This document shows, piece by piece, positions 1 to 64,000 of a stretch of DNA of 64,000 nucleotides; position 1 is the first letter of the stretch; the number at the start of each line of letters is the position of its first letter. The translations under genes were made by a program, and so were the position numbers. The notes under the pieces are model-generated. The model worked only from the letters and a program-made list of their open reading frames with translations. It was not told the DNA's origin and did not search any database. Source of the DNA: Ophelia neglecta (Eukaryota); NCBI GenBank assembly GCA_965285935.1, contig OZ260663.1, positions 23,498,001 through 23,562,000 on the forward strand. Reading direction: 5' to 3'.

Positions 1-1737
1 TACAATTCCAAACATGCTCAAAGTTCACCAAACAATAAACTTTATAATAACACCTTTAAAAAGAAAAGAAAAAGTTTTCGAACAAACGTGTTCTTCAACA
101 CTCCAGTATGCTTTGTCTTATCTAATTTTGTTGTTTCGAATATGCGATTGCGAATCAAATTGTGAAGTATTGAACAGTATGAGGTGCACTTTGCAGTAAA
201 ACCCGTGCAAACATTACCGAAATCTGCTCTTGTAAGTTGTTAACCCAATCAAGATGCGATGGTTTAAATATTCCGGTTATTATTTGATTGCTAATTGGGA
301 AGCTGACTCCTTAACCTTGCACAAAAGTTGGTTCAGGCGGAGGGTTTTTTAACACCTCTAGGACTAGGAGGCATAACTGAGTCATGTTGTCCGTCCGTCG
401 CTAAGGGTACTTCGTTCGGCGGTTATGTTTGTAGCGCAATAAGTCATGAGCAGTTTGTATTTTTTTGCTAACATCGTGGGACTGTTTTCTGCCTGGGGGT
501 GGGGGGTGGGGGGTGGGGGGGGGATGAACTGATTAGGTTTACGAAATCGATTTGAAAAAAGCAAGATGGCTGCCGCGGTGTGTTCCAAACACTGCTTTAA
601 AAATACAGGGCAGTAGTTATTCACATCATAAATTGAATACAACTGAATACTTCAACACTCAGACCCGCTCGGAGCTGTCCATCAAAAGCATTGTTATAGG
701 TTATTTTCTTTTGCATTATGCTCTTAAAGAGTATTCTCTAGACGTTCCGCCTTAAGATCATCCAGGGGCATAAGGATGGGTGCTTTCCCTCTCTTCTCTA
801 CCGTCAGTGTCAACAATTTGTTCGACTGTCCAGATGTACAGCTCTCTGATATATGTCAGACTGGTTCACGTCACTGCAACGTAGGAGATGGTACTCAGTA
901 GCCTATATCAAATAAACCTGCAACTTCATTTCTGGGCTTCGTTGAGCAAAGTAGGGAGGTGAAAACCGTTGAACACACAGCTGGTTTAGCGACCGTGGTG
1001 CACATTGTCTTGCTGGTGAAAAATGGTGTTGGAAAAACGGCAGTGATTCGTGAGACGATAAGAAGTTTGCTTGGGAAAACGGTGGAGGGAAAAAAATGTA
1101 TTGGATATCCGAGAGACCAAGCCAGGTCCCCAACAGTAAACATAATTGTATCGAAATTCATTAGTAATACAAATAAATTGATATCAACTGCAATAAGAAG
1201 TAATCAACAGGTTTCATTAATGTGAGGCAGACAGTAAAAAACAAACTAGTCAGGCAGGTAGACGATGCAGTATGTCCTAACAGAGTCTTTTGGTATAATA
1301 TGTGACCTAGCTCACACATAAATAACAAACTGTATATAAATTTGGCTCAAGAAACATGCCACGTACGGGTGCTAATGAGTCTTAAATATCCTCAATTAAG
1401 CAAAAAATGTTAAATCAACAAAGTGAGCCAGTTACGTTTAAATTGTGCAAGAACACGCCCAGTTAAACAAACGATCCTACACCAGTATAAAACAGACGTG
1501 TATTGCCATTAGGTGAAAGGCAGTATTTGCTGGTGGAAACTTATTCGAGGAAATGGACTTTGAGTGAACGTAGGTAAATACAAATGAAGGGGGACATGAT
1601 TAGGTGGAGTGGCTTGTCATGGACTGCGCTACATGGCGGTGATGAGTTGGGTCATAAGGGTGACTTTGGTTGGTGTGAAGCGACAGTCAATGCGGTTGAG
1701 GCTCGTGGATGTCGCTTCAATTGGGCATATACCAGAC

Positions 1738-1838
1738 TTCCCTTCGTAGCAGAGTACACAGCTCCGTTCTCTTCGCCTGTAGCATGCGGTGATGCGGAGA
1801 AACTATGCGATAAGCATTAGCCTCTGCTGCGAAGGGTA
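1738..1838. mobile_element. 101-bp MITE with 17-bp TIRs and 9-bp target-site duplication
   Basis: TTCCCTTCGTAGCAGAG (1738-1754) matches the reverse complement of 1822-1838 (TACCCTTCGCAGCAGAG) at 15/17. ATACCAGAC flanks both ends (1729-1737, 1839-1847). Confidence 0.75.
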
Positions 1839-2557
1839 ATACCAGACGTGTCTCTTGCCCAATCTTTAGGGCTCAGTGTTTCCATTTGACCTACAAACTG
1901 TAGCAATCTGAAGATAAATTACCGCCAGCGAACACCATCGTAAATACATCTATCACATTATTAACCGAAGGTTCACCTCCAGGGCGTGCCTTAACCAGTG
2001 ACGGCCGATAAAATATGAAGTTTTAGAGCATCAATGAAAAATACATTATTTGAAAGTAATGGCACCCGTTCTCCATTTCTAACAACAATAACTGGATCCT
2101 GTTTTACTTATAATTGTTGTCAGCCTAATCAGTTGGAGTGTTTGGTCGATTGCCAACTCCCATTTGCCGTTTTAACACTTCGCACCAAGTTTTGTGCTTA
2201 ATCAGTTTTATTTTTAGAAGCGGCAGGCGTACGTCTTCAGTGCCATGTGCAGTGTTGCTTACGAGGAACACCACGGGCTGCAGAGCATGGTTAGTGGGTG
2301 GAAAAAGTTCACTGTAAATTTATAAACTGCAATACCACGGCGAATGTTAAAAAGCAAAATAGCAGCATCAACACGGATATTGAAGTGAAATTATATATTG
2401 CCACCGGCGGTGTCTTTGTTGTTCTGAAAACAGGTACCGTCAGTCCACTTAGGTAGTGTGGGCAACGTTATGGCTATTCAGTTATGGAACAAGTCGTCCA
2501 GGAAATTGTTGAATTCAGACAAGTTCATAATACTGCGGGTGTGAGCTTGTGTTCATA

Positions 2558-4222
2558 ATGAATCTCACAGAGAGCCCTCTGTCGGAGATGGGAGCTTACA
2601 AGGCGGCCCTCCTGCTACCCAAGGTGGTATTACCGATTCTTATTGTTGTGGGGGTGGTTGGAAACCTCCTGACTCTTGTGACCCTGCACTCTCGGGCGTA
2701 CGGCCGCTCCCCTTCCACCGTCGGCCTAACATTTCTGGCGGTGGCCGACACCGGATACCTCATATCAACCCTCAGATGGTAAGATTGACAATAGAACCAG
2801 TAGGAATTCATTGTACTAATTACGGTAAATTGCGCAAAAAAAGGATAATGCAAATCACCAATATTTTTATGAAATGTCAGCTGTATCTTTTAGTTTTGGG
2901 AAATTGCAAGAAATATCTAGTAATAAAAGATTGAATTTAGATATATTATACCAGAACCTTTTAATACATGTATGTTTGCAGTGTAATATCCATAATGAAT
3001 ATGAATTTTAGTTCCAAAAGTGACCAATAGGGGCCGTGAGAGTCATGTGATTTTTTTGAAAGCCCAAACACTAGAGTATACCCTAATTAGCTACAGTAGG
3101 TCAATAACATACACACGTTGCTGTACATAATAGGTAGTCGTAAGTGTCCACCCCTCGTCTATATTCAGATAATCGGATCGGGGCCCAATAATTGCCCTAA
3201 ATATTCTCTTTCGGCATATATTTAATAAAATGGACAAACATTGTAAACCTGCTAAACACCTGCCAAAAGGAAAAAGCTCAAGCCCATCACCTACATGTGA
3301 TGTTAGTTTCCAATGTTCTTACACGCAAGGACCTTAATGGACCTTTATTTCCAAAGCCATTGCAACCTGCCTAATTACTTTTGCGTTTAACATTTCCTTA
3401 TTCCCTTTAATACTCAGGTGGGCAAATGCAGTGTTCCATGCCGATTTCCGGTTGATCTCGTCTGCAGCTTGCAGTTTTCACCAGATGTGGACTTATTACT
3501 TCCGACACCTATCATCCTGGACATTGGCGTTCGTCACGGTAGAGAGAGCTGTATGTGTCTGCTTCCCTATTCGGTGGAAAACTACATTCACCACCAGAAG
3601 GAATGCTGCCATCTTGGGATGCATGGCACTTGTTTTGTTTGGAATCAATTTGCAAATTCCTTTCAAATTCGGATTTAATTGGGATTCGGATAGCAACATA
3701 ACATACTGTAATGTCTACATTAGCCAGGATTACTGGTTTAACAAAGTATGGGTGCCTTTGGACGAAGTTCTTCATTTCTTTCTTCCAGCGACTATCATTC
3801 TTACCGGAAACATAGTTATCATTTGGCGCCTGCGTTCTGAACCTCTCAACGCCAATGTAAATGAAGAGCGCAATAAATCTATTACAGTAATGCTGGTCGC
3901 CGTCTCTATCGTGTTCCTGTTGACCATTCTGCCAAATGCCATTTTCCGATTGGGCGATGCTGAAAGGGCTTGGTCAGAGGACACCAATCAGGAGATCGCT
4001 GAAGTCACTTTGGCGTACTACGTCACCACAATGTGGGCAAGGGTCAACAACGCCATTAACTTCTTGTTGTATTGCGCTACCGGTTCAAAATTCAGATTCG
4101 CCTTTTTTCAAACCTTCCGAGTGTTTAGACAAAGAATCAAGGTGGGACATTCATCGGGATCTAGCCATGATATCCCTAGTAAGCTGTCCATTTCTCAGGG
4201 CACAGTTGATACCCATGTGTGA
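2558..4222 (+). CDS. Class A (rhodopsin-like) GPCR, FMRFamide-receptor/GPR139-142-like invertebrate expansion type; 2 exons, 341 aa
   Basis: Exons 2558-2778 (ends TG|gtaag) and 3418-4222 (after tactcag|); phase-2 join is in frame. Motifs: N-terminal NLT sequon, TM1 GVVGN, TM2 LAVAD, TM3 SSWTLAFVTVERAVCVCFP, TM5 FFLP, TM6 FLLTILP, TM7/H8 NNAINFLLYCATGSKFR. Confidence 0.93.
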
Positions 4223-4960
4223 CATTGCTAAAGTGCTGCAATATTTCTTTTACACAAAATATAACCAACGCTATTCGCGCAGAATCTAGATTCCCTGATC
4301 TACATATTGTCATCATGCAGTCCTATTCATTCGAGTTGTGTATATAGACGCGGCACTCATTATTTCTTAGCATTCTGATCTGAGGGTGATACTTTGTGTG
4401 AAACAAATGTTGTTATTTTAAACATACCAGGTATCTGGTGTTGAAACCTGCTGTAATAAACATAATGGAAGAACAATGATGAAGAAAAAGAAACAAATAA
4501 TATATATTACTTTAATTATGCAAAGTTATTTTAAGAAGATGGAAGACCACTCCCTCAGTGGCGCATAAAAAAATTCAAGTGACCCATTACTTCCCTCATT
4601 TGGCACGAAGGAATTTATAGAAACGTTTAAATATGTCTTGTGTTGGGGGAGAGTCCTTTGTTGTGTGTGCAAATGTGACCGTTTTTGTACAGTCCAGCAT
4701 TTCTATAAATATTTTTACCATAAGCTCATCACAAATTAAAATATGCAGACATTAATTTATCTGAAAACTTCATAACAGTTTCAGCAACAGGGACTATATA
4801 TTCATGTTACTTGTCCTCGTTATTTGATTATCGCACAAATAACACGTATAAATATTGTTATATGTTATTACTATTAACACTATAGATATTAGAAGTAGCA
4901 ATCTTAAACTATCAACACGATTAGCAAAACGATCTGGCAATTGTAAGAGCAAGGAAACTG

Positions 4961-5089
4961 CAGCCAGTATGAATTTGTGGTACCCGATTGGAAAAAGTCC
5001 TTACAGCCAGTATGAATTTGTGGTACCTCATTGGAAAAAGTCTCTACAGCCGGTAAGAATTTGTGGTACCCGATTCCAAAAAGTCCCTA
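4961..5089. repeat. Minisatellite, 3 x 43 bp
   Basis: Units start at 4961, 5004 and 5047; consensus about CAGCCAGTATGAATTTGTGGTACCCGATTGGAAAAAGTCCYTA. Confidence 0.9.
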
Positions 5090-8027
5090 CCACATCCCAA
5101 CCTTCTCCCACTTTCTCCTCCATATGCTAGAATTACAATTGTATAAGAATAGCACTAAGCGAACCACCTGACGGATAAGATGTGCAATTTGATATCTTAA
5201 ACAGTTTCTCTGATATCGACAGCGGTTCTGAAAATGAGCCCATGCAGCCTGTCGTATACCGTCTCTTAGATCAAGGCATTTCAAATGGCTTACGAATAAT
5301 ATTAACATGTGTGGAAAATTGCTTTTCTTTCCTGTGCTGAAGGGTCATGGATAAAACTTGATAATGATAGATTCCTTGAAGCTTGTGCATGCACTCAGTG
5401 TTGTTGATCGTAGCAAAGGATGGGTTATCGAGGCACTTAACACATTAACTGAAAGCTCTTTTCCCAAACATTTTAACTGTGAAGCTCTTTCCCCAAACAC
5501 CCGAGATACTTTGAGCCCTGAAAATAGGAAAATGCATTAATTGCTTAGTTCCAGACTGACACTTAGCAACAAATAGGAATGTGAATTCTTCACAAAAGGT
5601 TAATTTTAGGCATAGCATCAATGGACAGCAGACATACAAACCTGTCTGTTACTGATAATTAAATCTCACAAACAGTTCACACTTATTGAAAGAAAACAAA
5701 ATGTGTAGACTGTGTTGGTGTTATTTATGTTCGGTCTGGTGCCTATATAATACTTGATAGCACCTGAAAATAATTTGCATATTATACTTACTATGTAATA
5801 TGTCAACTCGGATAGCGTTATGTTGAATTATCGAAGCTTTGTGCCCTTCACTTGAATAGTTTCTTTAATTACTAAAATTAGAATGAATTTTTTTGCATAG
5901 CTAGTGTCGTAAAAATATTAACATACAATTGATGTGGAGTGTTTATGAAAACATATTTAAGTGTACCTGTTTATTCCATCATTTAGTACGGAATGCATCG
6001 GGCTTAGTCCCGATCCTTCTTACGAAGAATGTGTAATCCTCACTATAGTTATGCTAAGCGTCTCTGGCCATGCATCAGTAAGTATCGTTAGTCTTCAATG
6101 GTCTCTGATAGGTAGACCTATACGTCCAGGAAACACAACTCAGCCTATTTATTTATTTTCCTATAGTTGCTATTGCTTTAAATCTTCAGCAGTAAGAAAA
6201 ACCGCAGTAGTATTGTGCAATTCAATTTCGCTCACCAGGGCAATACGCGCATGCCTTTTACTGATATATCAATTTATATTGCTGATGCACATGTTTATGT
6301 TTAGTGAAAGGCTTCGCCCACGTATGATATCGTTTATTCCATTGTTGCAGGAGATAAGACCTCTGCTAGAGAGGAACCTGCATTCATAATTTATTAAATG
6401 GCCTGTATGACCTCGCTGACATCTATCAGACGTTTGTTATGATGTACTAGGCATCCAAATGCTCTTCCGGTCTTTCATCTGGCATCTGTGATCACTAGTT
6501 AACCCGGATGCGATCAAATTTAAAACATGTGGTCTAGAAAAATATACCAGTACACGCTGCCAAGGAAATTGTTGTTTTGAACGGCATCAGTTACCGCACT
6601 TTGGCCACGGCCATTGCGCTTGTGGTTGAAGCAAGACGCCTGCCTTCGAACACGACAGAAGCTCATCGACTTTTGGTGTGTAGCTACTTGCTTCCCCCAT
6701 AACACAAACAGCGGGTTAGAGGTATCATAGGATCAGCAATTTTACTTCTACAGAACATACTCTTTATTAACAATAGAAATGAACTAGTGCCCCCAGAATT
6801 TACCACAGCAGGAAAATTTGATGAACTCGATTCTAAGATTTTTGGAACATGATAATTAGTGGTTCATCTGCTTGATCAGCCCCAGAGACAACGTGAGATT
6901 GGGAATTAGGTCAACTTTGGCACCTAACACCACTGACACTGTGCTCAACCCCTGTTCGTCAAACCTTGCCTCCAAGACCTACGTGGCAGATGTATGAACA
7001 TGAAGACATTAAAAGTAGTTAACAAAATCGATATCGAGCAAGTGGTAATAACTCGATAACAATACTACTCTCCAATAATAGCAGTATGCGCTGGAACTAC
7101 GTGTAGTTCATACGTACTTGTCTGAACTGCGGCTTGTCTGTAATAGTTTGTATTTTTCTTGGTTGCAGCAATAAATGTGTACCATTTCTAAATATATCCT
7201 GTACAAAATGCTCCTACTCATTGAAACTAGCGGTAGCTAGAACAGACGAATAAGATCCTATTGAGCAATGTATTTAGATTGTGATATATATCGGGAATTT
7301 GGAAGCTTTCAAATGTTTTTTAATTGATTGTTTCTGCAAATCCCGGACACCAACCATAGCTCCCAGACCAAGGCCCAGGCTGGACGGCGGTGGGGGACGG
7401 GGGGGGGGGGGTTCTCCTATGTTATGTTCATGTACAGGTCGCTTTTTTGCTTTTGTCCGATAGGCAATCATGTCACAGGTAAACTATTAGATTTGTTTCA
7501 TCTATCAGAAGGTAGACACGGACCGTCCCGTCAAAACGATGAATACAGCAGTATTCTGGACACGCCTCTATTAACAGATTAATGTGAATAAAAAAAGTTA
7601 GTGTGCTGAAGGTTATAAAAATAGCCCAAAAGGTGCTCTCATCATCGAAGCTCATATTCCTCACCAGATCTGCAGTTCTTCAACATTCTCCTTTTATTTA
7701 ATCGGACCTAGCCTTATATATCTCAATGCACATTGCACATTTCTCATGTCTGTCACGTTTGCATGGATGCTGCATTGCATCTTATGTTATAATCCAGCCC
7801 CCCCCCCCCCCCCACACACACAGACTCCTCGAGGCATGACCCCACACACGGTAGTCCATGACTACCACACTCGACTGATGTGTTAGTTGTTCAGATAATC
7901 TGAAGATTACTATTATCAAATGATCGAAGCGTATTTTGCCGTTTAGGTGCACTTCTACTAGAACATTTGGTTTTAGGCTATCCAAGACCCAGTGGCTCTC
8001 CCTACCCTATCTCCTATAGGAACATGC

Positions 8028-8340
8028 ATGAAAGGGGGGGGGGGGATTAGGGGTACCCTCGGGATCGGCCTTTTTAATTATTCGTGAAATGGAATTTTAA
8101 GATTTAATTTCTTATGAATCGGGAGTCGACAATTGCCTCTGATTCGGGATCAAGGATTTGCATATGATGGGACCCAGGAATGTTCTGTCCTGACTAGGGA
8201 CTTTTTCAATTTATCGGGATGCAAGAAACACCTAATCTCTAATACGTGAAAAATGCGGACTTCAAACATCCGTGATTCGGGATTTACCCATTTTTCAAAC
8301 TAAGAACTGGGAACGAGGCCCCCCCTAACCTCCCTTCACG
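8028..8340. mobile_element. Degraded MITE-like element with internal CGGGAT/CGTGA repeats
   Basis: Left end TGAAAG(G)nATTAGGGG is loosely inverted against right end CCCCTAACCTCCCTTCA; TCGGGAT/TTCGTGA motifs recur internally. Confidence 0.45.
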
Positions 8341-10035
8341 TAACTGTCTCTCTCTTCATGCCATACACCATAGCCAAGGTTACTTGTATGATACGCGCTT
8401 TGAAAGCTCTGAATTTATATGGCTTTATTCAGATACAAAATAATCCCGTTAAAACAACAATGTATTTAATTAATTTTACCAGAAAAAATTTACCTATAGT
8501 CGCAGCTGACCAAGGTTTAGTTAGGGACAACGGAAGCCGATAACATTAGAATTTCGCAGTCACAGTTCAATTACATATATATGTATGACCCAGCCATTGA
8601 ATGTGAACTCAAAGTGCATGTTAACATTTACCCCCGGGTTTTATCTATATTTTTGTGATGATTGGGCAAGCCTCAGATATTGTACTTGTTATCTTTCTTA
8701 GTTGCCTGTAATTTCCCTCTGGTATCCCCACGGCAGGCGACATTCTTACTCAGCGCTGATTGGCTGGCAGCCCTAGGCTAGGCGCTGATTGGTCAATCGT
8801 TAATGATGATGGATGCTGCCTCAGGCAGCGATGAATACCAGTCTCATCTAAAGGGCGTCGCTTTGTGTTCTCACATCAGCACCTTGCTCGAAACAGCACG
8901 AGTGAGCAGATAGTGCGTTAAGAGTGGGTTAGGGAGTGCGGGGAAGAGCGGGTGGGATAGGGGTGGGATTGGGAGATGGGTGAGTGATGGGGGGGGGGGG
9001 GGGGCTGTAAAGGGTGGCAAGGTGTCGTGCCGTACATATCCGGAAGGCGCTTAAAGACTAAAGATTACGCGCTCCTTATATCAACCTGAGCATACAGCTA
9101 AACGCAGTCATATATCATAAACAAGTTTATTAGGTTGATTAAGGAATTGATGTATGCTTACGTTTTATATACTTAACCCTTGACGGTTTAAACCAAGAAG
9201 ACGTGGGTGCCAGTATATTCAAGGATTAATATTAGAAATCAGTTTAAAAATTTGACGAAATACTGCAAAACGGGCCATTCTACTTTATTTTGCAGATGAA
9301 AAGTTTCTTAAAGAAGAAAAATTAGACAGGTACGGCTTGAAGTGTAAACCTACTGTGCAGACCTCCAAGGGGCAGGGAGTCAGATGGTTATTTTGTTGTT
9401 GATTTTCACCAAATTTTGACTGTAGAGCACAGTATATTTGAACAATGTTAAAGTAGCAAATGTTATCCGCTTATCTATTTCGATTATTTAAAATTAACCG
9501 TCCAATTAATACACACAGCTCCCGGGCACAGGTTCAAACAAAATGGAAAATATTCTCCCAAAGCCTCAAGGGGAAATGTTGGTAACTCCCCCACCCTCCA
9601 TCACTTTGGGGTTCATTACTAATACTAATGGACCAGAGCTGCTCGCTGCTTTACTTATCAAACCAGCTGACAAAATCAGACCTCAAAGGTTTATAATTAC
9701 TCGCTTTTGACTATCATTGTGAGTGCGTTGCACGAGCAAACCTGAGCTGCGAGAACACTTGTGACCAGCCTTGGCAGCGCTCTGCAGGCTCGTGTCTGCA
9801 GCATGGTTTCTGCAGTCCAGAGTCTGTTAAACAGTCTGCTTATTACGCAGGTATCCGAAAGACATTTTACTATGGTATCTTGATAAACAAGGCTGGGAAT
9901 ATTTGTAAACAAATGAGCTAATCTGTAGGGTATCTGTTCTCTCTGGAGATAACTGCTCAAATAAGGCTGTATCATCTGTGATTTCCTCTTTCATTTAAGT
10001 GGCTTACAAGAGGCTGTTGATCTGTTAGCTCCCAA

Positions 10036-10430
10036 CCCCTGAGGGAGGAGGGGGGGGGGGGGAGGGGCACTTCTTATGTTGGCCATACACGGCGAGTGCG
10101 CCTCTAGGAAGGGTCGTTTTCCTAGGAAAATGGCCTTAACCAGTGGCACCTAGCCAAGCGTCTCTCTTTCTAGTCACTCTAAAAGTTGTCTCAGTGCGTC
10201 ATTTTCAGTATAATAATGCAGGTAGAAGCATCATGTGCTCTCTTGTGAAAATATAGCGTTATTTTAGACCAGGCAATCATGAAAATAGTTTTTTAAAGCT
10301 TTTTTTAATGTTTAGTTTTTTGTCAGATTTACTTTGCCAAGGGATGGTGTTTTGTCAGATTTCCTTCAGCTCCACACCCGTATGCAAAATGTATTAAAAA
10401 CCCCTCCCCTCCCCCCCCCCCCCCCACCGG
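10036..10430. mobile_element. Degraded MITE-like element with poly-G / poly-C termini
   Basis: A G-run followed by CACTTC...TACACGG at the left is loosely mirrored by CACACCCGTA...AAAAC and a C-run at the right. Confidence 0.45.
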
Positions 10431-11284
10431 CCTCTCAAAAGATCCGTGCAAAACAGTTAAAGTGTATGACGAAAATTATTATTACAAGTCATTGCATGAC
10501 TTATACTTTAGCGTTCCACAACAGAGGTTCTAATGTTCTAATCAAAGTCAGAGTCTGTTTTCCCGGCACAGACCAGGCCATGTCCATGTTGCATCATTAT
10601 TATTTGGCTTTAGGGATTAACTGGTTCCTGGTTGGAGCGTGGTCTCTAAATCTGAACAAGGACCTGGCTCCCCAATATATATAAACAAACGTGCTCTCCA
10701 TGGTTGATTTTATCCAACGTAGTCTCCATGCATGTTTAATATTATCAAAGGTCATTTTGTACACTCAAAGGAACTCTCCCTGGTTTGTGCACCACAACGA
10801 TGAATGCATGATGATAAAACCTGCATGTATTTCGTCATTAATCTTATCAAACTCATTAGCGTATTATATATAGTTGCAAATTAACAGTATCGGACAGTGT
10901 GCAGATTACGACACTGAGCCACTGTAAGGCGGCTTGGTAGCTCGGTGAGAAGAATGAAGTCACTGCCAAGAATTGTTGAATTTCTGACTGGACCCGGTGG
11001 TACCGCTCTGAGCTACAATCTAAACAACAACAATAACAAACTATGGTCCATAATCCCCTACCTATAATCGGCAGTCAAACACTGTGAAATATTCGGCTGG
11101 GAATACAGCGCCGACGCTTGGAAAAGTAGATATTCTTTTGGCAAATATGAAGCAGACGATTATGGTAAGAAGTTTGTTGATCACTAATAGGCCTATGAAG
11201 AAATAACGTTAGCTTAGGACGAGCTTTAAGATACGTTCATTAATATGAAGTGTTTTGGAGATAAAGCCAATTAGAAAGGGCTAA

Positions 11285-11403
11285 TCTGATCACTAATTTG
11301 AAAACGATAGTGCACACTTTTAATGAAAAATAACGTGATCGGGCCACCTCCATAATCAGACCATTATTTCCCTAGGGCGGTCTCAATCTTAACGTTTCAC
11401 TGT
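11285..11403. mobile_element. Partial, diverged copy of the CAGTGAAACC MITE family
   Basis: Contains CCACCTCCATAATCAGACCA and ends GTTTCACTG, matching the copies at 30269 and 50157. Confidence 0.55.
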
Positions 11404-14400
11404 TCTTTGAATTCCAAATTGATATCGTCTGCATGTGACACTATATACTTATCAGCTGAATCACACAATCAACACAGAATAGGCTTTTATGGAGGATTTT
11501 TGTGATGGGAATTTCTCAGTTAGTAGATTCAGGTCCGATGAACCTTTTCGGCCGTGTTTGAATACAAAATGTTCGTTGTTCTTCGTTTACGTATGTACCT
11601 GTACTTTGTAATAAAAGGCGAGGTTTGAAACCTTGAGGGAAAATAAAATAGCTACAAAATTCGGTTCTATGCAGCACTTTAATACTGTCTCTACTAAAGA
11701 CCCAATTACATTTCTCCTCTGTTAAAATTGTAGCTGGTTAATGTGATAGCGACTTGAATTGAAAAGCAGTATTAAACACATCAAACAGTTGGTACATTTG
11801 TATCACTTTTTCCCCAATAGCGCGGAATAAGATTTATATCTATATAACCGCGGGGTCAATACTTGTACGAGGTCATCAATTACTTGGAAGATGGTGTATC
11901 TGATTTCTATGGTGTTTCTATTTTCCATTAAAATACATTAGAGTTGAGCTTTGGTGGACATTTTTTTCTCTCGATATTATCATGTATTGTCCATGGGATC
12001 TAAAAGCACGCATAATTGAATTGTCGTGTTGTTATTTTGTAGGAGATAAAACAGGAATATTTAGCCACGTAAAATGTCTTCGAGGCAATTCAATGTTTTA
12101 TTCTGTTGTTCAGATGGTCAATGTGGACCCTCGCAGCCTCGGCGCTAGCATGGAAAGCCGAAGTTTGGCCACTTACCGAAAAGACGCTAGATCTCTGGCG
12201 CTTTCTAGTTAAACGTTACAAGCAAACATATTGACAAATAATCAATCGCTGCGTCATTGTCGAATCAGTTTTCGAAAACTATCTCCCTATGAAAAAAGAG
12301 CCTTATGATCGACTTGGAAATGCTGTCTGTCGAGGCTGATATCACGGGAGGTGACTGCGAGGTTAGTCCTATCGGGATACTGAACGCTTTTGTAAGGTTC
12401 CTTGTAATATCCAATGTTCGAGTAAAACATATTATTGCACCTAAGGCAGCCAAAACATTATACAGTGTCATTTTGACATGCAGGGCAGGTTTAAAAAGCC
12501 AAAGCTGTAATTCATGGAAATAAAACATAAAATAAAGTCAGCATGGGTGCGCGGTGGTCTGACAGGCCTTGTACGTGTTTGATAGAATTGGCGGTTCTGA
12601 AGTAGTATGGTGTGATATATGACTTTTAATGCGTGTACCTGTACTAGCATTATCGTGTTTCCAGTTGACAGTTATATATCAGTAAATGAACAGTTTCCAG
12701 ACCTTTTATAGCCGTAAGTCATTAGTGAAACTATTGCTGGATATTCTCTTATTTCTAAACAAAAAGAAGATAAAAAACACTAATAAACCTGATACTAACG
12801 TAGATCATTATCACTGACATTTAATGTTATAATCCTCAACTTTTGATTGCTTTTCGAGAACGATGTTTTCATAGATTTTTATACACTTCTCTTTTGATCA
12901 ATCATGTATACTTTGGAATTAATTGTTCACATAAATATAGTCTTTGTCCGGTATTTTTGACACCGTGCATTTCAAGTGTTATAGCCCTTCAGTAAAGAGT
13001 CTAACGACATTTATGTTTAATTTATTACCAATATAGTTATAAATGGTGATTGCCACAGAAATTGAGATAATAAATCACACTGTATAATTATAAGGTGTTT
13101 GCTTCTGTTTTGTATATAAATTGTTTAACCAGTATCTTATAACAAAAAACTTGCTGACAACAAGGAACTTAAATACATTAAATGAGTATTTTTGTAAACA
13201 CAAGCAAGCTAGACTTTTTGAGATTAAACTTTAACACGTTCTATCAGAAAGACCGAAATGACATTATAGGTGTTTTTTAACACTTAAAGGACGGCCCTCG
13301 GACGTGTGCTATAAGCGGCCGATGATAAATCGGGAGCAGATGATGGGGTTTAACCGGGAAAGACCCGTTCCTATCCCTTCTAGTTTCAAAGAGTGACTGG
13401 TTTCTTAATTTCCTTCAGCCAACACTATCGTTTACACCTGCCAATGGCGATAAATGTCTTAGAATAATATTTATACCTCTTTATTTCAAATTATGCTGTG
13501 GTAGGTTCATTAAATGGTTGTTTCTGGGGTTTATTAGTCGAATTTGACTGAGCGTGACCACTCGGCGCCGAGCCCCTGTGGGGCACGCGGAGGTCTCCGG
13601 CCGCGTGGAAATGACCCGGCACGGAGAGGGGCCCTCGTTCCCGGTTGCGCCGCGAGCTATGAACCAATGGACTCTTACCTATGCATGGCACATGGCAGTA
13701 CAATCCGCTACCGATAACTGCCCCTGGGAGGGAGCACACAGTTACCATCACTCTTAAACAGGGCTTCTGATAAGCAACATGAAAAGAGTGCATTAGTTCC
13801 ATGAAGTTCACTTATTGTATTCAGACGCCCGGTTAAAAACATCATTGTCCTCCATTTATGGTCCTTTTGGTCATATAGATATTTAAACCGAGACACAGTA
13901 TCAGCTTTTTTAGCGAATGTGAATGGCATAACGACCACGAGTTGTCTTTTAGTCCTCAGCTAACCCAGGTAAACCGCCAGGTTCTTTTGTACTGAGGTAT
14001 TGATACCGTTGTAACACGTTAGGGGTAAGTTACTTAGAGTGTTGGTGAAGACTACATGTAGTGGTAGTGTCCAGTTCAGGATGTCAGTGCGTGGCACCTT
14101 TGTAGCAGACGACACTGTTCATAAAGTTATAAATTCAAAGCAGAATATGTAGAACTGGGGTTTTCTCGCTTTTTGTCAACTTTATATTCACTATTTTACG
14201 GTGTGAGGACAAAGCAATTCACCCACCTCGCACACAAGGACACACGCCAGAATGGACAAACCCAGCTAGCCACCCTTCTCCGCCCCCGTACCAGGAAGGG
14301 CAAACTAACTAATTGGCCAGCCCTGCTGCCCAGTGGGAGCTTATCTCTGAAATATCCCATCTTGTCTGAAAATAAGTGATATATCAGAGCGTAAACTGAC

Positions 14401-16109
14401 ACGTGTCATCTACCAAGTCTTACCAGTATAGTAAACAGATGCTTCTGTTAATTTGACATTTATCAACTCAATATTGGTGATGCACCAGGCCCAAAAGCAA
14501 TAAACACAGGCCTTATAAACAAAGAAACATCGCTCTTCTAACCATCGACAATAAACAAAGTAACTTCGCTACCTTAAACAAGAATAGTATTTACTACCGG
14601 TTCATTAAACTTTTATAACATTAACCGAGCTATGTAACATAAAATTCCCTTTCGAGCTCTGAGATAGCGGCCCTTATTACCATTTACACGTGGATATTAA
14701 ACCTTTCCGTACGTATTTAAATTCTTTTACATCGGCCAAATGCTAATTAAACACCATCGACCCTTTAAACTCCGTTTTTAAAACCGGCAAAGGATGTTTT
14801 AACTCTTTGAACTTGTGACTGGTAACATTGCCTTCCCCCTTTCACCTTGTCCCCCCCCCCCCCCACCAGAGCCACCCACCTCCCAGCCCCCCCCCTTTCC
14901 CTGTTTATTTATATACACACATAACCACAATCTGTGTATGGGGCGGGGCGGCGGGGGGGGGGGGGGATCAACCACTCCTTCCTGCAGCATGGCATCAGAG
15001 ATGACAGCCGACATTAACTGACGAGGCCATTCAGCTGGGATTTCCCAGTTCATCGTTATTAAATTGACATATTGATCGTAGAGAGATTAGCTGTAAAGCT
15101 CGAACCACTTGTTAATACCAAAGAAAACAGAATGTTATGATATCCTACTAGGCTTGGAAATCTGAATATAAGTAGGGGAGCGGTTTGAAAGTTTAAACTA
15201 TAACCTGACCGGGTAATGATTTCAAAGACTTTCAATTTAATTGAACACCATCCTTCCATGTGACATCAGTGGGGTCGTTAATTGTAGAGTAAAGATATAT
15301 TTAAGAAATAAAAGAAGACGGAGCAGAATGGTATTACATTTAATAATTCAGTTCTTTTGTACACGACTACAGCATGACCAAAGTGGAAAAATTTAGATAT
15401 TAAATTCAATCATATTTATTTAAGGTTTTTTCATGAGACTGTCCGGAAAGTGGCAACCTGATATATATAGCTTGGGTGGCCTGATCTTTACAATTGGAAA
15501 CAATAAGCAAAAGTAACCCAAAATTGAGCTTTTAATTGGACCACTTCATAATCCATACCGATACATCACACTGATCAGAGAGAAACCCACGAAGAGACAA
15601 AATGAAGGGCTTGGAAAGAATCACTTCAGGCTTTTATCTCTAAGTTGAGGACAATAATGACTCAAATTTAAGCCGTGTCCATGCTCCGAGGCTTAAATTT
15701 GTCCATGTTCCGAGGTTAATACCCTTGAATTTCTGCCCAAAACGGCCCGCTCGCAAGTCGCACCAAGTCCGGATCGCGCGCAGGAATGTATTTTTTTAAA
15801 TTCAACATGGGATTGTGCGACCGATAAAGGTACAACATCAATATGCGCCAGTCATACCCGATCCCAATACCCCCCCCCCCCCGGCCCTTTCTATGCCCCT
15901 GGACGGACATTTCTTAATGTTGGGTTCTAGGTAGTCCTGGTAAATTACTAAATAGTACTTTGTCATGGATCGTATACTTAATCGTTATAAAGTTCTAGAA
16001 GACGGTGTCAATTCTGCCTTATTCGCGATTAAAACGTAATGGATCCTAATATGCCGCACATGTTCGTGTACAAATTGTACTAAACCATTAAAACACTAGC
16101 TAGTACATC

Positions 16110-16402
16110 CTCGTAGTAGGTCTTGTAATAAACCTTTGTCATTCCCGGTGAATGCTCGACCCCTGTTATGTTCCATGAATCACAAAGAATCGCTACGAAT
16201 CGCTGCGAACCCACTCAAGATGCCCTACGAATGGAAGCATGGTGCTGCTGACCTCGGGAGTTTTGGACATGTTCAAAAGACCCGAGGCGGGTCCACGGAC
16301 ACATACAAACTACCATGAATAGCCCAGGATTTACTACAGATTTACTTAGAATCAATCCCCAGTTCTTTCCCGCAGGATGTCGTGGTTGATGCGACTGGGG
16401 CG
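16110..16402. mobile_element. Probable non-autonomous DNA transposon remnant (PIF/Harbinger-like)
   Basis: Central near-palindrome TTTTGGACATGTTCAAAA, repeated ACGAAT motifs and a GCGACTGGGGC end. Family assignment is by recalled resemblance only. Confidence 0.3.
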
Positions 16403-18549
16403 TATTATCGAAAGGAAACCGCGCCTTGGACCCCTATTTTTCGAATTCTGACCAGTCTTTGGACCTCACATTTCATGTTTTTCAGATTTTTATAATGGTT
16501 TAATCCCATCTTAAACTGGAGCAGACCTTTTGGGGTCCCCTTTTTACCTGACGAGAGCATACCTACCAAAAAGCCACCAAGTACCTCCGCCGCATTAGGC
16601 CTGCTCCTAGCGATGCTCAGCGGAATACTTTTTACTCACAGGTTGACTTGAGTAGAGGGTCTTGTGTAAACCTGGAAGGTGCATGGAATGTCTTGGGTGC
16701 CAGCAATGTCGGTGATATTACAATAGAAACTAGGATGTTCTAATAACAGTCTAGGCCCCAGTATTCTAGATACAGTTTTCACATTTTCTTGATAATTATC
16801 ACCATTTGGGACATATTTTGGTTGCGTTTTTTATTTCTTTTGGAACTTGAAGAACAATTTTTACTTTCGGTAAAAAATATCCCTTTCCGCCACGCATTGC
16901 AACAATTATAATGTATACATTATTGCATGCAATTTCCAACTCAATAATTATCAAAGGACTGGCCCTAAAACCTTTGTACACTAGCGTGAGAAATCCTCCC
17001 TTCTCAGAGACGAAGAAGACGTCATATCGCTTTCAAAAGCTAGATTCCTGACCCCTGTTAGACATAGCTTCTCTTCTGCTAATTCGTACATGATACGCCC
17101 AATCGCCGAGTGGGCATCTGGGTAATATCCGCCGAAATTTTCACATCCACCCCACCATCACTTAGCCTCAGAAAACAGCTTGGGCATTTATCGGCGTCGT
17201 TCCGATTCAATTAGTATTTTACCTGGCGCACAAATTCCAGAACGTCTCGTGGGAGAACACGTCGCCACCCTGGGCAACGCGAGACTCAAGATGAGCTAAG
17301 TTATATAGCCGCAGAGTCGTATCGCAGTCTCGTCTGCCGTCAGTCGGTGACAGACGTCTGTGTTAGTCGTCTGTCAAATGACCTCTAAATGAACAGACAG
17401 GGTAAAAGTCGCCTAACATGCTGTCGTCTGCCAAAGTGTCTCCGACTGGAGTCTAGGCGACGTCTGCCAGTAAAGTCTTGACATTGTGACTCACAACAAA
17501 CACTGACTTCACTAAAACCACCAGATACAATAATTTCTTATATCTTTTCAAACTATCTTTAGCGATCTGAAAGGTTATTTTTAGTAGATAGGCCTACTAG
17601 ATAATTCTGAGATAATACGTTTTGGGCAAAACTGGCCCTGTGATCTTTGAAAAAACTTGGCTTAAGTCAATGTATGATCCAAACTTTCTCTTAGCTAAGA
17701 ATTTTTTTACAGATGAAGTTGTGAAACAATCGTATGTTAGTCTAGTCTAAGCATATTTCTTTGCTTAAATTTGAGATGTTAATGTTTCAAATGGTTGTTT
17801 CAAAAGACTTCACTTTAAATAATGTTAGAAATATTCACCATTATATGGTGCAACAAATTAAATTATTTATGCTAGTTTTCACTACTGGTGACCATACTTT
17901 TAAATTAACATTGACGACAAATGTTTTGGTCTCTGTATTGCCAGATTTATTGGGTATGCGCACATTTTAGTTCTAAAATTTGACTTTAAAGCAATCTTTT
18001 TACCTTGCTTGGATTTAAGTTACACTTGATAAAATACTTATGACAAACTAAGCAATGAACTTTTCAACAAAGACTCAAATCTTAGTTTCACACGTAACTA
18101 ATATCTAGGAAAGGACCAAGCAGACTACCAAGGTTTCCAATTTGAAAACTCTGCCAAGTTATTTTTCCGCCACAAAGCGTCATCGCTTACAATACAGACT
18201 GAAATCGATCTGTTTCTGTAAACAAGATTGTGGAAACTGTAACCACAGTATTGGACCGTACATGCAACTACCGAAAGTAACTGGTTAACCATAGAAAATA
18301 ATTAAGTACACGTGTAAGTTTTAGTCACGTGACAGGGTTATTGCTGTGCAATTGCTTAACGTGTATTTTGGCTTATTGTACGTTATTGTGCTGTACGCCG
18401 ATGTACAACGGCTGCCATAATATGTAACATATAACGATATCTAGTCATATCCCTGTACAATTGCAGGAGTTGTAAACATTGAAAACTTTTCCTGTCTGAA
18501 GTGGTTATTTAGGGAGAAAGAGTACAAGAAATGGACGGATGAGCCTGTT

Positions 18550-18800
18550 ATCAAGATTAAGAAGTGTTGGACGCTTAGGTATCAATGTTAAGGTGACATG
18601 TCTCCTTTCAGATGTATGAAGATGTGCCCGGATGTCCCATTTGTAATGTTTAAGGCGATGTGAACGCCTCTCTTTTTTTGCCAAATTTAAGGAGAAGGGA
18701 AGGATGTCCTTTCTATCTGGTTTAAGGAGATATGAACACTTTGTTACCAGGTTAAAAGTGGGGGTGTAGATATCTCCGTCTGCCAGGGGTGTTGTGAATG
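18550..18800. repeat. Degenerate ~30-35 bp tandem repeat
   Basis: Recurring TTAAGG(A/C/T)GATRTG...TGTC(C/T) units. Confidence 0.5.
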
Positions 18801-21800
18801 TGACGGAATAATGCCCACAGGAGGTTGTTGAACAATTTACATTTTACATCTAAAGACTATAAATCAATAGACGTTCAGATGGGCGTCGGACTTCCACACA
18901 ATTCCTCGTAGACAGCCAAAACCTATACTTTAGGTCCTATTTCGTTTAACCAGTTCGTCAAGCCGGCTATTACAAATCCATCAGCTTAACTAAGTGTGAG
19001 ATGTTTACCTACAGGTTCCTTTCTATACAGTGGCTAACCACAAAGCCTGATAATTGTCAAATTACTTGATAAATTCGGTGCCATTCTTCAGAGATTCGGC
19101 GGAAATAATGACTTTATATGTTAATTTATAGCAACTAATTAACAGTAGCACGATTGCTAAACCAGCATGATGCTAATTAAAATGCAAACCGATCCTTTTT
19201 TTAATGATCGTGTAAATATATGTGAGGAAGTGAAAAAATCGAATGTAAATTGGCCCTAGCAGGGGGTAAAATACACACACTATTGGTTATGATCATCTAC
19301 CTTGGGCTAAAGGGCATTGAGAAGCATTCCAAAGAAATCGCCACCCAAACATACAAACTGGAGTTTAACAAAGGAACATGAAGCAGCTTGGCCATTGTAC
19401 AGATAAATGAACTCTATATCATAGATGTTGTTGACCTACCACGAAACGTTCAGTTCTTATTTGTGCCCGTTTGTTCCCTAGTTCATTTAAGCGCTGGGCC
19501 CAATCTTCCCCAGGATATATTCCAACTAGTAAATCCGCCCCTAGCTGATCCCTAGCGGCGTTTTTAAAGAGCCTCCTTCTTTCGGTAAAGGTCACAGGTC
19601 AAAGCTGTTATCCAGCGTCTGCTACGTGTAGTGCAATATTTGACAAGTGTTCTTAGCCACAGTGACCGGTAAAACATAAAATACATACCCGGCGGAAAAA
19701 TTAAACTCGCCTTTCACTAATAGTTAATTAAATGGTTTATTAGTGCTATCGACTCGAATCCGCCACATTTTCTTTTTGTGTAACCCAACTATTAGGTGTA
19801 AAAGGTTCGATCCCGTGCCTGCTGTGAGAGAAAAGGATTTAGAGATTGGCACATTAAGAGTAGTTTTAATCATTTCTTTTTCATTTGAGTGTCAATATCT
19901 AATGCGGAAAGTAAGATATATCAGTAAAGTGTATTCATTAGGTCAAATGTAAAAATAAGCATTTGTATATGCGTGACCTGAATGTATGTGACATGGTTTC
20001 AGCCGTATTATATAGTTGGATAACATTGCAGGCATACCACTAGGTAAATTATCCTCTTTAAGATAACATTGGCTGTGTTAATTTGTCTTGTATTTCGTAA
20101 AAAGTATGAACAATTCATAAATAGAATAGTTAAGCGTTTGTATTGTGTCAGCAGCGAAATTGCCAAAGGAAGCGAAAAACATATGCATGTGTATATACCT
20201 TTATGAAAACTCACCATAGTGTGCATTTTTACGCATAGAGCTTGCATTGTTGAAACTTCCCACGGTGTTCTCAGGGTGTTTTGGCTGTAAGAGAATTAGT
20301 AAACAATTAGAAGTCAAATTCCTCTCTACCTTTTTTCACATTTCGTACAGTATTGGTTACATTTTCACCTGCAAAATCGAGTTTCAAATGTGACACAAGG
20401 CCAAACCGCCGGAAGTACATCTCTCAGCCGCAAAAAGATTCTAGAACAATTTGCAATAATTGTCTATTTCTTTTCCGCTTAAGGAAGCGATTAATCTTAT
20501 ATATAATTTATCACGTGACTTTTTCTGGCGTAAAAATACACAAAAAGAAACTTGATTGTAAAATTTTGAAGGTTGCCATGAAAACTGGGGAAAATAAATC
20601 ATCACTGATAGTAAAACGAATTGGTGTGATTTCTCTCATTCCACTGTTACATTAGTCAGACTGCATGCAATAGCGCCCAGTTAAGTTTCGAAAATCGCAT
20701 ACACTGACCCGCGAGATGAATAAGTAATATAAAAGCTGTAGATGGGGGAATGTAGAGCAATGCTACAGTTAAAAGACATTTAGAGGTTATAAAGGGACGA
20801 ACGAGGAATCCTCTTAGTTTTAACTGATAGTTTTTTGGCGCATTAACGTACGCCTTCTGAAGGTATGAAACTTTGTGGCGTTCTTTGTTCGGGGGTAATT
20901 GCTGAAACATTAATTATGCTGAAACCTGTTTTGTCGCTGACACTATAGGTTAGCTTTTGTGGCGAGCTTCGTCGTGGGGTATTACTTTAATAAGTCAAAG
21001 TAGTGTTTCCCGCCTGTTGACGGGAAACACTTGTCTTTTATGTTTATTTCTTCCCCGTGTCAATACCCTTGGGGCAAGAAAGATATCAAGGCGCGCGAAA
21101 CGTGTCAGTCCAGACGACACTAAGACGGACCACCTCTTCGGCAGACGACATTCGACATGAAACACTGTGAGCTCTGGGGAGAAGATTATTTACATAGTTT
21201 GGACAAAGCACCGCTTTTGATCCCTGCGCGCCGTGGCGCCAACCAGTAACCTAAACACTCAGCCAAAATCACTCCTCAACAATCACTGCCAACTTATTTG
21301 TCAGAGCAATTATCATTTCTTTCATTCAGCTGACGATTCTCGTTGCAAATGGCAGTTTTGTGCAATGTAGATTATTAGTTCACCGACGAATTGCTCTGAT
21401 GGCTCCATCCCATCGTGCCTGCAAAAATAACTCACTAAATCGTGTTGGCTCGTAAATTCTTGGGAAACACCCCAGACATACCTCGATCAAGTCTACTGGG
21501 ACCCCTCTACCATATCTCGTCTCTCTTGTCAAGTCCGGGGTGGAAAGAACAAAATAGATCCTAAAATATATGGCTACGAAGCAAGTATACCAATGCTTTT
21601 GACTCATAAGTCGGACGACCAATTTTCAATTAAGAATGAAATTGACACCCAATGATAGAAAGCCTTCAAGTTGTGAATTGGGAGAACTTGTTGTAATTAA
21701 GTACTTTACCGTTACAGAGGTCTTTACCATCAATTCCCAAAGTCCTTAATAATCGTTAAAACCTTGAGGTGTAATTGGATCGAGTAGATTTCGACACTTG

Positions 21801-22239
21801 CTCATGTGTTGTAAATCTTCACAATTTTAACACCTTTGCTTCCGGACTCTAATGCCGTAGATTTGTGACGGGGCCTAACACTTCTTGACTGATAGTTATT
21901 TGATGATGAACGGTTGCCTGCCCCGTTCGCCATGCCTCAGCGCCAAGACATATGGTTGCAAGATGAAGTCCTCCAAATTGGCATTTTTTAAGTGAAAAAG
22001 AAAACAGGTTTATCAAAAGGCCAAAGGTACAAAACACTTCGAGAGCTATTTTATTATTATTAAACCGACGAGGGAAGTTAGGTTTCAAAACTGCGACTAA
22101 ACTGTTTCCATTTTGCGCTGATGTTTAAAAGCGCCAGTCGGATTTCGTGTTTCCTGTTCGTAATTTAGTCAACTCGTGTTCATTCAATTGCTGTCGACAA
22201 GCGATGAAGATTTATGTGTCCATTACAACTAATTATGTC

Positions 22240-22280
22240 TCGACCAATCACGGCCCGCCTTCCCAGCGTGACGTCATTTC
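22240..22280 (+). promoter_or_regulatory. Putative Msx proximal promoter (CCAAT box, GC element, full CRE)
   Basis: CCAATCA at 22244, GGCCCGCC at 22252 and perfect TGACGTCA at 22269-22276, 200-330 bp upstream of the candidate start codons. Confidence 0.55.
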
Positions 22281-22575
22281 CTCACAAATCATCCGCCAAG
22301 CACCGCCCAGCTTGCAGTGACTTGGGGAATCAGTGTTATCATTTGGCCGGGTGGCAGCAACGGGCCAGCACGTATCAAAATCTGTCAACACAGATCACCC
22401 TTCGTGCCATAACTTATCTATGGAATTCTGGTCCCGGCAGATTAAGCCATATTCTGAGAACAATTAAGTGCTTTCATGAGCGCCCAGTGTGTCTATGGAG
22501 AAACGTATTACTACTGTGATTCGCGACTTGAAAAGAAAACAAAGTTGTGTTAACTTTGACATAGCTGATATCGCA

Positions 22576-25500
22576 ATGATGGAGCACCTCAAAGACGGAC
22601 ACAGGTCAAAAGACCACAAGACGGAAAAACCACGGGTAAAAAAGGCCCTTGCTTTCAGTGTGGAATCTATGCTGTCCAACCACAAGGATACTGTGAAATC
22701 CAGTGAAAATAACGCACAAAATGTGACAAATTTATCTGAAAAGAACGCTACTTCTCATATTCATTCTGATGACGAAGATAGTGAGCTAGATGTAGACGAT
22801 AGTGTATCTGAGAGTCGGAGTGCTCTAAACAGTCCCAGTTCTGGTAGTAACCTTGTTAGTAACTGTAGACAGTCCTCGTTCAGTGTGGAGGGCTTATTGT
22901 CATCAGGGGAGCGAGAGAAGGCGCCAGGAGGAGGGGAGGCGGAGGTAAACACCCCTCTTCCCTACCCACATGCCCTGATGAACTTACGAGTTGGAATGGG
23001 CATAGATAGTCCTTGGGTCGGGGGGCTCGGGCTGCCTTGGCTAAATCCCGCTCTTAACCCGCACACAAGTAAGTAAATGTTTAATATTATATTACATTTA
23101 GACCTGTATCATGCTAAATTCAAACAGAATATCTCATCCGATATTTTACAAACAGCTTTATATATTGTAAAGTGCTGTCTCAATTCTCGGTTGAGGAGAA
23201 TAAAATCAAAAGTATACTTGTTGAAAGGAACATTATATTTCTGATGTGAATAATACCGAGGTGGTTATGAAGGTAATGATATAAATGATATATAAAACTA
23301 AATCCTAGTTTGAAATGAACTTACCAGCCAATAAAATAAAAACTAATACGAAATTAAAATGATGTTATCTCTACAAAAGTTTGGTTTCTTCATAAATTAC
23401 CTGAGGTGACATTAAATTAAAACCGGAGGTCTTGTCATTATTTGTGTATACGTTTCTCCCACACGCGAGATCTTAAAGATGTCCCACAATTCATGTTTAA
23501 CCTTTGCGACTATGAAACAAAAAATAGTAAAAGAGGAGTTTATCAAAACTGCATATCTTACTTTTGCACTGTTTGTATTTTAACAGCCTGCAAGATTTTA
23601 AGGAATATGCAACTTCTCCATTGAACAACACTTTCTAAAGTGTCCTAATTCTGTTCCGTCACAGAAATGGCATAAATAAGTGTCCCGAATAAGTCTTGAA
23701 ACAAACTATGCCAAACATGTAAACGTCAAACATGAAAGTTGTGTAAATTTTAAAACTTTAGGTGACTTGACATGACTAACACCACGGCTATAGGCGGTTA
23801 ATTGGCAAGTCAGATTTCTAGGGTCTTGCGATCGGTCAAAAGAAAATTCTCACAAAAGACCCATTTCGCAAAAACTGGTTGTAGATTCTTCATTAAATTA
23901 ATGTTAAATGGAAATTATTATTTTCATGAGTGTAGTAATCATAATATTTTCCCAAATAATAACCAATGGTATTCCTCTGCAAAATAAACATCGTTAAGTA
24001 AGTTATCGGGAAAACTGTTCATAATGGTGAGTTTGTTACTGCGCTGGAACTGTTGAAGTATATGAAGCTACCACAGGTGCGGATTTAGGAAGAGGGGTAT
24101 CATTGGGGTCAAAAAAGCCCTCTTGTCTATCCACTTATAGCTCTAGAGTATTTAAACTGTGGGGCTGGTGCTTCTTCGCACACGGACATTATCCCTACAC
24201 CTCCCATTGAGAGGAGGCCCCCCCCATTAAACCTCACTCTAACAGCGACCCCCTCCAATTTTTACAAATCATTATGGCCTATATACCCGTCAATGAAGTT
24301 GTTACAACCAAGACATAACATAACCAGAACGTAAAAGGAAAGGTCTGTTGAAATAACACGCTCGATGATGGATGTTGTCAATCTACTAGGACAATCGAAA
24401 GTCATAACAGCATTACCAACAAAATCAGTTTTCAGTCTACCTAGCAATTATCGCCATGGCCCTTCACAGACGAATCTAATGGTCCCTCTTAAAGTGACAC
24501 TGTGGGCTTGCGTGTTGTTCTGCTTCAATTTATGACACGTCAACCCACTGAAAAAAACTACAAATTCAACCAACACCATGGTATATAAAATTGTCAGGAA
24601 AGGCATAGGAAAGCGTCCAAGCGTGCCCCAACTTAGAATGAAGGCTTTTGCAACTGCCACCCTTTGATCTGAGCTGACATTGCCAGAGAGCCATAAAATA
24701 CAAAACAGGCCACTAAATTATTTATTTGTCATATGTGACCTTTTCGTAACTTGACGCTTGCTCTTTTTTTGATAAATACATCCCTTACTCGAAAATTATG
24801 ACGTTGGTGATAATTATTTGTCGTCAACATAAAATGGCGCCATTTCATGGATGCGTAGATTCTTTCATTAGACACAATGTTTTCCGCGACTTATTAACTG
24901 GGTGTCAAATTGGTCATGAGAAAGGTTGATGAACTCGAAATATATTTTACAAAGCCATTTATTATAAGCTCAAATTGGCAAACATCGTATAGTAGATCTA
25001 TTATACTTTTATCTGTGAATGCACAACAATGGCTGTCCTGTACTGATATCTTGGTTTACAGGACTGATATCTGATAAAGAGACACCTTCTAACACTTTTT
25101 CTGCAGCCTGAAAAAAATATATACAATTGGTGCAATTAAACAGAGAATGAACTTAATATAGGTATACAAAACGGGCTAATTACCTTAAAAATATAACGTG
25201 AAATAAATTTACGTTACACTCTAATTGGGATCGAGATACTAATTAGTTATTATTTTCATAACTGCGTGATATCATTCACAATTTATAACGAGATTGACGT
25301 TGTTTCATTCTTGACGCCTGAAAGTAATGATTATTTGTTTTTTTAATCAACTTGGAGTGTTAAACGATAAATATCCTATATATGAAAGTTTCTACAATAC
25401 AAAGATAATCAATTTTGTTCTAAATTGAGAAAACGTACCCGAAACATTATTAGTATCAAATCATTAAATTTGTTTAGATCAATAGCCCGCGGTCGACAAT

Positions 25501-26090
25501 AAATCAAAACTCCTGCACGCTTAACGGTTTACTGTGTTCATATAAATGTACAGTTTTCTGACGCTAGGCCTCTGTAGGCATTTGCTATTCAACCAAGCAA
25601 TTATTTGGTTATTTTGTTATTGAGACCTGTCCTATAACTGCTGTTTTGTTTCGTTTCAGGGCCCTCCAGTCCAAACAAGCTGAGCCCAGTCCGAGTCGGA
25701 ATGCTACGGAAACACAAAACAAACAGAAAACCTCGAACACCATTTACTACACAACAACTTCTATCACTGGAGCGAAAATTTAGAGAAAAACAATACCTGT
25801 CGATCGCGGAACGGGCAGAATTCTCCGCCAGTCTCAGTTTAACAGAAACACAAGTTAAAATCTGGTTCCAAAATCGACGAGCGAAATCCAAACGGCTGCA
25901 AGAAGCGGAGCTGGAGAAATTAAAGATGGTTGCTCGGCAGATGATGCCGCCCGCGATGGGCCTGGGGTTCCCCGGCCTGGGGCTAGTGGCAGGACATCCC
26001 CCTGGGAATAGGATCGACCTACCACTGGTAGGTCACTTTCCCTTCGGCCCGGGGGCCTTATACCCACCTCATCTAGTGCATCAGAGGTGA
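22576..26090 (+). CDS. Msx: Msx/msh (muscle segment homeobox) transcription factor; 2 exons, about 307 aa (334 aa if the in-frame ATG at 22495 is used)
   Basis: Exons 22576-23068 (A|gtaagt) and 25660-26090 (after tttcag|); phase-1 join is in frame. Diagnostic [75 protein letters not shown]. eh1 motifs LAFSVESML and SSFSVEGLL; LPWL before the intron. Confidence 0.97.
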
Positions 26091-26605
26091 TGGTTTTAGT
26101 ATTCTTTGGAACACATTGGGATTTTATAATATATATGGTATCTGAGTGAAAACGGATAGTGACAATTTGAAGTAGGAAAAAGCTGTTTCTAAACCCAGAT
26201 ATTTAGTAAAACTGCTTTCCCGACAGAGATCTCGGGACTGGATACTCGTGGTCCGACGCTCCTATAGGAGTCAGGCTCTCGTGTCATATTCACACTGTAC
26301 ATTGAAATATTCAGAAAGCGTGCTAAAGACTGTGAAATATTGATTTAAATGTGTGCTAAGAGTTCATAAACGGAATATTTGCGGCAATGTCCCACCAACT
26401 TACTCTGTACGCCAATGAACTAGTTCACTTTGCGAGTACCTTGCTTTGCAATTGCAATATCAAATTAAAAGGTGCCTTATGTACAATTTATATTAACTTA
26501 TTAATACGTTTATGCATAATTAAAAAAATATGTCATGTTCCAAGATACCTCTTCTGTCTTTCGTGATAGCTTTATGGAATTAAACTCAGCCTCCGATACT
26601 ATTAA

Positions 26606-26611
26606 AATAAA
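26606..26611 (+). terminator. Candidate Msx polyadenylation signal
   Basis: First AATAAA I found after the stop codon, about 520 nt downstream; another lies near 26689. Confidence 0.4.
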
Positions 26612-29600
26612 CCTTTATTAGTTAGGCACCATTAGATAACTGAGGAGGGGATAGAAGATTTGTGAGAAACAAGAGGTGGGCCATATTGGAATAAAAAAGG
26701 TTTGTATCCCAACCATTAGAAAAACAATGGTGACTCTGGGCCAAAAGTTAGGCGTAGTAAAACAAATTTCATTTTTTGGCACTCAAAAAAACGGCTGTGA
26801 AGACAAAATTGCATGTTTACGATAACTTTTAAAGGGTCTTTGACAGTACTTTTCTAGAAACTCCCACCCCACGCCATGCCCCACCGCCGTCCAGCCCAGT
26901 TATTTAATGATTTGTAAAATGTTATCTAAAAAATGTTTTCTGATAAAAGTGTTTTGACAGGTTCTAACGATGTTCGTATTAATATCACAGGTTTATAATT
27001 AAATTTTCTCCATCATGGTTTTCTACCAGACCATGTCAGTCGATATACGGTGTATGGTCCTCTCTCAGAGGAAGGATTAGGGAACAACAGGACTTCTCAC
27101 CGTGACAATTGACAAGGTTTAGTTTTCTCATTTAAGAATAGCCCTTACAATAAAATAACTTAGATCCCGGGGCTAAACCGTGCGTGTTGATAATGTAGTC
27201 GGGTGTTTCGATTCGGCAGAATTCGGTTTCTGTCCGGGTGAACCTGTTGTAAAATAATGTAAGAACAATGAGTGTTATGTTCTATCTTACACAAGTGGTT
27301 ATTTCAGTACAACTTAAGCCGTGTGTTGTAGATTGTATTGGGTAGACCGAGTTGTCATACCTGGGCGACACTAAGGTATATGGACTCGGGAGTATTTTCA
27401 AATTAAATCAGACAACCGTGGGTAAGATATATGAGCCGGAGAAAAGCGACCCATACATTGTGCTGAGTAAAGGAAGGGATTGCTGCACTCAGACAAGTCG
27501 TCTCCAATAGAGGGCTGGGGAACGTCACATTTTACACACAACTAGGACTCATCTGCATTGGTTACAAATTAATGGGTCTCTTGTGCACCGCCAATTCTTC
27601 TCTCGCACTTTGAAGTAGGGTCGCTGGGTGACTCGGGGGCAAAGCTAGGCTAACTTAACTCAGCGAGTCGGCGCCGACTCGGGCAAAACTTGTATTCCTC
27701 AGTTCACGTTGAGCATCTGGAGTTCAGAGGCGTGGGAGCATCTTCACAACTGCTCAACTCGGCTGATTTCAGTCAGTTCAGAGCGGTGCAGCACAAAGGC
27801 GAGAGCAGCTTATCAAGCTAAGTGAAGGTATTTTGGCTCATGATGGACGGCCATTTCGCGTCCGTAATGGTGTGTATAATTAACGGTTTAGAGAAAAGCC
27901 GCCTGGCCTGGGCTCAAGTTATCAATTTCACTTCGTTTACGATTAATTATAATATTAACCGCCTCACAGAAACTCCCCAGATGCTTGCATCTTTAAAATC
28001 ATACAATTATCTGAAACTTAAAAACGCCCCGAACTTTGATGTTGCCGGTCCTTAGCGGTACACTATTCCCGTGTTAACAAAGCTATCGACGGTGTTTAGA
28101 ATATAAAAGCCACAAAACTGTGAACGTAAAATTAGGTCAGTTGAATCTTTTATCTATATTAACAAGACTAACATTCTTTCACATTTAGCTTTAATAAAAA
28201 AAAACACAAAAAAAGCACAACTCTGCACCCCTTCTAACATAAAATACAATTTTATACATCGTTATTTTGACAAAACAATATTTTTCCCGAGCAAATCACC
28301 ATGAAGTTATGTAATTGCATATTTATCTAACTTCACAAACCAGAAGATTTACGATAGCTTTATTAAATGTCTTACTTTACATAAAACACCAATAAAGTTG
28401 GATGGGAATGAAGTTAACCAGGCCAATGATAGTCCCAGGAACCAAACATGTGTATACTCCAGGCAACTGGTGTCCTAAATGGGTCATTGCTGCGTCATGA
28501 CAAAGGTTGATCTTCCTGGTATCATCATCCTCGGACCACGATGAAACTTCGAATGATAGACACCGGTTACCGGTTTCACCCTTCATGATTGTCGATAAAC
28601 ATTGATAGGTATTAAACAATCATTCTGGTTAGAACTTTAGTCTACCAGTGGTATGTGTATGACACCGTGGTGTCCATAAAGTTTTGAAGAACACGCAACA
28701 CAAGATACGAATAACAACTTAATGGGTGATCTACTGAACCAATTGATTCTCCTGTTTATTGAAGCACCATGTCCGTTGAATGTTCATTCATTTTAATTAA
28801 GATTTTCGCTCAAATCTATGTCGGCTCTCGTCTCAATAAATTGAATTGTAGTCATCAAAGATGGGTCCAGTCCCGTTTCCTTCAGGCTAGGCAGCATTTT
28901 AAGGCATAGATAACCTTGGACGGGACAAAACCGTTTATTGTCATCAACATACATTGTACTGCTACCCTTTCTCTTTCTCTGTCTATTAAGATGTTTTATC
29001 TCGTATCGGGTGAGTTAATTGATCCACGGACGCTTAGCGATGATGTAAAGGAATGAATTTGGTTTTCACCAGAGATATTGAGTAGCAGTTTTCACAGAGT
29101 AAGAGACTCAGATATTGAGTAACAGCCTATGAACACTTAATCGTGAGCTAGCTGAGGGTGGATTTAGAGGGCCAGGGTTCAGGATTCCCCTTTATTGATA
29201 GGTCCCTTCATATAACTATAATCTAACAGGGTGGATGTGGTGCCTCCAATACCCCCCCCCCCCCCACCCACCCACCCCTCAACGCTTTGTGAGCTGACCA
29301 GCTCTTTAGAACCATTCTCGGTGGGGCTACCCACTTCACTGTTTTCATCTTTTCAGGTCCATGGAGCATAATCCGACTGAGCCCCTTGAAGTAGACCCCC
29401 TCTCCACAGTTTACCCGCTTTGGCCACTAGCCAGCTGGCAATTCGGGGAGAAGAGGGTCCACTTCGAAGAGCCACCAGTCGAATGACGATAAATGGGTTA
29501 TTTTCATCTTCATGGATGGATCGCGTCAGCGAAGGTTGGCAACACCACCGACAATGGTCCTAAACGACCTCTTATCGCTGAGTACACTGTTATTATAGCG

Positions 29601-30268
29601 GCACTTGCCTCTAGTGGCTTGTTTGACACGCATCCTCCTCAAATTACCCACAAGCCATCAGCCATAATGACGGATGGTTTGCTCAAATCGCTCCGATGGC
29701 TTGGACAGTTTTGACTCATTTTCCTGCTGTTAATGGCGGACTATATGAATGTTGGTCTCTCAGTCCGCCTAAAAACCTGAGCCATGAAGGCATACAACAA
29801 CTTGTATCGGTGAAGTGTCATATTCTATATACTCGAGTATTAATAACGCAAGAATCTCACCACAGTACACGTTGTTTTCAAGAGAAATATACCAGACATA
29901 GAGAGCTAAGATAGTTTGCCTGAAGGTGAATACGCTCAAAACAAATAGAGATAAATTATATTAAATGAATAATTTTAACATTCACTAGTCCTCACTTTAG
30001 CTACTGACAATCATTCCGACTCACCCTGTTAAGCTGTGTCAGTAAAAGGTGATTAATGACTCGGTATTAATGACGCGTCATTCTTGTTGTCTATTACGAT
30101 GTCTTACACAATTCACGCTTTATATTAGCACCAAGGGCTCCTAAATGCATCATTGTAACGGAAGCTTTTTCCATTTAATGTTTTTTTTCAGACACGTTTA
30201 TTGAGGCTTCTATCTACATACATATTCAATACTTTTACCCGGGGACTATTCTATGTATTTCATATATA

Positions 30269-30446
30269 CAGTGAAACCTGTGAATTAAGACCACCAAAGG
30301 GACAGGAATATGCTGGTCTGATTTTGGATGTGGTCTGATCAGACAGGTTATTTAACATTGAAAGTAAAGAGCAAGATTCTCATATTAGTGGTCTGAATTG
30401 ACAGGTGGTCTGATTATAGAGGTGGTCTTTATGGCAGGTTTAACTG
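30269..30446. mobile_element. Tc1/mariner-pogo-type MITE, 178 bp, TA TSD
   Basis: TA|CAGTGAAACCTG ... CAGGTTTAACTG|TA with internal GTGGTCTGA repeats; an inverted homologue lies at 50157-50343. Confidence 0.85.
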
Positions 30447-33400
30447 TACATTGTTCTCTATCTGTCCTTGTAATGTCCCTGAACCGGTCAGCATTAAGTG
30501 ATAATGTCTGAGAAGAATTCTCAGCTATTATCTCCTTTAAAACATTTTTCTATGATGACTGAAGTTTTTTTAATATGTAATTTCGCTCCGATTTCCCGCG
30601 TTTTATTGACATCTGCTTAGATTGTCGTCTGCTTGTATTTTTCAGTCAAACTCGTTTACCTCCCGAACCGAGAGAGACGTGAATGTGGCTTTGTTGCTGT
30701 TTACCTTTGCTTCATGTTACGTTCGCCTTTTAGAACTATTCCCAAACCCTACAGCAACTTGACAGTTAAGTTCTATTACAGATGGCTTATATGTTCAACT
30801 CTAGCCTAGAAATCCACAGGACCGCTAGCCACTAAATTAGTTCCCTGACGTGTCTCTAGATGTCGTGATAGGCTGCGTTATCTGCTAAATTAAAGTAACC
30901 TGCTTGAAAATTTGGCACGCTGACCTCTCTTGCCGGGAGCCCGACCGCTTTCACCAGACGATTTGTGCCAGAGGCAGTTGATAGAGGGAGGGAAAAAGAA
31001 AAATGGAAAGTGTTGACATTAATACATTTAACCCTCTAACCTATACACAGCAAGCAGACGACAGCATGGTACCAAAGCGAGGCTGGCACAAAATGGTAGA
31101 TTTCGCGCGTTAACGAGAAAAACAAAAAGAGTCTCCAGAGGAGACGCTCTGCATTTAAGAGGCGCGCGTACACTAAAATAAAGTTTATTACTGTAGACCT
31201 TTCTAAGCACCCCAAAAAGTCTTGTTAAAAAAGACTTGATGAAAATCGGCTTAACCTCTCGAAAAATTGACTGGACACCCGGTGTTTAATCATTCATATA
31301 TTAGGCGCATGTATTGATATTGAATAAATTAATGATATGGGAACTAATTTCCTCCTGTCTGGCGCCGCAATCTTCAAGAATGTTCCAAAACTCAAACTTA
31401 AATTGTAACGATAAAAGCATTATCGCCATACCATGATACCAGTAGGCCACCGCTAGGCCTGTAACCAGTTGATTTAATGAGAGTTTCCATCACCAATTAC
31501 CTGAGGCGTGGGTCTATCGTTAATGAACGTGCATGCTGCACAAATATGTTTCTTGTAGGCCGCTGAAAATTAGAGAAAGAGTGAAAATGATATTGCTTTG
31601 ATAACGACCCATGAAGACTAGTTACCGAGAACTTTGAAGGTCTTGTCTGAGTGAGACAAATTGATACAAAAAAAGCATCTGCTGAAATAACCACTATGAT
31701 TCTGTATATTCGTGCTACGTTTAGAATGCGGCAGAAGCTGTGACTTCCGGGTCAAACTGCGGTGGGTCGCTCAGACAGGGTTTTACCCCTATTGCCTCTC
31801 ACTCATAACGGCATCTGGGTACAGTATCGAATTTTACAGAACTATAATACATAGGTGAACTAAGATAGTAAACAACTGACCTACTTACATGTCGAACGCC
31901 GGTGGCGAACACATGCGCGAGGCCGGCGACACTTATTTTGGTAGACAGTTCGGCCACTGCACGTGTCAAAGCTTGGCCGGTCACAAAAATCTAAGCTTTA
32001 TGATTTTATAATCTGAACAAGCTGTTATTTGAAAGGTCAACAAAGGGTTAGCAACTTGTCAGTGATGGTTAAAAGTTTAATAAAGTCCATCTCATCCATT
32101 CATAATTAAAAGGCTCGACGATTTGGATATTTTAATTTGACAGATATGATCTTCAATGACAACATTATATCCATTTATCGAAGATCTTATCGAAATGACA
32201 ATGTATCTCTGTCTCATTAATATTCGATGAGACGGATATTTCTGTCTGGTCTCTTCTTTACCAGGCTACATCGTTGCACTACTGTTTGATAGGATCCAAT
32301 GTCGGGTTAAATTCTAGATTTGCTCGTGCTTGGTCGTAAATATGAACTTTTATTGAGTTTAATCGTTCCATCTCTGGGTGCTGTTCTTTATCTGCCTAAA
32401 TCAGTCGTAAGCCACCTTTATGAAAATGATTCACTGTCATCGGCAGGAACGCGTCATGATAACGCCGATTATCGCGAGAAATCAAACTCACGTGATTCAG
32501 ATAAGGCTAATATGCAGTTTTGAAAGGAGTGTTCATGAGCTTAATTTCCACCAGTCAAGATAGGCATCATCACTACACGGGTTTAATTAAAAGCTCCGAG
32601 TAAATCCACGGTTTCAGAACCATAAACGTCAGAACACTTTTAATATAATAAACAATCCGCTTGCATTAATTTACATGTAGAGGATTAGAGGCACCTTTAT
32701 TAAATCCTCAAGCGTGCCAAAAGTTAGTAGGTTAAAGTAAGTTCGCATGTAAAAATCATGGCGTACACGACAGCAGGGATCGTACCCCAAGGCAGGACGT
32801 AAACATAAACGTAATCAAATGTAGCTAAGAGCCTAAATTATTTCCTAAAAAGCAGCACATTGCGCAAGCCTCTAAAAGTCTCAGCGAAGTCACCATAAGC
32901 CTATGCCTACTGAACGATACACAATGGTACCATTTAAGCAATATTTTTAAAAGGCAAGAAACGTTCTGAAAAACGCAAAAAATTGTATACTGTTGATGTT
33001 TGTAAATAAACTGATATACAGCGAAAGTCGTGGTCAACAATTTACCTAATTATTACAAACTCATTCCGCTGATCATTTCTTGGGAATTTAGTATTTGATT
33101 TAATCAACACTGACGAGTTTTCCCGCCCTTTTTGGGCGGCAGACGACCAGAAACTTATCTTTTCCTGTTTGATCCGTAATAAAAATATCAGGGGGCGGTG
33201 CAGGGCGATGTTTCTCACATTACCACTCACTGTTTTCGCTTTGAGCTTTATCAAAATATTACCATGATATGTGGATATGAAGCTGATTTCCACGATATCT
33301 ACCACAGAAAATACGTCACACGTGGACATGAAATGCGAGGTATGAAAATTAAGAAATGGCTCCATTATGAGGTAATCGAGTTTAATAGTTGTGGTGATTT

Positions 33401-36400
33401 CTGCTTGATAAGCGGGATTGCCTTTCAACCCCCTACCTCATGCCTAAGTCAAAACGGAGCGATAATTCAGTAGTTATCCGCCTTTTATTAGCCAAGCATT
33501 TCTCGTAATAGGAACGCTCAACATGGCGGTGATCCGTGGTAATATCAAATGGTAGAGTAGATAAGTCGTATAATGTGGCGCCAGAATATGACAAAACACT
33601 ATGTGTGCTGTCTGCATCGCTAGATTGCACCCTTCTTTTGAAGATGTGTGGTAATTAAGTGAATTAATGTGTTTTGTGTATTTACGAATTCACAAACGAA
33701 ATGTTAAACATAATGTGACACCATATATATCCTTATTTTGTACATACGGTTGTAAAAGTTCGCATCAATGAAAAACAATGGTATTTTTCTGATAGCAGTC
33801 TAACTGTAGGCAGTCGTCCAAGTGTATCAGCCATTCTTCTAGATAGAAACCCACCGCCGAATGATGATGGCGTCATCATATCATAATACAGGTTTTTTCT
33901 TCAATAATATATGATATTAGTCCCTCTGGGTTTGAAGTGGTTATTTGTTTGGGAACCAATTGAATATCATGATAAATACTTCATTAATTACTAATATTAC
34001 TATTAGAATTATTTTTATTTTTATTATCAATGCTTTAATAGTTAAATTTTTCGGGGTTTAACCTCCTGGAAGATCGACGGCCGGAAGTGAGTACTTGGAA
34101 ACTTTTAGGAAATTTGTCTATAGTAGGTTAAAATTTATGGAGAGAATGGTAGAAATACCCATTGAAATACTCATTAAGATGTCCAGATGTGAGCTCGGAA
34201 CGAACAATTTTAACATATTGTATGTCTTCGCCACTGTAACAGGCTGTGTTTACAGCTATGCTTCACTATTTGTTATTTAAAGCTACGCGACATAATTCTT
34301 GCCCACTTTATCATGCAGATCTACCATCTAGATCGGAGGCATAAAGAAATTTCAGAAATTAGTTGCCTTACAGTATATTGAATATGGCAGCTGGTGTGTC
34401 ACAGCGGGGTTGTGAATACTTCTCGCTGATTTATATCATCTATTACACCTAATTATGCCTTGGAAAGTCACATTTATTTTTAAGTGGCAGAAATCAGCCC
34501 TGATTGGAAAGGTGGTGCCGAAATAAAACCCTATTTTGTTGTCACTACATGACATAAAGTCCTCAATGTACCCCCATGAATGGGCAAGGCACTTAGATAA
34601 CAGCCTACAAGAAAAAACCGATTCTACATTTTTAGTGGCAATAAAACGGTAATCAATCAGTTATTTTATTAGCATTGTTAATCATTCCATTTAGATACTA
34701 GAAGTTAATAGCTTCAGCACTTACCTTTTTTTGGGAAACACCACCGAAAGACAAAACTACACTCACTTAAAAATTTCATTTTGTAATTAACCCAGGACGT
34801 TTAACCGGTAAAGATGCCCCAGTAAAGATGCCATAGATATCCTATTAAAGGTGGGCAATTTCAGGCTTCGTTTAATTCGTCGCAGTAAGTGTCCTTATTC
34901 TACGCACTTTATATCTATGCGAACTAAGATCTCATACAGCGCAGATAGAAGAATTGCGGGTAATTGCCTTACTGTATCGATTATGCCGCATTTTGGGTAA
35001 TTTGATATATTAATTTCAATAAACATTGTCGAATCCACAGGCCCTAGACGGAAACAGGATTTAGGTATACGTGAAGCTATAATGTGGATAAGATTGGGGG
35101 GGGGGGGGGGGCGGGGTTCTCCACCCCAGGTATAGAGGATTGTCTCCTGCATGGAAGGGGACCCAACCCCCGGGAACCAACCTCACACCAAGACCTAAAC
35201 CGGAACAGCTTCTAAGCCCATGTGAGCCCTGGCCGCTCAGACACCTCTAGCTACCATAAGCCCGCCATGGTCCACATAGCGCCAAATAAGGTTGAGTAGA
35301 TAGATGTTTGCCCTGCAATATCTTATTATAATTCTTTTTTGTTGCAAAGAAATAAAGACCAAATATCTATTCGGCAAAAGGGTAAACTGGCTACCAGACA
35401 AATGACGTTCATATGGTAATACCGTATGGCAGTAGCTTATTATTGTAGGTGCTCGAGCTAATTTAAATGGACTGTATGTGTTTTGAACCAGCAAATCTCA
35501 TAGAAAATAACACTCAAATCGTCGGGATTATAACATCATAATAAAATCGACAAATACCGACTATTTTAAGCATATAAGGAAGCAAATGTTTGTTGTCGGA
35601 AGGGCGGGGGGTATTCAAGGTTTTTTCATACTTTCTTGGCTGTTTATCCGAGATGCGTAACTACAAACTTCATTCACATCAGGACAAGAAGGAGCCATCA
35701 ATAGCAAACATGAACCAGGTGCACGGGGAATAGTCTACTTTGCTGATTAAACTGGTTTCAATTTATATATAAAACCGACCGTGCAGGTGTCAGGGACTAT
35801 ACGGAGGACATGGGTAAGTTTATAAACCAAACAACCTATACAGTAGTTATGGCAGTCTTTCCACCACCACCGCACACCCTTTCATATTCTCATACCCTGG
35901 AACTACACGTATATAGTCCCGAATATTCTCACATTGATGCGCATATAAAATTAGACGCCGTGTTCTAGCCATGAAGACAAAAGTTATGAATTGATGGCAT
36001 TCTGGAGAAAAAACTCTCCACGTCAAGAATCTTTGTACGAAAATAATTCAATGATTTATTAAACAAACGATATGAGTTACCCTGGATATGATCCCTCTCC
36101 CGTACACAAGAAAGCAGACGACTTTTGACGAATCGCTTGTAATGTGGACTTTGTCATTCCCGCTCTCATGAATCTCTCTCAGTGGCACTCATTCATGACA
36201 TTACTCCAGTGGAATGACAGGATGTTACGGCTAGCTTTACATATAATTTAAAAAATAAACTTTGTCACAAACAATTGACATTGGAAGTTACGTTATCATT
36301 CATTGAGGAGTAAAGTGAAAAATTGCCCCCCAAAGGGAAATGTGCGTTAGATACATGCCCTACACACCCACTCTTCGGTTAATGTTTCAGATCGCCAAAG

Positions 36401-38559
36401 AAATTTCTTAAATTGGATATCATGAATTGCATGTATAACTTTTTCGAGAATTGACACCTCATACTACCAGTGAATGGGATTGTAATTAAAACATGTACAT
36501 AATTATTACTTTTGATAATTGCGGAGTGATATAAGAAAACGCCAGACGATCTGTCTGTATGCACTATTTGTTTACACTAACAGTAGAGACACACCGAATA
36601 CACAAACAGTTATCATTGAAACCCAAACTGGTCACGTTTAAAATATAAATTCAAATCATGAACAGTTCTAAATATGCCCCAACCAAAGGCCGATTATCCC
36701 ACAATAGCTACACCGGATGTAGATTTTGAAACAGACATATCTGTAACTATCGTTTTGGATGCAAAACTAGGATAGCTGTCATAGGTAGGCTTATAGATAT
36801 TTTAAATAAGACTATCATATATACACTTTAACATATCGATCCCTTTTTAATGGTAAAATGCTAAATGTGACCTCGCTAACTCTTTTGATAAGGACTTCCG
36901 GCTGAATTTAGCCGTCTTCCACAGACAACAAACCCCACACCACCCCACTCACAAACCAACCTCTAGTACATGTGGTCAGACGCCGTTGGGGATGGCTGTG
37001 TCCCGGCGCCGGTGGTTCACCTCCGGGGAGACCAATCGCTCCTTCTCCTTCATCCATCACTATCCTCATTATTAATATTTCATATTTCATATCATGACTA
37101 TTACTTTTTCGCCTATAGTTATAAATGCCGAGGGGTGGGGGCTATCTGTAGTATACCTCGGCGGTTGCTTATCCATGTCGAATATTTTATAGACTACATA
37201 GACAATCTTTACATGACTTTGAAAGCCTGTTTATAAGTTGTATTGAGGTCACATTCTACTTGTAAGTCGGCTGTAAATAAATATCCAGTATAAACCAAAC
37301 CCCATGGTTAGTTTCACATTTGACCGCAAATGGATCAAACAGAGCAGGCATATTCAAAGTGTTTGCTGGAAGGATTTTCCTAACCCTTTTGTGCCTTAAC
37401 CACAGAGTTGTTTCTCTGATGGCTACTGCCTGATGCCTCGTGCTCTCCGACTACCGGGCGATGGCTGAAGATAGTTTGTACCCTGCACGGCGTAATCACA
37501 TTTACATTAAATGTTTGCCCGGACAGCTAAAGCTGATGGAATTCACAGCATGAAGGGTCCACATATTTCATAGTTATATACGCATTGGAGGCTTCGGTTC
37601 CTTCATGGGAGGCTATCTGTTTGTTTCGGGGGATTTTTCGAGGCCATTATGAGATATTTTTGAAGACCTTTCTGTGAAGAGATCCTCGCCGAGGCAAGGC
37701 ATCATGGTTCATTCAGTTTCTACGCAGATAAGCTTTAGGCCTATCCGAGGCCTATCATTATAATTATGATCGACAGTCTGCATGTAGTCATCTGCATTGT
37801 CGATGAAAACCGATAGGGAATGGGCGATAATAAACAATGATGACATTTCAATGGTATTACTTCCGCCGTAGTGCGCTAAGGACAAAATTCACAATAGGCG
37901 TGCCAATAATTTTCGTTGGATGAAAAAGAATAATGTTCACGATTGCACGTGTAAGAGATAACGGCTCCTTTCAGCGGCTCTAGAGACGTTTGTATCAGCT
38001 TTACTATGTGAATTAGGCGGAAATATCTCGCGTTATAACGGATGTTCACTCAAACATTATCATGATAAGAGCTAGGCCTATTGAAAACTCGTCTGGTCGC
38101 GGATGAACCTTCATATTTTTCTGTCAAAATGTCATCCAAATGACCCTTTGAATAGATGGTTAATCAGGAAATGGCCAGGCTCGGGTCCATCATATGGACT
38201 CATCTGCGCATGGATAAAGTAAGTATTATTCAGCCTGATTCGCTCTGAAACTTCTTCGTAACTATCCCCATTTCAATAGAAAACATGCTATAAAGGACCG
38301 AAGCCAACATACATAAAAAGCTGAAATAAAGCGTTTAATTATAAAAAAATACATTAGCTATGGAAAAAATCTGGGAACTATCGCCTTAAAAGCGACCCAA
38401 TATTAGAGCTAGTGAGACTCTCATTGCCGCAGATGATACACCAAGATAAAGCGTAAAGTGCGGTAATTTTGCGCTTTTTAACCTCCCCCCCCCCCCCCCC
38501 CAAGTAGTCTAATTGCACACATATAACATAAGACTTTCAATTCCGCTCGGTAAGTTGAC

Positions 38560-38730
38560 TTATTGAGTAATTCCGCGCATAGTGTAAACGCAAGCATGCG
38601 GTTTTCCGTATAGTTTAATTTTCGGCGTGCATGTAGTGAGTGGCCGCATTCTGCGCACAGCCCTTAGTTCCGGCATAGGGCTATACTTACTGCGCGGAAT
38701 TTAACGGTGCGCGGAGTTACTTGACTTAAG
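38560..38730. mobile_element. Small foldback/MITE-like inverted repeat
   Basis: AGTAATTCCGCGCA (~38567) is inverted against TGCGCGGAGTTACT (~38708); extra TGCGCGGAAT / ATTCTGCGCA copies lie inside. Confidence 0.4.
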
Positions 38731-41700
38731 CCTATCTACAATAAGTAACATACAGGAAGGTAGTTAACGATGTTATATAATATTAAAGGCTCCAGTTGTG
38801 GGAAGCGAGCGTATAGATGGTGTAGAGTCAGACCTGTGTTCGATCAAAGATGACACACGTTAAGTGTTTACTACTCATCTTGAAGGACTCCATTAATCAA
38901 CATATCCGAAGTTCTTCTTCTAATCTTTGGGTTGGTGGCATCGTATTGGCATTTAGATGCAAAATATAATCCACCTATAATTACCGGGGCGTAGTTGATT
39001 TTCCTCGAGCGTGGTTCTAATGAGTGCCTAGCGGGCAAAATCGCTTACCAGCTCGCCGTGATCGGGGATCACTTTCAAATAACTTGCTAGCTATAAATAC
39101 TGATCGGTAGATGGCTTGTCTGAGGGTGTAAAGAGGATCTATGTAAGCTTCCGACCTGATCCCCCCGACCCCGGCCGCTAAATGAAGATATATGCTCACT
39201 ACCCGACCCTGTCACTCCCGAGTAATGCGGCGCGGATAAATATCGTTCTGTGTTTTGACTAGCGAGGCGGGACTCTGCTACTCAAACGGCAGACGCATGT
39301 GTTTCTGCTCCCCCAGCTCTTTATCTCTTAATTTGCTCAAAACGAGAGTATAACAATGTTAGCGGAACCTTTTGACTTGACGACCTCCTACTAATTGAGC
39401 TTGAGCAAGATAGACTGCCACGGCGGCAACCCAAGAGGAGACAGACACTTGGAAGTATTTCAACTTTCTAAGCAGACGATCGGGTCGTCAGTTTTCATGT
39501 CTCAAGGCGCCAACAGTGAATATTATAGAGAATTCGAGCGATGTCCGGAAAAAAGGAGAGAGTTAGACAAGCGCTTCTGCAGCGGCATAATAAAAATATC
39601 TCCAAATGACAGATTTCAATCAAAAAGTATATCTTTTTACGACCAATGATCGCTTCATGTCTATATAGACAATGTGTGCAATTTTAAACGAATGATGCCA
39701 TAGAGACCAATTGGTGACATACTTTTACGTAAGCTATGTACTTACTTGTAGTTTAAGAATAATGTTTACGAATAAGCCTGTCAAGGCAACATGTAAACTA
39801 TCAAAGATATATAGGCCTATAGGTTGAAGCCTCACTATTTGATAAAATGGTAACGGCTGGATAAGGGTTTTCAACTAGCCTGCCATGCTGTATCTAATAG
39901 CTCAATAGCTATATCTGTGGCTGAGCGGCTAGGGCCAACGTGCCCTAGGGTAATTGATTTAAAATTAACTGAATAAATAAGCAGCGCTAAGATATATATC
40001 CCACCCAGTTGATTTATACCAGCCCCAGTTTAAGTCTGTGGAAGCAACGAATCTGTAATCAGATGAACTTACGACGTGCTCAAACGGCGAACGCTAATTG
40101 GTTCAGAACTCAAATGCGGCTTGGCTCCACGTTAGTTCTAGGGTAATAAGTGCGCTATAACGGATATGATATTTTTCAGGTTTTCTCCAAGGAGGGCCCT
40201 CTGTGCAAAAAAGGCCGCATAGTAGGGTACTTCTTTAAATTAGCAGCCGATCTTTATTACAGAGGCTATATTATTTGTTAATCTGGACTTTATTGGGGAT
40301 AGCAGAGACAAATGTTCACAATATGATATAGAAATAAAGCACCTTTGTAATAAAGGAAAGTTTTCTGAAGTTTAAACAATAGACCTATCACTGCAAAGCA
40401 CTTGGGTGCCCCAGAGCAGACGGTGATTTATATAAGTGAGAGGAGGTCGTTTCGATAACAACTCTGTGGCATTATTTCTCTGGGGTTACTGAGACTGAAT
40501 GTACTTTTCCAAATTATAAGAGGCAATTGAAGGCATTTCTATTTGGTAATGATGTTGATGAGTGATAAACCTGGTTTGTTCTTGCTGTTACATTGCACTT
40601 GACACTGTTGTAATGATAAGCATATAATGATGATTTGTAGTAAGTAAGCCAGTCAAATTAAATTAATCTGTATTTACTGATAGGAAACATATCCCATTTA
40701 GGGATCTTTCCTCTTTGCTTCATGTGATATATACTTTACTATAACCATTTAACTGTATATTTGTCTCATATTGAACAATAAACAATTTGACTTGAACCCA
40801 TTATATAGCCCATATGTCACATTCTCGTTCACCAGTGTAAATCAAGCCATGGAGCTTCTCTGGTTCATAACCCCTGCATCTTGTGGATAAGAGGCCAAAC
40901 GTTCGGCTTCGCGAAGATCTCCGACCGGCTCCGGGTCATATGAAAAGGTCACATGACACATCCGACCAATCAAAAGACGAAATACAAAATGATATTCCAT
41001 ATGTTGCTTGTTTTTATGGATCTCGTTCGAATAATATGATCCAGTAAACATTGACTAATTCGGATAAGTCTAGTCTAGGAAACCAATTGTTTTGTTTTTT
41101 TTGCTAGTTATGTTGTCTTCGCAAGCAGTCCCTGTGGCGTCTGATATCGCTTCCTGACAGCTTCATGGGAATTATATCAAAGTAGTATACCTGACACAAT
41201 CGGCGTTTACAAGGCACCTTCTCAATGGTGGGTTTATTGGCTAACCGAAGATGAACAGAGCGCTGGAAATTCCCCGACAATCATCAACAAACATCGGGCC
41301 CTTTAAGCTATGCTGACATTGGTGAGTTTTGAAATACGTCACAGGTCAAAGGTGCCTGGCCCGGAGTTATAAGTCAAGGCATCGCCCGAATAACTTAATG
41401 CAATGGTTGTGACAGGGGTGCCGTCAGAGGTGACGATGCATTTGTAAAGCTGTAAAGGGGTTTGATTTCAAGTGGCTCGGAGCCGGGGTCAACGCTGTCC
41501 TCATTTAAAAAAAGCAAGTGTCAACAGTGATATGGGCCGCACCACTTGTAAGAGCTCTGTATGTAGGCATGGGCATAATACACATACATATTTTTGAAAA
41601 GCAACATTATATTTCTAAAAAAAATGCAACATTCTCAAAGTGACATCCGATATGTAAATGTGTAAGACAAATCTAGCGATTTTCTTCATAAGTTAAAATG

Positions 41701-41842
41701 TCCTCGAGGATTGGATTGCGATACTTATCGCAACGACATTTTGTCTCGTAAGTAGAAGAAAGAAAGTCGCATCGCCTAAGAAGTTTAGTTTCGTAGACTG
41801 TCTGTAGAACGATGAGGCTGGCCTGCGCGGTCTTCCTTCTTA

Positions 41843-42520
41843 TGGGTATACATGGGTAAAATTCTGAAATCCGACACGATCGACTCGACCCATTTAAAAA
41901 ATGGACCCACAATGTTTTGAATAGACCGCGACACACCTATTTCTAAGCCTTATCTTCTGACACACGGTACACATATAATCCCTTAAATATTGACACCGGA
42001 ACGGCGATATATACTAAAAGCTGACACAGGAAATCAGGGTTTTTTTAAATCTCACACGCAACCCAATTAAAAAAACCGCCAGTTCTCTATTGAAAACATG
42101 CTGGTTGCCCGCCGGATAATACTCTCCAGCATTTTATAGGCCTACGGACTGCAAACCACTGTAGCGCAAGAACGGAGTATCAGCGCAATAATCCCTACTA
42201 GGTTGCAAGTATCTAATATCTAAATATCTGCAGTCTGCACACTGGCCCGCCCTACAACCTTTATATAACATTTGACTTGGTAGAGGACTGGCGCATCTTC
42301 CACTTTATTGTGAATGCATGACATTAATACATTGACACATGCAAGAATTAACTCGCTTAAATTTCCACCCACTACACATTTGTTTTATTTCGTCACCCAA
42401 AACTAAAATTATCTTAAATATAGACACAAAACAGATGTTTTCTTAAACATTGTCACACGACATTTCCTTCAATATTGACAGTCTGACATATCCCCCATAT
42501 TGGGGACCCATGCATACCCC
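41843..42520. mobile_element. ~680-bp MITE with GGGTATRCATGGGT TIRs and internal TGACAC repeats
   Basis: GGGTATACATGGGT (41844-41857) is inverted against ACCCATGCATACCC (42506-42519); TA flanks both sides; many (C/T)GACAC motifs inside. Confidence 0.6.
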
Positions 42521-43754
42521 TATTCTGCGATGACGACGGTCGCTGAAGCCACTGGCGGTATACCCGTTCTGGAATAATTCATTTGCCGCCAATACCAACT
42601 CACTCTGAGATTTTATTACCCAAACATAACTACCCTTGGAGTCTTCCTTCCGAAAAAAAAATAGTTAAATCGCAAAAAGCACTAGATATTACCATAATCT
42701 ACCATAGCCATAAGATATGATGGCCCCGAAATAAGTTAAGAGGGAAATTTGGGGGGGGGGGGGGGGGGAGGGGAAGTTTACAAACCAATTGAATTTTTGA
42801 GTTCACGTGGCTATGGAGATGGTTTTCTTCGTTTGGACCATCAAGGAAAATAGTGAAGGCAACAAAAGTTACCGAGAGTTCAATGCCGATGCCAATAGAT
42901 ATTGCAAATTTTCAGACATTATCATAAGCAGTATTATCTAATTGGTAGCTGATTATATATAGTTCAAGGAAAAGGGCAAAACTTTCAAGCACGGTACTCA
43001 CTAATCTGCGCATAGTTTAAAAGTCGTCTGCCGGATCTTGTTTATCTCAATCGCCCCACCTGGTGTGGATGATTGTAACAATTATCCGGCTCTAATTGCT
43101 GACACAACTGCGTGAGACCGGGGCACTTTATAATGGGCAATAATTTGGAGATATGGAGAGGAGCGTCCTCTCTCTGACATTTGGGCGTCGGCTAATTAAA
43201 CATATTAGGCCGAGGGTGGTAAAGGGTGATATATACGACAGGTGTTCCCGGACTTGCCAATCTGTTTGAGATATACGGCTAATGCTGAATGGGGGGCCAT
43301 GTTCAGTGAGAATCCAGGATCGTTCCTAGTTAGGATGAGTCAGGTCAACACTGAGCTGCTGGAAAACTCCGGATCTATCAGAAAGGTGGCGTAAATCGCC
43401 GATATATATATATATATAACTTTATTTCCTCCGATATCGAAGAGTACACCATATAAAAGTGAATATAGAAATAATATATTTAACGTGAAAAAGCGAAAAA
43501 AAAAAGAAAAGGAAAAAAAGTTACGTGTCAATTGAAACGTTAAATATCATAATTAATCAAATCCATTTTAAGAAATTAACAAGCTAAGTTGCTTAAACAT
43601 ATCACCATTATCATTCCCGTCATTAAAGCGTCTAGTCTCAGAACCTACTCCTCTCACCTAGTACTCAACAATAAAAACAATCACATAAAGACATACATAA
43701 TACAAACGTACTCCAATTTGCTACAATGTGATTGTCGCATGGGGTACATCAGTT

Positions 43755-46700
43755 TTACCGACTTTTCCAAATAATATTTTTGCATACATCGCAATTCCAA
43801 ATATGTTTGCCTACTTCTTTAAATACTTTGGCAGCCCATGTCAAAATCACTATAACCTCATCTGCCTCAATGTCTTCACCGGGACAGCCAAGCATAGTTA
43901 GGGCAAGGTCCCTATTCGAGCAAGTCTCTATATAATTGACAAAATACGGTGACACATTGTCGGTTACTGTCCAAAACACTTCTCGATGAGTTGCATAGTG
44001 AGAGCACTCAGTAAGTCTGTGAACTATAAGGTCTCGAAAATTGTCCCCACATAAGTGACACGATCCAAGAAGACTAAAAGGTACCACGTACAGTTTTGCG
44101 TAGTCCCTAACAGCAGCCCTACTACTCAGGCAGAATCGGTGAGTTTGCCAGAGAAGTTGCGGACTGGACATTTCATTTATGACCAAATTATAATGGAGTT
44201 GGTCCACACTACTTAAACTCGAGTCCGTTACGAAAGAATTCTCTGATATCCTAACATTCTCAGCAACCATAACTTTCCACTGAGAGTTTGACGGGAATGA
44301 GGCGTGCTCAATAAACGACTGAAGAGTGTCCATAAGACCATACTTGCTTAGTAGGTTAAGCAAGTCGTTCACAAAGCCTTTTGTAGTATGGTTATTAGCC
44401 TGAGTAACGGCAGAGCACAGTCTGAGTAGAAAGAGTTTCTTTATACTTGAGTCCGGTAATCGGCAAATTCTTCCAAAGAATCGGAGCTTACGCATTGCAA
44501 ATTCACTAAAGAGAGACCACCATCCAATCATTGCAAGAGTCATTTGGGAGTTGGATTGTGGGTGGAAACCCTGAATATATCTAGCGCAAGCCCTATGACA
44601 TCTCTCCAACTCCTGTAACTGGCTGCTGGTAAGGTCATTCCAGAGTTCACAACCATAGAAAGCACTTGGCACTACAGTGCTTTTGTAGAGTTTGGTGAGA
44701 GTTATTGGGCCAGCTCCCAGCCTAGAGAGGGCTGCAATCTGCCCCCTGGCTCTCTTACAGGCATCTGACGTTCGGCTTCCGGAGCTAAACCTATCGTTAA
44801 GCCGTATACCAACATGTGTCTCTTCGTCAACTACAGGTAGCTGTGTCCCGTCGAGAAGCCAATGCACTTGATTTTGTTTTAATTTTGTCCGACGTTTCCC
44901 GAAAATCATTATTTTACTTTTCCCGGGGTTGAATCTAAACCGCCATTGTTTCGCATAGTTCGAACAAATATTAATCATGTTTTGTAAGTCATTAGGATAC
45001 AGAGAGAGCAACACAATATCATCTGCCTGAGTGGGGCATCCGGTGAATATGTCCATTACTCGCGCTCCCAACCCAGAGTCCTGCAACTGCCATAGCATTT
45101 CATCGTAAAATATCATAAAGAACCACGGGCCAAGAACAGCTCCTTGTCTCACAGATTGATTGACAGCTATGCTTTGCGACAGTTCACCATCTACGAGTAT
45201 TTTATTAGTCATATCAGTATATGAGTTTACAAGTAGTTTCCATGTTTTTCCACGTATGCCGAGTTTATTAAGCTTCACAAAGAGGCCAGCATGCCACACC
45301 ACATCGAATGCAGTAGCAGAGTCAAGAAAGCAGGCATACACGGGGCTTCCTCTCTCTACATGGAATCTAATAGTGTCCTGGAGTACATAGGAGGTCATCA
45401 AACTACACATTCCTCGCTGATAGCCAAACTGAAGTGGGTGTGGAAAGGGCCTAAGCCGCCGACAGTCACCGAGCCAACGTTGCAGGCGGAGTAAGATGAC
45501 TCGCTCAAACACTTTAAATATTACTGGCAGTAGAGTTATTCCGCGGTGATTCAGTCGGTCATCTGCGTGTTTACGTGAACCTTTGTAAATCGTAATAACG
45601 ATGCCTTGTTTCATGGGCTTTGGTACATAGCTCCTGGTGTACATGTCATTAAATAAAGCTACTAGATACTTGTATAAAGTACCTCCTCCATATTTGAGAT
45701 GTTCGTGTGTAATTCCATCGTGCCCGGAAGCCTTGCGCAATTTGAGATTGCGAATAACATTGCTCACCTCACACTCTGATACAGGATCTTCCATTACTTC
45801 GTCCAGTTCATGTCCTGTATTTTGTTTGAGTCTTAAGAATTCTTCTTCTATATACGTCTTATGGTCTTGCTTAAATCTTTGATCAGTCAGTGGAGTATAT
45901 AAGCGAGAAAAGTGTTCTGTCCAGGCAAGCCGTTTCTCGTCCGCTGCCCTTAGAATTTTATCATTTATTCTGAGATCCAAAGCACGCGTGGATCCTTTAT
46001 TTCGAGTTCTTTTTAACAAATAGAACAGTTTCTTTTGGTCGGCCTCCGCTGCATGCTCGATTTCTGTGTGTATGCTATCCTTCAGCGCGGCTTCGTGTCT
46101 CCGGATTGTAGCTCTGTAAATTCGCTTGATATCCTTGTATTCTCTATAAGATCTGAATTCATTGCCACGCGGTTTGCCTTCGTCTTTCCACAGGTTGACC
46201 TTTTCACGAAGCTCGGTGTGTATTTCGGGTAGACCGCTGTCTTTCCAGTAGGGCTTGACATGTGGTTTGTACCTAGACACTGGTATATTTATTTTAGCAC
46301 ATTTGTCCATTGTATCGATGATTATTTGGTAACTGTTAGTTAAGTCTTCGTCACTCTGATGTTTTCCCAAATTAAATCCATCAAGTTTCTTTGCTAGTTT
46401 TGTATTCAGACTGCGTGTGTAACCGTCTGCTATTTCCTGATTTGACAGTTTCCCCCAATTAAGAAATGTTCTTGTCGTGGGGGTTTTGACAGTTTGTACT
46501 GGTCCCAAGTTCAAGCATGCCATGACTGGCGTGTGATCACTTACGTTCAGCACATCTCTCTCAAGGACACAACTGGTCAACACAAGGTCATACATGTTCA
46601 GCGGAAGCAAGATGTGATCAATGAGGCTATGTAAGTTCTCGCCCTGCTTGAAGCTGAATAATGGGCCGGTACAATAATTCACCACAGAGAGAGAGAGGAA

Positions 46701-47357
46701 GTCATTTCTGTCCATAAACAGCTTCAATAATTTTGTCCGTTTGTTAACATTAATCTGTTGAAGCCTAGGTCCTTCTACACCAGCGTTCATGTCCCCCATG
46801 ATAATCACCCTACTATAGACAGAGTATTCATGATAAAGTGAGTCAAGCATGTCTATACACTCGTTAAACGATGCATCCGAGTTGTTCGACGAAGGTAGGT
46901 ACACAGCAAAGAGAGTGATATACTGTTTTTTCCCATATTCAATTTCGATTCCAACGATTCTGTCACAGTTTGTTGGCAGTGTTTTAATCTTATTTGTCCA
47001 TTTTCTATTCCAAATAAGTGCCACCCCACCTTTTCCCCTCCTATAAGAGTTCAATGAATCGAGTGAGGAATCTGTTACGCCGTAACAAGCATAGTCTTTA
47101 TGCATACAGCCCAGCAAATGAAGGCTGTTTGGAAATAGCCAATGTTCGGTGAGGGCCAAGACATCGAGGTCATATGAGGCCAAAAGCTCCTGTATGTATC
47201 CAGCATTCCTCATGCTTCCCTGGCAGTTGAATTCGGCGATTTTTATTTTCATTTCTTTCATACTGCTAGTAAATGTTCTTTTAATCCCTCCAATGGCGGG
47301 CATACACCCCTTTCGGCCAAAAGTCTTTCGAAAGTATCGCGTCCGTGAATACTTCAT
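43755..47357 (-). CDS. LINE ORF2: AP endonuclease + reverse transcriptase + C-terminal CCHC-like finger (likely start at Met 47261)
   Basis: APE motifs EFNCQG, LTEHWL, GKGGVA, AVYLP, GDMNA, IDHIL, SDHTPV. RT motifs KASGHDGI, RGITLLP, QFGY, FLDSATAFDVV, VRQGAVLGP, PTQADD, FNPGKSK. C-terminal CHLC-x9-H-x4-C. 1200 uninterrupted codons. Confidence 0.95.
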   Translation of the reverse strand: MKYSRTRYFRKTFGRKGCMPAIGGIKRTFTSSMKEMKIKIAEFNCQGSMRNAGYIQELLASYDLDVLALTEHWLFPNSLHLLGCMHKDYACYGVTDSSLDSLNSYRRGKGGVALIWNRKWTNKIKTLPTNCDRIVGIEIEYGKKQYITLFAVYLPSSNNSDASFNECIDMLDSLYHEYSVYSRVIIMGDMNAGVEGPRLQQINVNKRTKLLKLFMDRNDFLSLSVVNYCTGPLFSFKQGENLHSLIDHILLPLNMYDLVLTSCVLERDVLNVSDHTPVMACLNLGPVQTVKTPTTRTFLNWGKLSNQEIADGYTRSLNTKLAKKLDGFNLGKHQSDEDLTNSYQIIIDTMDKCAKINIPVSRYKPHVKPYWKDSGLPEIHTELREKVNLWKDEGKPRGNEFRSYREYKDIKRIYRATIRRHEAALKDSIHTEIEHAAEADQKKLFYLLKRTRNKGSTRALDLRINDKILRAADEKRLAWTEHFSRLYTPLTDQRFKQDHKTYIEEEFLRLKQNTGHELDEVMEDPVSECEVSNVIRNLKLRKASGHDGITHEHLKYGGGTLYKYLVALFNDMYTRSYVPKPMKQGIVITIYKGSRKHADDRLNHRGITLLPVIFKVFERVILLRLQRWLGDCRRLRPFPHPLQFGYQRGMCSLMTSYVLQDTIRFHVERGSPVYACFLDSATAFDVVWHAGLFVKLNKLGIRGKTWKLLVNSYTDMTNKILVDGELSQSIAVNQSVRQGAVLGPWFFMIFYDEMLWQLQDSGLGARVMDIFTGCPTQADDIVLLSLYPNDLQNMINICSNYAKQWRFRFNPGKSKIMIFGKRRTKLKQNQVHWLLDGTQLPVVDEETHVGIRLNDRFSSGSRTSDACKRARGQIAALSRLGAGPITLTKLYKSTVVPSAFYGCELWNDLTSSQLQELERCHRACARYIQGFHPQSNSQMTLAMIGWWSLFSEFAMRKLRFFGRICRLPDSSIKKLFLLRLCSAVTQANNHTTKGFVNDLLNLLSKYGLMDTLQSFIEHASFPSNSQWKVMVAENVRISENSFVTDSSLSSVDQLHYNLVINEMSSPQLLWQTHRFCLSSRAAVRDYAKLYVVPFSLLGSCHLCGDNFRDLIVHRLTECSHYATHREVFWTVTDNVSPYFVNYIETCSNRDLALTMLGCPGEDIEADEVIVILTWAAKVFKEVGKHIWNCDVCKNIIWKSR

Positions 47358-48060
47358 TGATTGTCAATATTGCAGCAAAGCCGTCCGTTGTTTTACTTTT
47401 CATGACACTTACTTCAATGGCATCAAAGTAGTAGTTTTCTCTTAGGAAACCATGGATCATTTCAGCCGTCGTTTCTTCCCTTATATTTCCAAGGTAAAAC
47501 TTAGCAATACCTTCTGGCAATGTATCTTTAACAGTTCTTTTTGTGTCACGTCGGTAGTATGTTTGTGTATCGTGTGTATTCACGTTGTGCCTTTTCCTTG
47601 CTTGGTTCATGGGCTGGTCTGGCTCCGTCCTTCTTATTCTGACGGGTATTTGCGAATACATATTTTCTCCGTTTAGCCCATAGTCCGCTGGTCGAACAGT
47701 CATATCTGCTACCTGCTGCGGTTGCATTTCTCGATGTACACCACTCGTGAGAGTATTTAACTTGGAGGAATACAGGGGCTTGGTACGGGGCAGGGAAGGT
47801 GAATATGGCAATCTCGGGAAAGCTGCATGTCTTTCCAATTTTTCAATGTCATCGAGCATGCTATACATCATTTTTCCATTAGCTTCCCAGAGCTTTCCTT
47901 CTTCATCTTTCGATCTTTCTAAATTGTTTATTCTATCGCGTAACTGTTTCTGGTTCTCCTTGACCTTTTGTGCTGCTATGTCATGATTCGCCCTAATTTG
48001 CTGAATATTTGCCTTGATGTCATTGTTACTGTCAAGACTCTGCGAAACAGTGGAACGTTT
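47281..48060 (-). CDS. LINE ORF1, C-terminal part (coiled coil + RRM-like region + FWPKGVYARHW tail); N-terminus missing
   Basis: Frame stays open upstream of the Met at 47871 with coiled-coil-like IKANIQQIRANHDIAAQKVKENQKQLRDRINNLE. RNP2-like KFYLGNI and a terminal FWPxGVxxRxW motif typical of LINE ORF1 ends. Confidence 0.75.
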   Translation of the reverse strand, partial: KRSTVSQSLDSNNDIKANIQQIRANHDIAAQKVKENQKQLRDRINNLERSKDEEGKLWEANGKMMYSMLDDIEKLERHAAFPRLPYSPSLPRTKPLYSSKLNTLTSGVHREMQPQQVADMTVRPADYGLNGENMYSQIPVRIRRTEPDQPMNQARKRHNVNTHDTQTYYRRDTKRTVKDTLPEGIAKFYLGNIREETTAEMIHGFLRENYYFDAIEVSVMKSKTTDGFAAILTINEVFTDAILSKDFWPKGVYARHWRD

Positions 48061-50156
48061 GTGAGCAAAGCCGAAAAGATATACCCATGCAGGTGTTATG
48101 CATGGGGAATTCTTCCACCTAAAGTTTAAGCCTATGCCACCAATAAAGCGAATTGGTTTACTTTCTTTTTCAGACTTGATAAAAGTATAAGACTAGCGGC
48201 CCTTGTCAGGTGAGGTCGGTATCAATTACCCTTGGTGAGATTTGACACGAGAAATCTTGTGCGCCAAGTTTGGCAACCAGCCGCTCCCAGCTGAGTTCGA
48301 CTGAGCAGATTTGGGACTCTTGACGGAGTCCACATTTGGCAGTCTTGGCGTGACCACTCGCAGCCGACCCCAAAATAACTCACGTGTCTGTCACGTCGCC
48401 CATATGACTGCCAAATTATGATATATATACTGATATCAAAATGATTTGATAAGCAAAACTTAATCCTCTATGCACTTTAATACGGTTAGGATATCTTTTT
48501 CAGATAAGATAATAGCACCACAAAGATTGATTACTTAATTCAATTATTTTCTTAATTGCTTTTTAATTTCTTTTTTTTTCTTCGTAGAACGAAACCTTTC
48601 TATATATCACAATATCAGAACTTTGTCATAAATCTGAACCCAAGATACGTTCCTATCTGGTTTTCATTTTAGTTGTATTTTTGCTATATTTTAAATTAAC
48701 TGTTCACGATATGTTTCTAGTCCAAATTCGCTTGTGACCTATTGAACCTTTGCCAAAGTTTTGCCCTGACAGAATATGGCGTGGCTATTACAGAAAGTTA
48801 ATTTTCATCAGCGTCGCCAAGCATTTCTGGTTTTTTGTTTCTTTTTGTTGGAAATTTCAGAGAAAACCGTCTTGCTTTACAAGAGGAAGCCAACAGGCTT
48901 TGAAACTCTGTGTAGCACGGTGTCCGACGCAGCTAATAACTGGTTATGGGGTTTTATTCATTCTTAGCGGGCTAAATAAACACTAAGGCTTTAACCTATC
49001 ATACATGATACTACTTTGTGATAAAACGTTGATTTCGAACTTTTCATTTATTGAGACACCTAAATGATTCTGTGTCTAATGCTTACAAATATTATCATCA
49101 ACCTGAGATGATGCCACCTCTTGTATTATGTGAAACGTTGCTGGTCTCTCTCTCCTCGCTTTTTACTCAACAGCTGAGCTAATTTGTATCTCACTGGTCC
49201 ACCGTCTTGAGTAAAGATCGGGTATCTCAGAGGCGCTTTACAGTACAATGATCAAGAAAATGTGTGGGGTGTTCCCGCAGCTTGTGTCCAGGAGGTTGAG
49301 GAGTGTCGGAGGGATGGCGGGCCGGGGTGGGAGCGGGGGGTGTTCCGGTGTCTGGGAGTACCAGGGACCCCCTCTCCTTCCCCCGCTGGATGATGGATTG
49401 CCGGGGACGGGACCAGATCGGGAATCCTCGCGGGAAGGCGCCGACTAACCGGCTAATATCAACGGCACTAATTAGCCGCACAAGCCCCGAGATTCCTCTC
49501 CCGGTGGGATAGGGCCGAAACTAATCCACATTAAGGCTTAATCGCCCTTGATCTACCTGAAATACCTCAGGTAGGAAAGCCAATTATTGGCCTATAGACG
49601 ACTGTTGCGAACAATGACAACACAAAAATTTGAAATTCGTAACAAATTATATTAATAGGCCTAGATCATCGATCCTAGCCGCCATGGCATAGAGACCTAA
49701 CTCCGGCCGTCCGTCTGTGATGTGGAGAGTCGGGAACCCCTCTGGGATGTACCATCTTCGTCCTTGTGATTAGCTGGGGGTCCTTGGCCGAGGATTTCGG
49801 GGCTGGTGCGAGACTTGCCCTGAACATTTAACAACCACTGTTCGAGCTAAGATATATGAATTCTTGCAATGTTTTATTGCAATAAATTAGTATAATTTTT
49901 CCCTAAAGTAATTTCAGATCGATAAATGAGCGACCTGAGGAGCCTACTATTTCACTCAATATCCTCTCATATTTTTCATCGGATTCAAATTAATGGAAAC
50001 TATAGTTTGTAATAACTGTAATATAATCGCCTGCCTGTGTTCAAAGTGTTCCTAATTTACTAACCGGAACAAGCCAACTAGTCCGATACTTTCGTTGTCT
50101 TTGGTCAATACACAGCAAACTGGCGATAAGTAATAGTCGTGGCAGAAAAGTCAATA

Positions 50157-50343
50157 CAGTGAAACCTGCCTTAAAGACCACCTCTATAATCAGACCACCT
50201 GACAATTCAGACCACTAATATGAGGACCATGCTGTACACTTTCAATGTTAAATAACCTGTATAAGACTAGTAGACTAGCTACCTCTGAAATCAGACCAGC
50301 ATTTTGCAGTCCCATTGGAGGTCTTAATTCACAGGTTTCACAG
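50157..50343. mobile_element. Tc1/mariner-pogo-type MITE, second copy (inverted relative to 30269)
   Basis: TA|CAGTGAAACCTG ... CAGGTTTCACAG|TA with internal TCAGACCAC repeats. Confidence 0.85.
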
Positions 50344-52576
50344 TACATGTTACTCCTGGTTGTGGCTTTTGACATGGTTAAACAGAGTATATAGCCCCTT
50401 CAGATATCAACAAAATGTTGCTAGTGCCTCTCCTCAAGTATTAAGAATGTCCTACACTAATAAGCTTCCGGTTTTGACATATATATAGCTGTCATATTAT
50501 TCCAGGTTTATAATGGCTCTCACAGGTCTGATTGGGAACAGCCTAAAACTCTATAAAATAAAGGTTGAAAGAGCGTTCTTATCGGATTTTTCGACACTCC
50601 GTTATTTTTAAAGAGTTATCTGTTGCGCATAAAGACGCTAAGGAAAGGTTGAAACGTCGTTTAGATCTTGAATCCGCCTAACACTATGCCTATTGATGCT
50701 TTGAAAAATCACCAAAAACTACTCTCCTGTGGAGATGATTTCTCGTACGTGTCTACGCCTGTCAGAAGAAAGCTATAGCAGACAGAAATATGAGAAATAG
50801 GAAAAGATAGAACCATTAATCTGTTTCCAAACTGTCAAGGGATGATCACGCATGAAATTTCTCTAATAGCGCGATGACAAATCGACTGGGCGATATTACA
50901 GAATACAGCGCATTACCAGTGGGAGATGAACAACGACACCATTAAAATCTAATTCAGCTGTTAAATTTTGGCTTAAATAAAAGACATTAAAAGAGAAGTG
51001 GTGCAAACAACGGAGTGAGAGAAGCCACCAACACTCAACTGTCTAAAGAATTACACATAACACAAACATTTTGTAGAACTGAAATATTTAGTTCCAAAAA
51101 TACCCACCTTGTTATGGTTCTCCCCACCCGTGGTTTTCCTCGAACACTTGTTCATCGTTAAAAATGTAATTCATCCAAGAAAATTTGACCTATTTCATAA
51201 AAGTTTTATTATGTTTTATCTACATGTTTTACCATCGAAACATAGAAGGTGATAATTTATTTCTTACTCCAATAATCTTACTACAGAAAAATCGCCATGG
51301 TGTGAGATTTGGAGATATTTATATTTTTTTTTATATTAATTTTCCTAATGATTGGTTATGCTTGGCCAGATTTCAACAGGAGACTGAGAGCCTCGGGCGA
51401 CCAAAAAGGAAGAAAAAAAACAAAAACACCTATCTTAACGTCTGTGACAACCAACCTTTGTTAAAATCAATCCCAGTCTCTCTTTATTTTACTTCTGAAA
51501 CCAATGTTAATACACATCGTTTGGTATAACCTACAGCTCTTTGTTTTGCCGTTTGGGAGGTGGAGATTGTTGTATTGATATGTGTCGGGCTGCCTGTATC
51601 CGACGATTCCGAACCCATTAATGCACTATTCTAGAATAATTGCTTTGTCTGCCTTCAATCCATTCCCGTTTTTTAATAGTGTTTGGCAACAATGTCCATT
51701 GTAAATTTGTGTTAAAGATGTCAGGTTAGTGTCTAGGTCAGCTTATATTACTAAAGGTCTTATTTATTCGGGGTTATTAATTCCATGGCCTGGGAATACA
51801 TACTTCTTACTTTTGAATGTTATCGTGAGAACCTTGCCCAGTTGTCCTATCCTGTTTACTACTCCTCCACTAGCTTTGAGTAGTAACTGAAATAACAGAA
51901 TACCTTCATTACACGTTTGGCCCTGGTGGGGGGTGGGCAAGGGGGAAGGGGGACGCTAGGGGTGGGTAGAGGGTGGAAATCGTTTGAAATTCCGGGGGAG
52001 GCAGATTAGAGATCTGTTCTTACTTAGGGAACATGTGCCCATGGTAAATGAGATTAGTTAATCAGTAGAAATTCTCTAATTTACTCGTATATTATTACTG
52101 TATCTTTTTACTCGTTAAAATTATCATTTGTTGAAACACGTCACGCGTTGACATTTCCATGTAATAAAGCCCATGATATATGTGTACTTGTATCTTTACG
52201 TCGGGATAAGTTCCGCCAAATAAAAAACAAATCGAATTCATAAGGAGAGATCCGATATCGATGCCATCAAACGGTTTTTATATGAAATGAAATGTAAGTT
52301 TAAATAGGTAGAATCTGATGTAAAAAGTTCAATTATTGTTATTCAAGCAATACATATACTACCACTCGCAAAATAATAATAGCTATTGTCATAAAAAGTG
52401 ACAATTTCGTTAAGCATTCTCTCGTGCTCATTTAAACCTGAATGCCCATAAAACGGAGAGGTCTTTATTTGGGATTCAGATAAGCTAAAGATGGGAGCCA
52501 ATGAAGTTCCAATCCGTTTTTATAAAACAAAACAAAACAAAACAAAACAAAACAACTGTTTGTTAGGTTTAATCTC

Positions 52577-52582
52577 TTTATT
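52577..52582 (-). terminator. Polyadenylation signal of BRICHOS gene A
   Basis: AATAAA on the minus strand followed by a (TTTTG)n GU-rich element; the same arrangement is conserved in paralogue B at 59402-59407. Confidence 0.65.
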
Positions 52583-53408
52583 CGGCGACTATCAAGGCGC
52601 TGTTACAAACAAATAGATCCAGTTAAACTTACCAAATAAGGTTTAATGTATAACTTTCATTGACTGTCTGCAATCAGCTCCTATCCATGACATTTGGCGA
52701 ATAAAATGAGTTATTTTACCTTACTGCTTACCAAGTACAGAGAAAGAAGTTATGGCTTTCGAAATGTCGGACAAATGATCTTTATCTTAACAAAAAAAGA
52801 GAATATTTGTTGGAAATTAGATCTACATTGAATCCTTGTCGAGAGCGCTTAGAAAGAACGTAAGAACCAATTTGTCTTTACAAAACAAATTCAATGACCA
52901 TTATTAATTATAATTATAATAATTCAAATTCAGAGCATGCAGCACGATGTTGTGGGTGGATGGTGCCAGACTTGATGGTTCTCCTTTAACACGCTCGGAC
53001 AAATCTTATTTGATTATTTAGACACACCACTTTAAGGGTTAATCCTCTGCTTTTTAGGGGTGTTTTGCAATCTGCTCAACATTTCTAATAGAAAGACCAA
53101 TTGGACAAGTCATACTTTTTGGACATTGTTTGTCATACGAGCGCTAAATCCAAATAATTTCTTATTGTTGAGCCATCAATGACTATAATTAAAAGTAACA
53201 GAGTATAGGATAACCAATATGCTACGGACCAATACCTTTCCCAAAACTAATTTTAGGTGCTTTCGTCACATTCTATTTATATAGACAAAAGTAGGGCATG
53301 GGGAGTAATTACTATCATCCCGATATGGTACTCATGTATCACCTATAATTAGCTATAGAACCGAATGACAGAATGAGATTCTAGTCGCGCTACAGCTCGT
53401 CTTGCCTG

Positions 53409-56400
53409 TCAGCTGGTGGTAGTGGTGGTAGTGGTGGTGGTGGTTGTAGTAGTGGTTTGCCTCTTCGACCTCCCTGGAAAAAGAAAAGAAGTCTCTAGGT
53501 GTGCTTTTGTTTAGGATACTTTTGATTATCTTATTATTTACACAATTGATGCATTTGACGCATAGCAATGACATAATTGATAAAGGGGTAAAAGGCTATA
53601 AGTCGCTTTTATTTTTATTGGTAATTGTATTTGATAATATTCATTCCTAAACCGTAAGTCAACTGTTTTCAATGCATTTACTATATTGTTTTAACCTAAA
53701 CATTCCAATATAATAAAGTTACTGGAAAATGAACTTGAAATGCATAAATGATTAATATTGAATAATTTAACATATAAAAACATTTTATCACTGGTTATAA
53801 GGTCATATGAAACTGCATATATTTGCAATTAATCGCTTGACTGTATAGCTAGGTGTGTTTTTAGCTTCATTTTTACAATAGCGATGGATTCTGAAGGCTT
53901 GACACCAGACGGGATGTCCTTCCACGGGAATCGGCCAGATAATTAACAAGAAGTAGGAACGCAATAAAAATAATTGGGCTGATAACGGATCTCTGCGATA
54001 CTACACACAGAAGCACTACTTGGATTATACCAACAACAAAACATTTAATCCTATGAACCCCCCCCCCCCCCCCCCCCCCATATGCAGAACCTGAAAGAGC
54101 ATATTTCAACATCTGATACCCTAGCCCTGGTTGTTGTTCACCATGGTCAATATTATCGGAAGTAGCGCTGATGCTTCGGATTGACCAATAAGCAGCGGAA
54201 CTCCACTTATTAATTATAGAACGGGAAAATTGAAGAGGATAGAAAAGCATCGTGGGGCAAGAGGGCCTATAGCGCATTTGAATGAGCAACTTTTGATGTG
54301 AGCACCATCTAGCGAGAAAGGAAATACTGTGCTACATGCTGGAATACTTTGGAAGGCAAGAAATTCAGGCTGTCATTTTCTCCTGCAGCCACACTCTTTG
54401 ATTACTGTCTTTCTCCGTTAAATAACCGATGAAAATAAGGCATGCAAACTTTGTCCCGGGAAGGGACAGTTTCAAGTTAAATTGTGCCCGAAAAAAACTT
54501 AATACTTAGCCCGGAATACAACGTGTGGATATTATGAAGGTCGACTTAAATGTCATGTTTGTTTCTCCTTAGCCGCACTTGAAACAATGCATCAACTCTG
54601 TGTCCTGTGTCCATCATTACACTATTACAGGTACATGTACTGTAGAAATCAAAGCCGATCGTCTTGCTCGAACAACATGAAGTTACAACACTAAGGAAGT
54701 TGACGCAACTCTTGCTTTGACATAACTTAGTTGTTCTTACGTCAAGGAGTTTATTTTATGAAAGTTCACACCCCAAAATGTATTTGTATAGATGCTACAT
54801 CATAACGTCAGCGATCAAGTATTTAAAAAAGAAAAAGAATATTTAATTATATTTCTCCAGGCGGATGGAGTTTTTTTCTCGGAATATTAGTAATGGTGAT
54901 CTGTGTAAGCTACAACTGATTGCGGCACTGCACTGTATATTTGAAATTTCATTTATAATGAACTGTACGCATTGTTTCGAAAAATGCTTTTAAACAAACA
55001 ACCATGGGTATCTAATGGGGTAAACATGAAAATCAAATAAGGAAGTAATGCTTATACATTTGGGATGAACTTTCGACCCATGTACAGTGATACTCCTAGC
55101 TATCAATAGGGCAATAGGCCTACGTCATCAGATACGGCAGGAATATACTAGGACTGATCGGCGATATGAATACGTTACCCTGATTAGAAGGCTTGCGTGA
55201 AACTTGCGCGGCGGAAAACAGGTACGATATACCTACCGCATAATTATAGCACGGCTTTAATAAGGAAGTTGCCTTTAGTTTTGAATATTATTAAATACGG
55301 TTCATAGGGGAATATCAATTGACCTTGATGATAACATACCTTTCATCCGAACGTAACTAGAGAATCCCCAATAGGCGGGAACATCTTTACACAAATCTAA
55401 TGCTTCATCACTAAGAAAGTAAGTGCGGGATATTGGAACTTTTCCAACGTCTATGGTCAAAACTATACTTTCGTCGTTCCTTGTCGAGTTGACTGCTGTT
55501 GTCTGTAATGAATATCCAAAACAGTAATATGATCACGTATATTGACCGGTGTCTGGATGTTTCGAGCGGGCGCCAGTTCGAGCGGTGGCTATATTGGTCG
55601 TTTCGCCAGTACGAGCGGTGGCTATACTGGTCGTTTTCGAGCGGGGCCATCACACGTTTCGAGCGGGGCCATTTCTAGTTGGCTATGATATTAAACAGTT
55701 CCAGTTATATGGGATACACTGTACACACGACTTTTCGATCGCGACGTCGGCTGATCGTATATATACATGGCGGACATGACTGCTAGGCAAGAGACGACCT
55801 GAATATTAAGTGAATAGCAAAAAAATAATACAGTAATATAGCTACATTATCAAGATTTTAGACTAACACCTATAAAACGCCCGCTCGAAAAGCCCCCGCT
55901 CGAAAAGTCCCCCGCTCGAAATCGTACCCCCGCTCGAACTGGCGCCCGCTCGAAACGACCCGGGACCTATTGACCTGGTAAGACACTACAGTGTTTCCGT
56001 AAAATGAGATTAAAGTAGTAACCCTGGAAATAGCAAGTAATTATTACAATTAACAAGGAAAACTTAAGATAACTGTGTCGAAATTAGCGTTTGCACCTGC
56101 AGCTGATAATGGACCTTCTGTTGACGATGATGTTGCATATGATATGATACGAGACGGGTTTTAAAAGAAAGTGTTTTATTCACTTGATCTGCAAAATGCT
56201 GAAGATTATCCAAACTGTATACTACGACTGAGTGTTATATCATTTAAATGGATGCTTTATTTTAACGTTTTCCCGTATAAGTTGGAAGGTTACTGGCATG
56301 TTTATGTAGGAATTCTAATATTGATTTACCCAAGCAACAAATTCTTCACCAGACTCAAAGATCCTGTCAAATTCCTTCGGGGAAGCAACACAAGCATCCA

Positions 56401-57782
56401 CGCCTGCAGGTTTCACGACCCGGATGTTCTGGAAATGAAATTGCAAGTGAACGCTTTCACATCATACATTACGAACAGATTTCCATCAACTTTCGTTTTT
56501 ATACTATCGCCACTTGATCGTTAGTATCACTTAACAATTGAATCAATTGCAATTTTAATAGATATTACACCGAATTCATATCAACCGCGAGTATATGAAA
56601 ACAAAAGGTAAAATAATTGTAAACCAAGTTAAAAATTAATAAGTATAACAGGTTTCTCACTCGCGCGTGATCGTCAATTACGTAGGCAACACCGGCTTCA
56701 CGTTCCATCTTGTAGACAGCGACAAACGTGTTGGGGTTTGCCTGTATAAACTCTCTGACTGAATGGCCTTGGTAGTCGACAAAATCGTATTCTAGCTGTT
56801 CAAACAAAAGATGCATTCAAGCAGTTCTTTCCAAAAAACAAACATGCATGTTACTTGAACATCAGCCGACAGCGGCTGATCGCAAGCCATGCTGCCGAAA
56901 GTGGAATATAAACCTAGAAGAGATTGCAGTGACATGCAGATCTGAAATTGAAGGTAAGGTAAGGAATGTTGATGCCATCTTCTACAACACATGCTAATAC
57001 AATTGTGCCACGTGTTAGGTAATAACCCAATAAGAAGCCAACAGTTTGGAGTGTCATCCTTTCCCGCCAATCAGGGCTCAGGATTTTGGCAAAGATTTTA
57101 CGCAGGTACGTAGTATTATCAACAGGGACCATAACACTATAAGATTTAAAATATGGTAAGACGGAGCAAATTTGGCTTTCAATAACAGGAAAAATAGAAA
57201 TCCATAATGTGTTCAAATTCATGAAAAGTATTAATAACCTACTTCTCTTTTATAATAATTAGCACATGTTAACATCGTCGATCAGCGTAACAAAGATTTG
57301 CGCTGATCCATTCAGAATGAGGTGAACCAGTAACGAGAAACAGGTCAGAGACTAAATTGTCAACCTTCTTAGCACTTACTGCTGGCAGTTTCTATCTTAA
57401 AACAGTGATCGGGATAGCAAAAGTTCTTCATATCGGGCAGGCACACCTTATGGACACACAATAAGCGTGCCCCCCCCCCCTCTCTCCCCCGTCGTCCCTT
57501 TCACTGATTCAACCGCAATGATTAGGTCAAAGTATCGTTTATAGTAACTAGGGACACTAAATTGTGCTGTAAATTGACTCCATAGTTTAATCAAATTCCC
57601 ATTGACTGTTTCTATACCATCAGTTGCGCTTATTGTACATTTTTATTTAAGAATTCACAATCTTGGCCTACCTGTCTCAGAGCGGCAGAATTATCGACCA
57701 TGCCACTGTCCTGTTCCGCATTCGTCGACAAGGCCAGGAGAAACGCCATGACCAAACATGACACTTGCCCTAACACAGACAT
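53409..57782 (-). CDS. Secreted BRICHOS-domain precursor A (190 aa): signal peptide - BRICHOS - RSKR - Q(T)14S
   Basis: Exons 57782-57672, 56795-56661, 56428-56330, 55502-55340, 53473-53409; all GT-AG, phases 0,0,0,1. Protein MSVLGQVSCLVMAFLLALSTNAEQDSGMVDNSAALRQ/LEYDFVDYQGHSVREFIQANPNTFVAVYKMEREAGVAYVIDDHAR/NIRVVKPAGVDACVASPKEFDRIFESGEEFVAW/TTAVNSTRNDESIVLTIDVGKVPISRTYFLSDEALDLCKDVPAYWGFSSYVRMKG/RSKRQTTTTTTTTTTTTTTS. BRICHOS hallmarks: conserved Asp (VIDDH), first Cys (DACV) and LCxxxPxYW. Confidence 0.85.
55548..55967. mobile_element. 420-bp foldback-type MITE with 8-bp TSD in intron 3 of BRICHOS gene A
   Basis: About 38-bp TIRs (core GTTTCGAGCGGGCGCCAGTTCGAGCGG) and subterminal TTCGAGCGG repeats. 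TATTGACC is duplicated at 55540-55547 and 55968-55975. Paralogue B has a single ATTGACC empty site near 62001. Confidence 0.9.
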
Positions 57783-57975
57783 CTGAAACAAATGGAACGT
57801 TATTATTTAATGTAATGCACTGAAAAATTTTGACGCACTATGAACATAACGAAATATAGTTGAATATAACATTTTTCATTGTAAAATTGCAGTATTAGGT
57901 AGGCATTATAAAGTATAACATAGACAAAAAAGAATGCTATGAAGTCCCAGCGTGCGACCTAATAAGGCTACTCAC

Positions 57976-58148
57976 CTGATACAGGAGAGAGAATATTACT
58001 TAATACATGTATAAGAAAACCTACCTTCAAAGATAAAGTAAGGATATAGAAAAGAGCCACTCAGCACCAGAACCCAGACGACGTTATGACAATGACTTGC
58101 CACGTTCTGTCGATGTCTGGCTACATTTAGGTTACATACTATTTTATA
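57976..58148 (-). promoter_or_regulatory. Putative TATA box and non-coding first exon of BRICHOS gene A
   Basis: TATAAAA at 58148-58142; strong donor CAG|gtgagt at 57976; the ATG exon is immediately preceded by acceptor tttgtttcag in both paralogues. Confidence 0.5.
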
Positions 58149-59401
58149 CTAAGAGGTAAACAACTGGTACACCTCGCGGTTCTCAGTGGAAATTAAACTT
58201 AGACTTTGGTTTTGTGTTATCTGGAAATCCTCATTAAACCACCATCGAGGCATTCTCTAAGAAATGAAAATGCGTCAGTGGCAAAGCTTCCAAAATACTG
58301 AAGTTGTTTGAAAAATAAACACACGGAGGCAATCAATGCGGGAAGTTACACTAATACAAAATAAAAATACTAACCGAGAGCCATGGGTTTCTAACGTGAA
58401 TATACTTATTAATGTAATGTACAACATGACAACACACCGATAGAGAGGTTGAGTATACTGTTTTTTTAAAGCCTTTGGTTAGTATGTATGATAGTTTGTT
58501 CCAGGCGACGCCCAACTCTGATATAATCAAATTGACCATTCAACAGCAGAATTTGCAGCAATTTGGCTTATGTGTTTTTATCGTATGTCCTGTTTCACGT
58601 TTGGCAAAAGTAGACAGCAATAGGCTGCAGTAAACCGTTAGGTTACTTTGCATATTCTGCATAAATTGCAAATAATCATGCACATGTGTTATTAACACTT
58701 ATGTGTGCCCGCTATGTACTAAGGACAAAAAGTGAGCATATCTACTAACAAGCTGCCTCTGAGTGCAAAGATTAAACTGCGGAGTTATTATGCTCGTGAT
58801 AAATCCCCCTTAAATCTCACTCAGACTAACGTAAGTAATGGAAGACACTTCACAGCACATGCTGCTGTCTTTACCACTGGTTGGCATGGCTTTTGGACAA
58901 AATGCTTATATCGGGCATGTGACTTCATCCTCTATTTTCATTTGACCTGACAACTCATCAAGATGCCTTTATATTTTGTGATTGATATCAAAAAAGCCTA
59001 TTGCGCACATAAGATATATTTTGAACTTTTGCCTTTCAAACTTTTACGGTTTGCCAGTACTTTCCCTGTTGTTTCGGCCTAGTTTTTTAATATAGCAAAC
59101 TTTGTAAACTTCATGAAATATTTGTCAGCGACTACCTTAGCTTCTGAAAGTGCTTTGCACTGTTTTTAATGGTAAATGAGATTTTTAATCAGTTAATGTT
59201 CTGTTACTTTCTCGATTAAATAGAACAGAATGTCCTAGAGCGAGAAATGTTTCATTTTTCTAACTTGAAGATTTTACCTTTTGCATGTTACTTATCGGCC
59301 CGACATCCTTTACTTTATTTGTACGTTAGATATGGGAGCTAATGTGATTCCTATTATATTTTGTAAAACAAAACAAAAACCAGTTCGTTTGGTTTAATCT
59401 C

Positions 59402-59407
59402 TTTATT
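59402..59407 (-). terminator. Polyadenylation signal of BRICHOS gene B
   Basis: AATAAA in the block conserved with 52577-52582, followed by TTTTG repeats. Confidence 0.65.
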
Positions 59408-60030
59408 CGGCGACTGTCATAGCACTGTACAAACAACTTGATCCAGTTAAACTTACCAAATAAGGTTTAATGTATAACTTTCATTGACTGTTTGCAATCA
59501 GCTCCTCTCCGTGACAATTGGCGAATACAGTGAATTAGTATACCTAACCTATTAGGAACAGATGACGTAGATATTGCTTTTCGTTTATCAGATAAACGGT
59601 CTTAACAGAGAGAACGTTAATCTTCTTATTTTGAAATGTGTTCCTTGTCTAGTGAGTCCTTAAAAAACCAAATAGCGAACAGTAATTAAAGGAGAGTTGT
59701 GTCTTTAAAAGAATCACGTAATATAAACAGTATTAATTATATCAATAATGTGTCGATTCGCTAGTTTTGTGTGTTAGTATTGATGGTTCTCCAACTCTGA
59801 CAAAACTTATTGTCATATTCAAACATACATCGATAAACGTAAAAGGTCTGTTGAGGATAGAAAACCGGGAGGCTACGGATAAAATTTAAGTTGGTTCTTT
59901 TAATTAGGAAATGTTTAGGCTTGGATTATAATTTTTATCTAATCGATAATGTTGTAAATATATCAACCAATAATAAGCTATAAAAGAACGACAGAATGAT
60001 GTTCTAATCGTTCTTGGCTTACTCCGGTTG

Positions 60031-63000
60031 TCAGCTGCCGACATTGATGAAGGCGGAAGTGGTTTTGCTGGTTTGCCTCTTGGACCTCCCTAAAAGAAGA
60101 ACATTATTCTGTAAGTGTGTCCTCGTTCAGCACATTTAAATTAACTTGTTATTTATGTAATATATTTAGTGATTAATTAGATGCATCGAGTAATGACTGA
60201 TTCAATAAAGGTTATTAAGATAAAATGCTGTCAGACGTACTATTTTTATAAGTAATTTCTATTTCACCCTGTTCACTTCAACACTGTAAGTCGATTAATT
60301 TCCTTCAATTCACTATATAATTGTACATTCTAATATAAAAAAGTTATAGGCATGAACTTGAAAATTAGATTAACATTGAATAACATAAATTCAAAAACAG
60401 CGAATCTTCACTGATTATATGGTCACATGAATATGCATGTATTTGCCATTAAAATATATAGATGAAATAGGCGAGTTTCCAGCTTTATTTCTACAACAGC
60501 AATGGAATCTGTAGGCTTGACACCAATGGGAGGTCTTCCACGCTAAACGGCCAGATAACGTTTAGAAGTAGGTAGAAACAATTGGAATTGGGCTTAGAAC
60601 GGATACCTGCGATACTACGAACAAAGGTTTACCGGAATGAATATGTTATCACAATTCCAATCCTATGAAAAAGCTCGTAGAAGGATGACCTGAATGCACA
60701 TACAGGCTGACATCTGACACCCCCGCTTTGGTTATGATTCTATCTAGTTCTACACCATGGTAATTATTATACAAGGCAACGCTGATGCTACGGATTGTTA
60801 AAACAACAGGAGAGCATACCCGGCAATTAAATACAAAATCGGGAATCAAGCATTTTTCATTATTCACCGGGAACCTGCAGTCGAAGTCACACTAACATCT
60901 ACCCCTAGCTTCCTAACAGTACAATTTGGTGACAAACTCGCGATACTAAAATCTTAAAACTCAGCCGTCTACTGCTGAGGTGTTCACAATTGATCGGGAT
61001 CATAGATCGCTTTTGCCATATGTATATTTCACCACAACCAATTGAGGGAGATTTATTTCTGAAAACCCCATGCGCAAACAAATCGATTAGTAATTATGAG
61101 GTTCTCGGTCTTAATAGCTACACAATCAACGAGTATCCTGTTTGACTGGAGGAAAAAAATGTCGGAAAAATAATCTTACAGCACCATCTTTGATTAATAA
61201 TCCCATACAAATATCTACCGTTAGTAAGGCAACCACACTGATTAATAAAATCACCTGTTATTATTTATCAGGTACTCAAATATTCTCTCAGCATCCAACC
61301 CACTGATATCTCGGATCATTTTCTTGCATATTGCAAGTTCGAAGACGGATATTTAGTTTATGTACCTAAGTGTTATATAACTCTTCTGACATTGTTTTAT
61401 GATTGAATTAACTAACTGGGAATCTATGATAACTCCAAATAAATTCGACACTGCATAATAAGTTGTTCGATATTTCATCTACGTGAACGTCTTGTTTCGA
61501 CAGATGCTTTTCTTTGCAGAGAGGGCAATAAACTACTCAAACAGAAGAAACCATCTGTTCTAACAAGCTATGACGTAATGCTTATATATTTTGATGACAT
61601 ATGTAAAGCGTCTAGCTATCAACAAGACACGGCGACAGGCAAATAATATTTCTTACAAAAAATTGTAAGAATTTAGATAATTATCCTGGTTACCGGGTAG
61701 AAATCAGTTGCATAATATCTAGCATGGCGCAGCTTTGATAGAATTTGACTCTGCTACACTGTTCGCACGAGCATATCGATACAGTTTAATGACAACTAAC
61801 CATTTGTCCGACCGTAGCTAGACTCCCAATAGACAGGAACACCTCTACACACATCTAATGCCTCATCACTAAGAAAGTCTGTACGGTATATTGGGAGTTT
61901 ACCCACGTCTATAGTCAAAACTATCCTTTCTTCGGTCCTTGTCGAGTTTTCTCCTGTTGCCTGTAATAAAATTGTATTAAACAATCTCATGGTCAGGTTA
62001 ATTGACCTCACAAGAAAAAGCAGTGTTTCTGAAGAATAAAATACAATTGTAACCCTGTAAATGTTAAATTTGTTACAATTTTAGCTACAAAAACGACCAA
62101 AATAGCCGTGATGTACAATAGCGTTTCGATTTGCCGCAGAGGTGGAAATCAATTTTGTTCGCTAAACGATGTATTTGAAGATAACATAATAGAGGCCGTT
62201 ATGGATTATGAGAGAAAACTTTATATAGGGAGCCATATATTCCCTTGCCCTACGGACTGCTGAAGAATAGCCAAAATCGATAAGTCAGAGCGCCACGTTG
62301 TTTGAATAACTGCTATTTTTAAAGTTCTTTTTCGTATCAGTAACAGTTTAAAGGTTCCTGTCATGTGTACATTCTGATATTAACTTACCCAAGCAACAAA
62401 TTCTTCACCAGAGTGAAACCTCTTGCCACACTCCTTTGGAGAAGCAACACAGGCATCGACGTCCGCAGGTTTCACAACCCGAATGTTCTGAAAATAAAAT
62501 TGTACGTACAAATTATTCACACCATTCTTTATATTGTGAGATGATTTAAGTGTGACTGCGGTTCGTCCACTCTAGTTTTTTTAAACATGTTCCCTTTACT
62601 TTTTTATAAGGCAAAATTAGCAAATATTGTTTGCAAATGCAACAGCAATTACACCGAATTCTTAATAGTCCCAGGTACATAAAATAAAGTAATATAGTGG
62701 TAACACAAGTTATCAATTAATAATTATAGCTGGTTTCTAACTCGATCGTGATCATCGATGACGTAATCGATTCCGTCTTCATTTTCCACCTTGTAGACAA
62801 CGACAAACGTGTTGGGGTTTGCTTGAATAACTTCTCTGACTGAATGCCCTTGGTAGTCGACAAAATCGTATTCGAGCTGTTTAAATGAAAGATCCATTTA
62901 TTAAAGCAGTTTTTGAAATGAAAACAAACTGTATGCCGAGTGTCCTGAGAGTAAAGAGTAATATAAGTCGGTACAATATTTTATGCAATATTCATATAAG

Positions 63001-63860
63001 ATAGCTGCGAATATTGGCGAGCATTAGATGTGGGGCCATATGTTTTTTGAGACAATGAGATAATTCAAGATCTCAAGAGGCAGACTTCTTATTTCTCAAA
63101 TTTCGGAGCTAGGTTATTTTTCTTCCACAGTGCTGGAAGTTCATTTTTAGATCTATGATTTCAGTACGTTTTTTCTGATGATTTTGATTGTTACTTGTTT
63201 AAATTAGCTGCTAGTTTTATTTGTCTGTTCTTATAGTTAATATTATGCTTGTAGGCCCTGATATAATAGGAAGAATAAAGATGATAATAATAATAATAAT
63301 CACAATAATGGTTATGACATGTGAAAATCTTCAATTATCTTAACAGCCATTGGTAATCATCAATTCAAAATGAGGAGAACCAGTGAAACAGGTCTGTGAC
63401 TGAAATGCCAACTTTCTTAGCGCGCGTAAAACAAACGGCAGCAGGAAAGCAGGAAAGCAGGAAAGCAGAAGGGAATCTGTCCTGCAGCAGGAAAGCGGCA
63501 GGAAAGCAGCAGGAAAACAGTAGGAAAGCAAAAAGTTGTTCTTATCGCCGAGGGAGAAATTTTGTTGGAGTGCGAATGAAACGTCGCCCCTTCCACCATG
63601 TACGTCTAGTCCTGCTTCATTCATTCCCAGTCATAAAGCCATAAAGGGACACTATTGTTTTAATTAACTTTAAAAAATCCCCAATGACTGTTTATATATA
63701 TACCATCGGATGTGTTTGCTTTACACTGTTATTTTAGAATTTAGAAGGTTTGCCTGCCTGTTTTTTCTTTGTCAACCATACCACTAACCTGTTCCCCCTT
63801 GGTCGAAGAGGCCAAGAGAAACGCCATGACCAATAAGGACACTTGCTCTAACACCGACAT
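60031..63860 (-). CDS. Secreted BRICHOS-domain precursor B (174 aa): signal peptide - BRICHOS - RSKR - QTSKTTSAFINVGS
   Basis: Exons 63860-63789, 62876-62742, 62487-62389, 61960-61801, 60089-60031; GT-AG, same phases as A. Protein MSVLEQVSLLVMAFLLASSTKGEQ/LEYDFVDYQGHSVREVIQANPNTFVVVYKVENEDGIDYVIDDHDR/NIRVVKPADVDACVASPKECGKRFHSGEEFVAW/ATGENSTRTEERIVLTIDVGKLPIYRTDFLSDEALDVCRGVPVYWESSYGRTNG/RSKRQTSKTTSAFINVGS. Confidence 0.85.
63438..63530. repeat. GCAGGAAA 8-bp tandem repeat in intron 1 of gene B
   Basis: About 7 exact or near-exact GCAGGAAA units; not seen in gene A. Confidence 0.8.
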
Positions 63861-64000
63861 CTGAAACAAATGGAACTGTATTTATTATAGTATGTTGAAC
63901 AATTAAGCAGCATTAAGAACATAACAAAACTAAATTTGAGCCTAGCCGTTTATTTTTTATTGTTGACTTGCATTATCAAATAGGCGCTAAAATAACGTAA

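Follow-up and report, generated by a model that had tools for sequence, protein, structure and literature searches.

Gene models of the tandem pair

The window, the whole 64,000-nucleotide stretch of Ophelia neglecta DNA analysed here, carries two paralogous genes in tandem on its minus strand, gene A (53409-57782) and gene B (60031-63860), with five-exon reading frames of 190 and 174 residues, respectively. The exons and their main features are as follows.

Gene A, exon 1 (ATG, 37 codons), 57672-57782, minus strand: signal-peptide-like start, residues 1-22, at 57717-57782
Gene A, exon 2 (45 codons), 56661-56795, minus strand: N-terminal part of the BRICHOS-like domain, ending in VIDDHAR with the conserved Asp
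Gene A, exon 3 (33 codons), 56330-56428, minus strand: first invariant Cys, 16 residues past the Asp
Gene A, exon 4 (54 codons and one base), 55340-55502, minus strand: NST sequon, second invariant Cys, VPAYW, phase-1 donor at its end
Gene A, last exon, 53409-53473, minus strand: Gly codon completed; RSKR at 53460-53471; predicted peptide Q-T14-S at 53412-53459; TGA at 53409-53411
Gene B, exon 1 (ATG, 24 codons), 63789-63860, minus strand: signal-peptide-like start, CAG/GTTAGT donor
Gene B, exon 2, 62742-62876, minus strand: N-terminal part of the BRICHOS-like domain, VIDDH
Gene B, exon 3, 62389-62487, minus strand: first invariant Cys
Gene B, exon 4, 61801-61960, minus strand: NST sequon, second invariant Cys, VPVYW, phase-1 donor
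Gene B, last exon, 60031-60089, minus strand: RSKR at 60076-60087; predicted 14-residue peptide QTSKTTSAFINVGS at 60034-60075; TGA at 60031-60033

The clean splicing proposed in an earlier sequence-only reading of this DNA was borne out: all eight introns are GT-AG with phases 0, 0, 0 and 1, neither frame contains an internal stop, and the same layout recurs at about 25 loci. One point is corrected: exon 1 of gene B stops earlier than that of gene A, at the donor listed above. Read from the ATG, both frames start in a 13-16-residue hydrophobic stretch, behind which lies a small-residue cut site; in gene A the mean hydropathy over 12 residues is 2.8 and T-N-A precedes the predicted cut. Immediately 5' of the gene A ATG lies an AG acceptor, suggestive of a non-coding exon further upstream. 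The motifs VIDDH, DACV and LC/VC..VP.YW and the NST sequon were found in both genes, and the pro-region is acidic, with a net charge of -9 and -12 in the two precursors.

Across exons 2-4, dN/dS between the paralogues is 0.27 (dS 0.47); purifying selection acts on the domain of both genes. The sequencing runs found for the organism are three sets of DNA contigs, all of a single sample; aligned to 53300-57900, they revealed a second haplotype and confirmed the assembly there. In that haplotype exon 4 of gene A carries three synonymous and four conservative changes, none of them disruptive. A 138-codon open reading frame in intron 4 (53873-54289) was rejected as a gene, as it is featureless and runs through a poly-C tract.

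A gene family with variable last exons

The roughly 25 loci of the O. neglecta genome that repeat the exon layout of genes A and B include a large cluster on the chromosome that bears the pair. There are no close copies past base 64000 and only two, A and B themselves, genome-wide. A phase-1 donor 8-10 codons past the YW is kept in all family members (about 20 paralogues). Candidate polybasic last exons were found on the sense strand at 8 of 17 loci and on the antisense strand at none, a density of 0.42 per kb, compared with 0.047 per kb in control DNA.

Within the family, it is the cargo exon that evolves fast. Among the cargo exons analysed, which cover about half of the family, the sequence behind the conserved pro-domain is highly variable, and the predicted tails range from a Val/Ile run, in a paralogue on contig C12, to Trp-rich and cationic helices. 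Thr/Ser/Asn-rich stretches past a second basic site occur in at least three further paralogues.

Predicted C-terminal peptides

The peptide predicted for gene A, Q-T14-S, has 16 residues and no basic residue; that of gene B, a Thr/Ser-rich 14-mer, has one. Both lack Cys, a hydrophobic face and an amidation signal. The antimicrobial peptides of annelid BRICHOS-related precursors are recognised by positive charge and amphipathicity, with disulfide-stabilised or helical structure, and the predicted peptides of A and B do not have this character. Since they have at most one basic residue and neither Cys nor a hydrophobic face, we file the two genes under the precursor family and not as antimicrobial peptides.

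The peptide-coding parts of A and B share 68% nucleotide identity, a value equal to that of the introns. Behind the Thr run of gene A lies a degenerate 9-nt repeat that resembles a microsatellite, and slippage could therefore account for T14 as readily as selection. The DNA contigs of the sample break at this Thr repeat (53410-53459), and the length of T14 is given as it stands in the assembly.

These observations leave room for an account that is possible, though not probable, in which the functional product is the BRICHOS domain itself, with a vestigial tail, the cargo exon having decayed after duplication to low-complexity Thr/Ser sequence, by slippage in gene A. The product would then be a secreted chaperone, or a protein whose glycosylated tail stays attached, instead of a bioactive peptide. 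Selection on exons 2-4 beside a peptide part conserved no better than introns is consistent with such decay, as are the degenerate repeat behind T14 and the lack of charge, Cys and an amidation signal; it is also known that recombinant BRICHOS domains act on the clients of other proteins (PMC10182729). Against it, the furin-type site and the Gln-Thr that follows are retained in both genes with only a synonymous change, and both tails keep an open frame that ends in an identical stop. The Thr/Ser/Asn-rich stretches that three or more other paralogues have in their cargo, together with the published peptide HfBRI-54 discussed below, further indicate that this composition is tolerated or used, which counts against a vestigial tail.

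The RSKR exon as the probable last exon

The RSKR exon is the sole last-exon candidate common to A and B and has the best polypyrimidine tract and acceptor. The sequence-only reading had rested its frame on a synonymous TCG/TCC difference within RSKR, a shared AGC TGA stop and phase-1 compatibility, and all three are present in the sequences of both genes. The RSKR-QT block is identical at 20 of 21 nucleotides. Since five conserved islands, this block among them, are found between the last introns and flanks of A and B, its conservation alone is no proof of coding.

It is quite unlikely, in our judgement, that the 3' ends are incomplete or wrong, with the last exon elsewhere (for example in a conserved block of the last intron, or by read-through of exon 4), or that the genes are silent. 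The block in question (53860-54013 in A and 60480-60627 in B) is conserved with a shared AG, and read-through of the gene B donor reaches a stop after two codons, both of which would fit such an arrangement. However, the intronic block lacks a basic site, its acceptor is weaker, and it was rejected as an alternative last exon because its indels of 1, 1 and 2 nt break the frame, such that A and B would read different frames. The phase-1 donor kept across about 20 paralogues, the nine-fold enrichment of polybasic last exons 3' of exon 4, and the fact that the RSKR exon is the one candidate that both genes have all argue for the gene models given above.

Relationship of the domain to BRICHOS

The BRICHOS fold consists of a beta-sheet with two helices at its sides. 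BRICHOS proteins pass through the secretory pathway and consist of a transmembrane or signal segment, a linker, the BRICHOS domain and, at the C-terminal end, a region with high beta-strand propensity (PMC10182729). The domain is marked by three strictly conserved residues, an Asp and two disulfide-bonded Cys (PMC9627735); in human Bri2 these residues are D148, C164 and C223 (PMC9627735, PMC9278091). Genes A and B have a signal-like start, a linker and a conserved N-glycosylation sequon; the tail of B includes AFINV, and the Thr residues of the tails are beta-branched. The Asp and both Cys are invariant in the 14-20 family copies compared. In A and B they are spaced 16 (Asp-Cys) and 58 (Cys-Cys) residues apart, the corresponding spacings in human Bri2 being 16 and 59.

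For the Pfam comparison, A and B were scanned exon by exon. Exon 4 matched the BRICHOS model PF04089 at 13.5 bits in A (model positions 62-91) and 13.1 bits in B (positions 65-91), below the gathering cut-off of 25 bits. Exons 2 and 3 were without a match in this single-exon Pfam scan, as were exons lying upstream at other BRICHOS loci in theirs, and the window is absent from the listed matches of a PF04089 scan of the whole genome (762 Mb). Across the family, PF04089 is matched by 11 of 14 exon-4 copies (best E 0.0019) and is the only Pfam family to recur. Conversely, a profile of the family exon 4 run over the 762-Mb genome returned 23 family exons and five others, and those five coincide exactly with PF04089 matches; one of them, C2:42103952, reaches 25.5 bits. 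With the profile of exon 2, a collinear upstream exon was found at seven Pfam-BRICHOS loci with 8-14 bits, whereas none of 1500 decoy open reading frames scored above 6 bits.

Other searches returned less. Profiles of exons 2, 3 and 4 gave only chance matches among PDB sequences, none of them a BRICHOS entry, and phmmer with exon 4 found no true homologue among 1.84 billion protein representatives. Its sole matches, P0001 and P0002, were rejected as spurious, being repeat proteins with summed scores and without a BRICHOS domain. ESM Atlas look-alikes of exon 4 (best score 0.79) were bacterial lipocalin-like clusters and uninformative.

The assignment to BRICHOS is accordingly supported at the level of exons, through the reciprocal profile searches and the Asp/Cys/Cys spacing, and not at the level of the whole protein, the single exons lying near 13 bits against a cut-off of 25. 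An unrelated, lineage-specific secreted domain whose C-terminal C..P.YW resembles BRICHOS by chance is very improbable: no exon of the two genes reaches the Pfam cut-off, exons 2 and 3 lack a Pfam match and the PDB sequence profile searches return no BRICHOS entry, but the family profile and PF04089 reciprocally pick the same exons from 762 Mb, exon 2 has its collinear counterpart at seven Pfam-BRICHOS loci, and the invariant Asp, Cys and Cys stand at a Bri2-like spacing.

Comparison with known BRICHOS precursors

Genes A and B are probably intact tandem duplicates within a lineage-expanded family of about 25 genes for secreted BRICHOS pro-proteins, of the annelid BRICHOS-related-peptide kind. 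Annelid precursors of this kind consist of a signal peptide and a BRICHOS pro-region, and a Lys/Arg-Arg site separates the latter from a C-terminal peptide 18-91 residues long (PMC10745061). In the alvinellacin gene, a member of a multigene family, the peptide occupies its own last exon (PMC5431198), and nicomicin precursors have an acidic pro-region (PMC6265681). We liken A and B to the published precursors (preproarenicin, preproalvinellacin, capitellacin, nicomicin and HfBRI) by architecture. They likewise combine a signal peptide, an acidic BRICHOS pro-region, a furin-type site and a C-terminal peptide, the last in an exon of its own within a multigene family whose cargo varies past a conserved pro-domain. 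The kinship with polychaete BRICHOS precursors that had been suggested for this DNA is supported by the architecture, the separate last exon and the family-wide layout of polybasic sites.

The differences lie in the cargo. With 16 and 14 residues after RSKR, the peptides of A and B are slightly shorter than those published. The published cargo was chosen for positive charge and tested as antimicrobials, whereas that of A and B is uncharged (0 or +1), non-amphipathic and nearly pure Thr/Ser. Cys-free BRICHOS-related peptides, and a Thr-rich random-coil region in HfBRI-54, have already been described from Heteromastus filiformis (PMC10745061), so that the new element is confined to cargo that is uncharged and purely Thr/Ser-rich. 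The novelty of the A and B cargo is smaller than the sequence-only reading had implied.

In human ITM2B/Bri2, of the ITM2 (Bri2/Bri3) family, a short C-terminal peptide lies beyond the BRICHOS domain, as predicted for A and B, and the Asp-Cys and Cys-Cys spacings are near-equal. In Bri2 this peptide, Bri23, is released by furin. Bri23 is the native, beta-prone client of the Bri2 BRICHOS domain (PMC10182729) and contains two Cys and hydrophobic residues, whereas the A and B peptides are described without either. As a type II membrane protein, Bri2 moreover has its N-terminus in the cytosol, in contrast to the cleavable-looking signal peptide with which A and B start; the frames as modelled from the ATG do not have the type II topology of the ITM2 family, and an upstream coding exon is possible. 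In proSP-C (SFTPC), BRICHOS guards a beta-branched run of poly-Val, to which the 14 beta-branched Thr of the gene A tail and the Val/Ile tail of the C12 paralogue may be compared. The client in proSP-C is N-terminal, membrane-spanning and aliphatic (PMC10182729), whereas the tail of A and B is C-terminal and polar.

Proposed mechanism and implications

The sequence features outline a possible route of maturation. The N-terminal signal peptide would carry the A or B protein into the endoplasmic reticulum, where the BRICHOS domain would fold around its conserved Asp and one disulfide (Cys95-Cys153 in A, Cys82-Cys140 in B) and may be N-glycosylated at the conserved NST. A furin-like convertase would then cut after R-S-K-R, releasing a C-terminal peptide of 16 residues from A or 14 from B. 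More speculatively, the new N-terminal Gln would probably cyclise, and the Thr and Ser residues are candidates for O-glycosylation. Compared with a cationic antimicrobial, the cargo of the pair would have changed to a short, uncharged, Cys-free, Thr/Ser-rich peptide, in gene A partly by expansion of the 9-nt repeat.

A wider reading, tentative and rather doubtful, is that the annelid BRICHOS pro-domain serves as a general export platform among whose recurring clients are uncharged, Cys-free, Thr/Ser/Asn-rich peptides, with a free poly-threonine 16-mer as the extreme; such peptides might act as heavily O-glycosylated mini-mucins or self-assemble into polar beta-sheets. By analogy, and as an equally doubtful part of the same proposal, Thr-rich clients might need the chaperone for the same reason as the poly-Val of SP-C.

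Published mining of worm BRICHOS precursors retained only positively charged tails, which were tested as antibiotics. Should A and B be expressed and cleaved, neutral, Thr-rich cargo is carried by this pro-domain too, and it becomes testable whether BRICHOS recognises any beta-branched run or hydrophobic runs alone, and whether the platform supplies mucus, tube or signalling peptides besides those of defence. If the tails are merely decayed low-complexity sequence, the pair are ordinary divergent members of a known family. The census of about 25 genes provides a ready list of peptides for testing.

Structure and selective constraint of genes A and B

Genes A and B lie head to tail on the minus strand of the window, and their splicing and expression are predicted from sequence logic alone.

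Predicted exons of genes A and B
57672-57782, minus strand, gene A exon 1
56661-56795, minus strand, gene A exon 2
56330-56428, minus strand, gene A exon 3
55340-55502, minus strand, gene A exon 4
53409-53473, minus strand, gene A last exon
63789-63860, minus strand, gene B exon 1
62742-62876, minus strand, gene B exon 2
62389-62487, minus strand, gene B exon 3
61801-61960, minus strand, gene B exon 4
60031-60089, minus strand, gene B last exon

All introns are GT-AG with phases 0, 0, 0 and 1, leaving open frames of 190 codons (A) and 174 codons (B). The motifs quoted in the sequence-only reading, together with its synonymous TCG/TCC difference and common AGC TGA stop, were confirmed in both genes. 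One correction concerns exon 1 of B, which ends at an earlier donor, CAG|GTTAGT, and 13 residues of A's linker are consequently missing from B. In both genes an AG acceptor immediately 5' of the ATG makes a non-coding upstream exon likely. The N-terminus is a hydrophobic stretch (12-residue mean hydropathy 2.5-2.8) followed by T-N-A or T-K-G and looks like a signal peptide, and the pro-region is acidic, with net charges of -9 (A) and -12 (B). R-S-K-R directly follows a Gly codon divided by the last intron, and precedes Q-T14-S in A and QTSKTTSAFINVGS in B, with the stop next. The RSKR exon is the sole last-exon candidate common to A and B, and its acceptor is the best among the candidates (15/15 pyrimidines in A, 12/15 in B).

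Between A and B, exons 2-4 give a dS of 0.47 and a dN of 0.13 (ratio 0.27), and identity is 80-84% in exons against 68-72% in alignable intron and flank. The assembly at the locus agrees with DNA contigs from one sample, and a second haplotype is present, whose exon 4 carries three synonymous and four conservative changes with the frame intact and the invariant positions untouched.

Identity of the domain

Tested exon by exon, each exon being a separate query, the domain is very probably BRICHOS, and the exon-level evidence is coherent. The Pfam BRICHOS model PF04089 (gathering cut-off 25 bits) matched exon 4 at 13.5 bits (A) and 13.1 bits (B), with E about 0.1 and at model positions 62-91, and no other Pfam family matched these two exons. 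Across the family, 11 of 14 exon-4 copies matched PF04089 (best E 0.0019), and no other Pfam family was matched by more than one of the 14. An exon-4 profile built from the family, run over the 762-Mb genome, recovered 23 family exons and exactly five other places, all of them among the 13 genome matches of PF04089 and one above the Pfam cut-off; such coincidence of two independent models at the same ~100-base places in 762 Mb excludes chance. The exon-2 profile found a same-strand upstream exon, ending V-V-(D/E)-D-(Y/F), in seven of the Pfam-BRICHOS loci at 8-14 bits, against 6 bits for the best of 1500 decoy frames, which argues that the N-terminal part, too, is shared, along with its exon boundary.

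Strict conservation in BRICHOS is limited to three residues, an Asp and a pair of Cys that form a disulfide (PMC9627735). All three are invariant in the family, and their spacing (Asp-Cys 16, Cys-Cys 58 residues) compares with 16 and 59 in human Bri2 (D148, C164, C223; PMC9627735, PMC9278091). No public homologue was found in collections evidently without this organism's proteins, so that this result carries little weight.

The genome also holds a second, more canonical BRICHOS group in tandem arrays at C2:42.10, C2:46.27-46.32 and C8:79.45-79.47 Mb (loci L002-L006, L008, L009, L011); its exons reach or approach the Pfam cut-off, and its loci have a V-V-(D/E)-D-(Y/F)-ending exon in common.

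The gene family and its variable last exons

In whole-genome searches run exon by exon, A and B had no close copies except each other, and about 23 more distant loci carry the same three core exons.

Family loci other than A and B (C5 is contig OZ260663.1, on which the window occupies 23,498,001-23,562,000)
C5:86.57-86.71 Mb (L016-L033, L039-L062), both strands, cluster of ~18 loci, partly mirror-image duplicates
C5:79.90, 85.76, 86.35 and 87.16 Mb, single loci
C2:83.88 and 83.93 Mb, two loci
C12 (L029/L041, G000:C12:49443654-49447527), one locus

The cluster's minus-strand copies (86.574-86.628 Mb) are near-identical to its plus-strand copies (86.635-86.712 Mb), indicating a large inverted duplication, and three copies with an in-frame stop in exon 3 (86609181, 86616088, 86635791) are likely pseudogenes.

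Exon 4 ends 8-10 codons past P-x-Y-W at a phase-1 GT donor in every member with sequence at hand, in the same position as in A and B, and a further exon is therefore the family rule. Four features were required of a candidate last exon in the DNA available 3' of exon 4: an AG acceptor behind a pyrimidine tract, a reading frame in phase 1, a polybasic motif, and an encoded peptide 10-45 residues long. The sense strand of the 17 loci yielded 8 candidates and the antisense strand none; the candidate rate was 0.42 per kb, compared with 0.047 per kb in control sequence totalling 86 kb.

The predicted tails vary widely among members. In the C12 paralogue, a last exon predicted ~1.4 kb 3' of exon 4 encodes KRRPKR and then a 14-residue, mostly Val/Ile/Leu run, which resembles that of surfactant protein C, although here the tail is placed C-terminal to BRICHOS. 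The tail predicted at C5:85.76 is cationic, Trp-containing and helix-like; others are a Trp-rich 20-mer and a short peptide with a single Cys, and three members of the cluster have a Gly-Phe/Trp segment, short and basic, that leads through a run of 3-4 Arg to an uncharged Thr/Ser/Asn/His-rich stretch. Mirror-duplicate pairs have near-identical core exons but tails with as many as 9 differences in 38 positions, and the cargo is thus the fast-evolving part.

Proposed processing and role of the peptides

Annelid BRICHOS-related peptides have the same layout (signal peptide, acidic BRICHOS pro-region, furin-type site and short C-terminal peptide) and, as in A and B, the peptide occupies its own last exon within a multigene family (PMC10745061, PMC5431198). 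The layout also fits BRICHOS proteins in general, whose C-terminal region serves the domain as its native client (PMC10182729). The family of A and B is of a known kind. A 2023 paper (PMC10745061) described Cys-free BRICHOS-related peptides as well as a Thr-rich coil region, and it was the one relevant paper found by a full-text literature search on Thr-rich BRICHOS proteins. What would be new is a predicted uncharged cargo that is purely Thr/Ser-rich, including a near-pure poly-Thr 16-mer; the genome-level census of cargo divergence within one family is also new.

In the proposed pathway, the precursor would enter the ER, the domain would fold and be N-glycosylated at the conserved sequon, and a convertase would cut after RSKR, setting the C-terminal peptide free. 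Cyclisation of its N-terminal Gln is likely, and Thr/Ser O-glycosylation is possible. The predicted peptides of A and B are neither amphipathic nor Cys-containing and have a charge of 0 or +1, and so are not antimicrobial-like. Thr is beta-branched and unfavourable to helices, and a role of the tails as BRICHOS clients is thus conceivable.

Evidence on whether the tails have a selected function points both ways. Against it, similarity between A and B is no higher in the peptide-coding sequence than in the introns, a degenerate TGGTGGTAG repeat, the signature of slippage, encodes the T14 run, and the RSKR-QT block, conserved at 20/21 nt, is yet one among five conserved islands in the region. 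In its favour, the frame, cleavage site and stop are retained in both tails, and uncharged Thr-rich stretches also occur in other paralogues and in HfBRI-54, a BRICHOS-related peptide of Heteromastus filiformis (PMC10745061).

Other features in and around the genes

The last introns share a minus-strand block of ~150 nt, at 53860-54013 (A) and 60480-60627 (B), with windows of 80-87% identity, which opens with an acceptor-like site, GTAGTATCGCAG, common to both. Read as an alternative last exon, it contains indels of 1, 1 and 2 nt, so that the frames part after ~8 codons, and it lacks a basic site. The block resembles a regulatory element or a relic more than a coding exon common to the two genes.

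Intron 3 of A contains a ~420 bp MITE-like element (55548-55967) with 41-nt terminal inverted repeats of TTCGAGCGG sub-repeats, whose contig depth, hundreds to thousands of times that of the flanks, marks it as a high-copy repeat. It is missing from intron 3 of B, which accounts for the difference in intron size (827 nt in A, 428 nt in B). A 22-base poly-C run lies in intron 4 of A (54058-54079) and a shorter C run in its intron 1 (57466-57476), and DNA-run contigs break or mis-join at C runs. Intron 1 of B carries tandem AGCAGGAA/GCAGCAGGAAA repeats (63440-63530).

Elsewhere in the window, an uninterrupted 1200-codon ORF on the minus strand (43755-47357), with endonuclease/exonuclease/phosphatase and reverse-transcriptase domains, looks like an intact LINE-type retrotransposon, and a 196-codon ORF (47281-47871) lies just upstream of it. 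On the plus strand, a 263-codon open frame (3431-4222) scores E 8e-16 against the 7TM receptor model of the rhodopsin family and probably belongs to a GPCR gene as one large exon.

Follow-up and report, generated by a model that had tools for sequence, protein, structure and literature searches.

The BRICHOS domain, whose fold has a central beta sheet set between helices, is studied as an anti-amyloid chaperone and, to our knowledge, few of its natural clients are known: the poly-Val segment of SP-C, the Bri23 peptide and the antimicrobial peptides of worms. Bri2/ITM2B (and likewise Bri3) is a type II membrane protein in which cleavage at a furin site behind the BRICHOS domain sets free a short peptide with a high beta propensity (Bri23), and the BRICHOS domain of Bri2 is thought to chaperone this tail. 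In mucin-type PTS tracts and in antifreeze glycoproteins, Thr arrays are O-glycosylated and stiff, and small glycopeptides are released from precursors. The precursors of the annelid BRICHOS-related peptides (arenicins, alvinellacin, capitellacin, nicomicins and the HfBRI peptides) comprise a signal peptide, an acidic BRICHOS proregion, a dibasic or furin-type site and a short C-terminal peptide (PMC10745061, PMC6265681). These C-terminal peptides span 18-91 residues in H. filiformis, and the annelid BRICHOS-AMPs of a given species carry many divergent cargoes (PMC10745061, PMC6265681). The BRICHOS domain itself comprises about 100 residues, of which one Asp and two Cys are strictly conserved (PMC6265681), and the poly-Val segment of proSP-C is a client of this domain (PMC8946693).

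The gene described here, gene A, is located in the window that we analyzed, a 64-kb stretch of the Ophelia neglecta genome, and consists of five exons with 190 codons (Table 1). Its predicted product combines a signal-peptide-like N-terminus, an acidic BRICHOS proregion, the tetrapeptide RSKR and a tail of 16 residues. Every splice site is canonical, and the product joined from the exons, which was used for translation and for the determination of charge and dN/dS, is free of internal stop codons. A hydrophobic core at residues 7-18 (mean Kyte-Doolittle value 2.8), conserved in the tandem paralogue B, is followed by a cleavage-like site of small residues, and the N-terminus is hence predicted by hydropathy to be a signal peptide. 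The proregion has a net charge of -6, a pI of 4.95 and exactly two Cys residues. The conserved block in intron 4 is non-coding, since A and B differ in it by 1- and 2-nt indels; the possibility of a hidden exon in this intron was therefore rejected, and the only other phase-1 candidate in it is preceded by a poor acceptor and is absent from B.

Table 1. Features of gene A and its tandem paralogue B (positions in the window).
Feature	Position	Strand	Remarks
Gene A exon 1 (coding part): ATG, signal-peptide-like, 37 codons, phase-0 end	57672..57782	minus	Alignment with B; CAG acceptor before ATG, GTAGGC donor
Gene A exon 2: first BRICHOS part, ends in invariant Asp-Asp	56661..56795	minus	D41/D42 invariant in 15 paralogues
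Gene A exon 3: mid-BRICHOS, first invariant Cys	56330..56428	minus	C13 invariant in 14 paralogues
Gene A exon 4: BRICHOS C-terminal part with second invariant Cys, C-x3-P-x-Y-W motif and NST sequon	55340..55502	minus	Pfam, splice phase
Gene A intron 4, 1,866 nt	53474..55339	minus	Includes A/B-conserved block at about 53876-54004
Splice acceptor of terminal exon	AG 53475-53474	minus	Strong: pyrimidine tract, then CAG
Start of terminal exon: GG completing Gly codon, then RSKR (R-x-K-R proprotein-convertase motif)	53460..53473	minus	Same motif in B
RSKR codons AGG TCG AAG AGG	53471-53460	minus	
Gln + 14 Thr codons, compound (ACC/ACT/ACA) trinucleotide repeat	53415..53459	minus	Sequence and Tandem Repeats Finder
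Gln codon CAA	53459-53457	minus	
14 Thr codons: ACC x9, ACT x4, ACA x1	53456-53415	minus	
Ser codon AGC + TGA stop (TGA 53411-53409)	53409..53414	minus	Common to B; CAGCTGAC context conserved
Candidate poly(A) signal variant TATAAA, 127 nt past stop	53276..53281	minus	B counterpart: ATTAAA at 126 nt
Tandem paralogue B, gene span	60031..63860	minus	Plan as in A; ends in RSKR + 14-residue Thr/Ser-rich, Cys-free peptide
Paralogue B exons	63860-63789, 62876-62742, 62487-62389, 61960-61801, 60089-60031	minus	

The first-pass annotation had placed the unusual tail of gene A in a BRICHOS precursor, and this assignment was supported by the hallmark residues of the domain and by single-exon profile matches within the family. 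The Asp-Asp pair that ends exon 2 does not vary among 15 paralogues, nor does the Cys residue of exon 3 among 14 or that of exon 4 among 16. Exon 4 of gene A alone matches the Pfam BRICHOS profile (PF04089; profile positions 62-91) with 13.5 bits and an E-value of 0.085, a score obtained with a single exon of a domain that is split over three and to be read against the Pfam gathering score of 25 bits. The exon-4 pieces of 11 of the 16 paralogues match this profile, with a best E-value of 0.0019, and exon-2 pieces scanned alone against Pfam gave no BRICHOS match. A PDB profile search with exon 4 retrieved no meaningful relative, and a phmmer search with the 54 residues of this exon against 1.84 billion protein representatives returned no relative, just two spurious repeat proteins; hence, there are no orthologues through which conservation of the tail could be traced.

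Within the genome, the plan of a phase-1 terminal exon, an RxKR motif and a short hypervariable peptide is found in ten further genes (11 with gene A), a count in which about half of the genes of the C5 cluster are without a confidently assigned terminal exon. Among the other family members are some whose tails are cationic and contain Trp or Cys. Two paralogues, the C12 and C2 genes, possess Val/Ile runs at the position of the Thr run of gene A; in their cargo segments, short-repeat slippage is evident from (GTT)4 and (GTTATC)n, respectively. For the C2 gene, a candidate RARR-QT exon positioned 195 nt past exon 4 was dropped in favor of a terminal exon that is common to the C12 gene, as is the conserved 3'UTR. 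Proprotein-convertase P domains are present at a minimum of six loci in the genome.

Read directly from the sequence, the last exon of gene A (53473-53409, minus strand) is (G)-RSKR-Q-T14-S-TGA, identical in coordinates and content to what the first-pass annotation had reported. The computed properties of the predicted 16-residue peptide are a net charge of 0, no Cys and 94% Thr/Ser. The length of T14 is that of the assembly; DNA reads (three runs, one sample) confirm the flanks and skip 53410-53459 as a repeat. The Thr frame is the correct frame of this terminal exon. The exon-4 donor (AAAG/GTATGT) leaves one base over, which places intron 4 in phase 1; the same holds for paralogue B and for 19 of the 20 other automatically called BRICHOS paralogues of the genome, and the remaining one has a phase-1 alternative. 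RSKR-Q is identical between A and B, with one synonymous TCG/TCC difference, and both genes use the same TGA. They differ in length by 6 nt before this stop codon, and the first indels past it measure 1 nt and 2 nt. It is this combination of phase-1 donors, a common RSKR-Q and TGA, and indels that are not multiples of three only past the stop that supports the frame originally proposed. The proposed furin-type site stands as well, its motif being present in A, in B and in ten other family genes.

The Thr run is real and far beyond chance, yet it is a slippage-type repeat rather than ordinary coding sequence. Its mixture of ACC, ACT and ACA codons had been taken as a sign that it is not a microsatellite, an argument that we had to discard: compound ACC/ACT arrays of at least ten units are common in this genome, and the tract has a 9-nt internal periodicity. 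Tandem Repeats Finder reports 53414-53456 as an array of period 3 with 14.3 copies and 82% matches, and additionally as one of period 9. The tract is the only trinucleotide array within the window; genome-wide, the ACY x10 pattern has 2,502 matches, mixed ACC/ACT arrays among them. Hence, the mixed codons are no sign of selection, and the fact that all of the codon variation is synonymous (P between about 0.004 and 0.04 by our own estimate, depending on the number of independent events) is weak evidence, because ACC and ACT are mixed in other arrays and the units were copied in 9-nt blocks. We therefore downgraded the argument that synonymous-only variation reflects selection for Thr, also in view of the ACC-ACT seed that B already has at the homologous place. 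Nor does the presence of the tract call for selection, since mutationally unstable repeats of this type are common in the genome and lie mostly outside coding sequence, and in-frame alleles would be uninformative in this respect because trinucleotide slippage always preserves the frame. We envisage that replication slippage enlarged a compound (ACC/ACT)n microsatellite within a mature-peptide segment that was already evolving fast, so that the run took the place of the central part of an ancestral peptide, rich in Thr/Ser and resembling that of present-day B; the flanks (RSKR-Q before and Ser-TGA after the run) would have stayed fixed.

Our best explanation, to which we give about an even chance, is that positions 53409-53473 are the last, coding exon of an intact gene with five exons for a secreted BRICHOS precursor, from which furin-like cleavage would release a 16-residue peptide with a microsatellite-derived and likely O-glycosylated Thr run. 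By analogy to proprotein convertases in general, to Bri2 and to the annelid BRICHOS-AMP precursors, a furin-like convertase would cut past RSKR in the late secretory pathway and thereby set free the neutral peptide, whose N-terminal Gln, conserved in B, could cyclize to pyroglutamate. Exposed in the Golgi, the Thr run would be a prime substrate for mucin-type O-GalNAc transferases, so that the released product might be a short, stiff and heavily O-glycosylated peptide, while the BRICHOS domain of the precursor itself may keep the beta-prone tail soluble before glycosylation. GalNAc-transferases prefer Pro-flanked sites, a preference that the tail of gene A does not satisfy, and O-glycans adjoining the convertase site could even block cleavage. 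Without glycans, polyThr precipitates as insoluble beta sheets, and glycosylated polyThr is extended and rigid (PMC12266245). Some indirect support for a beta-branched client of BRICHOS comes from these beta sheets (PMC12266245), together with the Val/Ile runs of the two paralogues.

It is highly improbable that the terminal exon is read in another frame, whereby a Pro/Leu-rich tail ending in QDEL would yield an ER-retained BRICHOS chaperone from which no peptide is released. An acceptor at 53471-53470 (a weak GAG 4 nt downstream; exon start 53469), taken together with the phase-1 carry-over base, does produce an open frame with such an ER-retrieval-like end; a phase-0 donor would be the other route to it. 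However, the CAG upstream of it, preceded by a long pyrimidine tract, makes a much stronger acceptor, and exon 4 offers a single, poor candidate for a phase-0 donor, which matches 4/9 consensus positions against 8/9 for the phase-1 donor by our own count on the sequence. Moreover, the corresponding frame of B extends over about 60 codons and has no DEL end, 1- and 2-nt indels separate A and B in this region, and RxKR falls in the phase-1 frame in ten other family genes. The phase-0 frame with its QDEL end, an objection that the first-pass annotation had raised against itself, was rejected: it needs another splice phase or the weak GAG acceptor and is not conserved in B. A His/Tyr frame was rejected along with it, in view of the splice phase, the failure of B to conserve it and the indels that are not multiples of three past the common TGA. 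That gene A is not expressed or has recently become a pseudogene, its open frame a mere leftover, we consider improbable. It is true that intron 3 contains a high-copy MITE of 420 bp, just 46 nt from the exon-4 acceptor, and that allelic differences in exon 4, four amino-acid changes included, are as numerous as in the adjoining intron (DNA reads, one sample). These observations have to be balanced against an intact frame of 190 codons, canonical sequences at all five splice-site pairs, and the preservation of both the invariant BRICHOS residues and the conserved NST sequon. Furthermore, the BRICHOS exons of A and B yield a dN/dS of 0.27 at a dS of 0.47, and lineage-specific amino-acid changes number 6 in A and 7 in B when judged with the closest outgroups (10 and 6 against the family majority). 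Given this dN/dS value and the absence of rate asymmetry, gene A is unlike a decaying copy.

Although we would not bet on it, the tail may be a tolerated slippage product, encoded in the Thr frame and devoid of a function of its own. The microsatellite would then have overrun the cargo of one duplicate, the tail would be cleaved off and degraded or the copy would be starting to lose its role, and any selection would act on the BRICHOS proregion only. In favor of this view, compound ACY microsatellites like this tract are typical of the genome, the ancestral role can be covered by the sister copy B with its still ordinary, mixed peptide, and the search for relatives described above found no orthologue. 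The cargo segments of the family also change rapidly, in part through slippage of short repeats, as in the C12 and C2 genes. However, with a useless tail one would expect relaxed constraint on a proregion that escorts only its own tail, unless the expansion is recent, and the BRICHOS exons of A evolve without acceleration relative to B at the dN/dS value given above. The five codons of the run that are not ACC still encode Thr, and the tail has kept its conserved Gln at the start and Ser at the end, which likewise speaks against a functionless tail. There is a slim chance that the free peptide is a functional fibril former (a functional amyloid, cement or tube material) or an ice-binding/antifreeze peptide. 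The insoluble beta sheets of polyThr (PMC12266245) and the Val/Ile runs at the tail position of the paralogues would fit such a role, as would aggregation driven by Thr-rich C-terminal tails and poly-TA (PMC11761134 and a Mol Cell 2024 paper cited there). Fourteen residues are short, though, glycosylation in the secretory pathway would oppose fibrils, and known ice binders have a regular TxT or Ala-Ala-Thr spacing that the tail lacks.

A bolder proposal, which we advance as a doubtful one, concerns the family. In this genome, a set of naturally occurring BRICHOS precursors may carry beta-branched runs as cargoes to be released by furin (T14 in A, Val/Ile in the C12 and C2 genes), with BRICHOS as the dedicated escort of homopolymer-like, amyloid-prone peptides; the poly-Thr member might mature into a densely O-glycosylated mini-mucin with a pyroGlu cap, or into a functional fibril. 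We know of no BRICHOS protein for which such a homopolymer-like cargo class has been described. If gene A is expressed, it would provide a natural BRICHOS precursor that is paired with a pure, polar, beta-branched homopolymer, and together with its ordinary-tailed sister B and the Val/Ile paralogues it would form a comparative set for BRICHOS recognition and for chaperone/client co-evolution. If it is silent, or if the tail is junk, the tract would be an ordinary coding microsatellite. Microsatellite slippage that rewrites a cargo exon in a single step and leaves the cleavage site and the stop codon in place would offer a simple route to peptide novelty.

Gene A shares features with each of the systems considered at the outset. 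With mucin-type PTS tracts and antifreeze glycoproteins it has in common a dense Thr array in a predicted secreted protein; unlike in these, the array is a single run of 14 residues without Pro or Ala spacers. As in proSP-C, a beta-branched, aggregation-prone run stands beside the BRICHOS domain of its own precursor, and the C12 and C2 paralogues even have Val/Ile runs. However, the client segment of proSP-C is an N-terminal transmembrane helix, hydrophobic and palmitoylated, whereas the run of gene A is polar, C-terminal and placed behind a convertase site. The order of BRICHOS domain, furin-type site and short tail is that of Bri2/ITM2B, but gene A has a cleavable-looking signal peptide instead of an N-terminal type II anchor, and its tail is homopolymeric where that of Bri2 is mixed. 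Compared by architecture, the neutral, Cys-free and almost exclusively Thr/Ser-containing cargo of gene A differs from the annelid BRICHOS-AMPs, which are cationic, often Cys-stabilized and antimicrobial, and, since it is neither amphipathic nor cationic, it is unlikely to attack membranes; yet, like the precursors of these peptides, gene A combines a signal-peptide-like N-terminus and an acidic BRICHOS proregion with an RSKR motif located 16 residues before the stop codon.

The terminal exon of gene A, the minus-strand BRICHOS precursor gene of the window, is preceded by a long run of pyrimidines and by a CAG acceptor whose AG is at 53475-53474, and it reads GG, AGG TCG AAG AGG, CAA, 14 Thr codons (ACC nine times, ACT four times, ACA once), AGC and TGA, ending at 53409. 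This minus-strand reading exactly matches, in coordinates and content, the RSKR-Q-T14-S-stop exon that the first-pass annotation had described. In Tandem Repeats Finder, 53414-53456 is a repeat of period 3 (14.3 copies, 82% matches) that has a sub-structure of period 9, and it is the sole trinucleotide array within the 64 kb. The repeat is open in all three frames (Thr; Pro/Leu-rich, running into QDEL-stop; His/Tyr-rich), so that the upstream exon must dictate which of them is read.

Comparison of the region with itself revealed gene B, a tandem paralogue positioned about 6.5 kb upstream of gene A on the same strand. A/B alignments combined with exact splice-site mapping gave five exons per gene, bordered throughout by canonical AG/GT, and joined frames without an internal stop of 190 (gene A) and 174 (gene B) residues. 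We used the joined exons for translation, charge and substitution counts, and ran the database scans on single exons.

Exon coordinates of genes A and B in the window, from A/B alignment and splice sites
Exon	Gene A	Gene B	Strand
1	57782-57672	63860-63789	minus
2	56795-56661	62876-62742	minus
3	56428-56330	62487-62389	minus
4	55502-55340	61960-61801	minus
5	53473-53409	60089-60031	minus

Exon 1 of gene A is 13 codons longer than its counterpart (57672-57710 versus 63789-63800). Gene B has gained a GT donor at the homologous position through a GAC-to-GTT change, and the position of the gene A donor is GC in gene B; on these sequences, the length difference looks like a donor shift after the duplication. 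An intronic block (53876-54004 in gene A, 60500-60618 in gene B) is about 80% conserved, more than the intron around it. Read depth marks it as single-copy, and as indels of 1 and 2 nt separate the versions of the two genes, it is non-coding; it may be a regulatory element.

Exon 4 ends in AAAG/GTATGT in gene A and in AATG/GTTAGT in gene B, leaving one base over in each, and intron 4 is hence in phase 1. Together with the GG of the terminal exon the carried-over base forms a Gly codon, from which the frame continues as RSKR-Q-T14-S-stop in gene A and, in gene B, as RSKR-Q and 13 further residues, rich in Thr/Ser and free of Cys, that likewise end in Ser-TGA, within a conserved CAGCTGAC context. 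Within RSKR the genes differ in a single codon, TCG in A and TCC in B; this change is silent in the Thr frame and would be an Arg/Pro replacement in the QDEL frame. In the alignment, the stretches between the common Gln codon and the common stop differ by 6 nt, while the first indels directly 3' of the TGA are of 1 nt and 2 nt, as would be expected of a TGA that ends translation. About 20 further genes in the genome share the three-exon BRICHOS layout; automatic calling placed the exon-4 donor in phase 1 for 19 of 20, and the remaining gene offers a phase-1 donor as an alternative. The terminal exon, located for 10 of these paralogues (11 with gene A), starts in phase 1 in all cases and encodes a short linker, an R-x-K/R-R motif and then a peptide of 13-40 residues. 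A second AG lies 4 nt inside the terminal exon (53469-53471), and a shift to it would yield a Pro/Leu-rich tail with an ER-retrieval-like QDEL-stop at 53388-53402. Reading this frame needs either that weak GAG acceptor or a poor phase-0 donor; in gene B it is open for about 60 codons and has no DEL end. Because the paralogue does not conserve it, the QDEL end is probably a coincidence. Taken together, splice phase, the A/B comparison and the other family members make the Thr frame very likely the correct one.

The match of gene A exon 4, scanned as a single exon, to the Pfam BRICHOS profile is weak and covers the C-terminal third (E 0.085); 11 of 16 paralogue exon-4 pieces match as well (best E 0.0019). 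In the family alignments, exon 2 closes with a pair of Asp residues that never vary, exon 3 has a single Cys of this kind, and exon 4 has a C-x3-P-x-Y-W motif whose Cys and Pro are likewise invariant; one Asp and two Cys are the only strictly conserved residues of BRICHOS domains (PMC6265681). The N-terminus of gene A is signal-peptide-like. The acidic proregion, the BRICHOS-bearing part, has a net charge of -6, a pI of 4.95, two Cys in all and an NST sequon kept in gene B. Proprotein-convertase P domains are encoded at at least six loci in the genome. Coding capacity, the phase of splicing, a cleavage motif and the hallmarks of the domain can be read from the DNA of gene A, and its predicted plan is a signal peptide, an acidic BRICHOS proregion, a dibasic/furin site and a short C-terminal peptide.

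Across the BRICHOS exons, genes A and B differ by a dS of 0.47 and a dN of 0.126 (dN/dS 0.27). Polarised amino-acid changes number 6 A-specific and 7 B-specific with the two closest paralogues as reference, and 10 and 6, respectively, with the family majority; gene A evolves no faster than gene B. The sequencing runs found to cover the locus, all of them DNA, show that the sample carries a second haplotype, in which exon 4 of gene A has seven differences: three synonymous, four conservative replacements and none frame-breaking. Intron 3 of gene A harbors a 420-bp element (55548-55967) that is bounded by inverted repeats of 41 nt and contains tandem repeats of 33 nt and 16 nt; its read depth is in the thousands, versus about 20 in the flanks, and contigs break off exactly at its borders. 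This high-copy MITE inserted 46 nt from the exon-4 acceptor and is absent from gene B.

The Thr tract is built from an ACC base unit with ACT and ACA variants and copied ACC-ACC-ACT blocks; the homologous spot in gene B is ACC-ACT. Its mixed codons had been taken as a sign of non-microsatellite origin. They do not support this view, since many of the genome's (ACY)x10 matches (2,502 overlapping, versus 1,209 for the reversed control) are mixed ACC/ACT arrays and such mixing is thus usual for repeats of this kind. Short-repeat DNA, (GTT)4 and (GTTATC)n, is also present in the cargo of the two closest outgroup genes, between well-conserved linkers, RPKR sites and 3'UTRs, which indicates that the cargo of this family turns over fast, partly by slippage. 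The main rival to a functional cargo, a tolerated slippage product without a role, carries roughly comparable weight. That all five departures from ACC fall at the third codon position speaks at best weakly for selection on Thr (estimated P about 0.004 to 0.04, according to the number of events taken as independent).

Most likely, the precursor would enter the ER, and its BRICHOS domain would shield the C-terminal run, which is prone to beta structure; once in the Golgi, the run would be a likely target of mucin-type O-glycosylation, and a furin-like convertase would cleave after RSKR, releasing a peptide whose N-terminal Gln, common to A and B, could form pyroglutamate. Unglycosylated polyThr reportedly precipitates as insoluble beta sheets, while the glycosylated form is extended and rigid (PMC12266245), and aggregation driven by Thr-rich C-terminal tails and poly-TA is reported in PMC11761134 and its reference 45. 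By analogy with these reports, both a client in need of a chaperone and a glycopeptide end product would be chemically reasonable.

The closest paralogues of genes A and B, L050 (G000:C12:49447453-49447526, plus strand) and L048 (G000:C2:83876758-83876834, minus strand), end in RPKR and 14-15-residue tails of nearly all Val/Ile/Leu runs, encoded in part by (GTT)4 and (GTTATC)n. Linker and 3'UTR are strongly conserved between the two genes, whereas the tails are only about 50% identical. By sequence these tails look like SP-C-style poly-Val clients behind a furin site; conceivably, they are GPI signals or membrane anchors instead. A further cluster (G000:C5:86570001-86720000; L033-L047) comprises about 17 BRICHOS genes in a large inverted duplication, whose minus-strand genes lie at 86.574-86.628 Mb and whose mirrored near-copies lie on the plus strand at 86.636-86.711 Mb. 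In several of them RVKR/RMKR precedes a cationic, Trp-rich tail resembling an antimicrobial peptide, and exon 3 contains in-frame stops in at least two copies. BRICHOS-profile matches also cluster at G000:C2:42103952-42113358, C2:46267379-46322370 and C8:79461929-79470299; as before, the start of the exon falls near profile position 50-52, so that the family exceeds the A-like set and has an old intron position in common.

Full-text literature searches found no poly-Thr or Thr-rich BRICHOS client. The architecture of the gene A precursor is already known; its cargo is not. Annelid BRICHOS-related antimicrobial peptides are described with the same plan, and 13 of them, widely divergent in their tails, occur in Heteromastus filiformis alone (PMC10745061). 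A more distant architectural likeness is Bri2, from which furin releases Bri23. In contrast to the cationic antimicrobial peptide that defines BRI-AMPs, the cargo of gene A is neutral, Cys-free and nearly a homopolymer.
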